DNA of 63,513 nt, filler included, from Lenisia limosa (taxonomy: Eukaryota > Protista > Breviatea): NCBI GenBank assembly GCA_001655205.1. It is 13 parts of 13 records of this genome, joined end to end, with 100 filler letters (N's around TTAATTAATTAA, not from the genome) between each part and the next. Parts side by side here need not be neighbours in the genome. Positions count along the whole stretch, not along the records: positions 38,022 to 42,932 come from LPNZ01005920.1; 12 more parts are not named here. One strand, 5' to 3'. Position 1 is the stretch's first letter, and every line of letters begins with the position of its first letter. The translations under genes were made by a program, and so were the position numbers. This document shows positions 1 through 63,513 of this stretch, piece by piece. The notes under the pieces were generated by a model. It had not been told where the DNA came from, did no database searches, and saw only the letters and a program-made list of their open reading frames with translations.

Positions 1-56
1 GTGTGTAAGGATATTCTCTTTTGGCAATGTGTCTCAGTATAATAATGCGTCCCCCA

Positions 57-2213
57 GGTTACTCCTGGAGAGTCCCGAGCCTCAGCGTTCACCGAAGTTC
101 TCAATGCCGGCAGCCCAGATGTGGTGGCGGTCGTTTTTCCCGAGGAGCACTGCAGCTACTCTGTACAGGTGCGTGCCCTTCTTTTTGCAATTCAAATTAT
201 GGGTCATTAATCCTCATATTCAGGAGAGTCTTAACGCTTTGCTATAATTCAGACACATATAGTCACTTTCTAGGTCTGTGAAACACGAACATCAGGTCAG
301 ATCTGCAGCCATCCGGTGCCGATTCAAAGTGCCCTTGTTCACGTTCGGGGGGTGTTGTTCAAGTAGATCGATAAATACATATAATACATGTAGTATTATA
401 GAGTTAATATGTGTGTATGATAGGTGGATTGATCAAAATGATATTATGAATACATATCGATATCTTAATATATGATAGTATAGTCGATTGTTATTTTCTA
501 GGGCGGAGTCAGTCCTAAAAAAGAATCTTGTACCTATTACAAAATGGATCGCTTTGTGTACCCTTCGAATATCGTGGTTGAGGTAGGCTGTAAGAAACTT
601 AGTAAACTAGTTGTTGGAATATAAATACAATACCTTTTGATTTAACAATGCACAGGCCATCATGAAGCCAAATGAAGTTGTTGACTTGTTTGCTGAGTAC
701 CTCTACCCCTCTGCTGCATACCATGTGGGTAGTCTTCGGCTTGATTAATCTAACCTTATGACCATGAGAGAAGGGTAAAATAACCGCGTTATTTCTTTCG
801 CTCTTATGTGACTCTTCAGAACTCTTATGTGACTCTTCTGACTCTGCATAACTCTTATGTGACTCTGACTCTGCAGAACTCTTATGTGACTCGACTCTTC
901 TGACTTCTGCAGAACATTTTCCAGTATCGATGCAATGAACTGACTGGTGCACTTCGACTGTACTACCAGCAGGAAGGGAAAACCGTAAGTAGTCAAGTTA
1001 GATACTCTGTTTAATCGAAAGTGAAGTTGGGCTTTTACAAGGATAGTAGAGCTCCCTATGGTTCTAAATTGATGAAGAGGTGAAATCGAATTTGTCAATT
1101 TATGCTGATTTTTTGGAACCATATAAAAGCCTTTATTTTTTTTGTTTGCTTAAAGTATAGATTGATATGACGATGGCCGACCGCTGCGGTAAATGGTCAC
1201 ATGTGGTGTGGACGCTGTCAGAAACAGGAACATTCCAAGGGTACATCAATGGAAACTTTATTGGAACCGGTTGCACTAATTGTATCTACACCCCTGGTGA
1301 TTCGGAGGTAAAAAGGTTAATCGCTTATCTAACAGTTATAAAATTGTGATACTTCTTGGTGCCAAGCCCTTTTAAAATTGTACCACATATCGATATCCAC
1401 TCATGTGATATTTGACAGACAAGTTAAAATGACACTCTGAAATACTCGGGTTGAACTTTGCTATCGTCTTTCATTACTTCTTGTTGTATTATATTACTCG
1501 TAGTGTATGAGATAATACATCCAGGACTTCCTCATCAACGCCTTTTACTCGACAAATACTGGGACCGTTTCTCTCACACATGCAATGGCCAAGAACAATG
1601 TTCTCAGCAAGGTACTGTTTCTGCCTGCCTTAATGCTTCATTTTTAACAATTTGTACTTTATTTACTGGACTAACAGGTCATACTAATGCGCCTAGGTCC
1701 GTGTGTACACAGGTCATACTAATGCAATTAGGTCCGTGTTTACACAGGCATCCCAAGTCTGACGGTACTTCAACAGCTGACCGGTATGTGTATAATGGTC
1801 TTCTTCCTCTACTCCCTTAGTTGACTCTTACCACCACCACCCCCATAGGCAGTGACGTCGTCCTTGCAGACGAGGCGTTCGCGGCAATGAAGAGCACCAT
1901 TTGGAAAGAAATCAACTTCAGCGATGATGATGCAGAAGTTGGGGGGGGGGGGNNNNNNNNNNNNNNNNNNNNNNNNNNNNNNNNNNNNNNNNNNNNNNNN
2001 NNNNNNNNNNNNNNNAAGGCAGTGTTTACAAGAGGACAGAAAGATGCAAACAAGCACCAACTATTGAGTCTTTTGTATAATGTACTATATCTCTTGTGTG
2101 ATGCTATTGCTGCCATGTTGGATGAACTTTTCCTCTGGGTTTTAACGCCAAAACAATTCTGGGACTTTTTCAGCCCCTTGGGTTGTAATTGTACAATTTA
2201 TCATACACAGTAA
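57..2213 (+). CDS. Multi-exon gene(s) of unknown function with a LamG/concanavalin-like motif (5'-partial; may be two genes)
   Basis: GT-AG-bounded coding-like exons, e.g. NNAQAIMKPNEVVDLFAEYLYP (~645-725), HFQYRCNELTGALRLYYQQ (~912-985) and GKWSHVVWTLSETGTFQGYING (1167-1310), which resembles the LamG-3 'WxHV...Y.NG' pattern. Confidence 0.35.
800..911 (+). repeat. Four degenerate tandem copies of CTCTTATGTGACTC...CAGAA ending at an intron acceptor
   Basis: Visible directly; the last copy ends TTCTGCAG|AACATTTCC at 911. Confidence 0.8.
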
Positions 2214-2329
2214 TCTAGAGCTCCGAATGTGATTTCTGGAGTGGTGGTTGGAACTGACAGGTTAGTAGGTTGGAAGTATCAAAAGTCCCCTCACACATCC
2301 TCCCCCCNNNNNNNNNNNNNNNNNNNNNN

Positions 2330-5300
2330 NNNNNNNNNACGAGGAACTTAGTCCTTTTTACGTCCTTCTTCAGTGTCTGAAGCTCAGTGTCGTCTGAGAG
2401 GGGTAAACGAATTCCTGGTCTCAGTAGCTATAAAGATGCAATCAAACTGACAATAATCCCTGAAATGCCCACTTTCGTCAGTCAAGACAAGTGAACTACA
2501 GGACATTCTCCTTTCTCTTGACACTGGCGGTGAGCAGCTGACCGAATCCGCACTTTCTNNNNNNNNNNNNNNNNNNNNNNNNNNNNNNNNNNNNNNNNNN
2601 NNNNNNNNNNNNNNNNNNNNNNNNNNNNNNNNNNNNNNNNNNNNNNNNNNNNNNNNNNNNNNNNNNNNAATTTTGCTGTTGACGACAGAGCTACAAGGTC
2701 AAACTATCACCACAAGTCTCCCTAAAGAGGTAGCCCTTTACACCCCCACAAGTCTCAGATGAAGCCAGCGCTTTAGTAAGTCTGCGCTCCGGCACTTCGC
2801 TTTCCGCTGTCTGTGGGGTAAAACAAAAATCCCAATTCCAAGCAAACAGAATGAATATTCGACTTGAATTTCTACCCCTAGAAACGTGATGATGGGGGGC
2901 CAGGTTCAACATTTTAGAAGCCCAGTCCAAAAAAATTCTGAGAATATGATATGATAAATTCGTAGCATAGTAATAATATATCATTTGAGAAAACATTTTG
3001 TTTGAAATGTACGTTATATTGACTTTACCTGGGGGCGGGACCTCAGGGGCGAGTGTGTCGCTGGTGGAGACCCCAGGCCGGGCTCCTGGAACCGCCTTCT
3101 GAGGGGGGGGGGGTAAAAGAAGACTATTGTGGTAAAGATACTACTCACCAACCGAAAAATCTAGGGAGGTATCGAATCAACAACAATTGATTCAAAACAA
3201 AAACAAAGAGTTGGAGTGGATGGAAGTGCAGTCAATAGGTTTGAAGTGCCCAACATTGGAATGAACAAACCTTCTTAAAGGAGGCGACAGGAGCGCGGCA
3301 GCCGGGGCCTCTGCAGCATAGCCATGCCGGGCAAAAGCTTGTGCCAGGTCTACTAAGTCAGACTAACCACTCCTTGTGTCACTCATCTAAGCTAATTTCA
3401 TTTTAATCAAGGAGCAAAAGCCAGAGTAATGCACCCCCCACCCAATCCCATGCTTACCATCAATTTCCACACCCTGTTCCTTCGGACGCCTTAGGGCCGA
3501 CTTAATTGGCTCGGCTGGCTCGGATAACAGGTTCAGTGGCGGCGGGGAGGAGGGTGGTGAGTTGGATCGAGAGAGCACGGGGGACAAGGAGTTGTTGATG
3601 AGGGGGGTGGCAGGATCAAGGAGTTCAACCACATTGGCGGGCACTTCGATGACGGGAATGGTGTCTTGAGAGGCCTGTATGGTGAGTTGGATCGGAGGCT
3701 TCTAACTTCGTAATTATCAATGGCCTTTAGACTTTTCAACAATTTATATTATGCCCAACCAAACCTGCAACTGGGCGAGAGAGTAGACAGAGCTGACAGC
3801 ACTAGGCGGGTTGGAGGGGAAGGGTGTCGGAGGAAACACGTGGCGGCGCAAGGGTGGCGTGTCTATATCCGGTGCCACCTCTTCGGATTCCTGTGGTGGC
3901 GGCGGTGTGATAGGGCCCGGGGCTAGCACCCCACTATGGCGTCGGGGGGATGGTGAGGGATTCTTGCTATACGGTAAACTGGGTAGCTTCGGCGACCTAG
4001 GCGACTTGTCACGTGACACTTTCTCGTCCTTAGCATAGCCCATTGAGGCTGTCAGGAAGGACGGCGTCGGCGAACTGAAGTTATACCGCTCGCTGGTATG
4101 GGTTGTGGGCTCGGGTTTGGTGAAGGGTGTGAGAGGTCCCCTGAATCGAGGCGACGCAGGCTTGTGTGAGTTGAGGTCTTCGGAACTTAAATTAGTTACA
4201 TGTGCAATGTCTCTCAGACTGGCGCGCGGGGCTGAAACTAGCGCCGCCACTTTGGGCTTTCTCGCGGCCAACACCCCATCTGTCACCTACACAGTCATGG
4301 GATAATTCAGCCAAACGTCTATTCAAAAGTGATCAAGGCATCCCTCCAGTACAAGTCCAGCAAAATATCAACAGTTGCTCAGAGTTAAGAAAGATTCTAT
4401 TAATATTTGAGAAGATAGAGTGAAGCCCACATCGTCATCTGAAGAATCCTCGGGAGGAAGGAAGGAGGATACAGAGTCACCAAGCGGAACAGGCAGGGAC
4501 AAGGACTAAAATTAAGAATGATATTCTGTTGGGAATGGATAAACCTAAGTTATTTGGAGAGGTTGACATTAAATACCTTAGCGTATCTTTGATTTCTTCA
4601 AAGGACACACCGCCAAACTTACAAATGAGTTACCGAGGTCGCCAGTTTTATTGCTGTTGTTACTCCCGCTCATTGATAGACTCGCAAAAGGTGGCGATGG
4701 GGATGGAGCATCCTATTTTGGGATAAATAGCCAATAGTGGGTGTTAACTGTTGTTTTCTTTTCTTCCTTCAGGTCCTTCATACCGATTGCGATTGCGGAC
4801 GGTCTTCATTTTGTGGTTTTGGCAGAAAACGGATTCCAAAGCTCTGTTGATGTTGACATTTGTTATGAAAAGCACCAGAACCCATTATACACCCTTTGGT
4901 TATGATACTACCGTATCATAAATAATACTTCATAAATTCACAGGAGTATCAAGGATATTTCCATTTCGACTTTGAAAATTAGTAATATAGTATATCATTG
5001 TAAATAGTTTCAGACTTCAATTGGATTCAGCATTTTCAAATATCCCCATTGCACTATGAGTAGCAAACCTCAATAGGCGACGGTGGCGCTTTAGGCGAGA
5101 CGACTGGAGATGAGGGAGGAGGTGACGCCGCTGAGGCGGCCAAAGTATCCTCAATGCGTGGCTCCAGGACCTGTTGAGAATGACTCGCAAGGTTTGGCAT
5201 ATAGTATACATAATTGCAATCAATAATAAAACCTGCATTTTACAAAAGTCTTTCGGACAAAAGTCACAACCAAGACCATTCTAACCATGAAATGTGGATC

Positions 5301-8300
5301 AGAGCCCCCCCCCCCCNNNNNNNNNNNNNNNNNNNNNNNNNNNNNNNNNNNNNNNNNNNNNNNNNNNNNNNNNNNNNCGAGGGCGTCAGAGTACGTCGTG
5401 GCTAAGGCCGTCTTAGACCTTGCAAGTGATTGTTGTGACAGGTTCCGAGTATGGACATTCGGCACGCGACTCAATGACGTTTTTGGTCGTCTGGTTAGCG
5501 TCTAGGCTGTCAATAGGGGACAGTGTTACACTAGTGCTTCCCTGGACAACGGTCAGAGAACCGGTTCGGTCGGTATCGGTCCGGTCCCAGACATTATAAG
5601 AACCAGCCTCCGGACCGGTTCTAGCAATGAAACACAAAAGCTGTCAAAAGTGTACCAAAATGCTTCAAAATAAAAAAATACAAAACCCACATTGCTCTTA
5701 TTGTTTAGATACTTTTAAATTGAGTAATTTATGACCAATACCCATCATCATTTTATGGAATTGGGATGTTAGAGTCCTGGTATTGCCATATTTTTTTTTG
5801 ATTATTTTTCTGGATTTCTCTTCTTTTTGAAAGAACCAGTCAGAAGTCAGTCCGGTCCGGTCTTGTTAACATCCATGTAGAAATGAGAAATAAATCAAGG
5901 AAGACATTGCAAAAAAGAAGAAAAGCAGATAAGCGTAATGCGTTTGACATTTGAATTTGCTATTTCACACTTTGCAATAGTAACCCCAAACCCTTGGTTT
6001 TCTCGAGGTTGGAGGAGAGGGTTTAGAGAGGGATGGCAAGCTAGGGATAGGGCTCGTGGGGAGGACTGTTCTATAGGGGTAAGGGAAGTGGGACACACAG
6101 CTGTAGTCCTTAGTTTAGATCCGCATTGTAAACCAGTAAAAAGATATGACCCACTTTCTGCCTGGTAGCTGCGGGGATGCAGGGACATGCTTTGAGTTGA
6201 ACTTGGAAATATCGCGTGAGTACTCTGAGGCAATAATGGCTTGGTGTAGTGCAACGTCGTTTCGAAGTAGCAGGGGCAGAAGTGGGGCATTTGGGTGGAC
6301 GTGTGCATCACCAGGTGCTGAAGCCTGCTCAATGAGAATGCAGCTTGATATCTTGCATGCCTTGGGATTCACGTCGGTAAACGAACAATGAATGATACTT
6401 TATAATCAAATGTCATTGTATACACAATATGATATGATATATCATATACAGTGGCCGGGAAAAGTCTTGACCAATTTGCTATATGATTTCATAAGGACAA
6501 TCGGGCAAGACTTATCCCGGTCACTGTACATACAATTGTAGCTCCATTAATACTATGTAATTGTCAGTAAAGAAGCAGCAAGTTACCTTTTGGGGCTTGA
6601 AAGGAGGGGAGGCACCAGGCGGCTTTGCAGATTGGACGGGAGGAGATTTCGGATCAAAGCGACGATAATCGAAAAACGATGTTGAGATACTCGAAAAAGA
6701 GGTCCACAACCGAGCCATGTCAGTCACAGCTGATGGCACTAAAAATGCCGACTCCTCGAATGTCACCTCGTCGAAGCCGAAAGGGACGGTTGAGGTGGGG
6801 CCCGAAGACAGACGGTAGATCTACGATCGTTAGGATTGCATTATTGCGATTGTGTATTATTTTGTGTGTTTATTTGCATCTTGTTAAATTAAATGAGCAA
6901 ATAATAGGTTTATTCTCGCGCCAGTTGTGATATCAGGTGGTCATTCAAACCATATATTATTACATATATATATGGTCAAAGCTCCGGACATCATTCAAAA
7001 TTTCCGGACACATCAAAACTCCCGGACCTACATAATAGTAGTATATAAATAGTATACCTTTTTTCAGATGGGTAAGAAGGTATACATATCAGGGGGAGGA
7101 GAGGTCAGGGTGATTGATATATCATGCAGGTGAAGATTTATAGCATTTTGGGCCGAAATCGCATAAATACTCAACTTTCTCAAAATAATTTGAGAATTAA
7201 GAATGGATATTGACAGAGATTAACAAAATCATTCGCTATCCTCTTGTAGCTCTTGAAGTCCACGTATAAAAAATTTCCTATATTGATTTTGTTGGTATTG
7301 TTTTGATGGTCAAAAAGGTATATTACATGACAANNNNNNNNNNNNNNNNNNNNNNNNNNNNNNNNNNNNNNNNNNNNNNNNNNNNNNNNNNNNNNNNNNN
7401 NNNNNNNNNNNNNNNNNNNNNNNNNNNNNNNNNNNNNNNNNNNNNNNNNNNNNNNNNNNNNNNNNNNNNNNNNNNNNNNNNNNNNNNNNNNNNNNNNNNN
7501 NNNNNNNNNNNNGTAAAAAAAAGGTATATACTATGATTTGGATGATCACCCTCACCCCCACAGATGATCGCCGCTCTGGAGTGATATCGGGGAGACTGTA
7601 CGTGTCAGCCTGGGCCGACTTCTGCAGCTCAGCAATACGCGAAAGTCCTGAACAGGGATTATCTAAGGCATCGATAGTATTCTTTACTGCAGCTGAATAT
7701 CAACACAAAAACGCCAATAGTGAATGTAACTCCATTATATGATAACATGTCAATTCCACAAGTATCTTCTAGTTGTAATTTAATTGTATTTTTTTCTTCT
7801 TCACAAACTACCTGTATACATGGCGCAAGAATCAACTTCCACCACTCGACGTAGGTTGCGAGGGTCTGCCAGATTATCTGAAATGTCATGGTGCATACAA
7901 GTGAAGGGTAGATGGTCTTAATTTATTTGCTGATAATACAACACAATGACACTGGGGAATAATAGTGGAATGGCAAAGGGAGCTGACGTTCCCACCCTTG
8001 ACATATTGGAGAGCCTCGGATGAAATGTCATGCCTTCCAATGGCCAAAAGACACCTGTATATTCAGTGTTCAGCATACTACTGGTGAATTGTGATGTTAT
8101 TAGGGGCACAGTACATAATCGGACAGAGTGTTTACCATTTGGAATTATTGGTAGTATTGCTACCATTAAAAGCCAAAAAAACAAAGTATATGTATGATAT
8201 GTATCATATATCATACCATATGCTTCCTTTCTTGTGATTTAATAACAAACTACTACTAATGCTTTTCATCAACAGTTGCCTCATGGTCTACACCCAATAC

Positions 8301-8714
8301 AAAAGCCAAACCAGTGCCCACCTAGCCGCGCAGATCATTGTTTTAGTACGTGTTGGCGACTCTAATAAAAGGCAAAAACCAAGGTCTGTGAGTGCCTACG
8401 TTTGACAGTAAAAAATAGCAAATAGTCATAATCCCTTGCAACCCAACAATGTGAAGTAACATCACAATTTTTGGTTATCATTTCAGCCCAAACAAACCTC
8501 AGTAAATTGCCCCATTGTTTCCAGTGTGATTGCTCTTTGAAAGAAAATCTCAGGACTACGCAGGTAACACCAGAGAGTGAATGAAATGAACAATGAAAAT
8601 TTGATTCGTCCCAACAAACTTGCAAGGGTCCTTGAGTCCGGCCTGGGAAAGGTCGTCAAGGACTTCGGAGAAGTACGGCCTTCCGAGCCTGCGGAGAAGC
8701 ACGGACCGGACCAG
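2330..8714 (-). CDS. Large multi-exon gene(s) of unknown function with a long Pro/Ser-rich exon (5'-truncated by linker)
   Basis: Minus-strand coding-like exons: LVRSVLLRRLGRPYFSEVLDDL (~8620-8714), IIWQTLATYVEWWKLILAPCIQ|gtag (~7810-7880), AVKNTIDALDNP (~7560-7700), FEESAFLVPSAVTDMARLW (~6590-6770), ORF 3744-4286, ELQTLKKDVKRTKFL (~2340-2390). No family recognised. Confidence 0.35.
6449..6526. mobile_element. MITE family C (78 bp, Tc1/mariner-like, TA target duplication)
   Basis: 21-bp TIR CAGTG(G/A)CCGGGA(A/T)AAGTCTTG, flanked by TA on both sides. Other near-complete copies at 12427-12503 and 44288-44364; half copies near 12109, 14983, 20083, 49745 and 54699. Confidence 0.85.
6935..7551. 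mobile_element. MITE family E (~420-620 bp, PIF/Harbinger-like), copy 1
   Basis: Ends GGTGGTCATTCAAACCATA ... TATGATTTGGATGATCACCC; internal blocks shared with 14350-14773. Confidence 0.75.
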
Positions 8715-8814
8715 NNNNNNNNNNNNNNNNNNNNNNNNNNNNNNNNNNNNNNNNNNNNTTAATTAATTAANNNNNNNNNNNNNNNNNNNNNNNNNNNNNN
8801 NNNNNNNNNNNNNN
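8715..8814. other. Artificial contig-joining linker N44-TTAATTAATTAA-N44 (six-frame stop); 12 copies
   Basis: Identical 100-nt blocks start at 8715, 13754, 20594, 27239, 37922, 42933, 46095, 50750, 53675, 54972, 56890 and 62354. Genes such as dynein are cut at them. Confidence 0.97.
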
Positions 8815-9073
8815 GGCTGGCTTTTCGGAGCAAAATAATACTCCGTGAGAAGACAAATGCCACCTCCCTTTAATAATTCAGAATACCCCCCTTTAAAACA
8901 GAGTGCTTCATGTATTAATGCATGAAATAGATGTGCCAAGCATACAATTGATGGCAGCCCTTTTGTACGGCAATATTTTCCTACTTAGTTATTATAATCT
9001 CTGTATTACCCTCTTCACATGACATATCATGAGTATGGAATATGTACATATGATCTATTATACAATTATAATA

Positions 9074-9173
9074 GAGCTCCACTTTAAGTTCCAAAAAAGA
9101 CTGAATTCTCGATAAATCGTCAATAAATATCGATACTTTCCCGGTCTTTTTTTTTTGGACCGTATGGAAGCCC
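9074..9173. mobile_element. MITE family D (~90-100 bp, G(G/A)GCTTC...GAAGCCC ends, TWA-like flanks)
   Basis: Terminal inverted repeats around an ATCGATAAAT/TTATCGAG-rich core. Copies at 10354-10441, 11749-11845, ~14795-14870, ~17805-17882, ~40193-40250, ~45755-45850 and 62479-62573. Confidence 0.8.
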
Positions 9174-9214
9174 AATGTATCACCCTGTTCACACGACGTA
9201 TTACCACCATTTAG

Positions 9215-9874
9215 GCCCTTATGAGTATGTCGCAAATGTCTGACGACGCTCTGCGCAAAATGAATGATGCTGAGCTTCAAGCTCTTTTGGGCGACCTCGA
9301 GGGAGAGAAAGTCACAAAAGAGCCGATGGTGTTGAAAGAGGAGAAGAAGCCGAAGGTGGTTGCTATGTCAGAAGATGATTTACGGAATATGGATGAGGAC
9401 GAGTTGAAAGCCATTTATGAGCAGCTCAAGTCGAAGTCTTCGAGGGTGAAGGTGAAGGAAGAGAAGAGCTGTGGAGTGGAGAGTGATGAGGGGGTGATGG
9501 AGGAAAGAAAAGGAAGAAAGGAAGAAAGGAAGGAGTTGAAGGAAGAAAAATATGCAAGAAGAGAAAGAAAGGAAGAGAAATATGAAAGAAGAGAAAAGAA
9601 TGAAGAAAGACGGGGAGTAGAAGAGAAAACAGAAAGACGGGGACGAGAGGTGAGCAAAGAAGATAGATATGAAAGAAAAGAAAAGGAAGGCAGAAGAGAA
9701 GATAGGTATGAAAGAAGAGAAAAGGAAGAAAAAAGGGAAAGGAAAGAAGACAAGAGACAAAGAGAAGAAGATACATATGAACGAAGAGAAAGAAAAGATG
9801 ACAAACCTGAAAGAAGGAGGGGAGAGGAAAGAAGAGAAGAGAAAAGAGAGCGAAAAGATAAAGAAGACCAGACG
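9215..9874 (+). CDS. 660-nt Glu/Lys/Arg-rich low-complexity exon (core of ORF 9221-9973)
   Basis: Bounded by CCATTTAG| and |GTGAGT, phase 0-0, open throughout; charged coiled-coil-like sequence. Host gene uncertain. Confidence 0.5.
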
Positions 9875-10184
9875 GTGAGTAAAGTAGTTTTGACATCCCG
9901 GCTTGCCAATAGACTTGGAAAAAAGGAGGGCAAAGGTGACAGGTCCCCCCGTCGCGCATCGGACTTTTGGTAACTGTGGTGGGAGGGGTGTGGAGGGAAT
10001 GTCATTTTTAAAAACTTTCCTTCAAAGTGCTTTTGAGAATTTGGGATAGAGTTCTCTTTGTTCTTTTCAAGACTGAATAAATCTATAACTTATTATGCTT
10101 GGGGGAGGAAAAGGCCTGATAATCATAATAAGTTTGTCTAGACGTAATGCCCTAGGTCTTTGCCTATCGCTTCTCACGCTGTAG

Positions 10185-13100
10185 AATCTGAAGCGCCCGT
10201 TCAGCTTGTTATTTGGTGTTGATAGAAGTTCTGTGGGTACCAATTTTGTGACTTTTAAACAAAGGGGCTCCGACAAAAACAAAAATAAAAGGAAATGTGT
10301 ACAGGTACACAGTACCCAAGCAGTTCAAGAAGCAGTATGTACGGCACAATTAAGGCTTCATTTCAGTTCGGGAATATTATATCGATAGTTTTCGAGGATT
10401 TATCGAGCAATTCAGTCTTTTTTCGAACCGAAGTGAAGCCCTAGGTATGCATACAACTGTTGTTAACAGAGTTATTTTGGGGCTTTTTTTTTTGTTTCGT
10501 ACAATTCTCAATCTAACCCCTTAGATTGCCAAGCTTCGACAGAACCTTGAGGAGTCTCTAAACGCTGGAATCCTGCCCCTCATGGAATACATTAAGTCCT
10601 TCAAAATGGTGGGAACCGTGCCTTTTGAAAAGATTGTATTTTGATAAGATTGTATTTTGATGAAGATTGTATTTTGATAAGATTGTATTTTGATAAGATT
10701 GGATCGAAATGATGCGGTAAAGGGTAAATTGATAAGATATTAACACTGGGGATCAGGGCTTCCCTCCGGTTCCGATAATCCTAGAATATAATAGTGTTAT
10801 ATATCAGAGGGTTTATCATACATTTCTCTGAGTATCGACAAGAGACTAAAAACCTCAGATGAACCAGCCCCCCCCCCCCCCNNNNNNNNNNGGGGCAGAT
10901 CTAACAGATACAAAACCTATTGCAGCATTATAATCTTTTATAATGCGGTGCGATTTGTTACAGAGGCGCATGGACTTGGGATTCCCTTATATTATTTGGG
11001 AATCCCATACGTTTCTTCAAATTTCCATAAAATTCCATGGGATTCTACAATATGGGAATTCCATTGTTTTCACAAGAGTCCCAAGTCAATGCACTATAGT
11101 GATACTGCCAAAATGACATATTACCACAAAATGCATCAAGCTAGTCCAAATAAATCACAATCATAAACTAATAAAATACGTAACCTCTCCCATGCTCAAA
11201 ACTAGATCCTAGACTGTTCCTCCTAAAAGAATCAAACCAATTTAAAGCGGGGTATTTCCCTCCGACATCGTAACTGCCCCTGGAAGTCCCCCAGAGATAT
11301 ATTCGCGCCCTCCTCCCCCTCCAACTCCTTATGATATAGAAAAATAAGGCTGTATGTGGCCGAAGCCGTCCACNNNNNNNNNNATTTAGTTTGATGATGT
11401 GCTCAAACTGACCCCGTCACAATACAGCGCCCAACTTCGCGCTAATAACACGAGTGTTGCAGTGGGGGGGTTTGTTAGTTTCTTTATTTTAACAATCGTA
11501 TGAATTATTACCCCATCCGAACTTATTTTATAACACACATGAAAGCATTTTTTTTTTAATTCACCACCCCCTGCGAATCACTTTTCAAATTATTCAGTTC
11601 GTGATTAGTACCTCACATCGAAATTCCCTTCGTTTCACTCTCCCTCATCCCCCAGGATCTTGAGAAGGAAGTTCACCGTTTGAAAGGCCGAGCAGCCGAG
11701 ATCGAAGCTCTAGTCCCCCGTCACGCCCATATCATCGCTTTCCAGGTAGGGCTTCACTTTGGTCAGGAACTATCGATAAAATATCGAAAGTTTTCGAGAA
11801 TTTATCAAGAAATTCAGTGTTTTTTTTCGAACCGAAGCGAAACGCTTCTTCCAGATCGAGGGAAATCGGGTTGAGCTGCTGAGAATTAATTTTGAAGCAA
11901 TAGTAGATTTTTCATTTCATATAATTTCCTTTTTACACAGCGGGTGATCACGTCTTCTTTTCATAATTTAACTCTGCAGGTGAACGCCTCTTCGGTGCGC
12001 AAGTGGCTCATTGACAGATGCCTTGCCCTCGCCAACACAGCTATGGATGAGGTCGGCTGGGCTTTCTGAGTAAATTTCAGGGGGCTTGGTCGGGAATTAT
12101 TATCTTATACACTGACCGCGATAAGTCCTGACATGGAAATTGAGCTTTCTTTTTTGTCAATTATGTAACCCTGTCCGAGTCGGGATGCGGGGCTGCAGCA
12201 TCGACTGGCCTGGGCTTTTTTTGTTTTGTTTTTGTAACAGAGTTGATTTTGGGCTTGTTTGTTTCATAAATTTTCTAATTCTCCACATCATCCCCCACCC
12301 ACAGGTTCTTCGTATCGCTAGGACAAAGTGTGACACTGTGTCTGGCGCCTTCACTGCCATCTTCAGGAGGCTGCAGGTTCACAGGATATTGGTTGCTGCA
12401 GTGTGGAACTTTTTTGCTGATGATGACAGTGACTGGGATAAGTCATGATCTATTTTCCCTTGGAAATCACATAGTAAATCAGTAAGACTTATCCCGGTCA
12501 CTGTATTTTGAAAGAAATTCAAGCGACACTCTATTGTGTGGAAATTTATGTTAAAGTCCCCCCTCACCCTCGCAACAATCAACAGATTTAATTTTGGGAT
12601 TTTTTTTTTGTTATTGCACAAATATTCTAACTTCCTTCTTGTGATACTGTGGTAAGGTGACACTTAATTCTTTGTTTGTGGGTGTCATTTTCTCCCCACT
12701 TAGTACGTAATAGGAGGAATTGAGACTTTGACACCCGAGGTTGTTTGTTCAATATTTGTTGTTCTATATCTCGAATAAAAGCGATATTAACCACACTTTT
12801 GCAGCTAAATCGTGTTTTGTTTTATTCATCCCTCCTACACGATTCGGTTCGTGATATTACCTTTATGCCAGTATTCTTCATCGAAATTTCCTTCGTTTTA
12901 CCCCCTTTCCCTCTCGCTCAACCCTCGTGTGTTGCCAACAGAGTTGATTCGGACTTTTTTGTTTCATATGTTTTCCAATTTCACTCCCCCCCCCCCACTT
13001 GCAGGATCGNNNNNNNNNNNNNNNNNNNNNNNNNNNNNNNNNNNNNNNNNNNNNNNNNNNNNNNNNNNNNNNNNNNNNNNNNNNNNNNNNNNNNNNNNNN

Positions 13101-13753
13101 NNNNNNNNNNNNNGATGAAATGCGTCTCATGCCTTCCAAGGTGGGAGAGGAGAAGGGCATGGCTGAAAGGAGGCAGTTGAAACTGACACCCCCACCCCCC
13201 AGACCCTCGTGTTTTTTCAGCCAACAGAGAGTGGATTGTTTTTTGTTTTTTTTCATAAATTTCCAAATTGTACTCCCCATCCATATCAGTCCTTTCTACC
13301 CCCACCCCCATAGATCCTTCAGCCCCAGGTTTATCTAACCCCCCAGATTGTTCAGCTGCAGTCCGATACGGAGGCGATGCTCGCTGACTATGCAGTCGTT
13401 GACAATAACCTTGTTAATCTCAGGTATGACAGGACAGGGATACATTTTTTTTTTGTTTTGCTTTACTTAATATTCAACTTTCTATTGAATTGTCGACTGA
13501 TCCCGTAGTTACGAGGACTTCAATGCAAGATGGGGGGCTGTGGCCTGGCCTGTCAGAATCTACAACCAGGTAAGGGTTTATTATTTTGTACTGCTTTTAA
13601 CTAGCATTGTATTTTCAGAACAATCGATATTCGCTGACCTTCCAGATGACAGAGACGGAAATCCAACTTGAGAGAGACACTATCCGCTTCCAAAAGGACC
13701 TTGTCACCGACCAGGAAGTTTTCGCCCAAAGAGTGGAGGAAATTCAGAGGACC
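10185..13753 (+). CDS. DNAH1: Axonemal inner-arm dynein heavy chain, DNAH1-like, tail fragment
   Basis: Spliced exons give IAKLRQNLEESLNAGILPLMEYIKSF ... LKGRAAEIEALVPRHAHIIAFQVNASSVRKWL ... VLRIARTKCDTVSGAF ... NLSYEDFNARWGAVAWPVRIYNQMTETEIQLERDTIRFQKDLVTDQEVF. This matches the recalled DNAH1 tail (NLSxDDFNDKWIASNWP). Truncated at the linker. Confidence 0.75.
10628..10700. repeat. Tandem 16-17 bp repeat AAGATTGTATTTTGAT x4.5 (intronic)
   Basis: Visible directly. Confidence 0.9.
10968..11092. mobile_element. MITE family F (~125 bp)
   Basis: Inverted ends GCATGGACTTGGGA...TCCCAAGTCAATGC with GGGAATCCCAT internal motifs; related copy ~62585-62690. Confidence 0.6.
12184..12304 (+). repeat. Family A dispersed intronic repeat (acceptor-terminal), representative copy
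   Basis: Consensus GATGCGGTGCTGCAGAAGCGACTGGCCTGGGCTTTGTTGTTATCAACCCTCGTGTGTTGTCAGCCAACAGAGTTGATTTTGGGCTTTTTTTGTTTCATAAATTTTCCAATTTTACCCCC..AG. Other copies (+): 12918-13004, 13203-13285, 18676-18752, 19158-19258, 19440-19510, 20547-20593, 36446-36573, 45471-45591, 47710-47790. Copies (-): 39348-39490, 40527-40641, 42845-42932, 43847-43887, 53844-54015 (two), 59460-59525. Confidence 0.9.
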
Positions 13754-13853
13754 NNNNNNNNNNNNNNNNNNNNNNNNNNNNNNNNNNNNNNNNNNNNTTA
13801 ATTAATTAANNNNNNNNNNNNNNNNNNNNNNNNNNNNNNNNNNNNNNNNNNNN

Positions 13854-16405
13854 ATCTCTCTGGAACTTGATGTCGAGGTAGGCGTCAAAGGTGCCATCAC
13901 GGTGGCAGTCCGTGGTGTTGTGTTCAAGGCCGAGAACTTTGACCTTAAAAATAAGATAATAAAAAGAGAATTTTGATCGATATTTTCACGGTCTTTTTCA
14001 GACCAGAGACAAACCCTTAATATGATATATTCCTANNNNNNNNNNNNNNNNNNNNNNNNNNNNNNNNNNNNNNNNNNNNNNNNNNNNNNNNNNNNNNNNN
14101 NNNNNNNNNNNNNNNNNNNNNNNNNNNNNNNNNNNNNNNNNNNNNNNNNNNNNNNNNNNNNNNNNNNNNNNNNNNNNNNNNNNNNNNNNNNNNNNNNNNN
14201 NNNNNNNNNNNNNNNNNNNNNNNNNNGACGTCCGGCTGGGTTTTCCTTCTAAATGCCCCGGTAAAATAATGGCTGGGGGGTAGAGGATAGAAGTAAGTAA
14301 CAGCAAAGATTTGGTCTCCTTTTCAAAAAGAAATTACATCATAGAGTAAGGGTGGTCATCCAAACCATATATCTTTCTCTAAGGGGGAGTCCCTCAGCGG
14401 GGGAGAAGGTATACATACCGGGGGGGGGAGATCAGGGTGATCGGTATACATGGTGGTGGAGTTTTATAGAATTTTAGGCGAAATGGCAAAAATACTCTTA
14501 ATCGCATAGAAACTGTTTTGAGCTACAAAAACAAAGCCAACTTTTACACAAGAAGTTGTTCATGGAAATTGGTAGTGATTAACAGGATCGCTATCCTCTT
14601 ATAGCTCTTGAAGAAGAAGTCCAAACCAAATATTGATTTTTGTTGGTATTTTTTAATGGTCAAAAAAGTATACATAACTAGGGAGGGTGAGGTCAAATGT
14701 GTACACAAAGGTTATATAGGGATCTACCAGGGGGGGGGGGTCCAAATGATAAGTTATATAGTTTGGACCACCCTAACATACCATAAAATACAACCCCTTC
14801 ACTTGGGTTCGAAAAAGACCGGGAAAATATCAATATTTATCGAGGATTTATCGAGAAATTCAGTCTTTTCTTCTAGTTATACACCCCATTGTCATAGAGC
14901 TGGAGGTCTCATAATATATAGTAGTATAAACTGGCTGAGATCTGACCTGACACCAAAACTGCGTTTCATATTTAGTCAATTGTGTCAGGACTTATCCTAG
15001 TCACTATATCTAGAAAAAATGATATTGTATCTGATATTTAGTAACTATATACATACATAATAGACCCAGTTACCCCTCACCTTGTCGTAGAGCTGCAGAT
15101 CCTGCTGGACCGGTCCGGTTGCCAGGGTGTGGAGGCTGGTGAAGCATTGGCCCTGGGTATTGTGAATATGGGGTATAACTTTAGTATATCAGATATTATT
15201 CGATATAGCAATGAGAAAAAAATAAAATANNNNNNNNNNNNNNNNNNNNNNNNNNNNNNNNNNNNNNNNNNNNNNNNNNNNNNNNNNNNNNNNNNNNNNN
15301 NNNNNNNNNNNNNNNNNNNNNNNNNNNNNNNNNNNNNNNNNNNNNNNNNNNNNNNNNNNNNNNNNNNNNNNNNNNNNNNNNNNNNNNNNNNNNNNNNNNN
15401 NNNNNNNNNNNNNNNNNNNNNNNNNNNNNNNNNNNNNNNNNNNNNNNNNNNNNNNNNNNNNNNNNNNNNNNNNNNNNNNNNNNNNNNNNNNNNNNNNNNN
15501 NNNNNNNNNNNNNNNNNNNNNNGCGGTACACAAAGGACTTGGACTCTTTCCATTGGGGGTTAAGACCTAAAATATCAATATTGCCTATTAATGTTGCCAA
15601 TAAATGTCCAATACCGACCCTTGCGCCACCTCTAAATAAGAAATCCCCACTTCAAATGTATTCGAAAAAAAAAAGAGAAGAAAAGACCTCCCTTCCCCTC
15701 TTTATTTTACCAGGAAAATAGCTATGGTATCTAACTATTACCACTGGAAAGCAACTGAAGTAACAATATTGTTTTTATAACCCAAAATAGTAGGGGCCGG
15801 TTCTTCCGCGGCCATGGCCTCCCTTCCCACTCTTGCTCTTGTAGTTTGACTTGAACTTCTCGAAGTTATCAAAGTTGAACCTAAACAGGGTGTTAATTCA
15901 AGGAACATGAACACTGATAAATAACGTGAATTTCTGAAAATAATTTCCGATTAGAGTGAAATTGTAAATTATCGGTATGTAAGGAATATAATATTGATGT
16001 AATGATGATTAATATAACATGAAAAATACGATTATAGGAAAATAATCTTGTAAAAGTGAAGAAATTACAATGATAGTGATGCCAAGAGTAAGGCCCGAAA
16101 AGAGGAAGATCAAAGAAAATTCCTGGAAATTTCCCCAGGTGGCCGCACTCACTTGAAATACGGGTCGCTGTAACCATTGGAGTCTAAAAGCGTGAGGAAA
16201 GCAGAGGGGCTTCCACTACAACCCTAACATGACGAAACCATAAAAGGATTGCAAGTATCTGTCTTTACAGCAAATAAATATTTCCATGCTGTTCCATTTA
16301 TCGTTCAAGGTACGGGGGACGAGGAATACCTTTAGCAGTCAAGTTGTAGCCGCGGAAGTCGCTCAGAGAGACGTAATAATAAGATGGCGCTACCTTATCT
16401 GTCAT
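13854..16405 (-). CDS. C2-domain (Ca2+/phospholipid-binding) protein, 3'-truncated
   Basis: Exons MTDK, DFRGYNLTAK, LDSNGYSDPYFK|gtgagt, NPQWKESKSFVY, GQCFTSLHTLATGPVQQDLQLYDK|gtgagg. DxNGxSDPY and NPxW.E.F are C2 hallmarks. Confidence 0.7.
14350..14773. mobile_element. MITE family E copy 2 with TAA target-site duplication
   Basis: TAA|GGGTGGTCATCCAAACCATATA ... TATAGTTTGGACCACCC|TAA. Confidence 0.8.
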
Positions 16406-16614
16406 TTTCACACGTTGAAAAGGTTGATTTTTCATTGCTCGTTTATAGAAATTTTGTAATCAAAAGCAATCGTTTAAAAGCTGGAAAATGATATTTCGTC
16501 TCCCCCCCTCCCCTTTCCAAGTATAAACAGTAGTAGCAGCATCGCTAAACATAGATTCATTGATTTATCAAAAAAAACCAAAGAAGACACCTGTTTCTCG
16601 GAATCATTATTCTG

Positions 16615-19600
16615 ATGATGCGATCGGTGTTCCTCCTACTCTCCCTGGTTCTTCTTGCCGCTGCTTTTGAAGGGAAGAAATACACTTGCAAGCGCACTGG
16701 CAGCGCCACATCCCCAGCAGACAGCGCTGTTCCATGGGCCGCGATCGGCGAGTTAGAAGGTCAGTGTTATAACAGATATCCGTAGGTTCTCGAAAGTTCT
16801 TTGAGCGGTTGAGTATTTAAGGTCGATTAGTTCATGGGGGCGGTTAGTGATTTATAGAGATTGAAAGATAGGCTCTTGTCAACAGATTTTGGGTGGTATT
16901 GTGGTGTCGGCGCTTTTATTTCCTTGAGGTTGTGAGTGAGGTGTCGGCTCTGAATATTACCAGCTTTCTTGCTTTCTTGCAAACTTGTTTACTTTGTGGA
17001 TGTTTTTTTGCTATATATTGAACCCCCCCCCCCCACNNNNNNNNNNNNNNNNNNNNNNNNNNNNNNNNNNNNNNNNNNNNNNNNNNNNNNNNNNNNNNNT
17101 CCTGAGCTTCACTTTTCCAATAAAAGTCTGACTTATCGATAATTCTCGATAAATATCGATATATTTCCGATAAATATCAATAAATTTCCGATAAATATCA
17201 ATAAATTCCCGATAAATATCGATAATTTTTGTGGCCTTTTGTTATGTTTCCTGATTGTATTGATAAATCTGTTGCTTTTCTTCTTTATTCCGGTTCCAAA
17301 AGACCAAAATCTGATACTTCCCGGGAAATTATCAATAATAATCCCTGCTTTTTTTCTGATACTTAACATTCAAAGAGATCATGAATTCTAAACAAAAATG
17401 TTTATTGTAATTATTTTGCAAACCCCTGCCGTTATTTTATATTTGTCAGGGCAAATTAATTAAGTTCTATTAGAATGTTGGGGCAAGTTGTTTTTATTTC
17501 CCATTTATTCCAATATTATATTGGGCAAATAACAGGGTACAGCCTCAGAGTAGATTTTCCGACATGGTATCACTGTCATTCAAATGATATAACTACACTA
17601 TTAATAGTTATTTCTCCATACTAACTATTAACTACTAATACCAGTTGCAACTTTCTCCTTAAAGCAGATAGAGAGATATTTAAACGGTCTAATATCCTAA
17701 TAGAGAGATAAAAATAAAACAGGTGCATTTTCATCCTGCTTCCGATCTTTTACAGAGAGATTATATTAATCTTACCAATCATATGAAAATTAACCAAAAC
17801 GGTACTATGAGACCGGATTTCTCGATAAATCCTCGATAAACATCGATATTTTAACGGTCTTTTTCGGACCGTAGGGAACCCCCAATCTGATCTTATCCAG
17901 AACGTTACTATGAGACCGGATGGGGCAAGCTAGTGCTCACCACGAACCCGGACGTGAGTGCCGAGGACCAGGCCTATTGCGCTGGTTTCACTGAAGGCTA
18001 TTTAACGTAGGGGGGGGGGGGNNNNNNNNNNNNNNNNNNNNNNNNNNNNNNNNNNNNNNNNNNNNNNNNNNNNNNNNNNNNNNNNNNNNNNNNNNNNNNN
18101 NNNNNNNNNNNNNNNNNNNNNNNNNNNNNNNNNNNNNNNNNNNNNNNNNNNNNNNNNNNNNNNNNNNNNNNNNNNNNNNNNNGTCGTACTACAACTTCTA
18201 CCAAGATCTTTTTATGGTGAGGCCAATAACTGACTATAATATGTCATGACAGAATGTTTTACTAAATGTGTGTTCCTCGCCCTCCCTCCTTGATTAGAAT
18301 CTTTACGTCAATATTCTTTCCTTCTTACCCCCTCCCCTAGACTTTGGACTGCGAATGTGTTCCTGAGGGCTTGAGACACTATTTCGAGAGACAGCTGACA
18401 TTCTTCAGAGTTGGGGGGGGGGGGGTTCAGNNNNNNNNNNNNNNNNNNNNNNNNNNNNNNNNNNNNNNNNNNNNNNNNNNNNNNNNNNNNNNNNNNNNNN
18501 NNCTTCTTTGCCAAATCTGAAACCTCTTCTTTACTCAATCTTAGAACTCAAATGACAAGGCTATGAAGCTTCTCGATACCCAAATTACCACTATGCGTGA
18601 GGGGTTGGTGGCATCAAGATAGCTTTCAAAATTACTTTTTTAAAAACAATATTACGTTGTTTGTTTGTTGTTTGCAATCCTCGTGTATTGCTAGCCAACA
18701 GAGTTGATTTTGGGTTTTTTTGTTTCATAAATTGTCCATTTTTACTCCTCAGATTTCGCGGCACACCAACAGAACTCCACCGTTCCTGAGGATTTCCTAA
18801 TGTTTTACATGTACCTTTCCGCAGCTGACCTCTACGAACTCATGTAGGAGGGAGTAAACGGTTCACTTTTTGGATGGCAACATCTTGGCTTGGGGTATTA
18901 AAAATAAGATAAGGGGATTCCTGTCTCTTTATGCTCATAAATTAGCAGATTATTCATGTTTATATTCATATATTCACGGATTTATTTTCCTTTGAGCTAT
19001 TTAATTCACGGATTTTAAACGGCATCAATCACACTTCCCCAGTCCCCTGTACGCTCCAGGCCAGAAGGCGCATAATAGCTACATGGAAGCCCCTGGAATG
19101 TTCCACGAATGCAGCTCGATGATCAAGCGAATTGATGGTAAGGGATAATATTGAAAAGTGGCCTGGGCTTTGTTGTTATCAACCCTCGTGTGTTGTAAGT
19201 CAGAGTTGATTTTGGGCTTTTTTTTGTTTCATAAAATTTTCAATTTTATTTTCCACCCTATTTTTTTTATTATTTCTCATTGCCATTGTGTAGGATACAG
19301 GTGTAATATGAACAATCCTACCCCCACCTCAGGACCATATTATGTATTCATCAGTATCGTCATATAATACAGCACATAGAAAAACTATAGTCTACATTCC
19401 ACCCCCTCTATATTATCTTTATCATCCTCTCTCAAATCTGTTGCCAACAGTGTTGACTCTGTGATATTTTTTTTTGTTACATTTATATCCTAATTTTACC
19501 CCCCCCCCCCNNNNNNNNNNNNNNNNNNNNNNNNNNNNNNNNNNNNNNNNNNNNNNNNNNNNNNNNNNNNNNNNNNNNNNNNNNNNNNNNNNNNNNNNNN

Positions 19601-20593
19601 NNNNNNNNNNNNNNNNNNNNNNNNNNNNNNNNNNNNNNNNNNNNNNNNNNNNNNNNNNNNNNNNNNNNNNNNNNNNNNNNNNNNNNNNNNNNNNNNNNNN
19701 NNNNNNNNNNNNNNNNNNNNNNNNNNNNNNNNNNNNNNNNNNNNNNNNNAGAGTGGTGTTTGGGTGATTTTTGGATAACCAGGTTATCATCACATCGTGA
19801 ACTTGGCTATAATTTTAAAAACCCAATATTAAACCACTTTAGCACTACAACCTTGCTTTCATGCACAACACGTACCACTTCTCCTCTATGCCCGCTTTCC
19901 CCTTCTCAAAGGTTTGGATCGTTTGATGCTTCTTTTTTTCTCTTTTTTTTGGCTTGGCAAAGTTGTGCCCTGTTTGCTGGTGTTTTTGTTGCTGTTTCTT
20001 GTTTGATACTCTGATACACTCGGGATAAACCCTTGTGCTATTTTCGTTTATCAATTCGACATTTACAATGTTTAGTCAATCGTGTCGGGACTTATCCCGG
20101 TCCCTGTTTATATTGATATCTATCGATATATATATATAGCTATATACATGTGCTATGTGGAATTATGTACATAGTCTACATATACAACATATCATGTTTT
20201 TTTGGGCATATTAAATAAATCTTGAACATACGAATACATACGGATACCCTAAGCAAATCACCATATATCACGGGGCACACCTTCTCCCTCACACTACTCC
20301 TAGCTATAGCTGGGTGGGGGGTTCAACGTATGCTTTCTTTCTTTAGGCGTTGTTCTTTTTCCAAACTTATAATTCTTTGATGTTGAACAAACTAACATTG
20401 CTAGGATGACTTCTACACCATGGACAACGGAATGATTGTGATGGTGGGTGCGAGGAATTTCTTCTTTCATTGTGGTACAAAACAGTGATTGAAGTATACC
20501 TTCTTTGGTTATTGTGCCCAGATAGATTATATCTAACCTCTGCAGGTACGCTGGAATGATGTAATGCGGTGCTGCAGAAGCGACTGGGATTTG
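16615..20593 (+). CDS. Phospholipase B-like protein (PLBD/laminin-A Ntn-hydrolase family), 3'-truncated
   Basis: Signal peptide MMRSVFLLLSLVLLAAAF; ETGWGKLVLTT...DQAYCAGFTEGYLT (~17900-18006); HECSSMIKR (HCSALIK-like, ~19100-19138); DDFYTMDNGMIVM (~20407-20445). Confidence 0.8.
17130..17228. repeat. Tandem ~21-bp repeat CCGATAAATATCAATAAATT(T/C), same motif as the MITE-D core
   Basis: Visible directly in the first PLB intron. Confidence 0.7.
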
Positions 20594-21364
20594 NNNNNNN
20601 NNNNNNNNNNNNNNNNNNNNNNNNNNNNNNNNNNNNNTTAATTAATTAANNNNNNNNNNNNNNNNNNNNNNNNNNNNNNNNNNNNNNNNNNNNTTTATTG
20701 AACAAGTGTTGAAAAAGCTACGAAATGTAATATTACAAATCCAATTGTAACACTATGGACCTGTAGAATACAATTTAGTAATTTAGTCCTATCATGTAAC
20801 AGATTTGTCATAATTGTATCACTACACCCGTTTGTTCATCTCTGACCCTGCAGTCCACCCCAATTGCATTATTCGCCTTTGGAGTACTCGGAGCAGCCGT
20901 CATCATCGTTCGTATGGGGGCTGATACCAAAAAGGCCCTCTCTTTTTCCAATCTTAAAATGAACATACTTTTCTTACAGACAGCCTCTAATTCTCACACT
21001 TCGGTCATCCAGTCTCAGCATTGACCTTCCAGCTTGTGTGCGTTATAAGCCTCGAATTCAGTATGACGAGATTCCGGCTGAAGAAGCGCTCGATATTTAA
21101 AATGTCTTGTATCTATGGTAACACTGTTTCTATTTATTCTACCAAGTATTATTACCGCTTAAAAACAACCTGACTGGGGATCTCATCATAGTTCATAAAG
21201 GGGGTTGCTTCAATTTATTGAACAAGTGTTGAAAAAGCTACGAAATGTAATATTACAAATCCAATTGTAACACATTTCGAATTATCAGAGCACACAAAGA
21301 CATAAACAAAGAGTTATTCGAAATCAAGAAACAAGCATTTGATGGGTCCACACCAGTCTTCGCC

Positions 21365-24300
21365 CTAAATCTTTACTCGTGTATTCACCATTTGACTGAA
21401 CGGTTCATATGAAACAGTGCTTTGNNNNNNNNNNNNNNNNNNNNNNNNNNNNNNNNNNNNNNNNNNNNNNNNNNNNNNNNNNNNNNNNNNNNNNNNNNNN
21501 NNNNNNNNNNNNNNNNNNNNNNNNNNNNNNNNNNNNNNNNNNNNNNNNNNNNNNNNNNNNNNNNNNNNNNNNNNNNNNNNNNNNNNNNNNNNNNNNNNNN
21601 NNNNNNNNNNNNNNNNNNNNNNNNNNNNNNNNNNNNNNNNNNNNNAACAAATTGACAAGAGCACTATGTACAAGGATCAGACCGAGAAAATTGTAATCCC
21701 AATTGGGCTCAAAATGAGATGTATACTACAAAATTAATCAGTGGTATGTAATTAATTCCAAAATAGCTTCAGAAAAATCAGAGGTATGATCAATAGCTTC
21801 AGGTTAATCGGAGGTATGTAATCCCAGTAGCTTCAGAATAAAACGTCAAATGTAAATAATTCCTCAGTGTGGATTCTTCCCACCTTAGAGGAGACTTGGG
21901 CCAGAGGGGTATGACCTTCCTGTCATTCATTATAGAAACAAGAAATCATCAGCAGTTGAAATTGGTGCGGATTTTTCAGAGTCATTTTCGGAAGTTACAG
22001 AAAATAGACGTTGGGCGGGGGGGGGGGGGGCNNNNNNNNNNNNNNNNNNNNNNNNNNNNNNNNNNNNNNNNNNNNNNNNNNNNNNNNNNNNNNNNNNNNN
22101 NNNNNNNNNNNCTTTTTATTTGCTTAACCTTGGACGTTTCCCAGGGTTTAAACCCAGTATTAAGATACACTCACATTATCTACTGCGTCAACATCAGCAC
22201 CATTATTAAGAAGAAGTTCTATAACAGCAACTGTTTTCAGGATGCAGATTTTCCCCATCAGTTTCTATTTTCATTACAAAAATTAAAACAACACTTACAT
22301 AGTCTGAATACCACTTTTCTCTGTAACATTTGCTGAGAAACTTCTCAATGTAACATAATGGTGTTTTTCCAAACTAAAATAATGACTCATGAATGTAATG
22401 CAATACAATCTAGCTATATAATCTCTTCGAACAATCATACCAAAACTTTCACTGTCCAGTTCAAAACGCTCACATTATCAGTAGAATTCACATTTGCACC
22501 AAGTTCGATTAGACGCTTGATAACTTCAAGATCATATCCCGACATTACTGCTGTACTCAAGGGTGTGGTTCCATCCTATTGGGTTTACATTCACAAACAG
22601 ATTGTAGCCCATCAATAAAATTGAATTTAATGCTGGACTTCGTAAAGGTAGAATATCAATACTGTTTTTGCAAAATCCGTTCTTTACATTGATTAAACCC
22701 TACCCTAATTAACCCTACATTTTATAATTACCCACTAATGAGATAATTGATGTAAAATTTCAGCGTCGAAATAATGAACGAAAATGAACTTGAGTATTAC
22801 AGAAAAGATGATCATATATATCATATATAGCTATCAAGGTGAATGGTGCATTGTAGGTTTCAATTGTAAATAGCTCAAATGTAGCGTTACAACGAAGTGA
22901 AAAACACGAACTTCAGCGAAATGTCCAGGGCTACCTTGTTTTTTATATCTACTGGTACTCCAAGATCAGTAAGTAGCTCAATAACTTCAACATTACTTGT
23001 GCGACTTAAGACGGTGGTTCCATATTTCGTCTTGGGAATGAAGTGTCAAAACAAAGAAATAAAAATAAATACTGTCCATCATGTCCACGTATTACTTTTG
23101 ACAAGTGCATAATGTATGACTCAAACTCAAAGAACCATTTTACAGCAATTTTGCGACCAATATCCATTTGATGCCCCTACCATTCCCATTGTATTGACAA
23201 CTGCTCCAAGATCGACTAGATGTCTAATTATAGCAACGTGGCCTTTTGAGGCTGCTGAATCCAAGGCTGTCCAGCCATTCTGAAAATTAAATTGCTCTCC
23301 ACATGTCTATTACTCTATGAGAAAATTTGCTTTGATATAATAAAAATGATCCACAATCGTGATATTTTAATTCCTTAACCCCGTTCTTACTTTGTCCTTT
23401 CTCTTGAAATCAGCACCGCAATCAATCAGCAGTCGTAATAATGTAAAATTGCCCGTTCTTGCTGCAACTTCAAGAGGTGCTCTTTTCTCACACTGAATAT
23501 TATTCTGACGATTATTGCGAAGCATGTTTTATTATTATTCTAGCATGGAGAAATAAAAACAAGAGCAACTGTTTACACTATAAACTACCAAGTTGTATCA
23601 TATAGAATATAGAGTATATCACATATAAAAAGTAACTGTTGGTAAAAATGACAAGCAGTAATGCAAGTAAATCAAGCCCACATCATCTTGATTGACATCC
23701 AATCCATTATCAATGTAAAAGAGAGCCATTTCAAGATTTTCACATTCAATGGCGCAATTCAATAAGGAGCTCCCTTTCTAATAATTGAGTGGAGGAAAGA
23801 TAGTGGCCAAGCCGTCTTTAAAATCTTGATTACGCTTTGTAAATGATAGCGTTTCCTTGTTACACCAATGCCCTAACACAAATGCAAATACACGACCGGA
23901 TTCCTTATCAAAATTATGAGAAAAAAACCAAACTATTTATAGATACACAGGTTCAGCTAATTAAAAACTGGTCTAATCTATCAGAAAACAAAAAGGTTAA
24001 AATTATGAGTTTGTCTAAGCATCTGAATAATAAAAACCAAATGAAACTGAGTTATGTCTGTTTTCAATTCACAATGAGCAAATAACTCAAACCCTGCAAG
24101 AATATACCTCAGTCCAAGTTAAGTCACCACCTAATGTCAGCAGATATTTGACGAGTGGCAGGTCGTCGTATTTTGTGGCATCAAATAGGAGATTTCCTGT
24201 ATTAGTCTTCATTGCAGCCCCCTTTTCAATTAGAAGTTTGACCATCTTAAAATCGCGTCTGCGGAGAGATGCGTAGAAGAGGGGGGTTTCCCCCTTCTGG

Positions 24301-26053
24301 AGACAATTAGAGGTATTTTAGTTGAAATGTGTCAAGGGAAAGATTACAATACTGCCTTTAAGCAGAATGAAACGTTAGATGAAGGGATATATATTTTGGC
24401 AAAAAAAAATAATTTTTGAATGGATATTATATCTGTTTCGTGTTAAAGCTCACTCACTTCATTCCGGTTTTCCAATTCAGCACCATTTTCGATCAATAGT
24501 TGTACCATATCACAATTGCTATATTCAACAGCATAGTTAAGTGATTCGGAACTGTACATATTTCTTCGACGTATACCACACATGAATCTAGGGAACCTTC
24601 TCTACTGAGTCAATTCTTACCAGTCTCAAAGCAATACAAAATCATTCAACGGCTTTATGGAAAAATGAGTCCAAGTATATTAGAATTTCAATATTCAAAT
24701 GTACAGATATGATTTATATTTTTTAACCATGGAAAAAGAACAAAAACTGACATTCTCTCATAATAATGTAAAGTCATATATCGATATATCTAGATATGTA
24801 TTTGAGGCATGGCATTTATTAGTTACACAGATATACAAAAAAAAACTTACACGTATCAAGTTAACTCCAAGCTCGGCTAACAACTTAACTGTAGGAAAGT
24901 TGTCCTCAGTTTCACCTATCAGATAACATATATTCTACAATCGTGAATGTGAAGGAAAGAGACAATGCAGCCTCATTTATACTCATATCAGTATAGGTTA
25001 TATTGATATTTGTCTTATCACAAGTGTTAATGGAAAACTGATTTTAATGCTTTAGAAAGTAATTTATGATAAAAACAGAAGGATAACAAGTCATAACTAG
25101 TATTAAATTAATGAAGTAAAGATTTGTAAAAAAAACTTACATCGTAAGATACATTGACTTCTGCACCAAATGAGTGTAGTACTTTGATAGCGGCAGTATT
25201 CCTAAACTCAAGAGCAACTTCAAATGGTGTGGCGTCATTCTTGGGTTGTTATTGTTGATAGTTTTTAATAATCATATTCAATAAGATAGTTTTACCACCG
25301 TGCTTTGCCTTTTCGCAATGAGGCCAAAGGCAATATTGCATGAATTGAAAACACACAGACCTTGTCTGTAACCTCAACATTGGCACCAAGAGTGGCAAGT
25401 TCTACGATTGTTTCAGTGCTGCCAGGCCCTTTCATTGCCCTAACCGCAAGGTGTAACGGTGTTTGACACTATGGCATTTGAGAATACTGACATCGTTTTC
25501 CCATTAAAAGCACACGGTGTGTTCACACAGTGAATAGATCTGTCATTCTAGAATTTCACCCCAAAAGGCTTTTTTGTTTACTTAGTATACATCTCATCAT
25601 AGATTTATACTGATGTGATATTTATTTTACAGATAATAGGCGGTATGATGAACATGACAACAGATAACAGCTCACATTATCGTCACGGGAGTCCACATAT
25701 GCTCCAAGCTTTACCAATGCACGAATGGTAGACTTACTGGCCAGTTGCTGAGCGGCCAAATGAAGGGGTGTTCTCCCATCCTTGGTCAGTTATAGGAACT
25801 AGAGAGGAAACATTAGTATTTTGGAAAGATTGTCAGAAATTTGAATTAGTGGTTTTGATATGGTTTTCAAGCTAGGATACCGTATGTACATACACTCGTT
25901 AGAATAGAATATATAAGCCTCCTAATTTCAAGAATCATGTTTTTTTTCAAATCGCAAATCTCAAACGCTGGTGACCCAGTCAGGGTCGTCTTCCTGAAGT
26001 CTTAGTAATTCTTCGGGAGAATATCTGTGGTCATCATCATCATAATTCTTCAT
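21365..26053 (-). CDS. Ankyrin-repeat protein (about 10 or more repeats, roughly one per exon)
   Basis: Exons such as DGRTPLHLAAQQLASKSTIRALVKLGAYVDSRDDN, CQTPLHLAVRAM...LGANVEVTDK, GETPLFYAS...LLIEKGA, NGWTALDSAASKGHVAIIRHLVDLGA, GTTPLSTAVMSGYDLEVIKRLIELGANVNSTDN. Termini uncertain. Confidence 0.85.
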
Positions 26054-27603
26054 GTTCCTTGGGTTAAATAACAAATTTTATCACCTAGCATGTTCCTAGT
26101 ATTCCTTAAAAACTGTGGAAACTATCAACAGTTATAACAAATATATATCTAATGATATACTATATACTATATACTATGGCATACAAAACAGATTTTTTAT
26201 TGCTTGTTTAATAGACACGCATCGGCGACAATCGCCAACAATTGCCTTTTATGGAAAGACGCATAATGTTCCTCTTTCTCAAATAAACATTTAACAAGAG
26301 GCAACTGAGACACTGAGGTTAATAATAAATAATAATATAACTAAATACCAAGTTTGACTATCTATCAATACACCAAATGCCCCAACAATGTACCATTAGA
26401 TTTAGATCTTCACGATCCTTTTGGTTTTGGGGGCCCTTTCAGTTTTTTTCGGGTTTGTCAGTTTGTCAGTTGTAGCTTGTCAGTTGTAGCCCAAAAGTAG
26501 TAAGTAAGTAAGTAATACAAGTTAATTGTTTTTTGTCACAGAAAAGGCATGAAAGTCTTGCGACTGGTAATAAGTAACATATCATAAGTGTCGAAAGCTC
26601 TGCTGATAGAGTCCCTACTTCAGTATTCACCGCGCTTAAATAACCAAGCAGTTGAATATGTCTCAGTTTAGTGTTGGCGGCTAAGGGAAACCAAGTCCCT
26701 CCTCCCTTCCATTTCCATCCATCAATCGTCAAACTTTAATTTTCTCTAAACTCCGTGAGAGTCTTCTCTTGCGTCTTCCTTTGGTCTGCTTCAATGTTTG
26801 GACAGTCACAGCAACGCATCGCAGAGGGTATGGTGATGGCTCTAGGCGGCGTATATTCCAAATGATTGGGTGAATTCATAGTATACTATAATCCAATATC
26901 TCTTCTCAGTGTGATTGTGGACGGCTTCAGCCAGATACAGGTTAGGAGTGCTCTTGAGGTGCATATTACACCTCATAAATATGTGTTTTTTTTTAAAATA
27001 AATGTGAGTTATAAAAACAGTGTTTGGAGTCCCAAAATGAATAAGTAAACCTAGTTTTGTAAAAAATACAAGTTGCAAGATGTACACATTAAACCAACTT
27101 GGTGATTGCTTGGAGAAATTATATCATACAAAGGAGGTGCCAGAGAGTTAGAATTGTAGACATCAAAGGCTTTATAGAATAATATTAGTACTATACTAAA
27201 TAGCTATTACATATCATATTGTTTTTAGTATAATATTANNNNNNNNNNNNNNNNNNNNNNNNNNNNNNNNNNNNNNNNNNNNTTAATTAATTAANNNNNN
27301 NNNNNNNNNNNNNNNNNNNNNNNNNNNNNNNNNNNNNNGACGGCTCGACGACTGTGTGCTCTTTGCTGTGCTCATCAAGCTGTGCTTAAATTTGGCTTAA
27401 TAACATAGTTAGTTCCTAGTTCCACCAGACAGCTGCCAGGACGGACGAGTTTGAGGAGGGGAACACTTCTAGAGGTTATTCTTTTATTAATAACTTTCAC
27501 CAAGGTCAAGTTCTCTATACAAGGATGTTAAATGGATCATAGATGCATATCAATACTCAATACCATGTATTGTGTCTTCAAACTAACTCACACTTGAGGA
27601 ATA

Positions 27604-30457
27604 ATGACAGCCCCGCAAGATGCATCCCTTCTCTTCAGGGTGTCATTGGTGGCCTTTGCTCTCCTTGAGGTTAGTTATGGGTAACTTAATTTTCTCATTT
27701 GTGCCGGCATGCTCTCTGTGATTTTTATAATTTAGATGCTTCTTTGTGCTGGTGTATACCTAGGCTGGGCTGGTATGAGGGTGAGATAGTATATATCTCT
27801 AAATCTGTGGCTCAAGACGAGTTTTGGAGTGCCTATCTGAGATATTGTGCAGGGACTTGTTTGCCTTATTTTTGAATTTCATTCTTCTATGTATGCTGGG
27901 GTGCACAAAGTTGCAAGGCAAATCATTGGGCAAATTATTATTATACAAGCATAATGATGTGGACGACTTAGGCCAGACTCCTTGTCTACATATTTCGATG
28001 TCTGTCTCCAAATATGTGCTAAAACGTTTAGGAATGTACCGCATTCTCAGAGATGAAGGCCAATTTAGCGAAAGTAGGAGGAGAGTTATTGTTTCAGCGA
28101 CCATTATTTAGAGGGACTATAACGGTTCAATAGCATATCTCATATGTATATATATTACATATCATATATACACTTAGATCAAGAGTCGTAATACCATCAC
28201 GATGCTTTTGAGACTTGAAACCATTATTATAAGATTGATTATTTGAGTAACCAGGTAGTGTAACAGTGTATCAGCTTTTTTTTTGAGACTGACGATTTTT
28301 GAGCCCGAGCGCCCCTTTTTTGAGACATCAGACTTTAACTCTCTTTAATTGATCAGAGTGCACAGAGCAAGATCGATTGAATGATGAAGTTTGTGATGAC
28401 CAGGTGGGACTGGACTGTCATAATGATGGTACAGAGAAACGAAATGTGTGTTTTATTAATATTGTAGGCTGTAAGTCTGAATTTCATTTACACGCTTGCA
28501 AGTAGTGCAATGTGCTTTGGATTCACTCTCTTTGGAATAGTCCTTGATAAAACAGGGTAAGTCGGTTGACTGTACTGATTTTTTAGTCCGAGAACTACTG
28601 GTATACTGTCCATGGGACTTGTGTTTATTGGTGCCTTTATCTTCGCCAAGAGCAATAGCCAAGATAACAACTATTTTGGACCCGGGCTTTTTTTGCTGAC
28701 AATGGGTGGATATGGACTCAGTTTGACCACACACCATTTACAGGTGAGCAAACGCTTTTAGACCTTCGTTATTTGATTCAAAAGTTAATGATATAGAATC
28801 TTTTTCCAAGTAACAAGGGTATTGTTGCATCTATGCTTCCTGCAGCCGTATCAATGTCTGCTGCTGTGTTTATTATTATGGAGGTGAGAAAGCGACGCCG
28901 TTTTAATGATATCCGATTTACTTNNNNNNNNNNNNNNNNNNNNNNNNNNNNNNNNNNNNNNNNNNNNNNNNNNNNNNNNNNNNNNNNNNNNNNNNNATGC
29001 TGGTCATGAGACGCTAATGCTGTAGCAGGGACAGGCACAAAGTTTCACCATTTTCTCTGGGTCTCCCTTTGTCATACTTTAGGTGGTACCTTGGCCTAGT
29101 TGTCGTGGTCCTTCTATTAGTTATTATGACACATACCAAAGCGAAAGTTCTTCCGGTGTGTGGGTGAAGGATAATTGTTCTGATACACCATTTCTTATTA
29201 CTTCAGCATGCTGCTCATATTCCTGGACCAAGTAAACTACCAATCAAATATTACATTAAATCCTGGCCCTTTGTCTTGGTTGTCGGGTACACCGTTGTTG
29301 GTATGAGGATTTAGGCTTGTGTTTAAGAATTGAATGTGATTTCACCTGCCTAGGTATCTTCATTTTGATGTCATACTTCGGAACGTCTCCTTATCAGCTG
29401 GAGGCTATGGGTGATGATGATGGGGTGGGTAAGAATATATTCTTTAACAACTTAGACATACACAAGACTTCTTGGAATTTTTGCTTCAATGGCTTGGGTA
29501 CTCTATCCAATTGCAGGTCTGAGGGAAGGGTAGTAATTAATTGGTGACTGTCTTGTGTCTAACTGATTTAGGACGAACAGTTGACCGCCTTGGTTTTGGC
29601 ATTTCCTTTTTATACACAAGTATATTCCTAGTTTGCTCAGACTACCATTCATTTTCATTTTCATTCACAATTCTCGTTTGATTCTTTAGATAATTTTCCT
29701 CATCTTTGCAAGTATCAAAATACTTGAATTGCAGGTGTGCTTTGGAGGTAATAGTATATCTGACATTGGATAATTTGATATAAAAAAAACAGCGTTTTAT
29801 ACAGAAACCTCTTTCCCATTAACTCCCGACATGCAGTTTTTTAACGTCTCCTTCAACTTCCTCAAGATTTTAGATTGTGACTTTCTTTTTTCATTCGCTG
29901 TCGCGAGCGTTCTTGTTTTCTTCATTATTTGCATTCGTCAACAGGTAAGAAACTCTCTCAGTTTGACTCCAGATGGATATCAGCACACCACTACGGCTAT
30001 TTAATGGCTATTTTGATGGCATTTGTTGGGGTCTTCCTCTTGGGACAGGTGGGTTCGAGTGGAATGTCTTTCTCAATACCGAAAAGAATCAAATGGCGGA
30101 CTTTTAAACGACTGAAACTCATCGCTCACGTCATTTCTGGGATAACACTTCTAGTTTCAAATCTCACCTTTAGACTTTGTTTAGATCGATTTGAAGAATC
30201 CCCATATTTGTATATTCCTCCCTGATGAAACAAACCATGAGCTATCATGACTGACCACCTTATAGACACCAATGTTATTGTTGGTTCAGGGCCCTCTGGA
30301 TAACAATTACCTGATATTCAATATTGGAATGATCGCTGTTTCTCTTGTCGCGCTGGTCTTTCCCATCTATCTTCTGTGTAAAAAATCCATTTCTTATGGA
30401 CCTACTCTGGTTGAGTCTCAGCTAACGGTTTGCCTTTCTTTGTTACTCATCAAATAG
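27604..30457 (+). CDS. MFS transporter, SLC43/LAT3/FMP42-like
   Basis: MTAPQDASLLFRVSLVAFALLE + MLLCAGVYLGWA; NLFPSNKGIVASMLPAAVSMSAAVFIIME (cf. SLC43 NLFP...S..VF); several hydrophobic exons through ~30457. Confidence 0.6.
27891..27945 (+). repeat. Family B dispersed intronic repeat (donor-proximal), representative copy starting at the GT donor
   Basis: Consensus GTATGCTGGGGAGGCACGCAGAAAGCTGTGTGCACAGAGTTGTCAGGCAAATGATTGGGTGAATTA...ATCCAATATCTCTTATAAGCGTGATGGTGTGGACGGCTTCGGCCAGATAC. Other copies: 11340-11373(-), 26860-26940(+), 39600-39727(-), 40740-40860(-, two), 41585-41617(-), 43448-43553(+), 48075-48105(+), 48725-48825(-), 48890-49044(-), 57358-57465(+), 58780-58820(-). Confidence 0.85.
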
Positions 30458-30795
30458 GCCGTTGTACTTGATTCTTCACCAGGGAACGTTGAGGTGTTTC
30501 CCAATGATGCCAGGGTCGAAAATAGGGAAGACGAAGTCAGGAAAGAAGATCAGGAGGGGGAATCCTAAAGGTGAAGAAAAAAGGAAGAAGAAAGGAGCAG
30601 TTTGGAGAAAGAAGCAGACAGAGTGAGGGAGTGATGGTTGATGGGAAGGTAAAACTTTTGATGGTGATATGGTGTGTTATGTTGTTATGCGTGTTTGCTA
30701 ATCTTTGATGTGATAGACAACTGATGATCAAAACCGACTATTCAGGGTACACAGCCATGTATCAAAAAAAAAAACCGAACTAAATAAAATACAAT

Positions 30796-32255
30796 CTACA
30801 TGCGGGTAGCAAGGCAACGGACACAGACGGGGTTCTCGGTCTTGTACGGGGCGAACTTGTCAGACTCCTCGAGGAGAGTCACCTCGAATCCAAGAGCCTC
30901 AAGCTCAGCCTTGAGCTCGCTAGCGTCAATGAATCTAAGGCATCAGTTTGGTCTTGTAGTGAGTAAGGAGGACCATGTAACGCACCTTCTGTAATGGGCA
31001 TCAGCGTGTCCAGTCTTGCCAGCAAAAGCGTGGCGACCCATTGGGGTGCCGACACCGTAGAGAGGGTCCTTGGTGGAACGAGCCTCAATGCAGAGCACAC
31101 CACCAACCTTGAGGAGCTCCTTAGCTTGCTTGAACATAGCAGCCTGGGATGTTAGTTTACAGTCCGGAGAGAAAGACATGATGTACAACAAATGCACTGT
31201 GAACCGGGCCTAACCTGGATGTGCTCAGGGACGGAGTGGATAGAGAAACGACTGTAGAAGGTGTCAAAGCCATTCTCAAGATTGAGCTCCTCGAGTTTTC
31301 CCATGTCTCCCTTCTTGAAAATGCACTTGGTGGCATCCTTGGGCTCGGCAGCTAGGTCAACGGCAATAACGTCACACCCCGACTAAGCAAAAGTAAAGGT
31401 GGTCCTTTGGAGACGAGCAAAGAGATATTCCCCCAAAAGTGATTCACAACCGTTTTTGGTTAATAATCTATTATGCCGGAGTCAAAGATTCAGGAAACTT
31501 GAAACTGAACACGAAGCAGAAGTATGAGAAAGGTAGGAAAGACTGAATATTAGGCAAAGGAGAATAGGTAGGGGGATACGATTTGATTGAGGTTTATGAA
31601 ACATTTTAGTCATTTCACTCCCAATTTTCGACGCTACAATCGCGGGGAAGGGCTGAGTTTTGAATCTTACCTTTGCAAAATGGTAGGAGTCGCGTCCAGT
31701 ACCACAACCGATGTCAAGGAGACGTCCAGAGGAAGCTACTGTCTCAGAAACAAATTGAGCGAAGCTAAAAAGCCATTAGAAACAAAAAAAGTTCTCAGTC
31801 TATCTTACAGAGAGGGATCTCCGATGTTGTGGGTGGCATAGTAGCCTGACCAGTAGTTCTGTGATTCGGTTTTCGACTAAGAAGTAAGAGGAATGAACCA
31901 ATTATTTTCTCTGAACTCACAGCTGTAGTTTCAGTCATTGTGTGTGTTTAGAAGACTTGATTTACTCAAAAAAACAAAAAATCCGAAAAAAAAAACAGAT
32001 TTTCGGGAGTGATGATCAATGATCATCACTCCACTAGTGAAAAACCTTGTGCAACCACCTTTCAAGTGCTCCGCCGGCAGCACAACCCTGCTGTAGCCTC
32101 TTCCTTGTCTCTTCATCAATTCAGAACTCCAAAACTGCAAACAAAACTTCAAATTCTTACCTTATCCCAACATCCCAAACTTTTTTCGCCCATCATATCA
32201 TCATATCAAACATTCCTTTGACTCTTTTGACACCTCGTTGGTAATTAGAAGCCAT
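30796..32255 (-). CDS. Class I SAM-dependent methyltransferase
   Basis: Motif I LLDIGCGTGRDS; VIAVDL; FYSRFSIHSV; LLKVGGVLCIEARSTKDPLYG; HYRR/RFIDASELKAELEALGFEV...NPVCVRCLATRM*. Confidence 0.8.
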
Positions 32256-32315
32256 GAGAAATCCATACAACAGTCTTAGGACTTCAAAACTAAAAGAAAA
32301 GTGAAACAGAGGTGA

Positions 32316-33870
32316 TTAGGTCTTCATGTGTTTACGCTTGCCGATCTGAATTGTGAGAGCAAAACCAAAAATAAATAAAAAAAAAGTGGCACAAAGTTTA
32401 CCTCCTATCCCACATACCACGGCAACGAAACCTTGTTTGACAGTTGTGACTGATCTTGATGAACCACATTGGCCACAGGTAACGAAGTAAAGACGATTAC
32501 GCTTGCTCAACTCAGTCTCAGGTGATCTGCAAGTTCGGCATGTCACATACTCCACTACAAGGTCAAAATGATAATATTCAAATCAATAATAAATATCACC
32601 TGCTAATAGTAATAATACTTGAAAAAAAAAAAAAAAACAGTTTTGGGTAGCCAACAGATATATCTTCTGAGAAGGTTTTCGATATGTTTTGAATGTAATC
32701 TCGTCCTGATGGTGAACTGTCCCTTGGAATCCTGAAAATAATGAATAATGGTGTTCAAAAAATAGTTAATTCTAGTTAATCGGCAACCCATCATACCTGA
32801 GAACCAGTAGTGTTAAGTTCGGCAAGGCAGAATGACATCACATGTTCCTCCGACCTCTTCATACTATTTGGTCACTCAAACAATTATACCCCTTATACCC
32901 GGATAGTTCAGAACTAGGTGATAAGAAGGCTTACGTAGCACAGATATCAGGGAAGTTGGTCCATACGACCTTCTTGGAGCCTTGACGAACAAGCTGTAAA
33001 CAATGATTGGGGGCTTCAAAAAAAAAAAAAATANNNNNNNNNNNNNNNNNNNNNNNNNNNNNNNNNNNNNNNNNNNNNNNNNNNNNNNNNNNNNNNNNNN
33101 NNNNNNNNNNNNNNNNNNNNNNNNNNNNNNNNNNNNNNNNNNNNNNNNNNNNNNNNNNNNNNNNNNNNNNTTCTTTGTATATTGTCTCAAAAACACGTTC
33201 AAGAAGCTACATTGTTAAAAGCAAAAGGCCATAACACTGCTTTGTCAAAATGAAATGGTTGTCACTAACCTCCTCGTATGTGCAATCGCGATTCTGAAGG
33301 ACCCAGAGTGGCTTATCAAGGTCTTCATCTTCAGCAGGGGCAGCCTCCTCTCCCTCTTCTTCAGCCCCAAGAGTCTAAAAAATATGAGACAAAGATCGAT
33401 AACATACTGCCTTCTTCTTCTTACGGCGCTTTTTCACAAGAAGGGCATCAACCTACATCAAAATTAGAAGAGAAGAGTGCAGGGGGGCTGCTACAATAAA
33501 GCAAAGAGCAAGGACACTTTGTGTGAAATATCAATCTGAGCAATATTATGTAGATCTGTATGGCAAGCCCGGAAACTGAAGCAAAAGGAAGACTCAAATC
33601 AACTTACGTCTTCTTCCTTGTTCTCCTCTTCAAGAACTTCCTTCTCCTTCTTCTTCTTACGCTTCTTTTTAGTCATATCTAAGGCTCCATCCTCAACTAT
33701 TCCCATTAGAATTATAAAAGAACAAAAAAACTGAAAATAGTACAAAAAAACTCACTGTTAGTGGATTCAAGCTTCTCAGCAACTTCTTCGACGTCCTTCT
33801 TCGACTTCTTCTTCTTCTTCTTTGGAAGGTCGAGAACGGCCTGTTCCACTGGTTCCTTATCGTCAGCCAT
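32316..33870 (-). CDS. EIF2S2: Eukaryotic translation initiation factor 2 subunit beta
   Basis: N-terminal poly-Lys boxes, RDCTYEE, KKVVWTNFPDIC, HVMSFCLAELNTTGS, IENLLRRYI, zinc finger EYVTCRTCRSPET...CGQCGSSRSV...GF.AV.GKR, ending in TAA. Confidence 0.95.
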
Positions 33871-34021
33871 ATTAAAAGACAGTTTATCACAAAAAAAACT
33901 CGAAAAAGAACCGGTGTCAAAATTAAGGACATGTCCACGGACCGGCTATCTTGAAAAGTGGGGAATTTTTTTGTAAAAACAGCCTTTTAGGGGGTTGTTT
34001 CATTAAATTAAGTACTCAATA

Positions 34022-36415
34022 ATGGACAACTCATTCATGGACCAGGCTGTTGCCGAAAAATTCCAATCTGACATTGGTTTGTTTAGTACTTAAGTGCAGT
34101 CGAATCTAACCTTCGTTTAGATGCTTCTGTTGCACGTGTAGCTGAACTTAAGGCGAATAAAGCTGAAAAAGTTGATGTCAAGGTTGCCGTTGAGCTCATG
34201 AACAAGCTTCGTGTTGATTTTAAAAAGGCTAAGGTTTGGAATGTTAAAATAAATTTTATTAACCGTGACTGTTTAGGATGATGCCCTCAAGGAAGCAATG
34301 AACAACCCGTTTGCCTATCCCATTTTATTTTGATTCCCTTCTTACCTTTTTCTAGTCCTCCTGAAATCAAACAACGGTTTGAAAACATCCGTGGAATTGG
34401 TAAGCCATTGGCCTTTCAATTTTTCAACAGAATTTATGAGTTATTCGTGTTTCTCTTGTGGTTGTTACCATTCCTATTGTTGTGATTTATTGAATTCTAC
34501 TAATAATATATTGATAGATATAACTATCTATACATGATATACACTGTAGCCACTTCTTTTCCCCAGTAATGGAGAATATCAAGTTCCTCACCGTGCAGCT
34601 GAAGAGTGTATTCAGGATGATGACCTTATGAAGCTTCTCCTCAGTGGAAAGGAGCCGCTTGCCTATGATGGTATGTTGTTCTGTTTGTGATTGAACAATT
34701 GTGGCAAATAAAATAACCCTTATATCTGTGTTAACTTGGCAGGTTTTGAGCCTTCCGGTCGCATGCACATTGCCCAGGGCGTGCTCAAGTCTATCAACGT
34801 CAACAAGCTGACTCAGAACGGCTGCAGGTATGCAGGCTGATGGCTTGGGGATATGACTGGGCATTCAGGGAGGATATAAGAAGAAATGAGAGTACCAACC
34901 CACTCTATTTTTAGTAGTTATTGAGTTCTTAGATCTTTATACTCTTTGACTTATTGATTTAGGTTCGTTTTTTGGGTTGCTGACTGGTTCGCTCTCATGA
35001 ACAACAAAATGGGAGGTGACCTTGAGCGCATCAAGACAGTCGGACGTTACATGATTGAGGTGTGTGATGGTTGGAACATGGATTATTCTGGTGGATGGTG
35101 AGCTTTTCTTCGTGGTTCTCTAATTGGCATGATAGGTTTGGAAGTCCACTGGTATGGACATGTCTAAGGTTGACTTCAAGTGGAGCAGTGACGAAATCAA
35201 CAGCAATAGCAACGAGTACTGGCTTATGGTTATGGACATCGCACGCCGCAACAGCCTCAACAGAATCACCAAGTATGCGTTTTGCCTTATCATTCACCAA
35301 TTACCTTGTTACTTGATCGTCAGGTGCTGTCAGATCATGGGACGACTGGAAAACAACCTCTCTGCTGCCCAGATTTTCTACCCTTGCATGCAGTGTGCTG
35401 ATATCTTCTTCCTTAAGGTTCGTCAGTGACGACTTAATTGAATGTACCAATTATGTTTTTTTTTTTGGTGTCTTTTCAAGTTTTAACTTGAATTCAGGCC
35501 GATATCTGCCAGCTTGGTATGGATCAGCGTAAGGTTAACATGCTTGCACGTGAGTATGCTGAAGAGCTCAAGCTGAAGCACAAGCCTGTTATCCTCTCTC
35601 ACCGTGAGTGAATGAATGTGCTTTTCAAAGACCACTCCACGTTCTTTGGTTACTTTATTTAGCCATGATGATGGGTCTTGCCCAAGGTCAAGAAAAGATG
35701 TCCAAATCCGACCCCAACTCTGCCATTTTTATGGAAGACTCTGAGCAGGTTTGTGAAGATTGCACTTGTTTTCTCGAACCTAAGCCAAGTGATTTGCTTT
35801 CCAGCACTTTCGTAATGATAACCGAGCACAAAATTTCTTTAGAGTTGAAGAGTTTTGACACATTTTTTATTGCAATAATTTTCGTTTTTATTATTGTCTC
35901 CCTTCTCTTTGATACACCAGGCTGTGAACAAGAAGATGAAGCAAGCTTTCTGTCCTGTTGGAATTGTTGAAGGTATGATTCATTATTTTTTTTCGTTGGT
36001 TTTATTATTGCTGTTTTTTTTTTACTTCAACGCTTCAGCCAACCCGGTGTTGAATTACTGCAAAATTGTCGTATTTCCTAAGTTTGGAAGTCTCACCATT
36101 CTCCGAAAGGAAGAAAACGGCGGTAACCAGACCTACGAGAGCTACGAGGCTCTTGAGGCTGACTTTGTGGCCGAAAAGCTCCACCCTGGTGAGTGGTTGA
36201 TCACTACTTCTGCAATTCTTCTTAGTGTTCACGGTACAGGTGACTTGAAACCTGCTGTCTCCAAGTCCATCAATGCCATGCTCGACCCTGTTAGGTTTGC
36301 AGGTTAACATTGATACTCTGCACCTCGGGGTTTACAATCTAGACAACACTTCAAGAACGACAAAAACGCCGCCGCCCTTCTCAAGAAGGTCAAGGGCTAC
36401 ACCGTCACCAAGTAA
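34022..36415 (+). CDS. YARS1: Cytosolic tyrosyl-tRNA synthetase (plant/protist type) with N-terminal WHEP-like domain
   Basis: AYDGFEPSGRMHIAQG, WVADWFA, YPCMQCADIFFLKADICQLGMDQRKVN, KMSKSDP, AFCP...NPVLNY, LHPGDLKPAV; about 12 GT-AG introns. Confidence 0.95.
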
Positions 36416-36664
36416 AGCTCGTGTCTTCCTTTTACTATTCATCCCCTGGAGTGCAGAAGCCACTGGCCTGGGCTTTGTTTGTTTTCCACCTTCAGGTGTT
36501 TCTAGCAATAGAGTTGATAGTGAGCTTTTTTTTTTTTGAAAAATTTCCCATTTTACCCCCCCCCCCTCCAAAGAATTTCCAAGAACACAATTCTAGAAAT
36601 AAATAATAATTGTATCATATAGTATATAATAGTATGTACTATACATACTATAATAAATGGTGCG

Positions 36665-37190
36665 TTATTCTCTAACAAGGAACACACTATTTCCTTGAAC
36701 ACCATAAGCAGAAATGATGGTCTTGGAGCCAGCATCCAGAGTAATGGCAATCTAAAGTGTGAGTTTTTAAACAAAATTAAAATACAAATAATGATTACAG
36801 TAACCTTGAAACACTCACCTCTCCTGAAGTCAGGTTATTTCTACATACAGCGTTTGGGTTACCGCCGCTCTGATCCCATCCGAAAATCTTGCTCCTCACA
36901 CATGAGGCTGAAGGTGTTACTCATATTATACAATGTACTTATATAACCCACATCCTCCGAAGAAAACTCCGACGTCAGTTGACTGTATGTAGTTGACTTT
37001 TCCTCCTTCACAGTTGGCATTCAAGGTGGCAGTAAGATCAACCTGGAAAAATAATACATCTTAATATGACACAGTCATAAAAACGAGAGAGGTTCCCCCC
37101 AAACCGGAGTTGCTGAGCTGGACGGTCCTTCTGGAATCTTAGAACTTGAGCAAACGAAAATCTTCTCATCATCTAAGGTTGGTTAGCATT
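36665..37190 (-). CDS. Multi-exon protein of unknown function (C-terminal exons)
   Basis: Exons VDLTATLNANCEGGKVNYIQSTDVGVFFGG, FGWDQSGGNPNAVCRNNLTSGE|gtgagt, IAITLDAGSKTIISAYGVQGNSVFLVRE*. Confidence 0.4.
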
Positions 37191-38339
37191 GGAAACAAAG
37201 TTCACTAAAAGCCCAAAAGGTTGTCAATTATGACGGTCCATACGATTTCCATATAGGGCACAGTAATGTCTCTGTTTTACACCACTTTGTGAAATCATTA
37301 AAATTAATGGAAAGTTAATACCTAGAAAACGACAAAATAAAAATGTTTTCCAATTCTCTTGGAGTTGGCTCAGAAAAGTGCATATTTCTTGCAATATTCC
37401 ACGGAAAAGCGGGCGAAGTTCCAAAAAGCATTGTTTTCGCAATTTAAGTGGACTCCGGCTTTAAGGTGAGGTCCTCTTTTTCTAGAATTCAACAAAGATT
37501 TTGCAGTTGTCTCTTATGTCAATAATAATTACTTTTGTACACTAAACCTCAATCACGAGCCAGGTTTTGGAACTATAATCTGCTTTAATGTGACTCAAAA
37601 AAGTGGGTTGTTAGTATGCTAGAGAAAAGCTGAAAAATTATTAAAAGAGGTTTTACATTTGCGTATGTCTACTCTGCTGGTTTACCAACCAAACCTGTTA
37701 TTGTATTTTCACTCTTAAAAAAAGAGATAATTATTAATAATATTGTCGTATATATCACGAAGTACAAACTATTTCAATTTGGCAAATATAAGCTCGTAGG
37801 ATGGACGTACTCTTGTTTTATTTCTCATCTCTATATGCTGCTCCGCAAAAACCTTGTGATGAATTAATATTTTCAAAATTTGCTTCTTTTTATTTACTTA
37901 AACCTCTTTGTTGTCCTTCTGNNNNNNNNNNNNNNNNNNNNNNNNNNNNNNNNNNNNNNNNNNNNTTAATTAATTAANNNNNNNNNNNNNNNNNNNNNNN
38001 NNNNNNNNNNNNNNNNNNNNNTTCGAAACGAGAGGGGATAATAGTGGTAAATGAAGATGGTTTTAAAGGGCCAGCCACAGTCCCTCACTAACAAAAATAT
38101 CAGAGCAACACAGGGTGAAGTATGATAGTTTTCGTTTCTGCTAACCCTACGTATGTTTCTTCTTGTAACCTAAGATTGGTTTCGAGGACTAATTACTAGC
38201 CATAGCATGATGCTGTCTATAATATCATATTCTTACTTCAAGCAAAGTTTGATAAAAGAGAAGTCTTGGGAACTATACCTTGGTCTAGTCTTTATTTTGC
38301 CCAATTTTTATTGATTTTCTTGAGGTTGATTTCAACAGG

Positions 38340-38785
38340 GTGTTCACTACATGCACCTTTGAAGGACAGTCTGTTGGAGTTTGTTGGGTGTCCAACATGC
38401 AAGCACGACCCTAATGGATTGGGTTGGATTGTTGCCATGTAGGAAACGTCGGCAAAGCCGGGGCCCGCCTTTCACCCCAGTGGAACACGCACGGTATGAG
38501 GGTGTTTCATATTTGAGACCTTCTGATCAGAGTTTAAGGGTGAACCTAGAAGACCGTACGTTCATGCCTGACGTCAAGCTGAGACGAGCCTTGAAGTCTG
38601 TGATCAAGGAGGAAGGCTACGATGACACCTCTTTGAAGAAACTACTGGATTTAACCCAAAAAGGCAATACCCCGATCAATCGTCCCAGCGATATCCCATT
38701 GCCCAGAGATGGTTCCGCATTCTGCGTGCAAATGCGAACCTGTAGTGTCGTTTACCCCTTCACACTATGCTGCTTCTTCATATGA
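38340..38785 (+). CDS. Hypothetical protein, C-terminal exons
   Basis: Open coding-like exon ...DVKLRRALKSVIKEEGYDDTSLKKLL... with upstream GT-AG-bounded pieces; no family recognised. Confidence 0.3.
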
Positions 38786-38829
38786 AAAATTCAGACAAAA
38801 AAGAAACAAAAAAAAAAGACAAAAAGAAT

Positions 38830-38902
38830 TGCCCACTGTCGGGCTCGAACCGACGGCCGCCAGTTTATTAGACTGGCGCTCTACCGACTGAGCTAAACGG
38901 GC
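38830..38902 (-). tRNA. tRNA-Ile (anticodon AAT), intronless
   Basis: Reverse complement GCCCGTT TA GCTC AGTCGGTA GAGC G CCAGT CT-AAT-AA ACTGG CGGCC GTCGG TTCGAGC CCGAC AGTGGGC A folds as a cloverleaf, followed by oligo-T Pol III terminator runs. Confidence 0.95.
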
Positions 38903-39135
38903 AGACAGAAAAGAGTCAGCCAATTTCAAAGCCATGATTGAACAGATTTTCGAAAAATAAATCCATTTTTAATGGGCACAAACGAAAACCCAAATATGGT
39001 AACTTCAGTACAGTTCCAGTTTATTCCTTATCGAAGTTTCTTTATACACATAAAAACTTTCATACTGCAAAAAATTAGGTTAATTTGGATAACTCAGGCG
39101 AGTTATACGCAAAAAGTTACAAACTAGCAAAATAA

Positions 39136-41540
39136 TTAGTAATAAGGTTGTTGAGTGTGAAAAGTGCAGAAACTAAAGAGTAGTTGTGTGTGTAAGGTGT
39201 AAAACGTCAGAGTCACAAGCAACACTATTATAGTATTATTATGATATAGTGGGAGACAAATCGCGATACCCCCCAGGGACCAACCAAATTTGACGCTGAT
39301 GGGGGGCGTAGAGGGCGTCCAATGACATTCACCGCCACCAGCCCGGCCTGCGGGTGAAATTGGACAATTTATCAAACCAAAATCAGCTCTGTTGACTGAC
39401 AACACACAAGGGTTGAAAACAACAAATCAAACAAATCCCAAGCCAGTCGCTTCAAAAGCACAGCACCGCATCTCATCACTCCAGCGAGGAAGGAAATATC
39501 GGCTCAGGGTATATATATATGTACATTACGAACAGAATAATCTAAAACTCGAAATAAAAAATAACAAAACAAAAACAAGCCACCAATAGACAAACCCAGT
39601 AATTGAGATGAGAAATAAAACTAGACTGTATGTATCTATCTGCGAAGCCGTCCACACCATCACACTTAAAATACGACTATTATTAATTCACCCAATGCAC
39701 ACCTTTGTGCGTGCCTCCCCGGCAAACCTGGTTATAGAGATTGTAACTATTGATGTGGCAGTCCACCAACGAGAGCTTCACAAATCGACCTAATGGTGTG
39801 ACCATATTTAAACTTGAATCTAGGGATGGTAACTTCAATAATGACCCCCTCTCCTTCCCCTAAAATGTATTCTTTTTGTTTCATAACAGCTCCATATATC
39901 CCCCCCCCCCCCNNNNNNNNNNNNNNNNNNNNNNNNNNNNNNNNNNNNNNNNNNNNNNNNNNNNNNNNNNNNNNNNNNNNNNNNNNNNNNNNNNNNNNNN
40001 NNNNNNNNNNNNNNNNNNNNNNNNNNNNNNNNNNNNNNNNNNNNNNNNNNNNNNNNNNNNNNNNNNNNNNNNNNNNNNNNNNNNNNNNNNNNNNNNNNNN
40101 NNNNNNNNNNNNNNNNNNNNNNNNNNNNNNNNNNNNNNNNNNNNNNNNNNNNNNNNNNNNNNNNNNNNNNNNNNNNNNNNNNNNNNNNNNNNTCAAGGAT
40201 TTATCAATGATTTATCGAGGATTTATTAGGTTTCATTTCGCCTTCTGCCCCCTCCCCCTACCCGATAGGTATCAGTTCAGCTGTGTCAATGGAGTCGCCT
40301 TCACCACCACCAATAAAAATGGCCACTTTCCTCGGGATGCAAGACTCATGCGCCATAATCTGGAAATAGTGACTTTATGAGATCGTTACTTCGGTTCGAA
40401 AAATGAATAAATATCTTGACAAATCCCAGTCGCCAATTATCTACCCCCCCCCCTACTTGGATTCTTTGGATTCTTGACACTCCTCCCGATAATTCCATAA
40501 AAACATTCTGGGGGTAGTCTCCAAGTCTGGGTGGAAGAGTAAAATTGGAAAATTAATGAAACAAAAAAAAAAAGCCAAAATCAACTCTGTTGGTTGACAA
40601 CACACGAGAGTTGATAATAAAAAAACAAAGCCCAGGCCAGTNNNNNNNNNNNNNNNNNNNNNNNNNNNNNNNNNNNNNNNNNNNNNNNNNNNNNNNNNNN
40701 NNNNNNNNTTGACTAGCCTGAGCAATAAAACAAGGTTGCATCTGGCAGAAGCCGTACACCATGACGCTTATAAGAGATATTGGATAATAGTATCTGGTCG
40801 AAGCCGAACACCATCACGCTTATCAGAGATTGGATAATAGTATAATACGTAGAAATGAAAAAAAAAGAAATTCATATCTGTTTTACTTGTAGCCCTGGAT
40901 TACACTGTAATACCTAAACTGAAGAATGCCATAGCAGTCGATTTTTATTGTATTTTTTGTGCACAAAGACTAAAATAGACTTCCAAAACACTCCTAAAAG
41001 TAAAATTCAATGATTTTTCTTGCTCTAAAAAGAATACTATGTAGGTTTGGGGGAGGGGGTTAATGCATGTGGAGTGCTTTAAAGTCCCAATACGTACCTA
41101 GGAGTAAGCCAGCCCTTTGACGAAGGAGTGGGCTTTAGCAGCTCCGAGACCGGGTAGGACGGGTCCTGTCCGGAGACTTGTCGGACCTTTAATGATAAGA
41201 TGTACGTGAACGATGATGTTATTGGGCATATTATATGGGTGAACGATTACACGCGATAAATTATGATGTTGTCAGGTCTTATACGGGTAATAGGGTAAAC
41301 GACGATGTAATTGAACATATTATATGTTTATGTTATGTATTTATGTGTTTCCCAAGATTGTAAAGTGATATATATACCATATAATTTGTTTTCGAAAAAG
41401 AGCCCACCTTGAAGTCCAGTCTCTGCATGATTGCTTCACCTCCCTCAGGTCCGTCCGAGTTTTACTCCTTTTGTACTCCCGACAGTGGTTAACAACTAGA
41501 GTGCCTCTGGTTGGTTCAGCGGGGCTGTGCTATGTCTACA
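39136..41540 (-). CDS. CEP104: CEP104 N-terminal (jelly-roll) domain protein; further 5' exons probably extend to ~42750
   Basis: DWTSR/LGDYPQNVFMELSGGVSRIQRIQ/IMAHESCIPRKVAIFIG...IPIG/...GRFVKLSLVDCHINSYNLYNQ/AGLVAVNVIG. This parallels CEP104 GWRSPRFCQFPQEI...LQLLAHQYMISSKIE...GQFLKL..H.N..N.YNQVALVAINIIG. Confidence 0.7.
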
Positions 41541-43172
41541 CCAGATAAGTTGTGCGGGTGAAATTTATAAAATAGAAGTGAGAAATTAAACAAGGTTTTA
41601 TCTGGTCGAAGCCCCACNNNNNNNNNNNNNNNNNNNNNNNNNNNNNNNNNNNNNNNNNNNNNNNNNNNNNNNNNNNNNNNNNNNNNNNNNNNNNNNNNNN
41701 NNNNNNNNNNNNNNNNNNNNNNNNNNNNNNNNNNNNNNNNNNNNNNNNNNNNNNNNNNNNNNNNNNNNNNNNNNNNNNNNNNNNNNACATTTGCGAGTAT
41801 GAAAGGGGGGTGAGTTCTCAAGGGGAAGAGCACCTATAGTGGCCTTGGTAAGTCTCGATTGTTCTTAAGGGAAATCAGATTATATCGTTCAAGGCTTACC
41901 ATGGTCACTGGATATGAAATCCAATTCACATCGGACAGAGCTTAGTAATGTATATGAAGGTTGGAGGCAATTAAAAGAAAGGGAACGATGATATTCGGCA
42001 AAAGAAGGAACTTATAACAAGGAATGAAAGCGGTCGTTGTCAAAAACTATGTTCATCAAGTCCATCAATAGCAGATTTTGCTCCCATAGACAACGCGGCT
42101 GTGAAAGAAGAAGCCCACAAACCAAAACAAATGACAGGATCGCGAGCTACATTGTCACCTCCTTCACGTTGTTGCCTGTTGTGAAGTCTAATTTAACTGT
42201 AAAGCCGTTAGAAGACCAAGAGGAGAGTTGTGCAGGGCTTAGAGGGCCGGGGTAAGCAAAGGAAATTCGGAATGCCTCAATGTGGCGTTATTTTTGAACA
42301 ACTCCCAGTTTTAGCGGAACAAGAGAACAACAATATACAGAGTTTCACAAAAACTTGACAAAAACGATCTCACAATAATATATTTAAATTTCTCTAAAAC
42401 TTAGGGGTTCGAAAGACCAAACTGAGACCAAACTAAAATATTTTTCTATTTTTTCCGTGGCAACATGGTGAGTGAGGCTGGAAACAACCTTGGTTCTTGT
42501 GGTTCACAGTCCCTCAGTTACGTCTTTATTACACTCTCACCAGGATCATAAGACAGGATTGATTTTTAGAACACACAAGGTGAGGGCTATCTCCATCTAG
42601 CATTGGAACTTACCCGCTTTAATGTCTTCATCCCGGAATAAATCCAGTTTAAAACACAAGATCGTACAATTACATAACAATAAAACAACTACTGTGCAAG
42701 GTGGACCAATTGGGCAAGAGGAGACGTGAGCAGTTCGGGTGTGAAGGACTAAAGCCATATGAGGTAAATAAGAGTAAAGGGGGCGGGGGGGAAGGAGGAC
42801 AAATAACGTTTTGAAGGGAAGAGAATAATAAATCAATCCAAGACGGGGGTGTAAAATTGGAAAATTTATGAAACAAAAAAAAACCCAAAGTCAACTCTGC
42901 TGGCTGACAACACACAAGGGTTGATAACAACANNNNNNNNNNNNNNNNNNNNNNNNNNNNNNNNNNNNNNNNNNNNTTAATTAATTAANNNNNNNNNNNN
43001 NNNNNNNNNNNNNNNNNNNNNNNNNNNNNNNNTTCGTTAGCATTGTGCGTTGTTTGGAGTTACATTCAATTTAAAACTCTTGATTATATCTTTTACCAAT
43101 ATTCATTTTCTACTTTTGATTAAATCTTTTACCAATACTCTTGATATCCTGGATTGTTGTTCACCCCTCCAG

Positions 43173-46094
43173 GCTAACGGAGCTCTGTTTTGAGAAGTTC
43201 AACCACCCCGCCGCCTTCCTTGCCCGGTCAGCCATGCTCGTGGCCTTCAGCTACGGCAAACAGTCCGGCCTGGTACTGGACTCTGGCGCCTCACACACCC
43301 AGGCTGTTCCAGTCATCGACGGTTACCCCTTGATCAAGAGTGGGGGATGGGTTTTCCGGAGGTTTTTAAGAACAAGAATATAAGTGTATCAATTAATTAA
43401 GGAAGAACAATACAAATACACATTCTTCCGTAGGTGGCATATCGCACATGCTGGGGAGGTACGCAGAAAACTATGTGCACAGAGTTGTAAGGCAGATGAT
43501 TGAGTGAATTGATATTTTTCTATAATTCAATATCTCTTATAAGCGTGATGGTGNNNNNNNNNNNNNNNNNNNNNNNNNNNNNNNNNNNNNNNNNNNNNNN
43601 NNNNNNNNNNNNNNNNNNNNNNNNNNNNNNNNNNNNNNNNNNNNNNNNNNNNNNNNNNNNNNNNNNNNNNNNNNNNNNNNNNNNNNNNNNNNNNNNNNNN
43701 NNNNNNNNNNNNNNNNNNNNNNNNNNNNNNNNNNNNNNNNNNNNNNNNNNNNNNNCGAAATGCTGAGAGTTGAAATGGAAAACAACGGGGTGGAGTTCAA
43801 GCCCCGCTATTCCTACAAGAAGGTGTTCGAAGCCGTACGGGGGAGGGGGAAGTAAAATTGGAAAATTTATGAAACAAAAAGTAAAACAGATGGAGCTGTT
43901 GCGGCGAGGTTGGGCAGGGGGAGCTATACACACACACATAGATAAACATTCTCAACCTTTTTGTGCCCNNNNNNNNNNNNNNNNNNNNNNNNNNNNNNNN
44001 NNNNNNNNNNNNNNNNNNNNNNNNNNNNNNNNNNNNNNNNNNNNNNNNNNNNNNNNNNNNNNNNNNNNNNNNNNNNNNNNNNNNNNNNNNNNNNNNNNNN
44101 NNNNNNNNNNNNNNNNNNNNNNNNNNNNNNNNNNNNNNNNNNNNNNNNNNNNNNNNNNNNNNNNNNNNNNNNNNNNNNNNNTCACCGAATCCTATAAGAC
44201 CTGGGCTGTTAATGTGGGGGGTAAAATCCTCTAAGACCTGGGCTGTTAATGTGGGGGTCCAATGTGTAATTGTCAGACAATATATGATAGTGACCGTAAT
44301 AAAGTCTTGACTGATTTGCTATATGATTTTCCAATGAAAATCGGTCAGACTAATCCCGGTCCCTATATAGATGTATAATGTAGTGCTATTATTGTTTTTT
44401 TTTGTGTAGGTAAAGTTTGAAATATAAAAGCGGTAAATCCAGTCAAATAGAGTACATTTGTTCAAAAAATTACGAGGAACAGCCCAACATTGACATATCT
44501 ACCATTTTCAAATCCACCATTCAAATATCTTCCACCATTTATGTATTTAAGAAGGATAATTAATACACTCACATTTCCATTTACGGCCCAGGATTTGGCA
44601 AAGGAAATGAAGGAAAGTGTTTTGGTTGTTCCCGAATCTGATGAGCTGAGATTGTGGGAGGGGGGATATAATAGAGCAATAAGAAATACAAAAATAAAGA
44701 TCGAAGCTGTCCANNNNNNNNNNNNNNNNNNNNNNNNNNNNNNNNNNNNNNNNNNNNNNCTTCCCTGATTTGCTTATTAGTAATACAGCTGCACTGGTAT
44801 TCCTGATAGCCAGCACGACCAACAAATATTCGTATCTTGCACTAACCCTTGTTAACCCAGGGTATATCGAGGATTTATTGAGCATTTATTGAGTTTCGGG
44901 ATCATTGTCTGACATTGGCAGTACTACTGCCACATATAATATTCGTGTATTTCACTATCACTTGTTAACCCATCATTGTCTCTGACAATGGCAGTACTAC
45001 TGGCCAGGCTGTGAACTACTCACTCCCGGACGGACAAACAATCACCATCGGAGCCTCCAGGTGGGGTAACTAATGTGATGTGTTTGAAGGGGATATGGGG
45101 TGAGTGTGTTATGGAGAAATTGGTGAAGCCTTCCTTTCTATTTACTGATGTTTTGGAAAATGGTGCTGCTGTATATGTTAGGAAATAATTTTTCTTCTGT
45201 TGTTAAATTTCTTGGTGTTTTATTACGCATATGTGGCGAGATGTTAAAATGTGGGGCTCTCAACCTTCAGATTCCGGATGGCTGATACGATGTTTTCGTC
45301 AAAGCACCTGCCACCCAGCCTATCAGCTCACCAATATTGTATTGGGGGGGGGGGGTCACTNNNNNNNNNNNNNNNNNNNNNNNNNNNNNNNNNNNNNNNN
45401 NNNNNNNNNNNNNNNNNNNNNNNNNNNNNNNNNNNNNNNNNNNNNNNNNCCCAATTCCCCTTAGTCACGCGCGCTGGGGTGAATGGATGCGGAGCTACAG
45501 AAGCGACTGGCAACCCTCGTGTGTTGTCAGCCAATAGAGTTGAATTATGGCTTTTTTTGTTTCATAAATATTCCAATTTTACCCCCCTCAGTCCCACTGG
45601 CGAACATGGCGGTGACAGCGATCGAAAAGACGCACCCAGATGTGCGGAAAGAGCTGCTAAACAACATCATTATTTCGGGTATGAGAGTGTTTTGACTGTT
45701 ATTATGACTATTATCATGACTATTGTCATGACATCTTCCTTCTTTCTTTTAACTAGGGTTTCACTTGGGTTCAAAAAAGAGCATTAAAATATAGATAGCT
45801 TTCGAGGATTTGTCTAGAAATTTCATCTTTTTTTGAACCAAACTTCGAACACATATCACATGTGATCTATTGTTGATATCTTGGTTTTGCTCTCTTCCGT
45901 TACCCTCCCTCCTCCTCTTAATATATTCAAGGCCCTCATATACATGAGTTTTTAGTGTCAAGCTGAGTTTGATTTTTTTTTACTCACAACCTTCTTTGCC
46001 CTAATCCGTTACTTTCAACCGTCTTTACCCTAATCCTTGGTACAGGTGGCAACTCCCTCTTCTTGGGCTTTGTTGAAAGATTCAAGCGTGAAGT
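43173..46094 (+). CDS. ARP4: Nuclear actin-related protein ARP4/BAF53 (ACTL6-like), partial
   Basis: [90 protein letters not shown]; the 'F...GK.SGLV.DSGA..T.A.PV.DGY' pattern is ARP4-like. Confidence 0.8.
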
Positions 46095-46385
46095 NNNNNN
46101 NNNNNNNNNNNNNNNNNNNNNNNNNNNNNNNNNNNNNNTTAATTAATTAANNNNNNNNNNNNNNNNNNNNNNNNNNNNNNNNNNNNNNNNNNNNTGTCAG
46201 AGATCTGTCAGAGATCTGGGGATCTTCAAAATCCCCAGGTCTGTGGCCCCCTGCGCTGACCCTCTCTCCAGCCTCTGCCTCTCTCAGCTCTCAGCTCCTC
46301 ACAGGCTCCTCTCATAACATAAAAAATCTACTACTTTAAGCAGGGCCGCCAACGTGATTCTAATATTATTATCAATTAATTGAGA

Positions 46386-48026
46386 ATGAAGTACATTGTG
46401 CTAATGCTTTTACTCTCTGTCCTACGGTCAGTACTTAGTCTCTACATCCCAGTCATCACCACAATACCGATACATACTGAGGTTGAAAACTCGAAGCAAT
46501 GCTCTCTTGCAGTTGGCAGTGATCCCAGTTCCACCAGTGTAATAGGTTTGTGGCGGACCTAATGGAAGTGACTATTCATTCTTTGTTAATTATTAACTCA
46601 TCACCTAGTCTTCAGTGGAGGCCCCTCTGACCAGTCGGATATCTACTACACCATTAGTATTAACGGAGGAACCTACACCACAGTCAAACGTCTTGTTACA
46701 GGAAATGGCGCTTGCTTGAAGTACCCAAAGTCAGCGTTTATATACTTCTTGATGGAAGTTGGATGGAAGTATATCTTATATGTTGTCTTCCAAACCCCCC
46801 CTTTTTTTTTCTGTTTATGAAATATTGTATTACATATTTCCATTTACAAAACTTACCCTTCTCTCCACACGTAGAATTGAGTACTTCCGTCAGGGCAACG
46901 TCTTTGTACTGACTTTCCAAGCCGGTGCCATGCTCAGACATAAAGGCTGCAATATGAACAAGTAGGTTTGTGTTAACGATAGAGGAAATAGCGTACTAGC
47001 ATAATTATTCAATGCCCCTTTTTACGCGAGCAACGCCACGTCTTACCCACCAACCTGCTTCCTTGGGCAGCCAAAACTCGATGATATCATATATATAGGT
47101 AGTTCAATATAATATTCAATGGAGTTATTATTGCTTTACCCCTACAGTCTCCATAGTTACTATATGACATCCCCCGACGGAAGATCTTGGAGCTCACCAC
47201 CTCAAGCTCTGCAAAATGCTGGAATGACTGGGGTAAGTTTCGTTAAGAATATTGCTAATTCTAATGATGACGTTACTGTTATGTTTTGTAATATTTTCTT
47301 GAAAGGGACAAGAGGGATATTCAAGACTGAAATACCAAAGTATAGGGTTGATTTTTGTTGAATGTACTTGGATTTACAAGCTATTCTTTTTTTCAATCCA
47401 TGTACAAATGATGCTGCTGTGGTACTCTCTTAACAGCTGAAATAACAATTCAGGGTCCTTGTCGTGATGGTTTATGTGGAAGTGGTGGAGCTTGGAACTA
47501 CACTGTTTGTAGGGATGCAAGTGATTATTGGCTTTATTGCCTCCCCCTCCCCTTAAAGTGAATGTTTGCAGGTAGAAGTCCATGTTTATATATTTTTTTA
47601 TTTGATTAACTTTGGCTTTATCCAAAACTTGACTTTCATGTTTTTTTTTTTGTTTTTTTGGGGGGAGGGGGTCTCCCCCCTTTTTTTCTTTTTTTATATT
47701 CTTGTGTTTTCAACCCTTATTTGTTTCTCAAATATTTCGTCAAAAGAACTGATTTGTTTTTGTTTTTTAAAATTTTCATTTTTACGGGTGATCGAGCGGT
47801 GGTGGAACTCTTCAACGGCTGGCNNNNNNNNNNNNNNNNNNNNNNNNNNNNNNNNNNNNNNNNNNNNNNNNNNNNNNNNNNNNNNNNNNNNNNNNNNNNN
47901 NNNNNNNNNNNNNNNNNNNNNNNNNNNNNNNATGGTGATGGTTTCAATAAGATCCAAGACTTTTCCTTCCCATTCAATGATTACACTGGTCGAGAGTGTT
48001 CGGGAGTATGGGGGCTTGCTTTTTGA
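46386..48026 (+). CDS. Secreted protein with an Asp-box-like motif
   Basis: Signal peptide MKYIVLMLLLSVLRSVLS; TSPDGRSWS (S/T-x-D-x-G-x-T/S-W-like); Cys-containing later exons. Confidence 0.45.
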
Positions 48027-48169
48027 ATTTGTTAACCTGTATTATCTCATATAGCTATATTATTACATGTGTATGATACCATAGGCTTCGGCCAGATACA
48101 ACCATTTTTTAATTCCCATAGCTTATCATATGATAGTATACTAGATCTATAACTATATGATATATATAC

Positions 48170-50710
48170 GTACTGGTCAACTTTCTCACCCATCAGCCGG
48201 GATATACCTCCATTGTTGAGACCGAACATGGGAAGTACGCTGCAGTTTTCAGCACTGACTGTGGCTCCCCTGCTTTTGTAGGCTTTTTGAGAACTGAAAT
48301 CAATAATAGTAACCATTATATTTCGTCAAGTCTTTGAACTATTTTCTCTTTGGGCTTCTATGTATTACCTTTATGACACTCTTTCCTTTGAGAGTGAGAG
48401 TTGAGTTGCTTTTTTGAGAATCTAATCCAATTTCAAGTATTATTGTNNNNNNNNNNNNNNNNNNNNNNNNNNNNNNNNNNNNNNNNNNNNNNNNNNNNNN
48501 NNNNNNNNNNNNNNNNNNNNNNNNNNNNNNNNNNNNNNNNNNNNNNNNNNNNNNNNNNNNNNNNNNNNNNNNNNNNNNNNNNNNNNNNNNNNNNNNNNNN
48601 NNNNNNNNNNNNNNNNNNNNNNNNNNNNNNNNNNNNCGATGCTTTGCCCATTGCCATTAACACTGGTTCTGGCCGCGTGTCTGCCTCTTATTGTTTGCCT
48701 GGTATAATTTCTAACGACATACATACTATCTATAAGAGATATTGGATTATTGTATAATATTAATGCACCCAATCATGCCTTACGACTCTGTGTCGACACC
48801 TTTTTGTGTACCTTCGCAGCATCATATAGTTTATAATATAATCATATGATAAATAATAATGCATTATACTATATACATATACATATGTAGAAATGAGAAA
48901 AAATAAGAGTATCAGGCCGAAGCCGTCCACACCATCACGTTTATATAATGGTTATAATGATTATTTTACGATAAATATTAATTCACCCAATCATTTGCCT
49001 GACAACTCTGTGCACACAGCTTTCTGCGTGCCTCCCCAGCATACCTACAAGGATTAGATTAATGAATAAGGAATATTATGAATAATACATGTGTGCTGTA
49101 CACTGATTTTCTTTCATCTAATCAAAGATACCACGTAAGTTTCTTGTCTTTATGGATGATATGAGTGCAAAATAACCACTTAGCGGGACTTGGTGTCATT
49201 TTGTTGTACAATGAAGAAGGGACCGCCAACCTCAGATTGGCCCTCAGGTTCGTCTTGAGTGTGTGACCTAAGTGTTCCAGTATATCATATCATATCTACT
49301 AATATTATATGATATCAATAAAAAACTATATACTATTTCTCTGTACCGTTCTCCTATGAGGACGTTATAATCACTATGATAGTATTTGTTCCATAAAGCC
49401 TTTGATGTCTGCAATTTTAACTCTGGCACCTCCTAAATCCGTGGCATATGGCGGTTTTAGGAGGGCCTACATGGGTTATTATGCAAGGACGTACGTCCCT
49501 AATTTCTCATCTCTATTTTATGACATATTATGTTTTTTAGCTCAGTCCCAAAAAATATTTCCCAAAAAAGACATTACCAAAAGCTATATCCACCTTCATA
49601 GACACTCTAACCCCCAGTAGCACTAATAACATGTACTCATTTGACGACGACGTTGTTCTTATCCGAGATGTCCGAGATGCTGCTCTGACTATGAAGGTAT
49701 AGGGTATTTAAATCTGCTTTTAATACTGGTCAACTTACAAAGTCACTTTATTTATCGGACTTACCAGGTCACTGTGTACATAGATAGCACTCTGTTTTTA
49801 TACATTAATGTAAGTACTGACACTCTCCCCAAAGCCGAAGGTGTCAGATGGAATGATTGAGTAATGTTATTTCTAAAATCACATTATTTAGGGTGCCTTC
49901 ACTTTCCAAATGTGCCACTTCGACTGTGACATGCCCTTGTGTATGACTGAGTTCGAAATTTCTTCCTAGTTCTATTAAAAAGTATATTATTTACCTACTC
50001 TAAGAATCCTTGGTATTCTTTCTCAACATATTCTGTGAAAGTTTAAGATTAATCCAAAATGATTATGGTGACAGTTTTCTCGGATCTCTCTAAACTTCCG
50101 ATAACAACTGGACCACTGGACCACCACCGAAAAGAGGAAATACATTGAAATGTCAGAAAAAGGCCTAGTGGATACCATCTACAAGATGAGATTGGCTCAA
50201 GACTATGATAATATGTAAATCATATTATAAGAGCCCATAATATCATTATGTACTAAGAAACAAGAAGATACTCACCAGTTTTCCTTCAGCTCCGCTTCAT
50301 CCTTGCCTAAAAGAACCGAGAGGGCGGCAACGTCCTCATTCACCACCTGAAATGTTCACCAAGATATGGATAGAGAATTTCTATGTGGCAGCACTAGAAA
50401 CCGCCAAACCTTTATCAGCTGTTCAAGTCCCTTCTGTTGATCCGAAAGGAACTACATCATAAGAATTGAGAATAATAATAATTTAATAATTATAATAAAA
50501 AAAAGCATACTATTATAAAAAACAGAGAGCATAATTATTATTTCCCAAACACCAATGTATCGGTTCTCAAGGCCAACATATGGAGCAAAATGATATGGTA
50601 ACTCATTAAACAATCTCTCACATTGTGAACAGTAGCAGCTGACTGGGTATCTAGTGGAAGGGCTTGGGAACCTGGAGCGTTTTCTCTGGACCTTACAGCT
50701 GCACTGATCT
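48170..50710 (-). CDS. Multi-exon gene of unknown function (5'-truncated)
   Basis: Exons ISAAVRSRENAPG, FLSDQQKGLEQLIK|gtttgg, VNEDVAALSVLLGKDEAELKEN|gtgagt, ELGRNFELSHTQGHVTVEV. Confidence 0.35.
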
Positions 50711-51321
50711 GAAAAAATTATAATCAGAAATTGTTACAATTGAATTTTTNNNNNNNNNNNNNNNNNNNNNNNNNNNNNNNNNNNNNNNNNNNNTTAATTA
50801 ATTAANNNNNNNNNNNNNNNNNNNNNNNNNNNNNNNNNNNNNNNNNNNNAAGCACATCGCCGCTTCATTACAGACCCCACTGCCACTCTCTACTCTCCCC
50901 CATCAGGTCAACCAAGTCTTGACGTCTTTGCTCTGAACAAGGCAAAAGATACGTTCAAACAATCGAAAAAGGGTTCATGATTATTATTGCCTTTTAATCC
51001 TTTTAGATTGGATACAAAATGTCTTCAGTCGNNNNNNNNNNNNNNNNNNNNNNNNNNNNNNNNNNNNNNNNNNNNNNNNNNNNNNNNNNNNNNNNNNNNN
51101 NNNNNNNNNNNNNNNNNNNNNNNNNNNNNNNNNNNNNNNNNNNNNNNNNNNNNNNNNNNNNNNNNNNNNNNNNNNNNNNNNNNNNNNNNNNNNNNNNNNN
51201 NNNNNNNNNNNNNNNNNNNNNNNNNNNNNNNNNNNNNNNNNNNNNNNNNNNNNNNNNNNNNNNNNNNNNNNNNNNNNNNNNNNNNNNNNNNNNNNNNNNN
51301 NGAAGGATTATAACCAAATAG

Positions 51322-53603
51322 GATGGATTCTTTGGGGATGAGACCACCTTCAGCCCGGCCTATTTCACTGACATTAAGGGTGAAATTATGGCAACAGCTC
51401 TTTCAATGTCCCGAATGACAGGTGATTTTGCCCCAGCCTCAATTATTATTGGCGGAGATGGCCCTGTTCGTGATGCTGAAGCTCGTGGAGGTGATATGCT
51501 GGACCCAATTCCGGTTTCTATCCCAAAATGTGGCGACAAATATAGCGATGCTGTGTCCTCATGGTACAAAGAAAACCCTACTGAATTGAGACCAAACTTA
51601 TTCAAGCCTTCAAAGGCCACTGAAGAGAACTGTCAATGCAATAAATGTTTCTGAATCGGAACAACGAAGAGTTCTTTCTATTCTACAATGTCTGTGATCA
51701 GTCACTTCAGCAAGCTTGCCAAGTACCTAAATGCCCTCAAACCCCAAGATCCTTGTGATGGACGGTGCTAAAGTGCACATGTCAGCCGAGGTATGTCATT
51801 ACAAACTGATGATGGTGCTGTTTGGTTTCCAACTGTGACATTTCTAGATGATGAGCCTCATCTTTTATCTATTTGGGTTCATTCTTTGTGTGGAGCCTGC
51901 GTTTACCTCCCACATCCTCCAGGTTTGCTTTTGATATTTCAATTTTCACTCAAAACCATTCGATAGCATTATTCACACTTAAGGTTGGTGACCAGCATAA
52001 CCATGCACACGTGAACGCTGATCTGAGGCGACAACTGTCAACATTCAAAAATACAAGTCCGAACAAGTAGGTCAATCAAAACAAAGATGCGCAGACTATC
52101 TTGAAGTCTCGTTTCAAATGACTATCTTGTTTCGAGCGCCTCTTTTAGGTTACTTTAGAATAACCACATGTATTGATTGAGGATTTGGAATTAAGTTCTA
52201 TCAATAACATAGGGGAAGTTCGTTCTGAAATTCGTTGTAACATATCTGTTTGTTTAAGTTATCTTCACTTTACTAGAGTGCTACGTGGCCACCAATTGAC
52301 GACTATGATGTCATCTGCTCTCCACCACGTTTCACCTTCCGTCCTCAAAGCGTCAATGACTGCAGTTGGCTTCAAGACTGATGGCACCCATGATCCCCTT
52401 CTGATTCCTCACTCCGCCTATACCCCTGGGGCAACATACAGAACCACTACAATCACTTCCGGGTTCCTTCGCTCATTGTTCCATGAAGACAATTTGACTG
52501 CTCCCCTTAGTGCCCCGTTCCTCAATAAATCATCTCCACCTTTCCCAACTTTCACCACCAAAACCACCACNNNNNNNNNNCCAGAACCACTACAATCACT
52601 TCCGGGTTCCTTCGCTCATTGTTCCATGAAAGACAATTTGACTGCTCCCCTTAGTGCCCGTTCCTCAATAAATCATCTCCACCTTTCCCAACTTTCACCA
52701 CCAAAACCACCACCATTGACCAGTGTGTTTTCCGAACAGAAAACAGGGTAAAACCTGTGATCGACAACATCACCAAGGAGGTTGCAATTGCCACTTCTTC
52801 ATCTCTTCGTGCTTCTAATACACTGAAAAATTCAGGAGAAGCTCTCTCTGAGAAGAACATCGCCTTTGTTGAAGGTGCCTCTGCGATTTCTTCCATTCTA
52901 TTACACCACAATCCTGACTTGGCTAAATGCCTGTATAAAGGTATGGGCTGCAACTCTCTCCGTATCGCAAGAACTTTCCGACCATGCCTCTGCCGTCACC
53001 AACGCCATCACCCAATCCGTGTCGATTGGCCTAGTAACTGAAGATCTGCCATCGTTTGAGATTGTACCAGTTTCTAAGGTTTGCTACAATATCGAAGTCT
53101 TTGAAAGAACAAGTACAAGTACTAAGAGCCTATCTTCATTTCATTCAATAGTTCTTACCTCCATCTTTTTTGTGATTGATTTATCATTATTTGTTTAGGG
53201 TGAGAGAGCTGTTTCACTCAAGTNNNNNNNNNNTAGTACTAAGAGCCTCATTCAATAGTTCTTACCTCCATTCTTTTTTGTGATTGATTTATCATTATTT
53301 GTTTAGGGTGAGAGAGCTGTTTCACTCAAGTGCGGAGAACTCGTTGCTACTGAAGATGATATCAAGGAGGCAATAATCCGAAAAAAGAGGATTGATTCTG
53401 CTCATGGTATCTCCTGCGGCCCAAAGGTTTGCATCGATTGTGTACATCATTTTCTATCATTATACTGAAAATTTCTCTTTTCTACATATTGTACTGACAA
53501 ATTAGCCTTTCTTTGAAAATGTTGAAGGTGTCAAGGAACTGACAATCAACGCCAAGCGCCGTGCAGCTAAAGCTACCACCACACAAATAAAAAGAAAAAA
53601 TGA
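51322..53603 (+). pseudogene. Degenerate pogo/Tc5 (DDE_1) transposase gene with spliceosomal introns
   Basis: Catalytic-type motifs GDETTF (D at 51337), ILVMDGAKVH (D at 51761) and TSHILQ|VGD (D at 51990), plus C-terminal VSPSVLKASMTAVGFKTDGTHD. Introns 51791-51847, 51923-51983, 52067-52276. In-frame TGA at 51652 and a frameshift near 51745. DNA-binding part probably upstream or in the N gap. Confidence 0.75.
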
Positions 53604-53774
53604 CTGACGTGTTTTTTGTTTAATAATCTATTAATGGTATATCATATTGTATATGATATAATGTATGTTTCTGCNNNNNNNNNNNNNNNNNNNNNNNNNN
53701 NNNNNNNNNNNNNNNNNNTTAATTAATTAANNNNNNNNNNNNNNNNNNNNNNNNNNNNNNNNNNNNNNNNNNNN

Positions 53775-54960
53775 GGAACCTCCCCCTCAGATATTGGAGA
53801 AGCCACTAATGGGGATTCCAAGTCTCCTGCGGGTAGTATGGTGCTATATCGGGATAAAACTGGAAAATTTCTGAAACAAAAAAAAATAAAATAAAAACCC
53901 AAAATAATAATTAAAAAAAGAAGCACAAAATCAGCTTTTGGCTTGCAGCACATGAGATGGGGTTGCATTGGTGCTATATTGGGGGTAAACTTGGACAATT
54001 TATGAACCAAGAAAAGAGACACGAATCAACACTATGTTAGCATGATGGGAGTTATATTGTACTTAGGGGGTAAGATGGGGGATGGGAAGAAATACCTTTT
54101 GTTATTTAGAAACAAACAAACAAAAAATAAACCTTGAGAGAGGGAGAAGTGAAACTTGATAATTTGATGAGAAAATAACATAAAAACAAAAAATCACTAT
54201 AAATTAAAAAAAAATACCTGGGGTTCCTGGGGGACGATTGGAACCGTGCAGACTCAGGCCGTTCTAAAACGTCAAAGAAACAATAAATAATAAAAAAAAA
54301 CTAAAAACCAAAAAAAAACGGTAAAAACACGATTTAGCTGAAAACAAGTTTGATTATTTTTGCCAAGACACTAATAATTTGACTTATGATATCCCTTTGT
54401 ATGTTGTTTACCTAGATTTGTAATTCAAAATAATTTAGATGATTTCTTGCCTCTCTTGCCTCTCCCTACTTGAAGATACATATAATATATATATACCCCT
54501 CCACTAACTTGAAATGGTACCTTTCTCTCTTTCCCCCTTCCTCTCCCCCCCTCCAACTTGCAGGGATTTCTCCTATGTTCATGGGGTGATCAGTTACACT
54601 CGCGCTCCGACTGTAAATGTCATTAACAAAGTTGGTGACGATCGCGAGCTTGAAGATGGGATCGTGGGGCTTTTTTACTGTTTATGATCTCTTATATACA
54701 GTGACCAGGATACGAATTGACCGATTTACTTTCTGATTCCACCGGTCAGTATATTATTACATATGCATGATATATTATGTACATAAGCTGTCATAGTAAT
54801 ATATCAAATACAGTAATTACACTATATAAAAAGTGACAGAGCTCAGATTGAGAAAATAATACTGCGAATAAGAAGGGATCTCACTTAAAACTCGGCGAAA
54901 CCCCGGGGAAGGAATGCCCGGCTCGGGGTAATGCTCGGGGGGATTCTTGGACACCTGTAG
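53775..54960 (-). CDS. Pro/Ser-rich multi-exon gene fragment
   Basis: Exons GVQESPEHYPEPGIPSPGF, RPESARFQSSPRNP|gtattt, TILPAGDLESPLVASPISEG. Confidence 0.3.
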
Positions 54961-55139
54961 CGGGGGGGGGGNNNNNNNNNNNNNNNNNNNNNNNNNNNNN
55001 NNNNNNNNNNNNNNNTTAATTAATTAANNNNNNNNNNNNNNNNNNNNNNNNNNNNNNNNNNNNNNNNNNNNCGACAAATTAGGCGGCAGTGGCGGCGAGT
55101 GCGAAACGCATGACGAGATATTTGGCGGGCATGGGGGAT

Positions 55140-56889
55140 CTAGGCACTAAAAAGTGCAAACCTGTTTACGGGTTTCACCATGGTCGGGTGGGTGGTGAGG
55201 TTACCCGAGATGACTCCCTGGCGATGTCGGAGTTCGGGGTCGGAGGCGGCACTGTAGAGGTCTAGGAATTGGTGGTGATGGGGGCAGTGAGGTGATAGAG
55301 ACGGGGGTACTGAGGATGATACTGGTTTGGCCAGTTGAGGGGGCATGTTGGGGGCGGGAACAAAAGTGACTACAGGGNNNNNNNNNNNNNNNNNNNNNNN
55401 NNNNNNNNNNNNNNNNNNNNNNNNTGGGGCTTGTGCTGACACGTCTGGATTTGGTAAGCGGTGTCTTCCTCCAGAAGATCACAGCGTGTTTGCCAGACTT
55501 GGAGTGAGTGTTCGAGAATTAACTTGGGGAGCTTGACCATTTGGGGAGAGCTTTCAGGTCGGGGTTGAGGCAGACAAAAATTTTGAAAAGACATAAATAT
55601 ATTAATAGATGAAATGAACGCATACAAACAAAATTCAATATCAATAAACAAGAAGAAGAGAAGAACAGGGAAATCAAAGAAACATTAGTCTGAGGTTTTG
55701 AAAAGACAAAAAATGTATTTATCACATGTAAGAGGAATGGTATTCAATTGTTGTAAATCGAATAGGTGGAGGTATGAGGGGGAAAAAAGGTAAAGTTGGT
55801 AGGGTGGTTATGGGTGAGGCTGGAAGACAAAGGTGAGGAGGTGGTAGGAGGAGAGGTACTCCAGGTACGTTTTTGAAAAGACAAAAATATATTAAAAGAT
55901 GAAATAAAGCACATACAAATAAAATACAATACCGGTAGACAACAAGAAGAGAAAAACAGGGGGAAACAAAGAAACATTAATCTGAGGTGGCAGCGGACCA
56001 GCATACCAAGGGGGACCACAACCTCCCGACTAAATGCTGTTGACTTGCACTCATCGAACCCCCGGGACCAAGACAAAGCAATCAAACCCAAGCGGAGTCG
56101 GGTGTGGTGTTGACGATCGGGCGATGTTGACTGTGGGGGGGGGTGAAATAGACTGTTCATCTCACCTTGTGATAGAAGGGGATCGGGGGGAGGGGAAACA
56201 CTCCTGCGAGAGCCCCGAGAAGTACCGGTCACTAAGGCAATGATCTCAATGGGTCTCAAGGAGTGCTGGGGAAGGGGTGGCTAAAATGGCAGCCAAAATG
56301 GTGAGGATTTGGATGGGAGGGTTCGGTTCGCATCACCTTGTAGTCGTAGGTGAGGTTCCATGAGTATAGCTGCGGAACAGGGTTGCGGGCGGAAACTTTT
56401 TGAAAGGACAAAAAATGTATTTATCGAAAAACATTGAGTAAACAAAACGACGGAAATTTGATAACAAGAATGTAGATTTATAATTAACTAAGGGAGAGGA
56501 ATACAAATAATACACATTCTGTACAGAAAAGAAACAAGAAAATAACTAGTACAACACAATTTTATACAACTTCGGGTGGGATGTTGGTGATCAGGCAATG
56601 TTGGCTGCGGTGGTGAAATGGGTGTAGAAGCTGTTCGGTTCACCATGTGATGGAAGGGGGATCGGGGGGAGGGGGAACACTCCTGTCAGAGCCCCGAGAA
56701 GTACCGATCACTAGGGCAATGATCCAAATGGGGCTCAAGGAGTGTTGTGGTTGCGTGGGAGGATCAGGAAGAGTGGCTAAGGTGGCGACTTGTGGTTGTC
56801 GAGGTGAGGTTTACTTGTAGTCGAAGTTTCATCATGGTCGCAAGAGGAAAAAGGTTAGGGGTTTGGGAGAGGGGAGGGAGGAGAAGGGG
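55140..56889 (-). CDS. Pro-rich gene fragment built from internally duplicated exon/intron blocks
   Basis: Near-identical blocks 56150-56270 and 56650-56750 encode HSL.PI.IIALV.GTSRGS.RSV.PPPDP; intron-like ~115-nt units at 55581-55695, 55871-55988 and ~56398-56470. Confidence 0.35.
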
Positions 56890-56989
56890 NNNNNNNNNNN
56901 NNNNNNNNNNNNNNNNNNNNNNNNNNNNNNNNNTTAATTAATTAANNNNNNNNNNNNNNNNNNNNNNNNNNNNNNNNNNNNNNNNNNNN

Positions 56990-59459
56990 ATATTCCCCCA
57001 AATCCCCCGGGTACTTTGGCGGCGTCGTCACGAGCTTTCCTCTCAAGTCGGTCCCTCTTCAACTGCTCACGAATCTGCTTCTTGTAGGCCTGGGGTGGTT
57101 ATAATGCATGCTCAACAAATGTGGGTATAAGGGAATGTGTGTTGACAAAGGGAAATTAGCGGAAAAGCAAAAATGATAAACTGACAAATATCTGTGATAT
57201 GTCCGACGGTCCCATTCTGAAATAGAACCCCCCATCCCCTCCAACCATATCAGCCTTCTTTTCAGCTCTCTCCTTTTCCTTCTCTTTTTCTCTTTTCCGT
57301 GCCTCCCTTGTTAGTGAGGATTAACCGGATCAAAACCATATAAACCAAAGGGATACTGCAAATGATTGGGTGAAGTGACACTTTTACAATCAATATTAAG
57401 TGTGATGGTGTGGACAGCTTCTGCCTGATAGAGTCTGATGTGGACAGCTTCTGCCTAATAGAGTTTGTTTGATTTCTCACCTCTAATATAAAATTATACG
57501 TGGATATGATAGTACCAGATCAAAACAGCATGATAAGGTTCTTATAATACACGATGGCCATCTTGGTGAACAGCCATTCAAAAAGAGGATCCGAAAAAGA
57601 TCGGAAAACGTCGAAATTAATCAATAGCTATCGAGTAATCTTGTCATTTAGCGGTACTGTGAGGAAGCCCTTATCAGGTAACATATGGATTGGATATACC
57701 CTTTGCCCAACAAAGCAGGTACCATTACGACGTTCGTTGGGAATTCTCTATGAGATTGGAAATGAGAAATCAACGTTAGTCAGGTGATATGCTGTTGATA
57801 TTAAGGTATCACCACCACCACCACATACCAAGCAGCCTTGTCCTCAGCACTTTCCTGGTCGGGGTTATTATGAAAGAAAAAGACAAATAAATAATGAGAA
57901 AACTGTGGGTTCAACCTTGATTTTATTGCGAAATATCAACCTACAATAATGCGTATCATTAGATTATAACTAGGGCTCCGTGGAATTAATTGTTTTGGGA
58001 GAATTAATTGACAAAATTAGAAACTAAAGTCTGAAATGGGTTCTCGTTACAATATGTCCCTCGACAAATTTTGAAATTAAATTGTCAATTAATTACACGG
58101 AGCACAAATCATTACTAATGGGTATGCAGAGAATTTGGTTGTGAGCAGAGAATCTAGGTGTGACAGAGAATTTGGGTGCCCTTTGTCCCCCCCCCCCCCC
58201 NNNNNNNNNNNNNNNNNNNNNNNNNNNNNNNNNNNNNNNNNNNNNNNNNNNNNNNNNNNNCAAGCTCAATCCTCTTCTTCTCCTCTCTTTTCTGCTTCAG
58301 GAGAATTTTCATTCTGGAGGGGAGTGAAGGAAGTTGCCATATGGGAGATGAGTGTTGTTGAAAAGGACCGAAGAGAAACTTTTGAGCACAAAAATTCAAA
58401 AGCAGCAAGTCATGAAATACAAAGTACGAAAGAGTTATACAAAAAAACAGCAAAGGCAAAACTGCGTTATATCAAAAAATCATATTGCAGGAAAATATAT
58501 TTCATTGGAGATGGTATAGTCTTGAATTGCACACTCCATATCATACTCCCTCAGGTTACTTCTGACCCATTACAACCACTAACTTATCCATTGAAGCAAT
58601 TTGCTCTTCCTTTGTAAGAGCTGCTTTTACCTCCGTGCCTAAAACAGTAACATTAATAGCATTAATATCATGTTAAATTATGCCGACTAAAGTTTAACGC
58701 ATAAGAATCACGAAAACAATCTTGTTTGAATAGAAAATTATCTACTAAAATATGCTTAATATGAAGTGGAGGATATGATCTGTTGTGTCTGGCCAAAGCC
58801 CTCAACATCATCACGCTGCGAAAGGAGTAATAATTATATTCCCTCCCACTTTGTTCGAACTTATCATGCCCTGTTTTGTGTGCGTGGAATGTTGCTTGGT
58901 CCTCAGTAGCAAATAACTTTTCGCATCTGAGTCAGTAAAATGTTCAAAGCAATCATATCGCTACAAGCAATTAGGACTTTGTTCAAATTGTGGTACAAGT
59001 TCCAAAATGATACAAATTGGGAAAATGGGAAATAGCTGTCCGTTTGCTTACATTGAGCACTTCAAAGACCGCACCTCCGTGAAGGGAATTTCTGCCTCCT
59101 GTAAACATGAGCAAAAAAAGAATATCCGATAAGGCGCAGATGTATGGTAGTTGTGTTTATCATTTTGTTAAATTTATTCTTTATCCCTAGATCTTTATTC
59201 TTTTCCCCTAGATCTTTATTTATTCTTTTTCCCAAGATCTTTATTTATTCTGTATCCCTAGATCTTTATTTAATGCATGTTTGACTTGCCCTCAAAATCT
59301 GGTAAAGAGATTACTGTGAGATCTGGTACATGACCAACCTCCTAAATGACCAACCTCCAAAAACACTCCCTACCAACCAACCTCCGAAACTGGGGCCACC
59401 GCCGTGGGGCTACTTTCCTCCGGATCCATCGTGGCGTCTAACGGCTGAAGTGAGACAGC
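56990..59459 (-). CDS. UBXN1/SAKS1-like protein with C2H2 zinc finger and coiled coil (UBA and UBX ends not seen)
   Basis: EVRSLKCS/CEKLFATEDQATFHAHKTGHDKFEQ/TEVKAALTKEEQIASMDK/MKILLKQKREEKKRIEL/ESAEDKAA/AYKKQIREQLKRDRLERKAR. Confidence 0.7.
57973..58105. mobile_element. Single MITE-like element with ~20-bp inverted ends
   Basis: GGGCTCCGTGGAATTAATTG ... CAATTAATTACACGGAGCAC; only one copy in the window. Confidence 0.5.
59185..59270. repeat. Tandem CCCTAGATCTTTATT(TATT)C repeat x4 (intronic)
   Basis: Visible directly. Confidence 0.8.
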
Positions 59460-61924
59460 CTGGGGTGGGGTGAAAAAAGAGGGAGAAACGAAAAAAAAAC
59501 CCAAAATCAACTCTGTTGGCTAGGAAAAATGTGAAATTTATGGAGGGGTATGAAAACGTATGAAGTGAATCATCACTTTCGGCAAAAGATTTCAAACACA
59601 AAACAAAGTCCTGAGATTAAAAAACCCAAAATATCAAAATACTTTTCTGTAAAACAAAGTGCCTTAATGTACACTCTAAACAAACTGACACCCCCACCGT
59701 TGTGGGTTCACAGGACTCATTCACCATCCGAATATAATCGAAAGAGAGTTATTTCCACTTTGTCACAAATCCAAACAAACAAAAAGCCAAGCCATGAACA
59801 AACAAAAGGAACAACAGGGTGACAACTCTCACCAAGTTTATTTGCCCCCAAGCTAGGAATTTAATGTAAACAAGTGTATTTGTCCCACGCTTGGGTTATT
59901 AATAAATACACGTCTATCATAGAGTTACTATTTTTATAGAGAAATATATATTCAACTTTACTCTTTCTACTTCTAGATATAACCCCAAAAACGCCAAAAC
60001 AACCCGCTGACAGAAAGAGTTTTTGGAAGGTTCTCTTCAGCAGAGAAAAAGTTTAGGGTCAACAGAGGAGTGATCTGAGAGTGTAAAAGGAAAGATAGTT
60101 CTCAAGGGAGGGATGGCTCACTATGGACTAAAGTCGTGTGGAATCGCCGTGACGCCTTTGTATTAGCCTTGATTAGACCAGCAAGAGGGGAAAGGCGGAT
60201 GTTGCTTCTTCTTTCTCAACAAATCTCTCTCTTCCCACCTCTTTTTTCTATATAATTATATTAAATATAACTTTAAGTACCTCTAAATCTCAAAATCTAT
60301 AACGACCTTGACTGCCTTGACATTGAAATAAACACTAAAAGTGATCTTATATGATCTATTTCAACCTCCAACACTAAACACTTTGCCAGACTCTACCAGG
60401 ACAATCCTGCATTGATCCTGCATCAATCAACTGTCAATCAATTACTATGCTACTCATAAACTCACACGTCATGCCCAACGGAAAGACCAATGTGAATGTC
60501 ACCAAAATGCACGCCAAATTACACTGGTCAACAACCAACAATATGCTCACCGCAGTAGAACTCCGCCTTAAGAACAGCGGTATAACATTGTAAACGTTGG
60601 GCAGACCCACCAATTATACTTATGAAGGGGTAGAGAGTGGTCCAAGCCAAGATCATTATGTTTAGCTTTCTTAGGATCCTTTGAGGAGGAAGTCAACTCA
60701 TCAAATGGTCATCTTTCTTCTTCCTTGTTCGGCTGTCTTTACCGACAGCTTGGAGTCTCTAAATATGTAAGATAACTAAATCTCACACGAGTTGATATGA
60801 GGTCAATTTTCACCTGTTGGCTTTGCGGGTAAGATCATTAATATTATTGAGTTTACACATGTGAAACCCATAAGGTGACAATTATGTAGAAACAAAAAAA
60901 ACGGGTGTGTTTTTGTCTGGTAGTATTTCGTTGGTTATCCAATGAAACCTCATCGTATTAAAATTATAAGGGAAATATGCATAAGACAATTGTTTCCGTG
61001 AAGATAATCTAAAAAAAACAACAATCATATGTGTACTATCACTTTTCAAGCAGTGATACGATACCTCATACAATATCTACTCTGTTGGAACCATCATTGA
61101 TATCATGTTATCTCCGATAATCATTTCGGTCATATAATCATTCACAACCGAACAGGTTCACAGCATGGGATAGAGCTTGTTCAAAGTGTGACCATGTCAC
61201 CTATTCGTATGTGTCAAATTATTTTCAATAAAACGGCCCTCCAACCATCAGTCCACCAAATAACGTCAGTGACACCTTTGTCACCTCCTGAACATGGTGT
61301 GAAAGTACTCAAAAGTGATCGCAGACGGTCTTTTTCCGCGCTATCGAATCCAGGGGTGCCTTCAAGAACAGCTTCCATCATATACAAGAGCGACTTCTCC
61401 TGATAAACTCTGGAGCCGGGTTTTTTCAACAAAGGGCACAAGCCTGGATAATCAGCTATCATTTATCAACTATAATTGGTACTCAAAAATGCCTGACAAG
61501 TTAAGGAATTTTCTCAAGCAAGTTATGATGTTAGCAGTATGAAAAATACTTGGATAAAACACAATATTCCATGTTTGTTTGTTTGTTTACCAAATTTGAC
61601 CCAGGTAATACACAGAAAACTCGGCAGTACTAGTTGTCTCGGATACCAGATCGGATCTGTCACTCATAACATTCTCCCATTTACATTTTCCTATTACCTC
61701 CTAACAATTGTTAAAGGACAATTTATCTCCAATCAACAAGCACTGGTAGACTTGCGGAAACACATCTGATGGGTATTAGAAATCTGATGGGTATTAGAAA
61801 TCCACTTCAATCTTGTTATAGAGCTAGCTTTTTTACATATCATACAATGAAATAATATATGATATGCATGTAACGTAATCAACTCATATTCAGCTCTATC
61901 TGAACCACCACCCAAAGTAATCAA

Positions 61925-62075
61925 ACAATAATAGCTTGGCAGACTATCATAAATGTTAGATTACAATAATAGCTTGGCAGATTATCATAAATGTTATTAC
62001 AATAACTTGGCAGATTATCATAAATGTTATTACAATAATAACTTGGCAGATTTTCATAAATGTTAGATTGCAATT
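61925..62075. repeat. Tandem ~33-38 bp minisatellite ACAATAATAGCTTGGCAGATTATCATAAATGTTA(GA)TT x4
   Basis: Visible directly; no spacers between units. Confidence 0.85.
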
Positions 62076-62859
62076 GGCAAATCCAACAGAAATAAGGGAA
62101 ATGTCCTTTATGCTTATTCAGTCTCACCAAAAATGATGTTCTGGGCAGAGTCAATTTTGCCTTGCCATTCCTCCTTGGATATGACCTAAAAAGTTTTTTA
62201 TCTTGAAAAAGGTCAAAAGAACACCGTAACATATATCATATATATATATATATCTATATATATAAATCCCCGTCCTTTTAGGTAAACCGGTGCTTTTTGG
62301 TTTAACGAGTAAAAATATAGAATTTTTTAAAAAAGAGCAAAATAATCAAAATTNNNNNNNNNNNNNNNNNNNNNNNNNNNNNNNNNNNNNNNNNNNNTTA
62401 ATTAATTAANNNNNNNNNNNNNNNNNNNNNNNNNNNNNNNNNNNNNNNNNNNNGAAAATAGATTAAACATGATATTTAGAGCTTCCCTACGGTCCGAAAA
62501 GACCGTTTAAATATCGATATTTTTCGAAGATTTATCGAGCAATTCAGTCTTTTTTGGGACCATAAGGAAGCCCTAATGATATGATAGAACTTGGGATTCT
62601 TAAAAAAAAAGTTGGAATTACATGGGAATCCCATGGAGTAATTTGAGGGATTTCCAAATAATATATGGGAATTCCAAGTCGAAGCGTTGTAGTGCACCCT
62701 AACGTTAGAAGTAACCCTTCTAACCGTCGTGAGTTGATGGCCGCATTTGATCAGCAACTACCGACATTTCAGATCTGAGGGGTTGTTAATATTATATCAT
62801 ATATTTTAATGGAGATATCGATATGTTGAGTAAAATGCCCAACAAGAGTAGAATATATG

Positions 62860-63214
62860 TATGTTGAAGTTCAAAGCTGTGTAAACCAACAACAAAACCC
62901 TAACCAACATGGGATACGGTGGCGTGGAGGCTCGGGAGGACGCCACGGAAGTGATCTGCGACACTGCGGGTGCGGGTATAACCAATGTGTCGGCCTCAAT
63001 TTCGTCTTGATTGATGAAAGCTATTTATATAACACATATTTATCAATATGATCTTGATTGATATATTGCAATGCCCCCCCCCCCTCTCACCCCTAGGAGT
63101 AGGAGCTGTGACTTCAGACAACACAACGTCTTCCCTAGTTTTCGAGACAACTTCAAGGGGTAAACGTGGGACCGTTTCTTCTTGCTTTGGTGATGCGGTA
63201 CTTGGAGGCTCCAT
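62860..63214 (-). CDS. 5' exons of a hypothetical protein (3'-truncated)
   Basis: MEPPSTASPKQEETVPRLPLEVV...APTP|gtgagagggg then CCCGCAG|VSQITSVASSRASTPPYPML|gttagg. Confidence 0.35.
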
Positions 63215-63513
63215 TATAGCTTCTGGGAAATGAGCGTCTTGTTTTGAGAGGTTTTCGAGAGTTAAGAATATAAAATGTGAGGAAATAAAGAACGACCCTC
63301 CTTAATCAATAGCCCTCCTTAATCAAAGATCTCTTTTTAGCGTGATGGTAAGGAAGACTTCAGCCAGATTCTACAGTCCAATGTCTCTTTAAAATACAAC
63401 CTTGTATTTCTCATTTCTATATTTTATTATAACTATCATATACCTAAATGTATATTGCTCACCACCTCACCCCCTCACGTGAGCCTATTGCCAGGCTATC
63501 AATAGCAGTTCTT

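Follow-up and report, generated by a model that had tools for sequence, protein, structure and literature searches.

In Lenisia limosa, the most likely origin of intron I5 in a CEP104-like gene is an insertion derived from a repeat family that is modular, non-autonomous, and equipped with splicing signals of its own; this family is introner-like. The intron lies in the window, that is, the whole stretch of 63,513 nucleotides (filler included) that was analyzed from assembly GCA_001655205.1. It consists of family sequence throughout, its ends are element termini, and the same termini stand at splice sites of other genes, which together form the signature of an intron-generating element. We infer that the intron was created by insertion, rather than that elements colonized an older intron. 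A sequence-only reading of the window had proposed such an intron-generating element, in which two repeats (B at the donor end, A at the acceptor end) and the spacer between them form one mobile unit. Composition, ends and recurrent termini agreed with the proposal, whereas movement of B-spacer-A as a single unit found no support.

Structure of the CEP104-like host gene

The host gene lies on the minus strand of the piece derived from LPNZ01005920.1, and its seven exons (21, 89, 70, 98, 77, 92, and 63 nt) join into a single open frame of 170 amino acids, with six introns per 170 codons. The Pfam profile CEP104_N matched exon E4 at profile positions 29-50, and the segments 29-50, 65-88, and 88-110 (E4, E4b, and E5) run consecutively; the CEP104-like nature of the gene, as first read from the sequence, was thus confirmed by profile matches in the flanking exons.

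The N gaps in the window adjoin runs of G or C. L008, a contig of this organism that has no gaps (NODE_3055 of ENA assembly ERZ3820729, 5,928 nt; reached via two ORFs of the window on record), agrees with the window at both ends of the piece and at every N-gap flank that was checked. It fills three N gaps, with true lengths of 221, 110, and 162 nt vs. 280, 67, and 169 N in the window. Homopolymer lengths are not equal in the two sequences, and I3 measures 97 nt in the window and 98 nt in the contig. One gap had concealed exon E4b, so that one apparent intron (39820..40261) is in fact two, I4a and I4b.

A tRNA gene and a converging gene lie 400-900 nt beyond exon E6. Because of these neighbors, the CEP104-like gene could be only a truncated copy, with a function that is uncertain. 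Searches for CEP104 orthologues with exon queries of 30-58 aa, which are too short for the purpose, returned only repeat-protein noise with phmmer (a 37-aa exon against 1.8 billion representatives), no candidate in a word-index search with the 58-aa exon ORF, and none in the PDB; a search of the ESM Atlas gave nothing meaningful. The features of the gene, its neighbors, and the kinesin introns used for comparison are collected in Table 1.

Table 1. Coordinates and properties of exons, introns, and family copies (window positions unless a contig is named).
Feature	Position	Strand	Properties
Exon E4b	within N gap 39913-40192	-	CEP104_N 65-88, E 5.4e-5; read on L008
Exon E5	39728..39819	-	xSSLNMVTPLGRFVKLSLVDCHINSYNLYNQ; CEP104_N 88-110 of 120, E 3.8e-4; profile match stops exactly at the donor; frame continuity
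Exon E6	39285..39347	-	AGLVAVNVIGRPLRPPSASNL; in frame with E5; 10 residues left for CEP104_N 111-120; donor uncertain
Intron I5	39348..39727	-	380 nt, GT..AG, phase 0; splits ...NSYNLYNQ / AGLVAVNVIG...; from sequence, open frame, and profile end in E5
I5 module B	39602..39727	-	5' terminus GTTTGCCGGGGAGGCACGCACAAAGGTGTG and B core (...TAAGTGTGATGGTGTGGACGGCTTCG...TTTTATTTCTCATCTCA)
I5 spacer module	39490..39601	-	T-rich run, then ...GAGTTTTAGATTATTCTGTTCGTAATG...GATATTTCCTTCCT; word depth 1,125 vs. ~25
I5 module A	39348..39489	-	CGCTGGAGTGATGAGATGCGG...GTTGTCAGTCAACAGAG...CCAATTTCACCCGCAG; acceptor CAG formed by its final 3 nt; E 3e-36 with the nhmmer A model
I4a and I4b region	39820..40261	-	single intron as read in the window; E4b inside; gap-free on L008
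Intron I3	40360..40456	-	97-98 nt; GTA, G10, TAGATAATTGG, the inverted A 3' terminus at the donor; shuffle p 0.01; bin depth 896
Intron I2	40527..41097	-	614 nt gap-filled; tandem-duplicated B core 40713-40850; C15 run in N gap; A 40530-40641
Non-intronic copies 5' of ATG	41555..41790	-	partly in N gap 41618-41786; A 3' end (...CCAATTTTAT, C14), 17 nt, then mini B-A element
Upstream same-strand gene, 3' part of 488-nt last intron	42749..42932	-	full A (42844-42932 and beyond the piece), preceded by spacer and degenerate duplicated B; L008rc 405-892
Kinesin intron k1-2	L009		3' end: full A, then C10TCCCCCAG
Kinesin intron k2-3	L009		5' start GTAAGAGGGAAG14, then inverted A-like end
Kinesin intron k3-4	L009		3' end ...TTTTCCTATGTTTACACCCCCCAG
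Kinesin intron k4-5	L009		425 nt; start GTATGCTGGGAAGG (B 5' terminus as donor), end ...TTCGTTTTACTCCCCACTCACCACCTAG

Abundance and units of the repeat family

At 80% likeness, 9,987 records of genome-run contigs were placed on the piece. Summed word depth reached 20,963 (39334-39497), 99,874 (40482-40645), and 135,956 (42778-42932) over the A cores and 22,280 over the B copies of I2 (40646-40809) vs. 20-33 over the single-copy flanks, and the reading of A and B as repeats was thereby upheld. The bin with the first 66 nt of I5 had a depth of 285. The family has thousands of copies in the genome, A being about 5 times as abundant as B and about 100 times as abundant as the spacer. Young copies exist, since 3,176 of the 9,987 records were at least 95% alike.

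A forms a discrete unit of ~160 nt that extends from GT to AG (GTACGCTGGAG...CCCCAG), for example at L006 8942-9100, and half of the intact copies (4/8) start with GTA(C/G)GCTGGAG. Loose ends placed its 3' boundary right after ...CCAATTTTAC; next come a C run whose length varies and then unrelated sequence. The A-type 3' terminus reads TTTTAC, C-run, AG. B-only units of ~175 nt are present as well. Six copies of B start with GTATGCTGGGGAGG, the 5' terminus being GT(A/T)TGCTGGGGAGG..., and two of these six termini are donors (I5 and kinesin k4-5) while four are not. A and B have the 5' consensus GTAYGCTGGRG in common, which reads GTTTGCCGGGG in I5. The consensus termini CTGGGGAGG (B 5') and CCTCCCCAG (A 3', near-consensus copies) are reverse complements. 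Isolated copies of A and B had been regarded as eroded or interrupted relics of the longer element; instead, both proved to be discrete units with 5' ends of their own.

The ends of the element are also defined independently of splicing, as a copy that is not intronic demonstrates. This mini B-A element of 159 nt (GTATGCTGGGGAGGCACACAGAAAG (GTATGCTGGGGAGGCAC...), B core, ...TTTCACCCGCAC) lies ~120 nt upstream of the CEP104 ATG and 1.8 kb upstream of I5. The two start with GTATGCTGGGGAGGCACACAGAAAG vs. GTTTGCCGGGGAGGCACGCACAAAG and end with TTTCACCCGCAC vs. TTTCACCCGCAG, and their likeness begins and stops at those terminal bases, the flanks being unrelated; four further copies begin GTATGCTGGGGAGG... 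as well. The copies 5' of the ATG carry CAC in place of CAG.

When translated, A appears in the protein index as ORF-like "proteins" (3 from the first search and 403 by profile), all from one ENA assembly. Among the 120 listed of these 403, the head and the P run were recognizable in 64; the tail past the C-run was at least 20 aa long in 54 of those 64 (median 43 aa). Q (from CAG) was the most frequent residue after the P run, and several of these ORFs continue directly into kinesin, cyclase, or IQ domains. Gap-free sequence was sampled as ten contigs (119 kb) picked through A-containing ORFs, and densities in this sample are biased. All but one of 26 A copies were oriented as their locus (15:1 without the orienting copy of each locus), and A copies were in sense in all four strand-verified genes.

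Not all A copies adjoin splice sites: some are located elsewhere within an intron (42844; L005 11071), and others are not intronic. The introns here are mosaics that contain nested unrelated palindromic MITEs. Some family copies run antisense to the converging gene, and donors arise there from their inverted terminus.

A scan of the piece with Rfam at E<=1 gave nothing in the repeats and only a genuine tRNA-Ile; a tRNA- or SINE-like origin was dropped for lack of Rfam support and because the tail is a C run and not A-rich. In JGI metagenomes, a 21-nt pattern from the A core had 4 chance matches in GC-rich bacterial contigs, none of them related.

Composition of intron I5

The sequence of I5 was read as originally described, a 380-nt GT..AG intron that runs on the minus strand from 5' GTTTGCCGGGGAGGCACGCAC through GTGATGGTGTGGACGGCTTCG, an AT-rich stretch and CGCTGGAGTGATGAGATGCGG to 3' AATTTCACCCGCAG. 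It is 100% repeat-family sequence (B, spacer, and A from 5' to 3'), and no nucleotide falls outside. The B 5' terminus is the same as in five other copies starting GTATGCTGGGGAGGCACGCAGAAAG, and the B core aligns to 8 copies. The spacer is kept in L008rc 561-660, L009 4373-4421, and L014 11108-11164, and module A has the same 3' end as the mini copy. The A copy of I5 is diverged, with 71-88% identity to other copies (blastn) and a bin depth below that of near-consensus copies, so the insertion event was not recent.

Because I5 interrupts an open frame at phase 0, exact removal is required, and judged from the sequence I5 is predicted to be a spliceosomal intron that must be excised exactly with the frame kept. 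The start GTTTGC and the lack of TTTGA at 9-12 nt before the acceptor mark it as U2-type; a U12-type reading was dropped, as the intron starts GTTTGCC and not RTATCYT and its sole TTTGA stands ~30 nt before the acceptor.

The remaining tests concerned structure and marks of insertion. The whole of I5 folds no more stably than dinucleotide shuffles (z +1.40), and neither does most of intron i2 of a GYF-domain gene (L007 279-822; z +0.88); an explanation through RNA structure was therefore dropped. The hairpin noticed earlier at GTGATGG... is weak. A weak inverted match between the intron ends had tentatively been taken for a TIR that supplies the AG, yet comparing the 60 nt at the start of I5 with its reverse-complemented final 60 nt gave a score of 7 (shuffle p 0.51), and the 7-nt GGGGAGG is all that I5 has in common with the A consensus terminus in reverse complement. 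TSDs, which had been proposed as a check, were not seen either: the flanks of I5 and of the L006 copy share only CAG/CAG, indistinguishable from the splice consensus, and no shared flank was found in the mini copy or in A-only or B-only copies.

Near-identical full-length introns had likewise been suggested as a check on B-spacer-A as one mobile unit. The 119 kb of gap-free contigs, a small sample, yielded no other intron that is co-linear with I5 along all 380 nt. The spacer-to-A junction recurs once (L008rc 561-790, 73% over 239 nt), and the B-to-spacer junction was confined to I5 within the same 119 kb. As this latter junction was found in I5 alone, stepwise build-up of B-spacer-A and its arrival in one event are equally possible.

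Family termini at other splice sites

Five of the six introns of the CEP104-like gene have a family terminus at a splice site. In the neighboring intron I2, B indeed stands before A and is oriented like it, as had been noted, but the intron is longer than the 40527-40860 first assigned to it; at its 3' end, module A (...CCAATTTTACTCTTCCACC) is followed by the acceptor CAG. Intron I4a (208 nt) starts with GTAGGGGGAGGGGGCAG, an inverted A terminus, and ends with ...TTTTCCCATTTTACTCCCCTTCCCCCGCAG, an A-type terminus, and I4b (98 nt) starts with GTGGC, G13, ATATATGGAGCTGTTATGAAAC, again an inverted A terminus. The terminus matches of I4a and I4b had p 0.002 and p 0.000, and the presence of the A terminus at both ends of I4a had p 0.07. 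In total, the inverted A terminus begins I3, I4a, I4b, the L005 introns at 10709 and 12512, and the donor of the converging gene (gene-X) (p <= 0.01), which indicates that the A terminus behaves as an inverted end or TIR in some members.

The one RNA run did not cover the CEP104-like gene, and splicing was observed for the upstream gene on the same strand. A polyA RNA contig (X2 record 13; 23x depth, 0 mismatches) joins 42750 to sequence 488 nt upstream, which proves that the last intron of this gene, with its composite of family modules, is spliced in polyA RNA. Here A ends ~95 nt before the acceptor at 42749, and thus not every copy supplies a splice site.

Junctions were checked for 13 introns in four genes, and in most of them one or both ends match element termini. 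For the kinesin gene, the junctions are exact by continuity of the Pfam profile, its exons covering Kinesin positions 128-182, 185-233, 235-262, and 264-292. In the GYF-domain gene (L007; GYF E 1.1e-10), three successive introns (i1-i3) end with A, a C run, and AG, and the donor of i2 is a diverged B-like start, GTGGGGGAGGGACG..GGCACGCAGAAAG. A cyclase exon directly follows A. Over the 119 kb, at least 10 introns have an A-type 3' terminus as their acceptor, spread over the CEP104-like (including I2 and I4a), kinesin, GYF, cyclase, and cNMP-domain genes. Two candidates on L005 were rejected: 9166-9711 as a third B...A intron, since the exons on either side are out of frame with each other, and the gene itself as an (animal) Popeye-domain gene, since Pfam gives a weak generic cNMP_binding match only.

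Origin of the intron

In the origin that we consider probable, the family 5' terminus (GTAYGCTGGRG) would supply the donor, and the 3' terminus would supply the branch-site-like TTTTAC/TTTCAC, the C-rich pyrimidine run, and the acceptor CAG; the ordinary U2-type spliceosome would then remove the whole insert and leave the CEP104-like frame intact. The points for the introner reading include exons of only 21-98 nt, and such very short exons, together with the intron density of the gene, fit massive intron gain. Since neither a TSD nor a significant TIR was found, insertion may have proceeded at the DNA level without leaving marks of this kind, or else at the RNA level.

Alternatively, I5 could be an older ordinary intron that was later filled by successive insertions of intron-dwelling repeats (cf. 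Alu, MITEs), so that the original sequence turned over and the repeat only seems to supply the splice sites. The family does occur inside introns off the splice sites and outside introns, the introns are mosaics with nested unrelated palindromic MITEs, module abundances are very unequal, and the B-to-spacer junction is restricted to I5 in 119 kb, all of which would suit such a history. We nevertheless regard it as unlikely, because I5 is family sequence throughout with both ends matching element termini base for base, and because such matches recur at one end or both in most of 13 checked introns (four genes), a coincidence that would be improbable under random colonization. Spread at the RNA level, in which spliced-out introns reverse-splice into transcripts and are copied back to DNA, as proposed for fungal introner-like elements, concerns only how the family spread, and it overlaps with the origin by insertion favored here. 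The element is exactly a GT..AG unit, I5 is without TSD or TIR, and the sense bias in verified genes is strong, as this route would have it; copies upstream of the ATG that end in CAC and not CAG, copies antisense to the converging gene whose inverted terminus serves as donors, and folds that, unlike those of the fungal elements, are not unusually stable make it rather improbable. A strict MITE, with B-spacer-A as one DNA-transposing unit with G-rich TIRs, the 3' TIR giving the AG, and lone A and B as decay products, appears quite improbable. The reverse-complementary consensus termini of B and A, the inverted A terminus that opens several other introns, and its presence at both ends of I4a speak for it, whereas the ends of I5 itself match in inverted orientation no better than shuffles, no TSD accompanies I5 or the mini, A-only, and B-only copies, units of A alone and of B alone have sharply defined ends that recur and are far more numerous than the spacer, and the 119 kb hold no second full B-spacer-A copy.

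Insertion from the modular family therefore remains our preferred reading of I5. As a tentative extension, the terminal module (...GTTTCATAAATTTTCCAATTTTACT, C-run) may act as a two-way splice-site cassette, which in sense would provide branch site, pyrimidine tract, and acceptor, and when inverted, with its G-run end directly after GT, would provide donors.

Comparison with known systems and significance

Introners have been described in 175 genomes, with ~40% of the families without TSD and TIR (Gozashti et al., 2022, PMC9860276; 2025, PMC12130899), and their hosts include Micromonas, Aureococcus, dinoflagellates, and many others (PMC9860276; PMC12130899). Given how widespread the phenomenon is, the introner-like modular family here is a further case of it and not a new kind. 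Like introners, it is a non-autonomous repeat of high copy number, with copies that make up entire spliceosomal introns in genes unrelated to one another; the element itself carries splice signals, and its insertions lie in conserved coding sequence and leave the mRNA unchanged. It differs in being modular (A, B, spacer, and variant 3' modules), with mosaic introns in place of near-identical end-to-end copies, in its termini, which are homopolymer-like G or C runs, and in an A terminus that seems to be used both at acceptors (sense) and at donors (inverted).

Fungal introner-like elements, for which stable predicted secondary structure was reported (van der Burgt et al.; PMC3609843, PMC4457414), are alike in the lack of TSD and TIR, in the sense bias in genes, and in degeneration toward ordinary-looking introns. 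In contrast, I5 and the GYF intron fold as shuffles do, and copies here number thousands vs. hundreds. For TE-derived U12-type introns of the Physarum type, mass intron creation was credited to a TE with splice motifs, a TA target duplication was proposed, and mononucleotide and pyrimidine-rich intron tracts were described as breaking assemblies. G/C runs adjoin N gaps here too, but I5 starts GTTTGC vs. RTATCYT, has no TTTGA 9-12 nt before the acceptor, and shows no TA duplication; the resemblance is only a lead. The MITE-derived non-canonical introns of Fritillaria borealis (Henriet et al., 2019, cited in PMC11282704) similarly involve short non-autonomous elements with inverted ends at intron boundaries, as in I4a, I3, and I4b. 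In the present case, however, introns have canonical GT-AG ends, and I5 lacks a significant TIR.

The origin of new spliceosomal introns is a long-standing question, and no source of them is better documented than introners. The family at this locus is abundant and unusual in several traits: it is modular, its termini are G/C runs, and one terminus apparently stands at both acceptors and donors. In practical terms, G and C runs at intron ends break the assembly here, and one N gap hid a whole exon. If the cassette reading were true, a large part of the very dense, short-exon intron set of this genome would have been seeded by one modular family, whichever its orientation, and parts of this family would also make up mosaic introns such as I5. 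If the gain were confirmed against orthologues, the family would provide a system for studying how elements acquire both splice sites and how mosaic introns arise.

N gaps, homopolymer runs and exon E4b

Comparison with L008, a gap-free contig of the same organism, showed that the lengths of the three N gaps in the window are incorrect (280, 67 and 169 N vs 221, 110 and 162 nt of real sequence, respectively), and that G or C homopolymer runs adjoin each gap (3/3). One gap hides a 77-nt coding exon, E4b, of the CEP104-like gene. The alignments of E4b and E5 to the Pfam profile CEP104_N both reach profile position 88, and approximately 8-9 extra residues (DSSLNMVTP) relative to the profile lie exactly at the E4b/E5 junction, adjoining the 98-nt intron I4b; these might be codons gained when this intron arose.

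Homopolymer runs are not limited to a G-at-donor and C-at-acceptor pattern, since C runs were also found at or near the 5' ends of introns and inside introns: intron k3-4 of the kinesin gene begins GTGAGCTCCTC13 (L009 3873-3900), and a C15 run lies inside intron I2 of the CEP104-like gene (L008rc 2999-3015, within the window gap 40642-40708).

Coordinates of exons, genes and repeats
Feature	Location	Strand	Details
Exon E4b, 77 nt	window 39913-40192 (N gap); L008 2228-2304		HVSLDSNDRTNYRARQLKTVNIDAT; CEP104_N profile 65-88
E4b/E5 junction region	window 39728-39819; L008rc 3702-3830		extra residues relative to CEP104_N
tRNA-Ile(AAT) gene	window 38829-38903	minus	ARAGORN; Rfam 67.6 bits
Converging ORF, 134 aa	window 38381-38785	plus	...FMPDVKLRRALKSVIKEEGYDD...
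Exon/intron-border duplication	L008rc 396-470 (beyond window 42932)		GTTGTCAAG GTGGGTGGCAGTGATGGYGGGGAGGCT, x2
MITE-like element copies	L005 9190-9275; L005 10240-10320; L009 4100-4150
Tandemly duplicated B core	L007 316-412; window 40713-40850; L005 11627-11719

Duplications and other repeats in introns

The core of repeat module B is frequently present as a tandem duplicate with an identical junction (...GGCTTCGGCCAG|ATACTATAATCCAATATCTC...), which suggests a unit of about 50 nt liable to duplication. A tandem duplication also occurs at an exon border of the gene upstream of the CEP104-like gene, where the duplicated unit comprises the final 9 nt of the exon and the initial 27 nt of the RNA-confirmed 488-nt intron; two candidate donors result, the first being the one used in RNA. 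In addition, an unrelated, palindromic MITE-like element (CAGTGACCGGGATAAGTCTTG...CAAGACTTGTCC...CACTG) is nested in several such introns.

The 3' end of the CEP104-like gene

A tRNA-Ile(AAT) gene lies approximately 380 nt downstream of exon E6, flanked by two genes that converge on it; the converging plus-strand ORF had no Pfam match. As no further CEP104 exon was evident past E6 before the tRNA and this ORF (window 39228-39347 and 38381-38785), and the unspliced reading frame after E6 reaches a stop at ~39228, the product of the CEP104-like gene may consist of the N-terminal domain only, or the gene may be a truncated copy.
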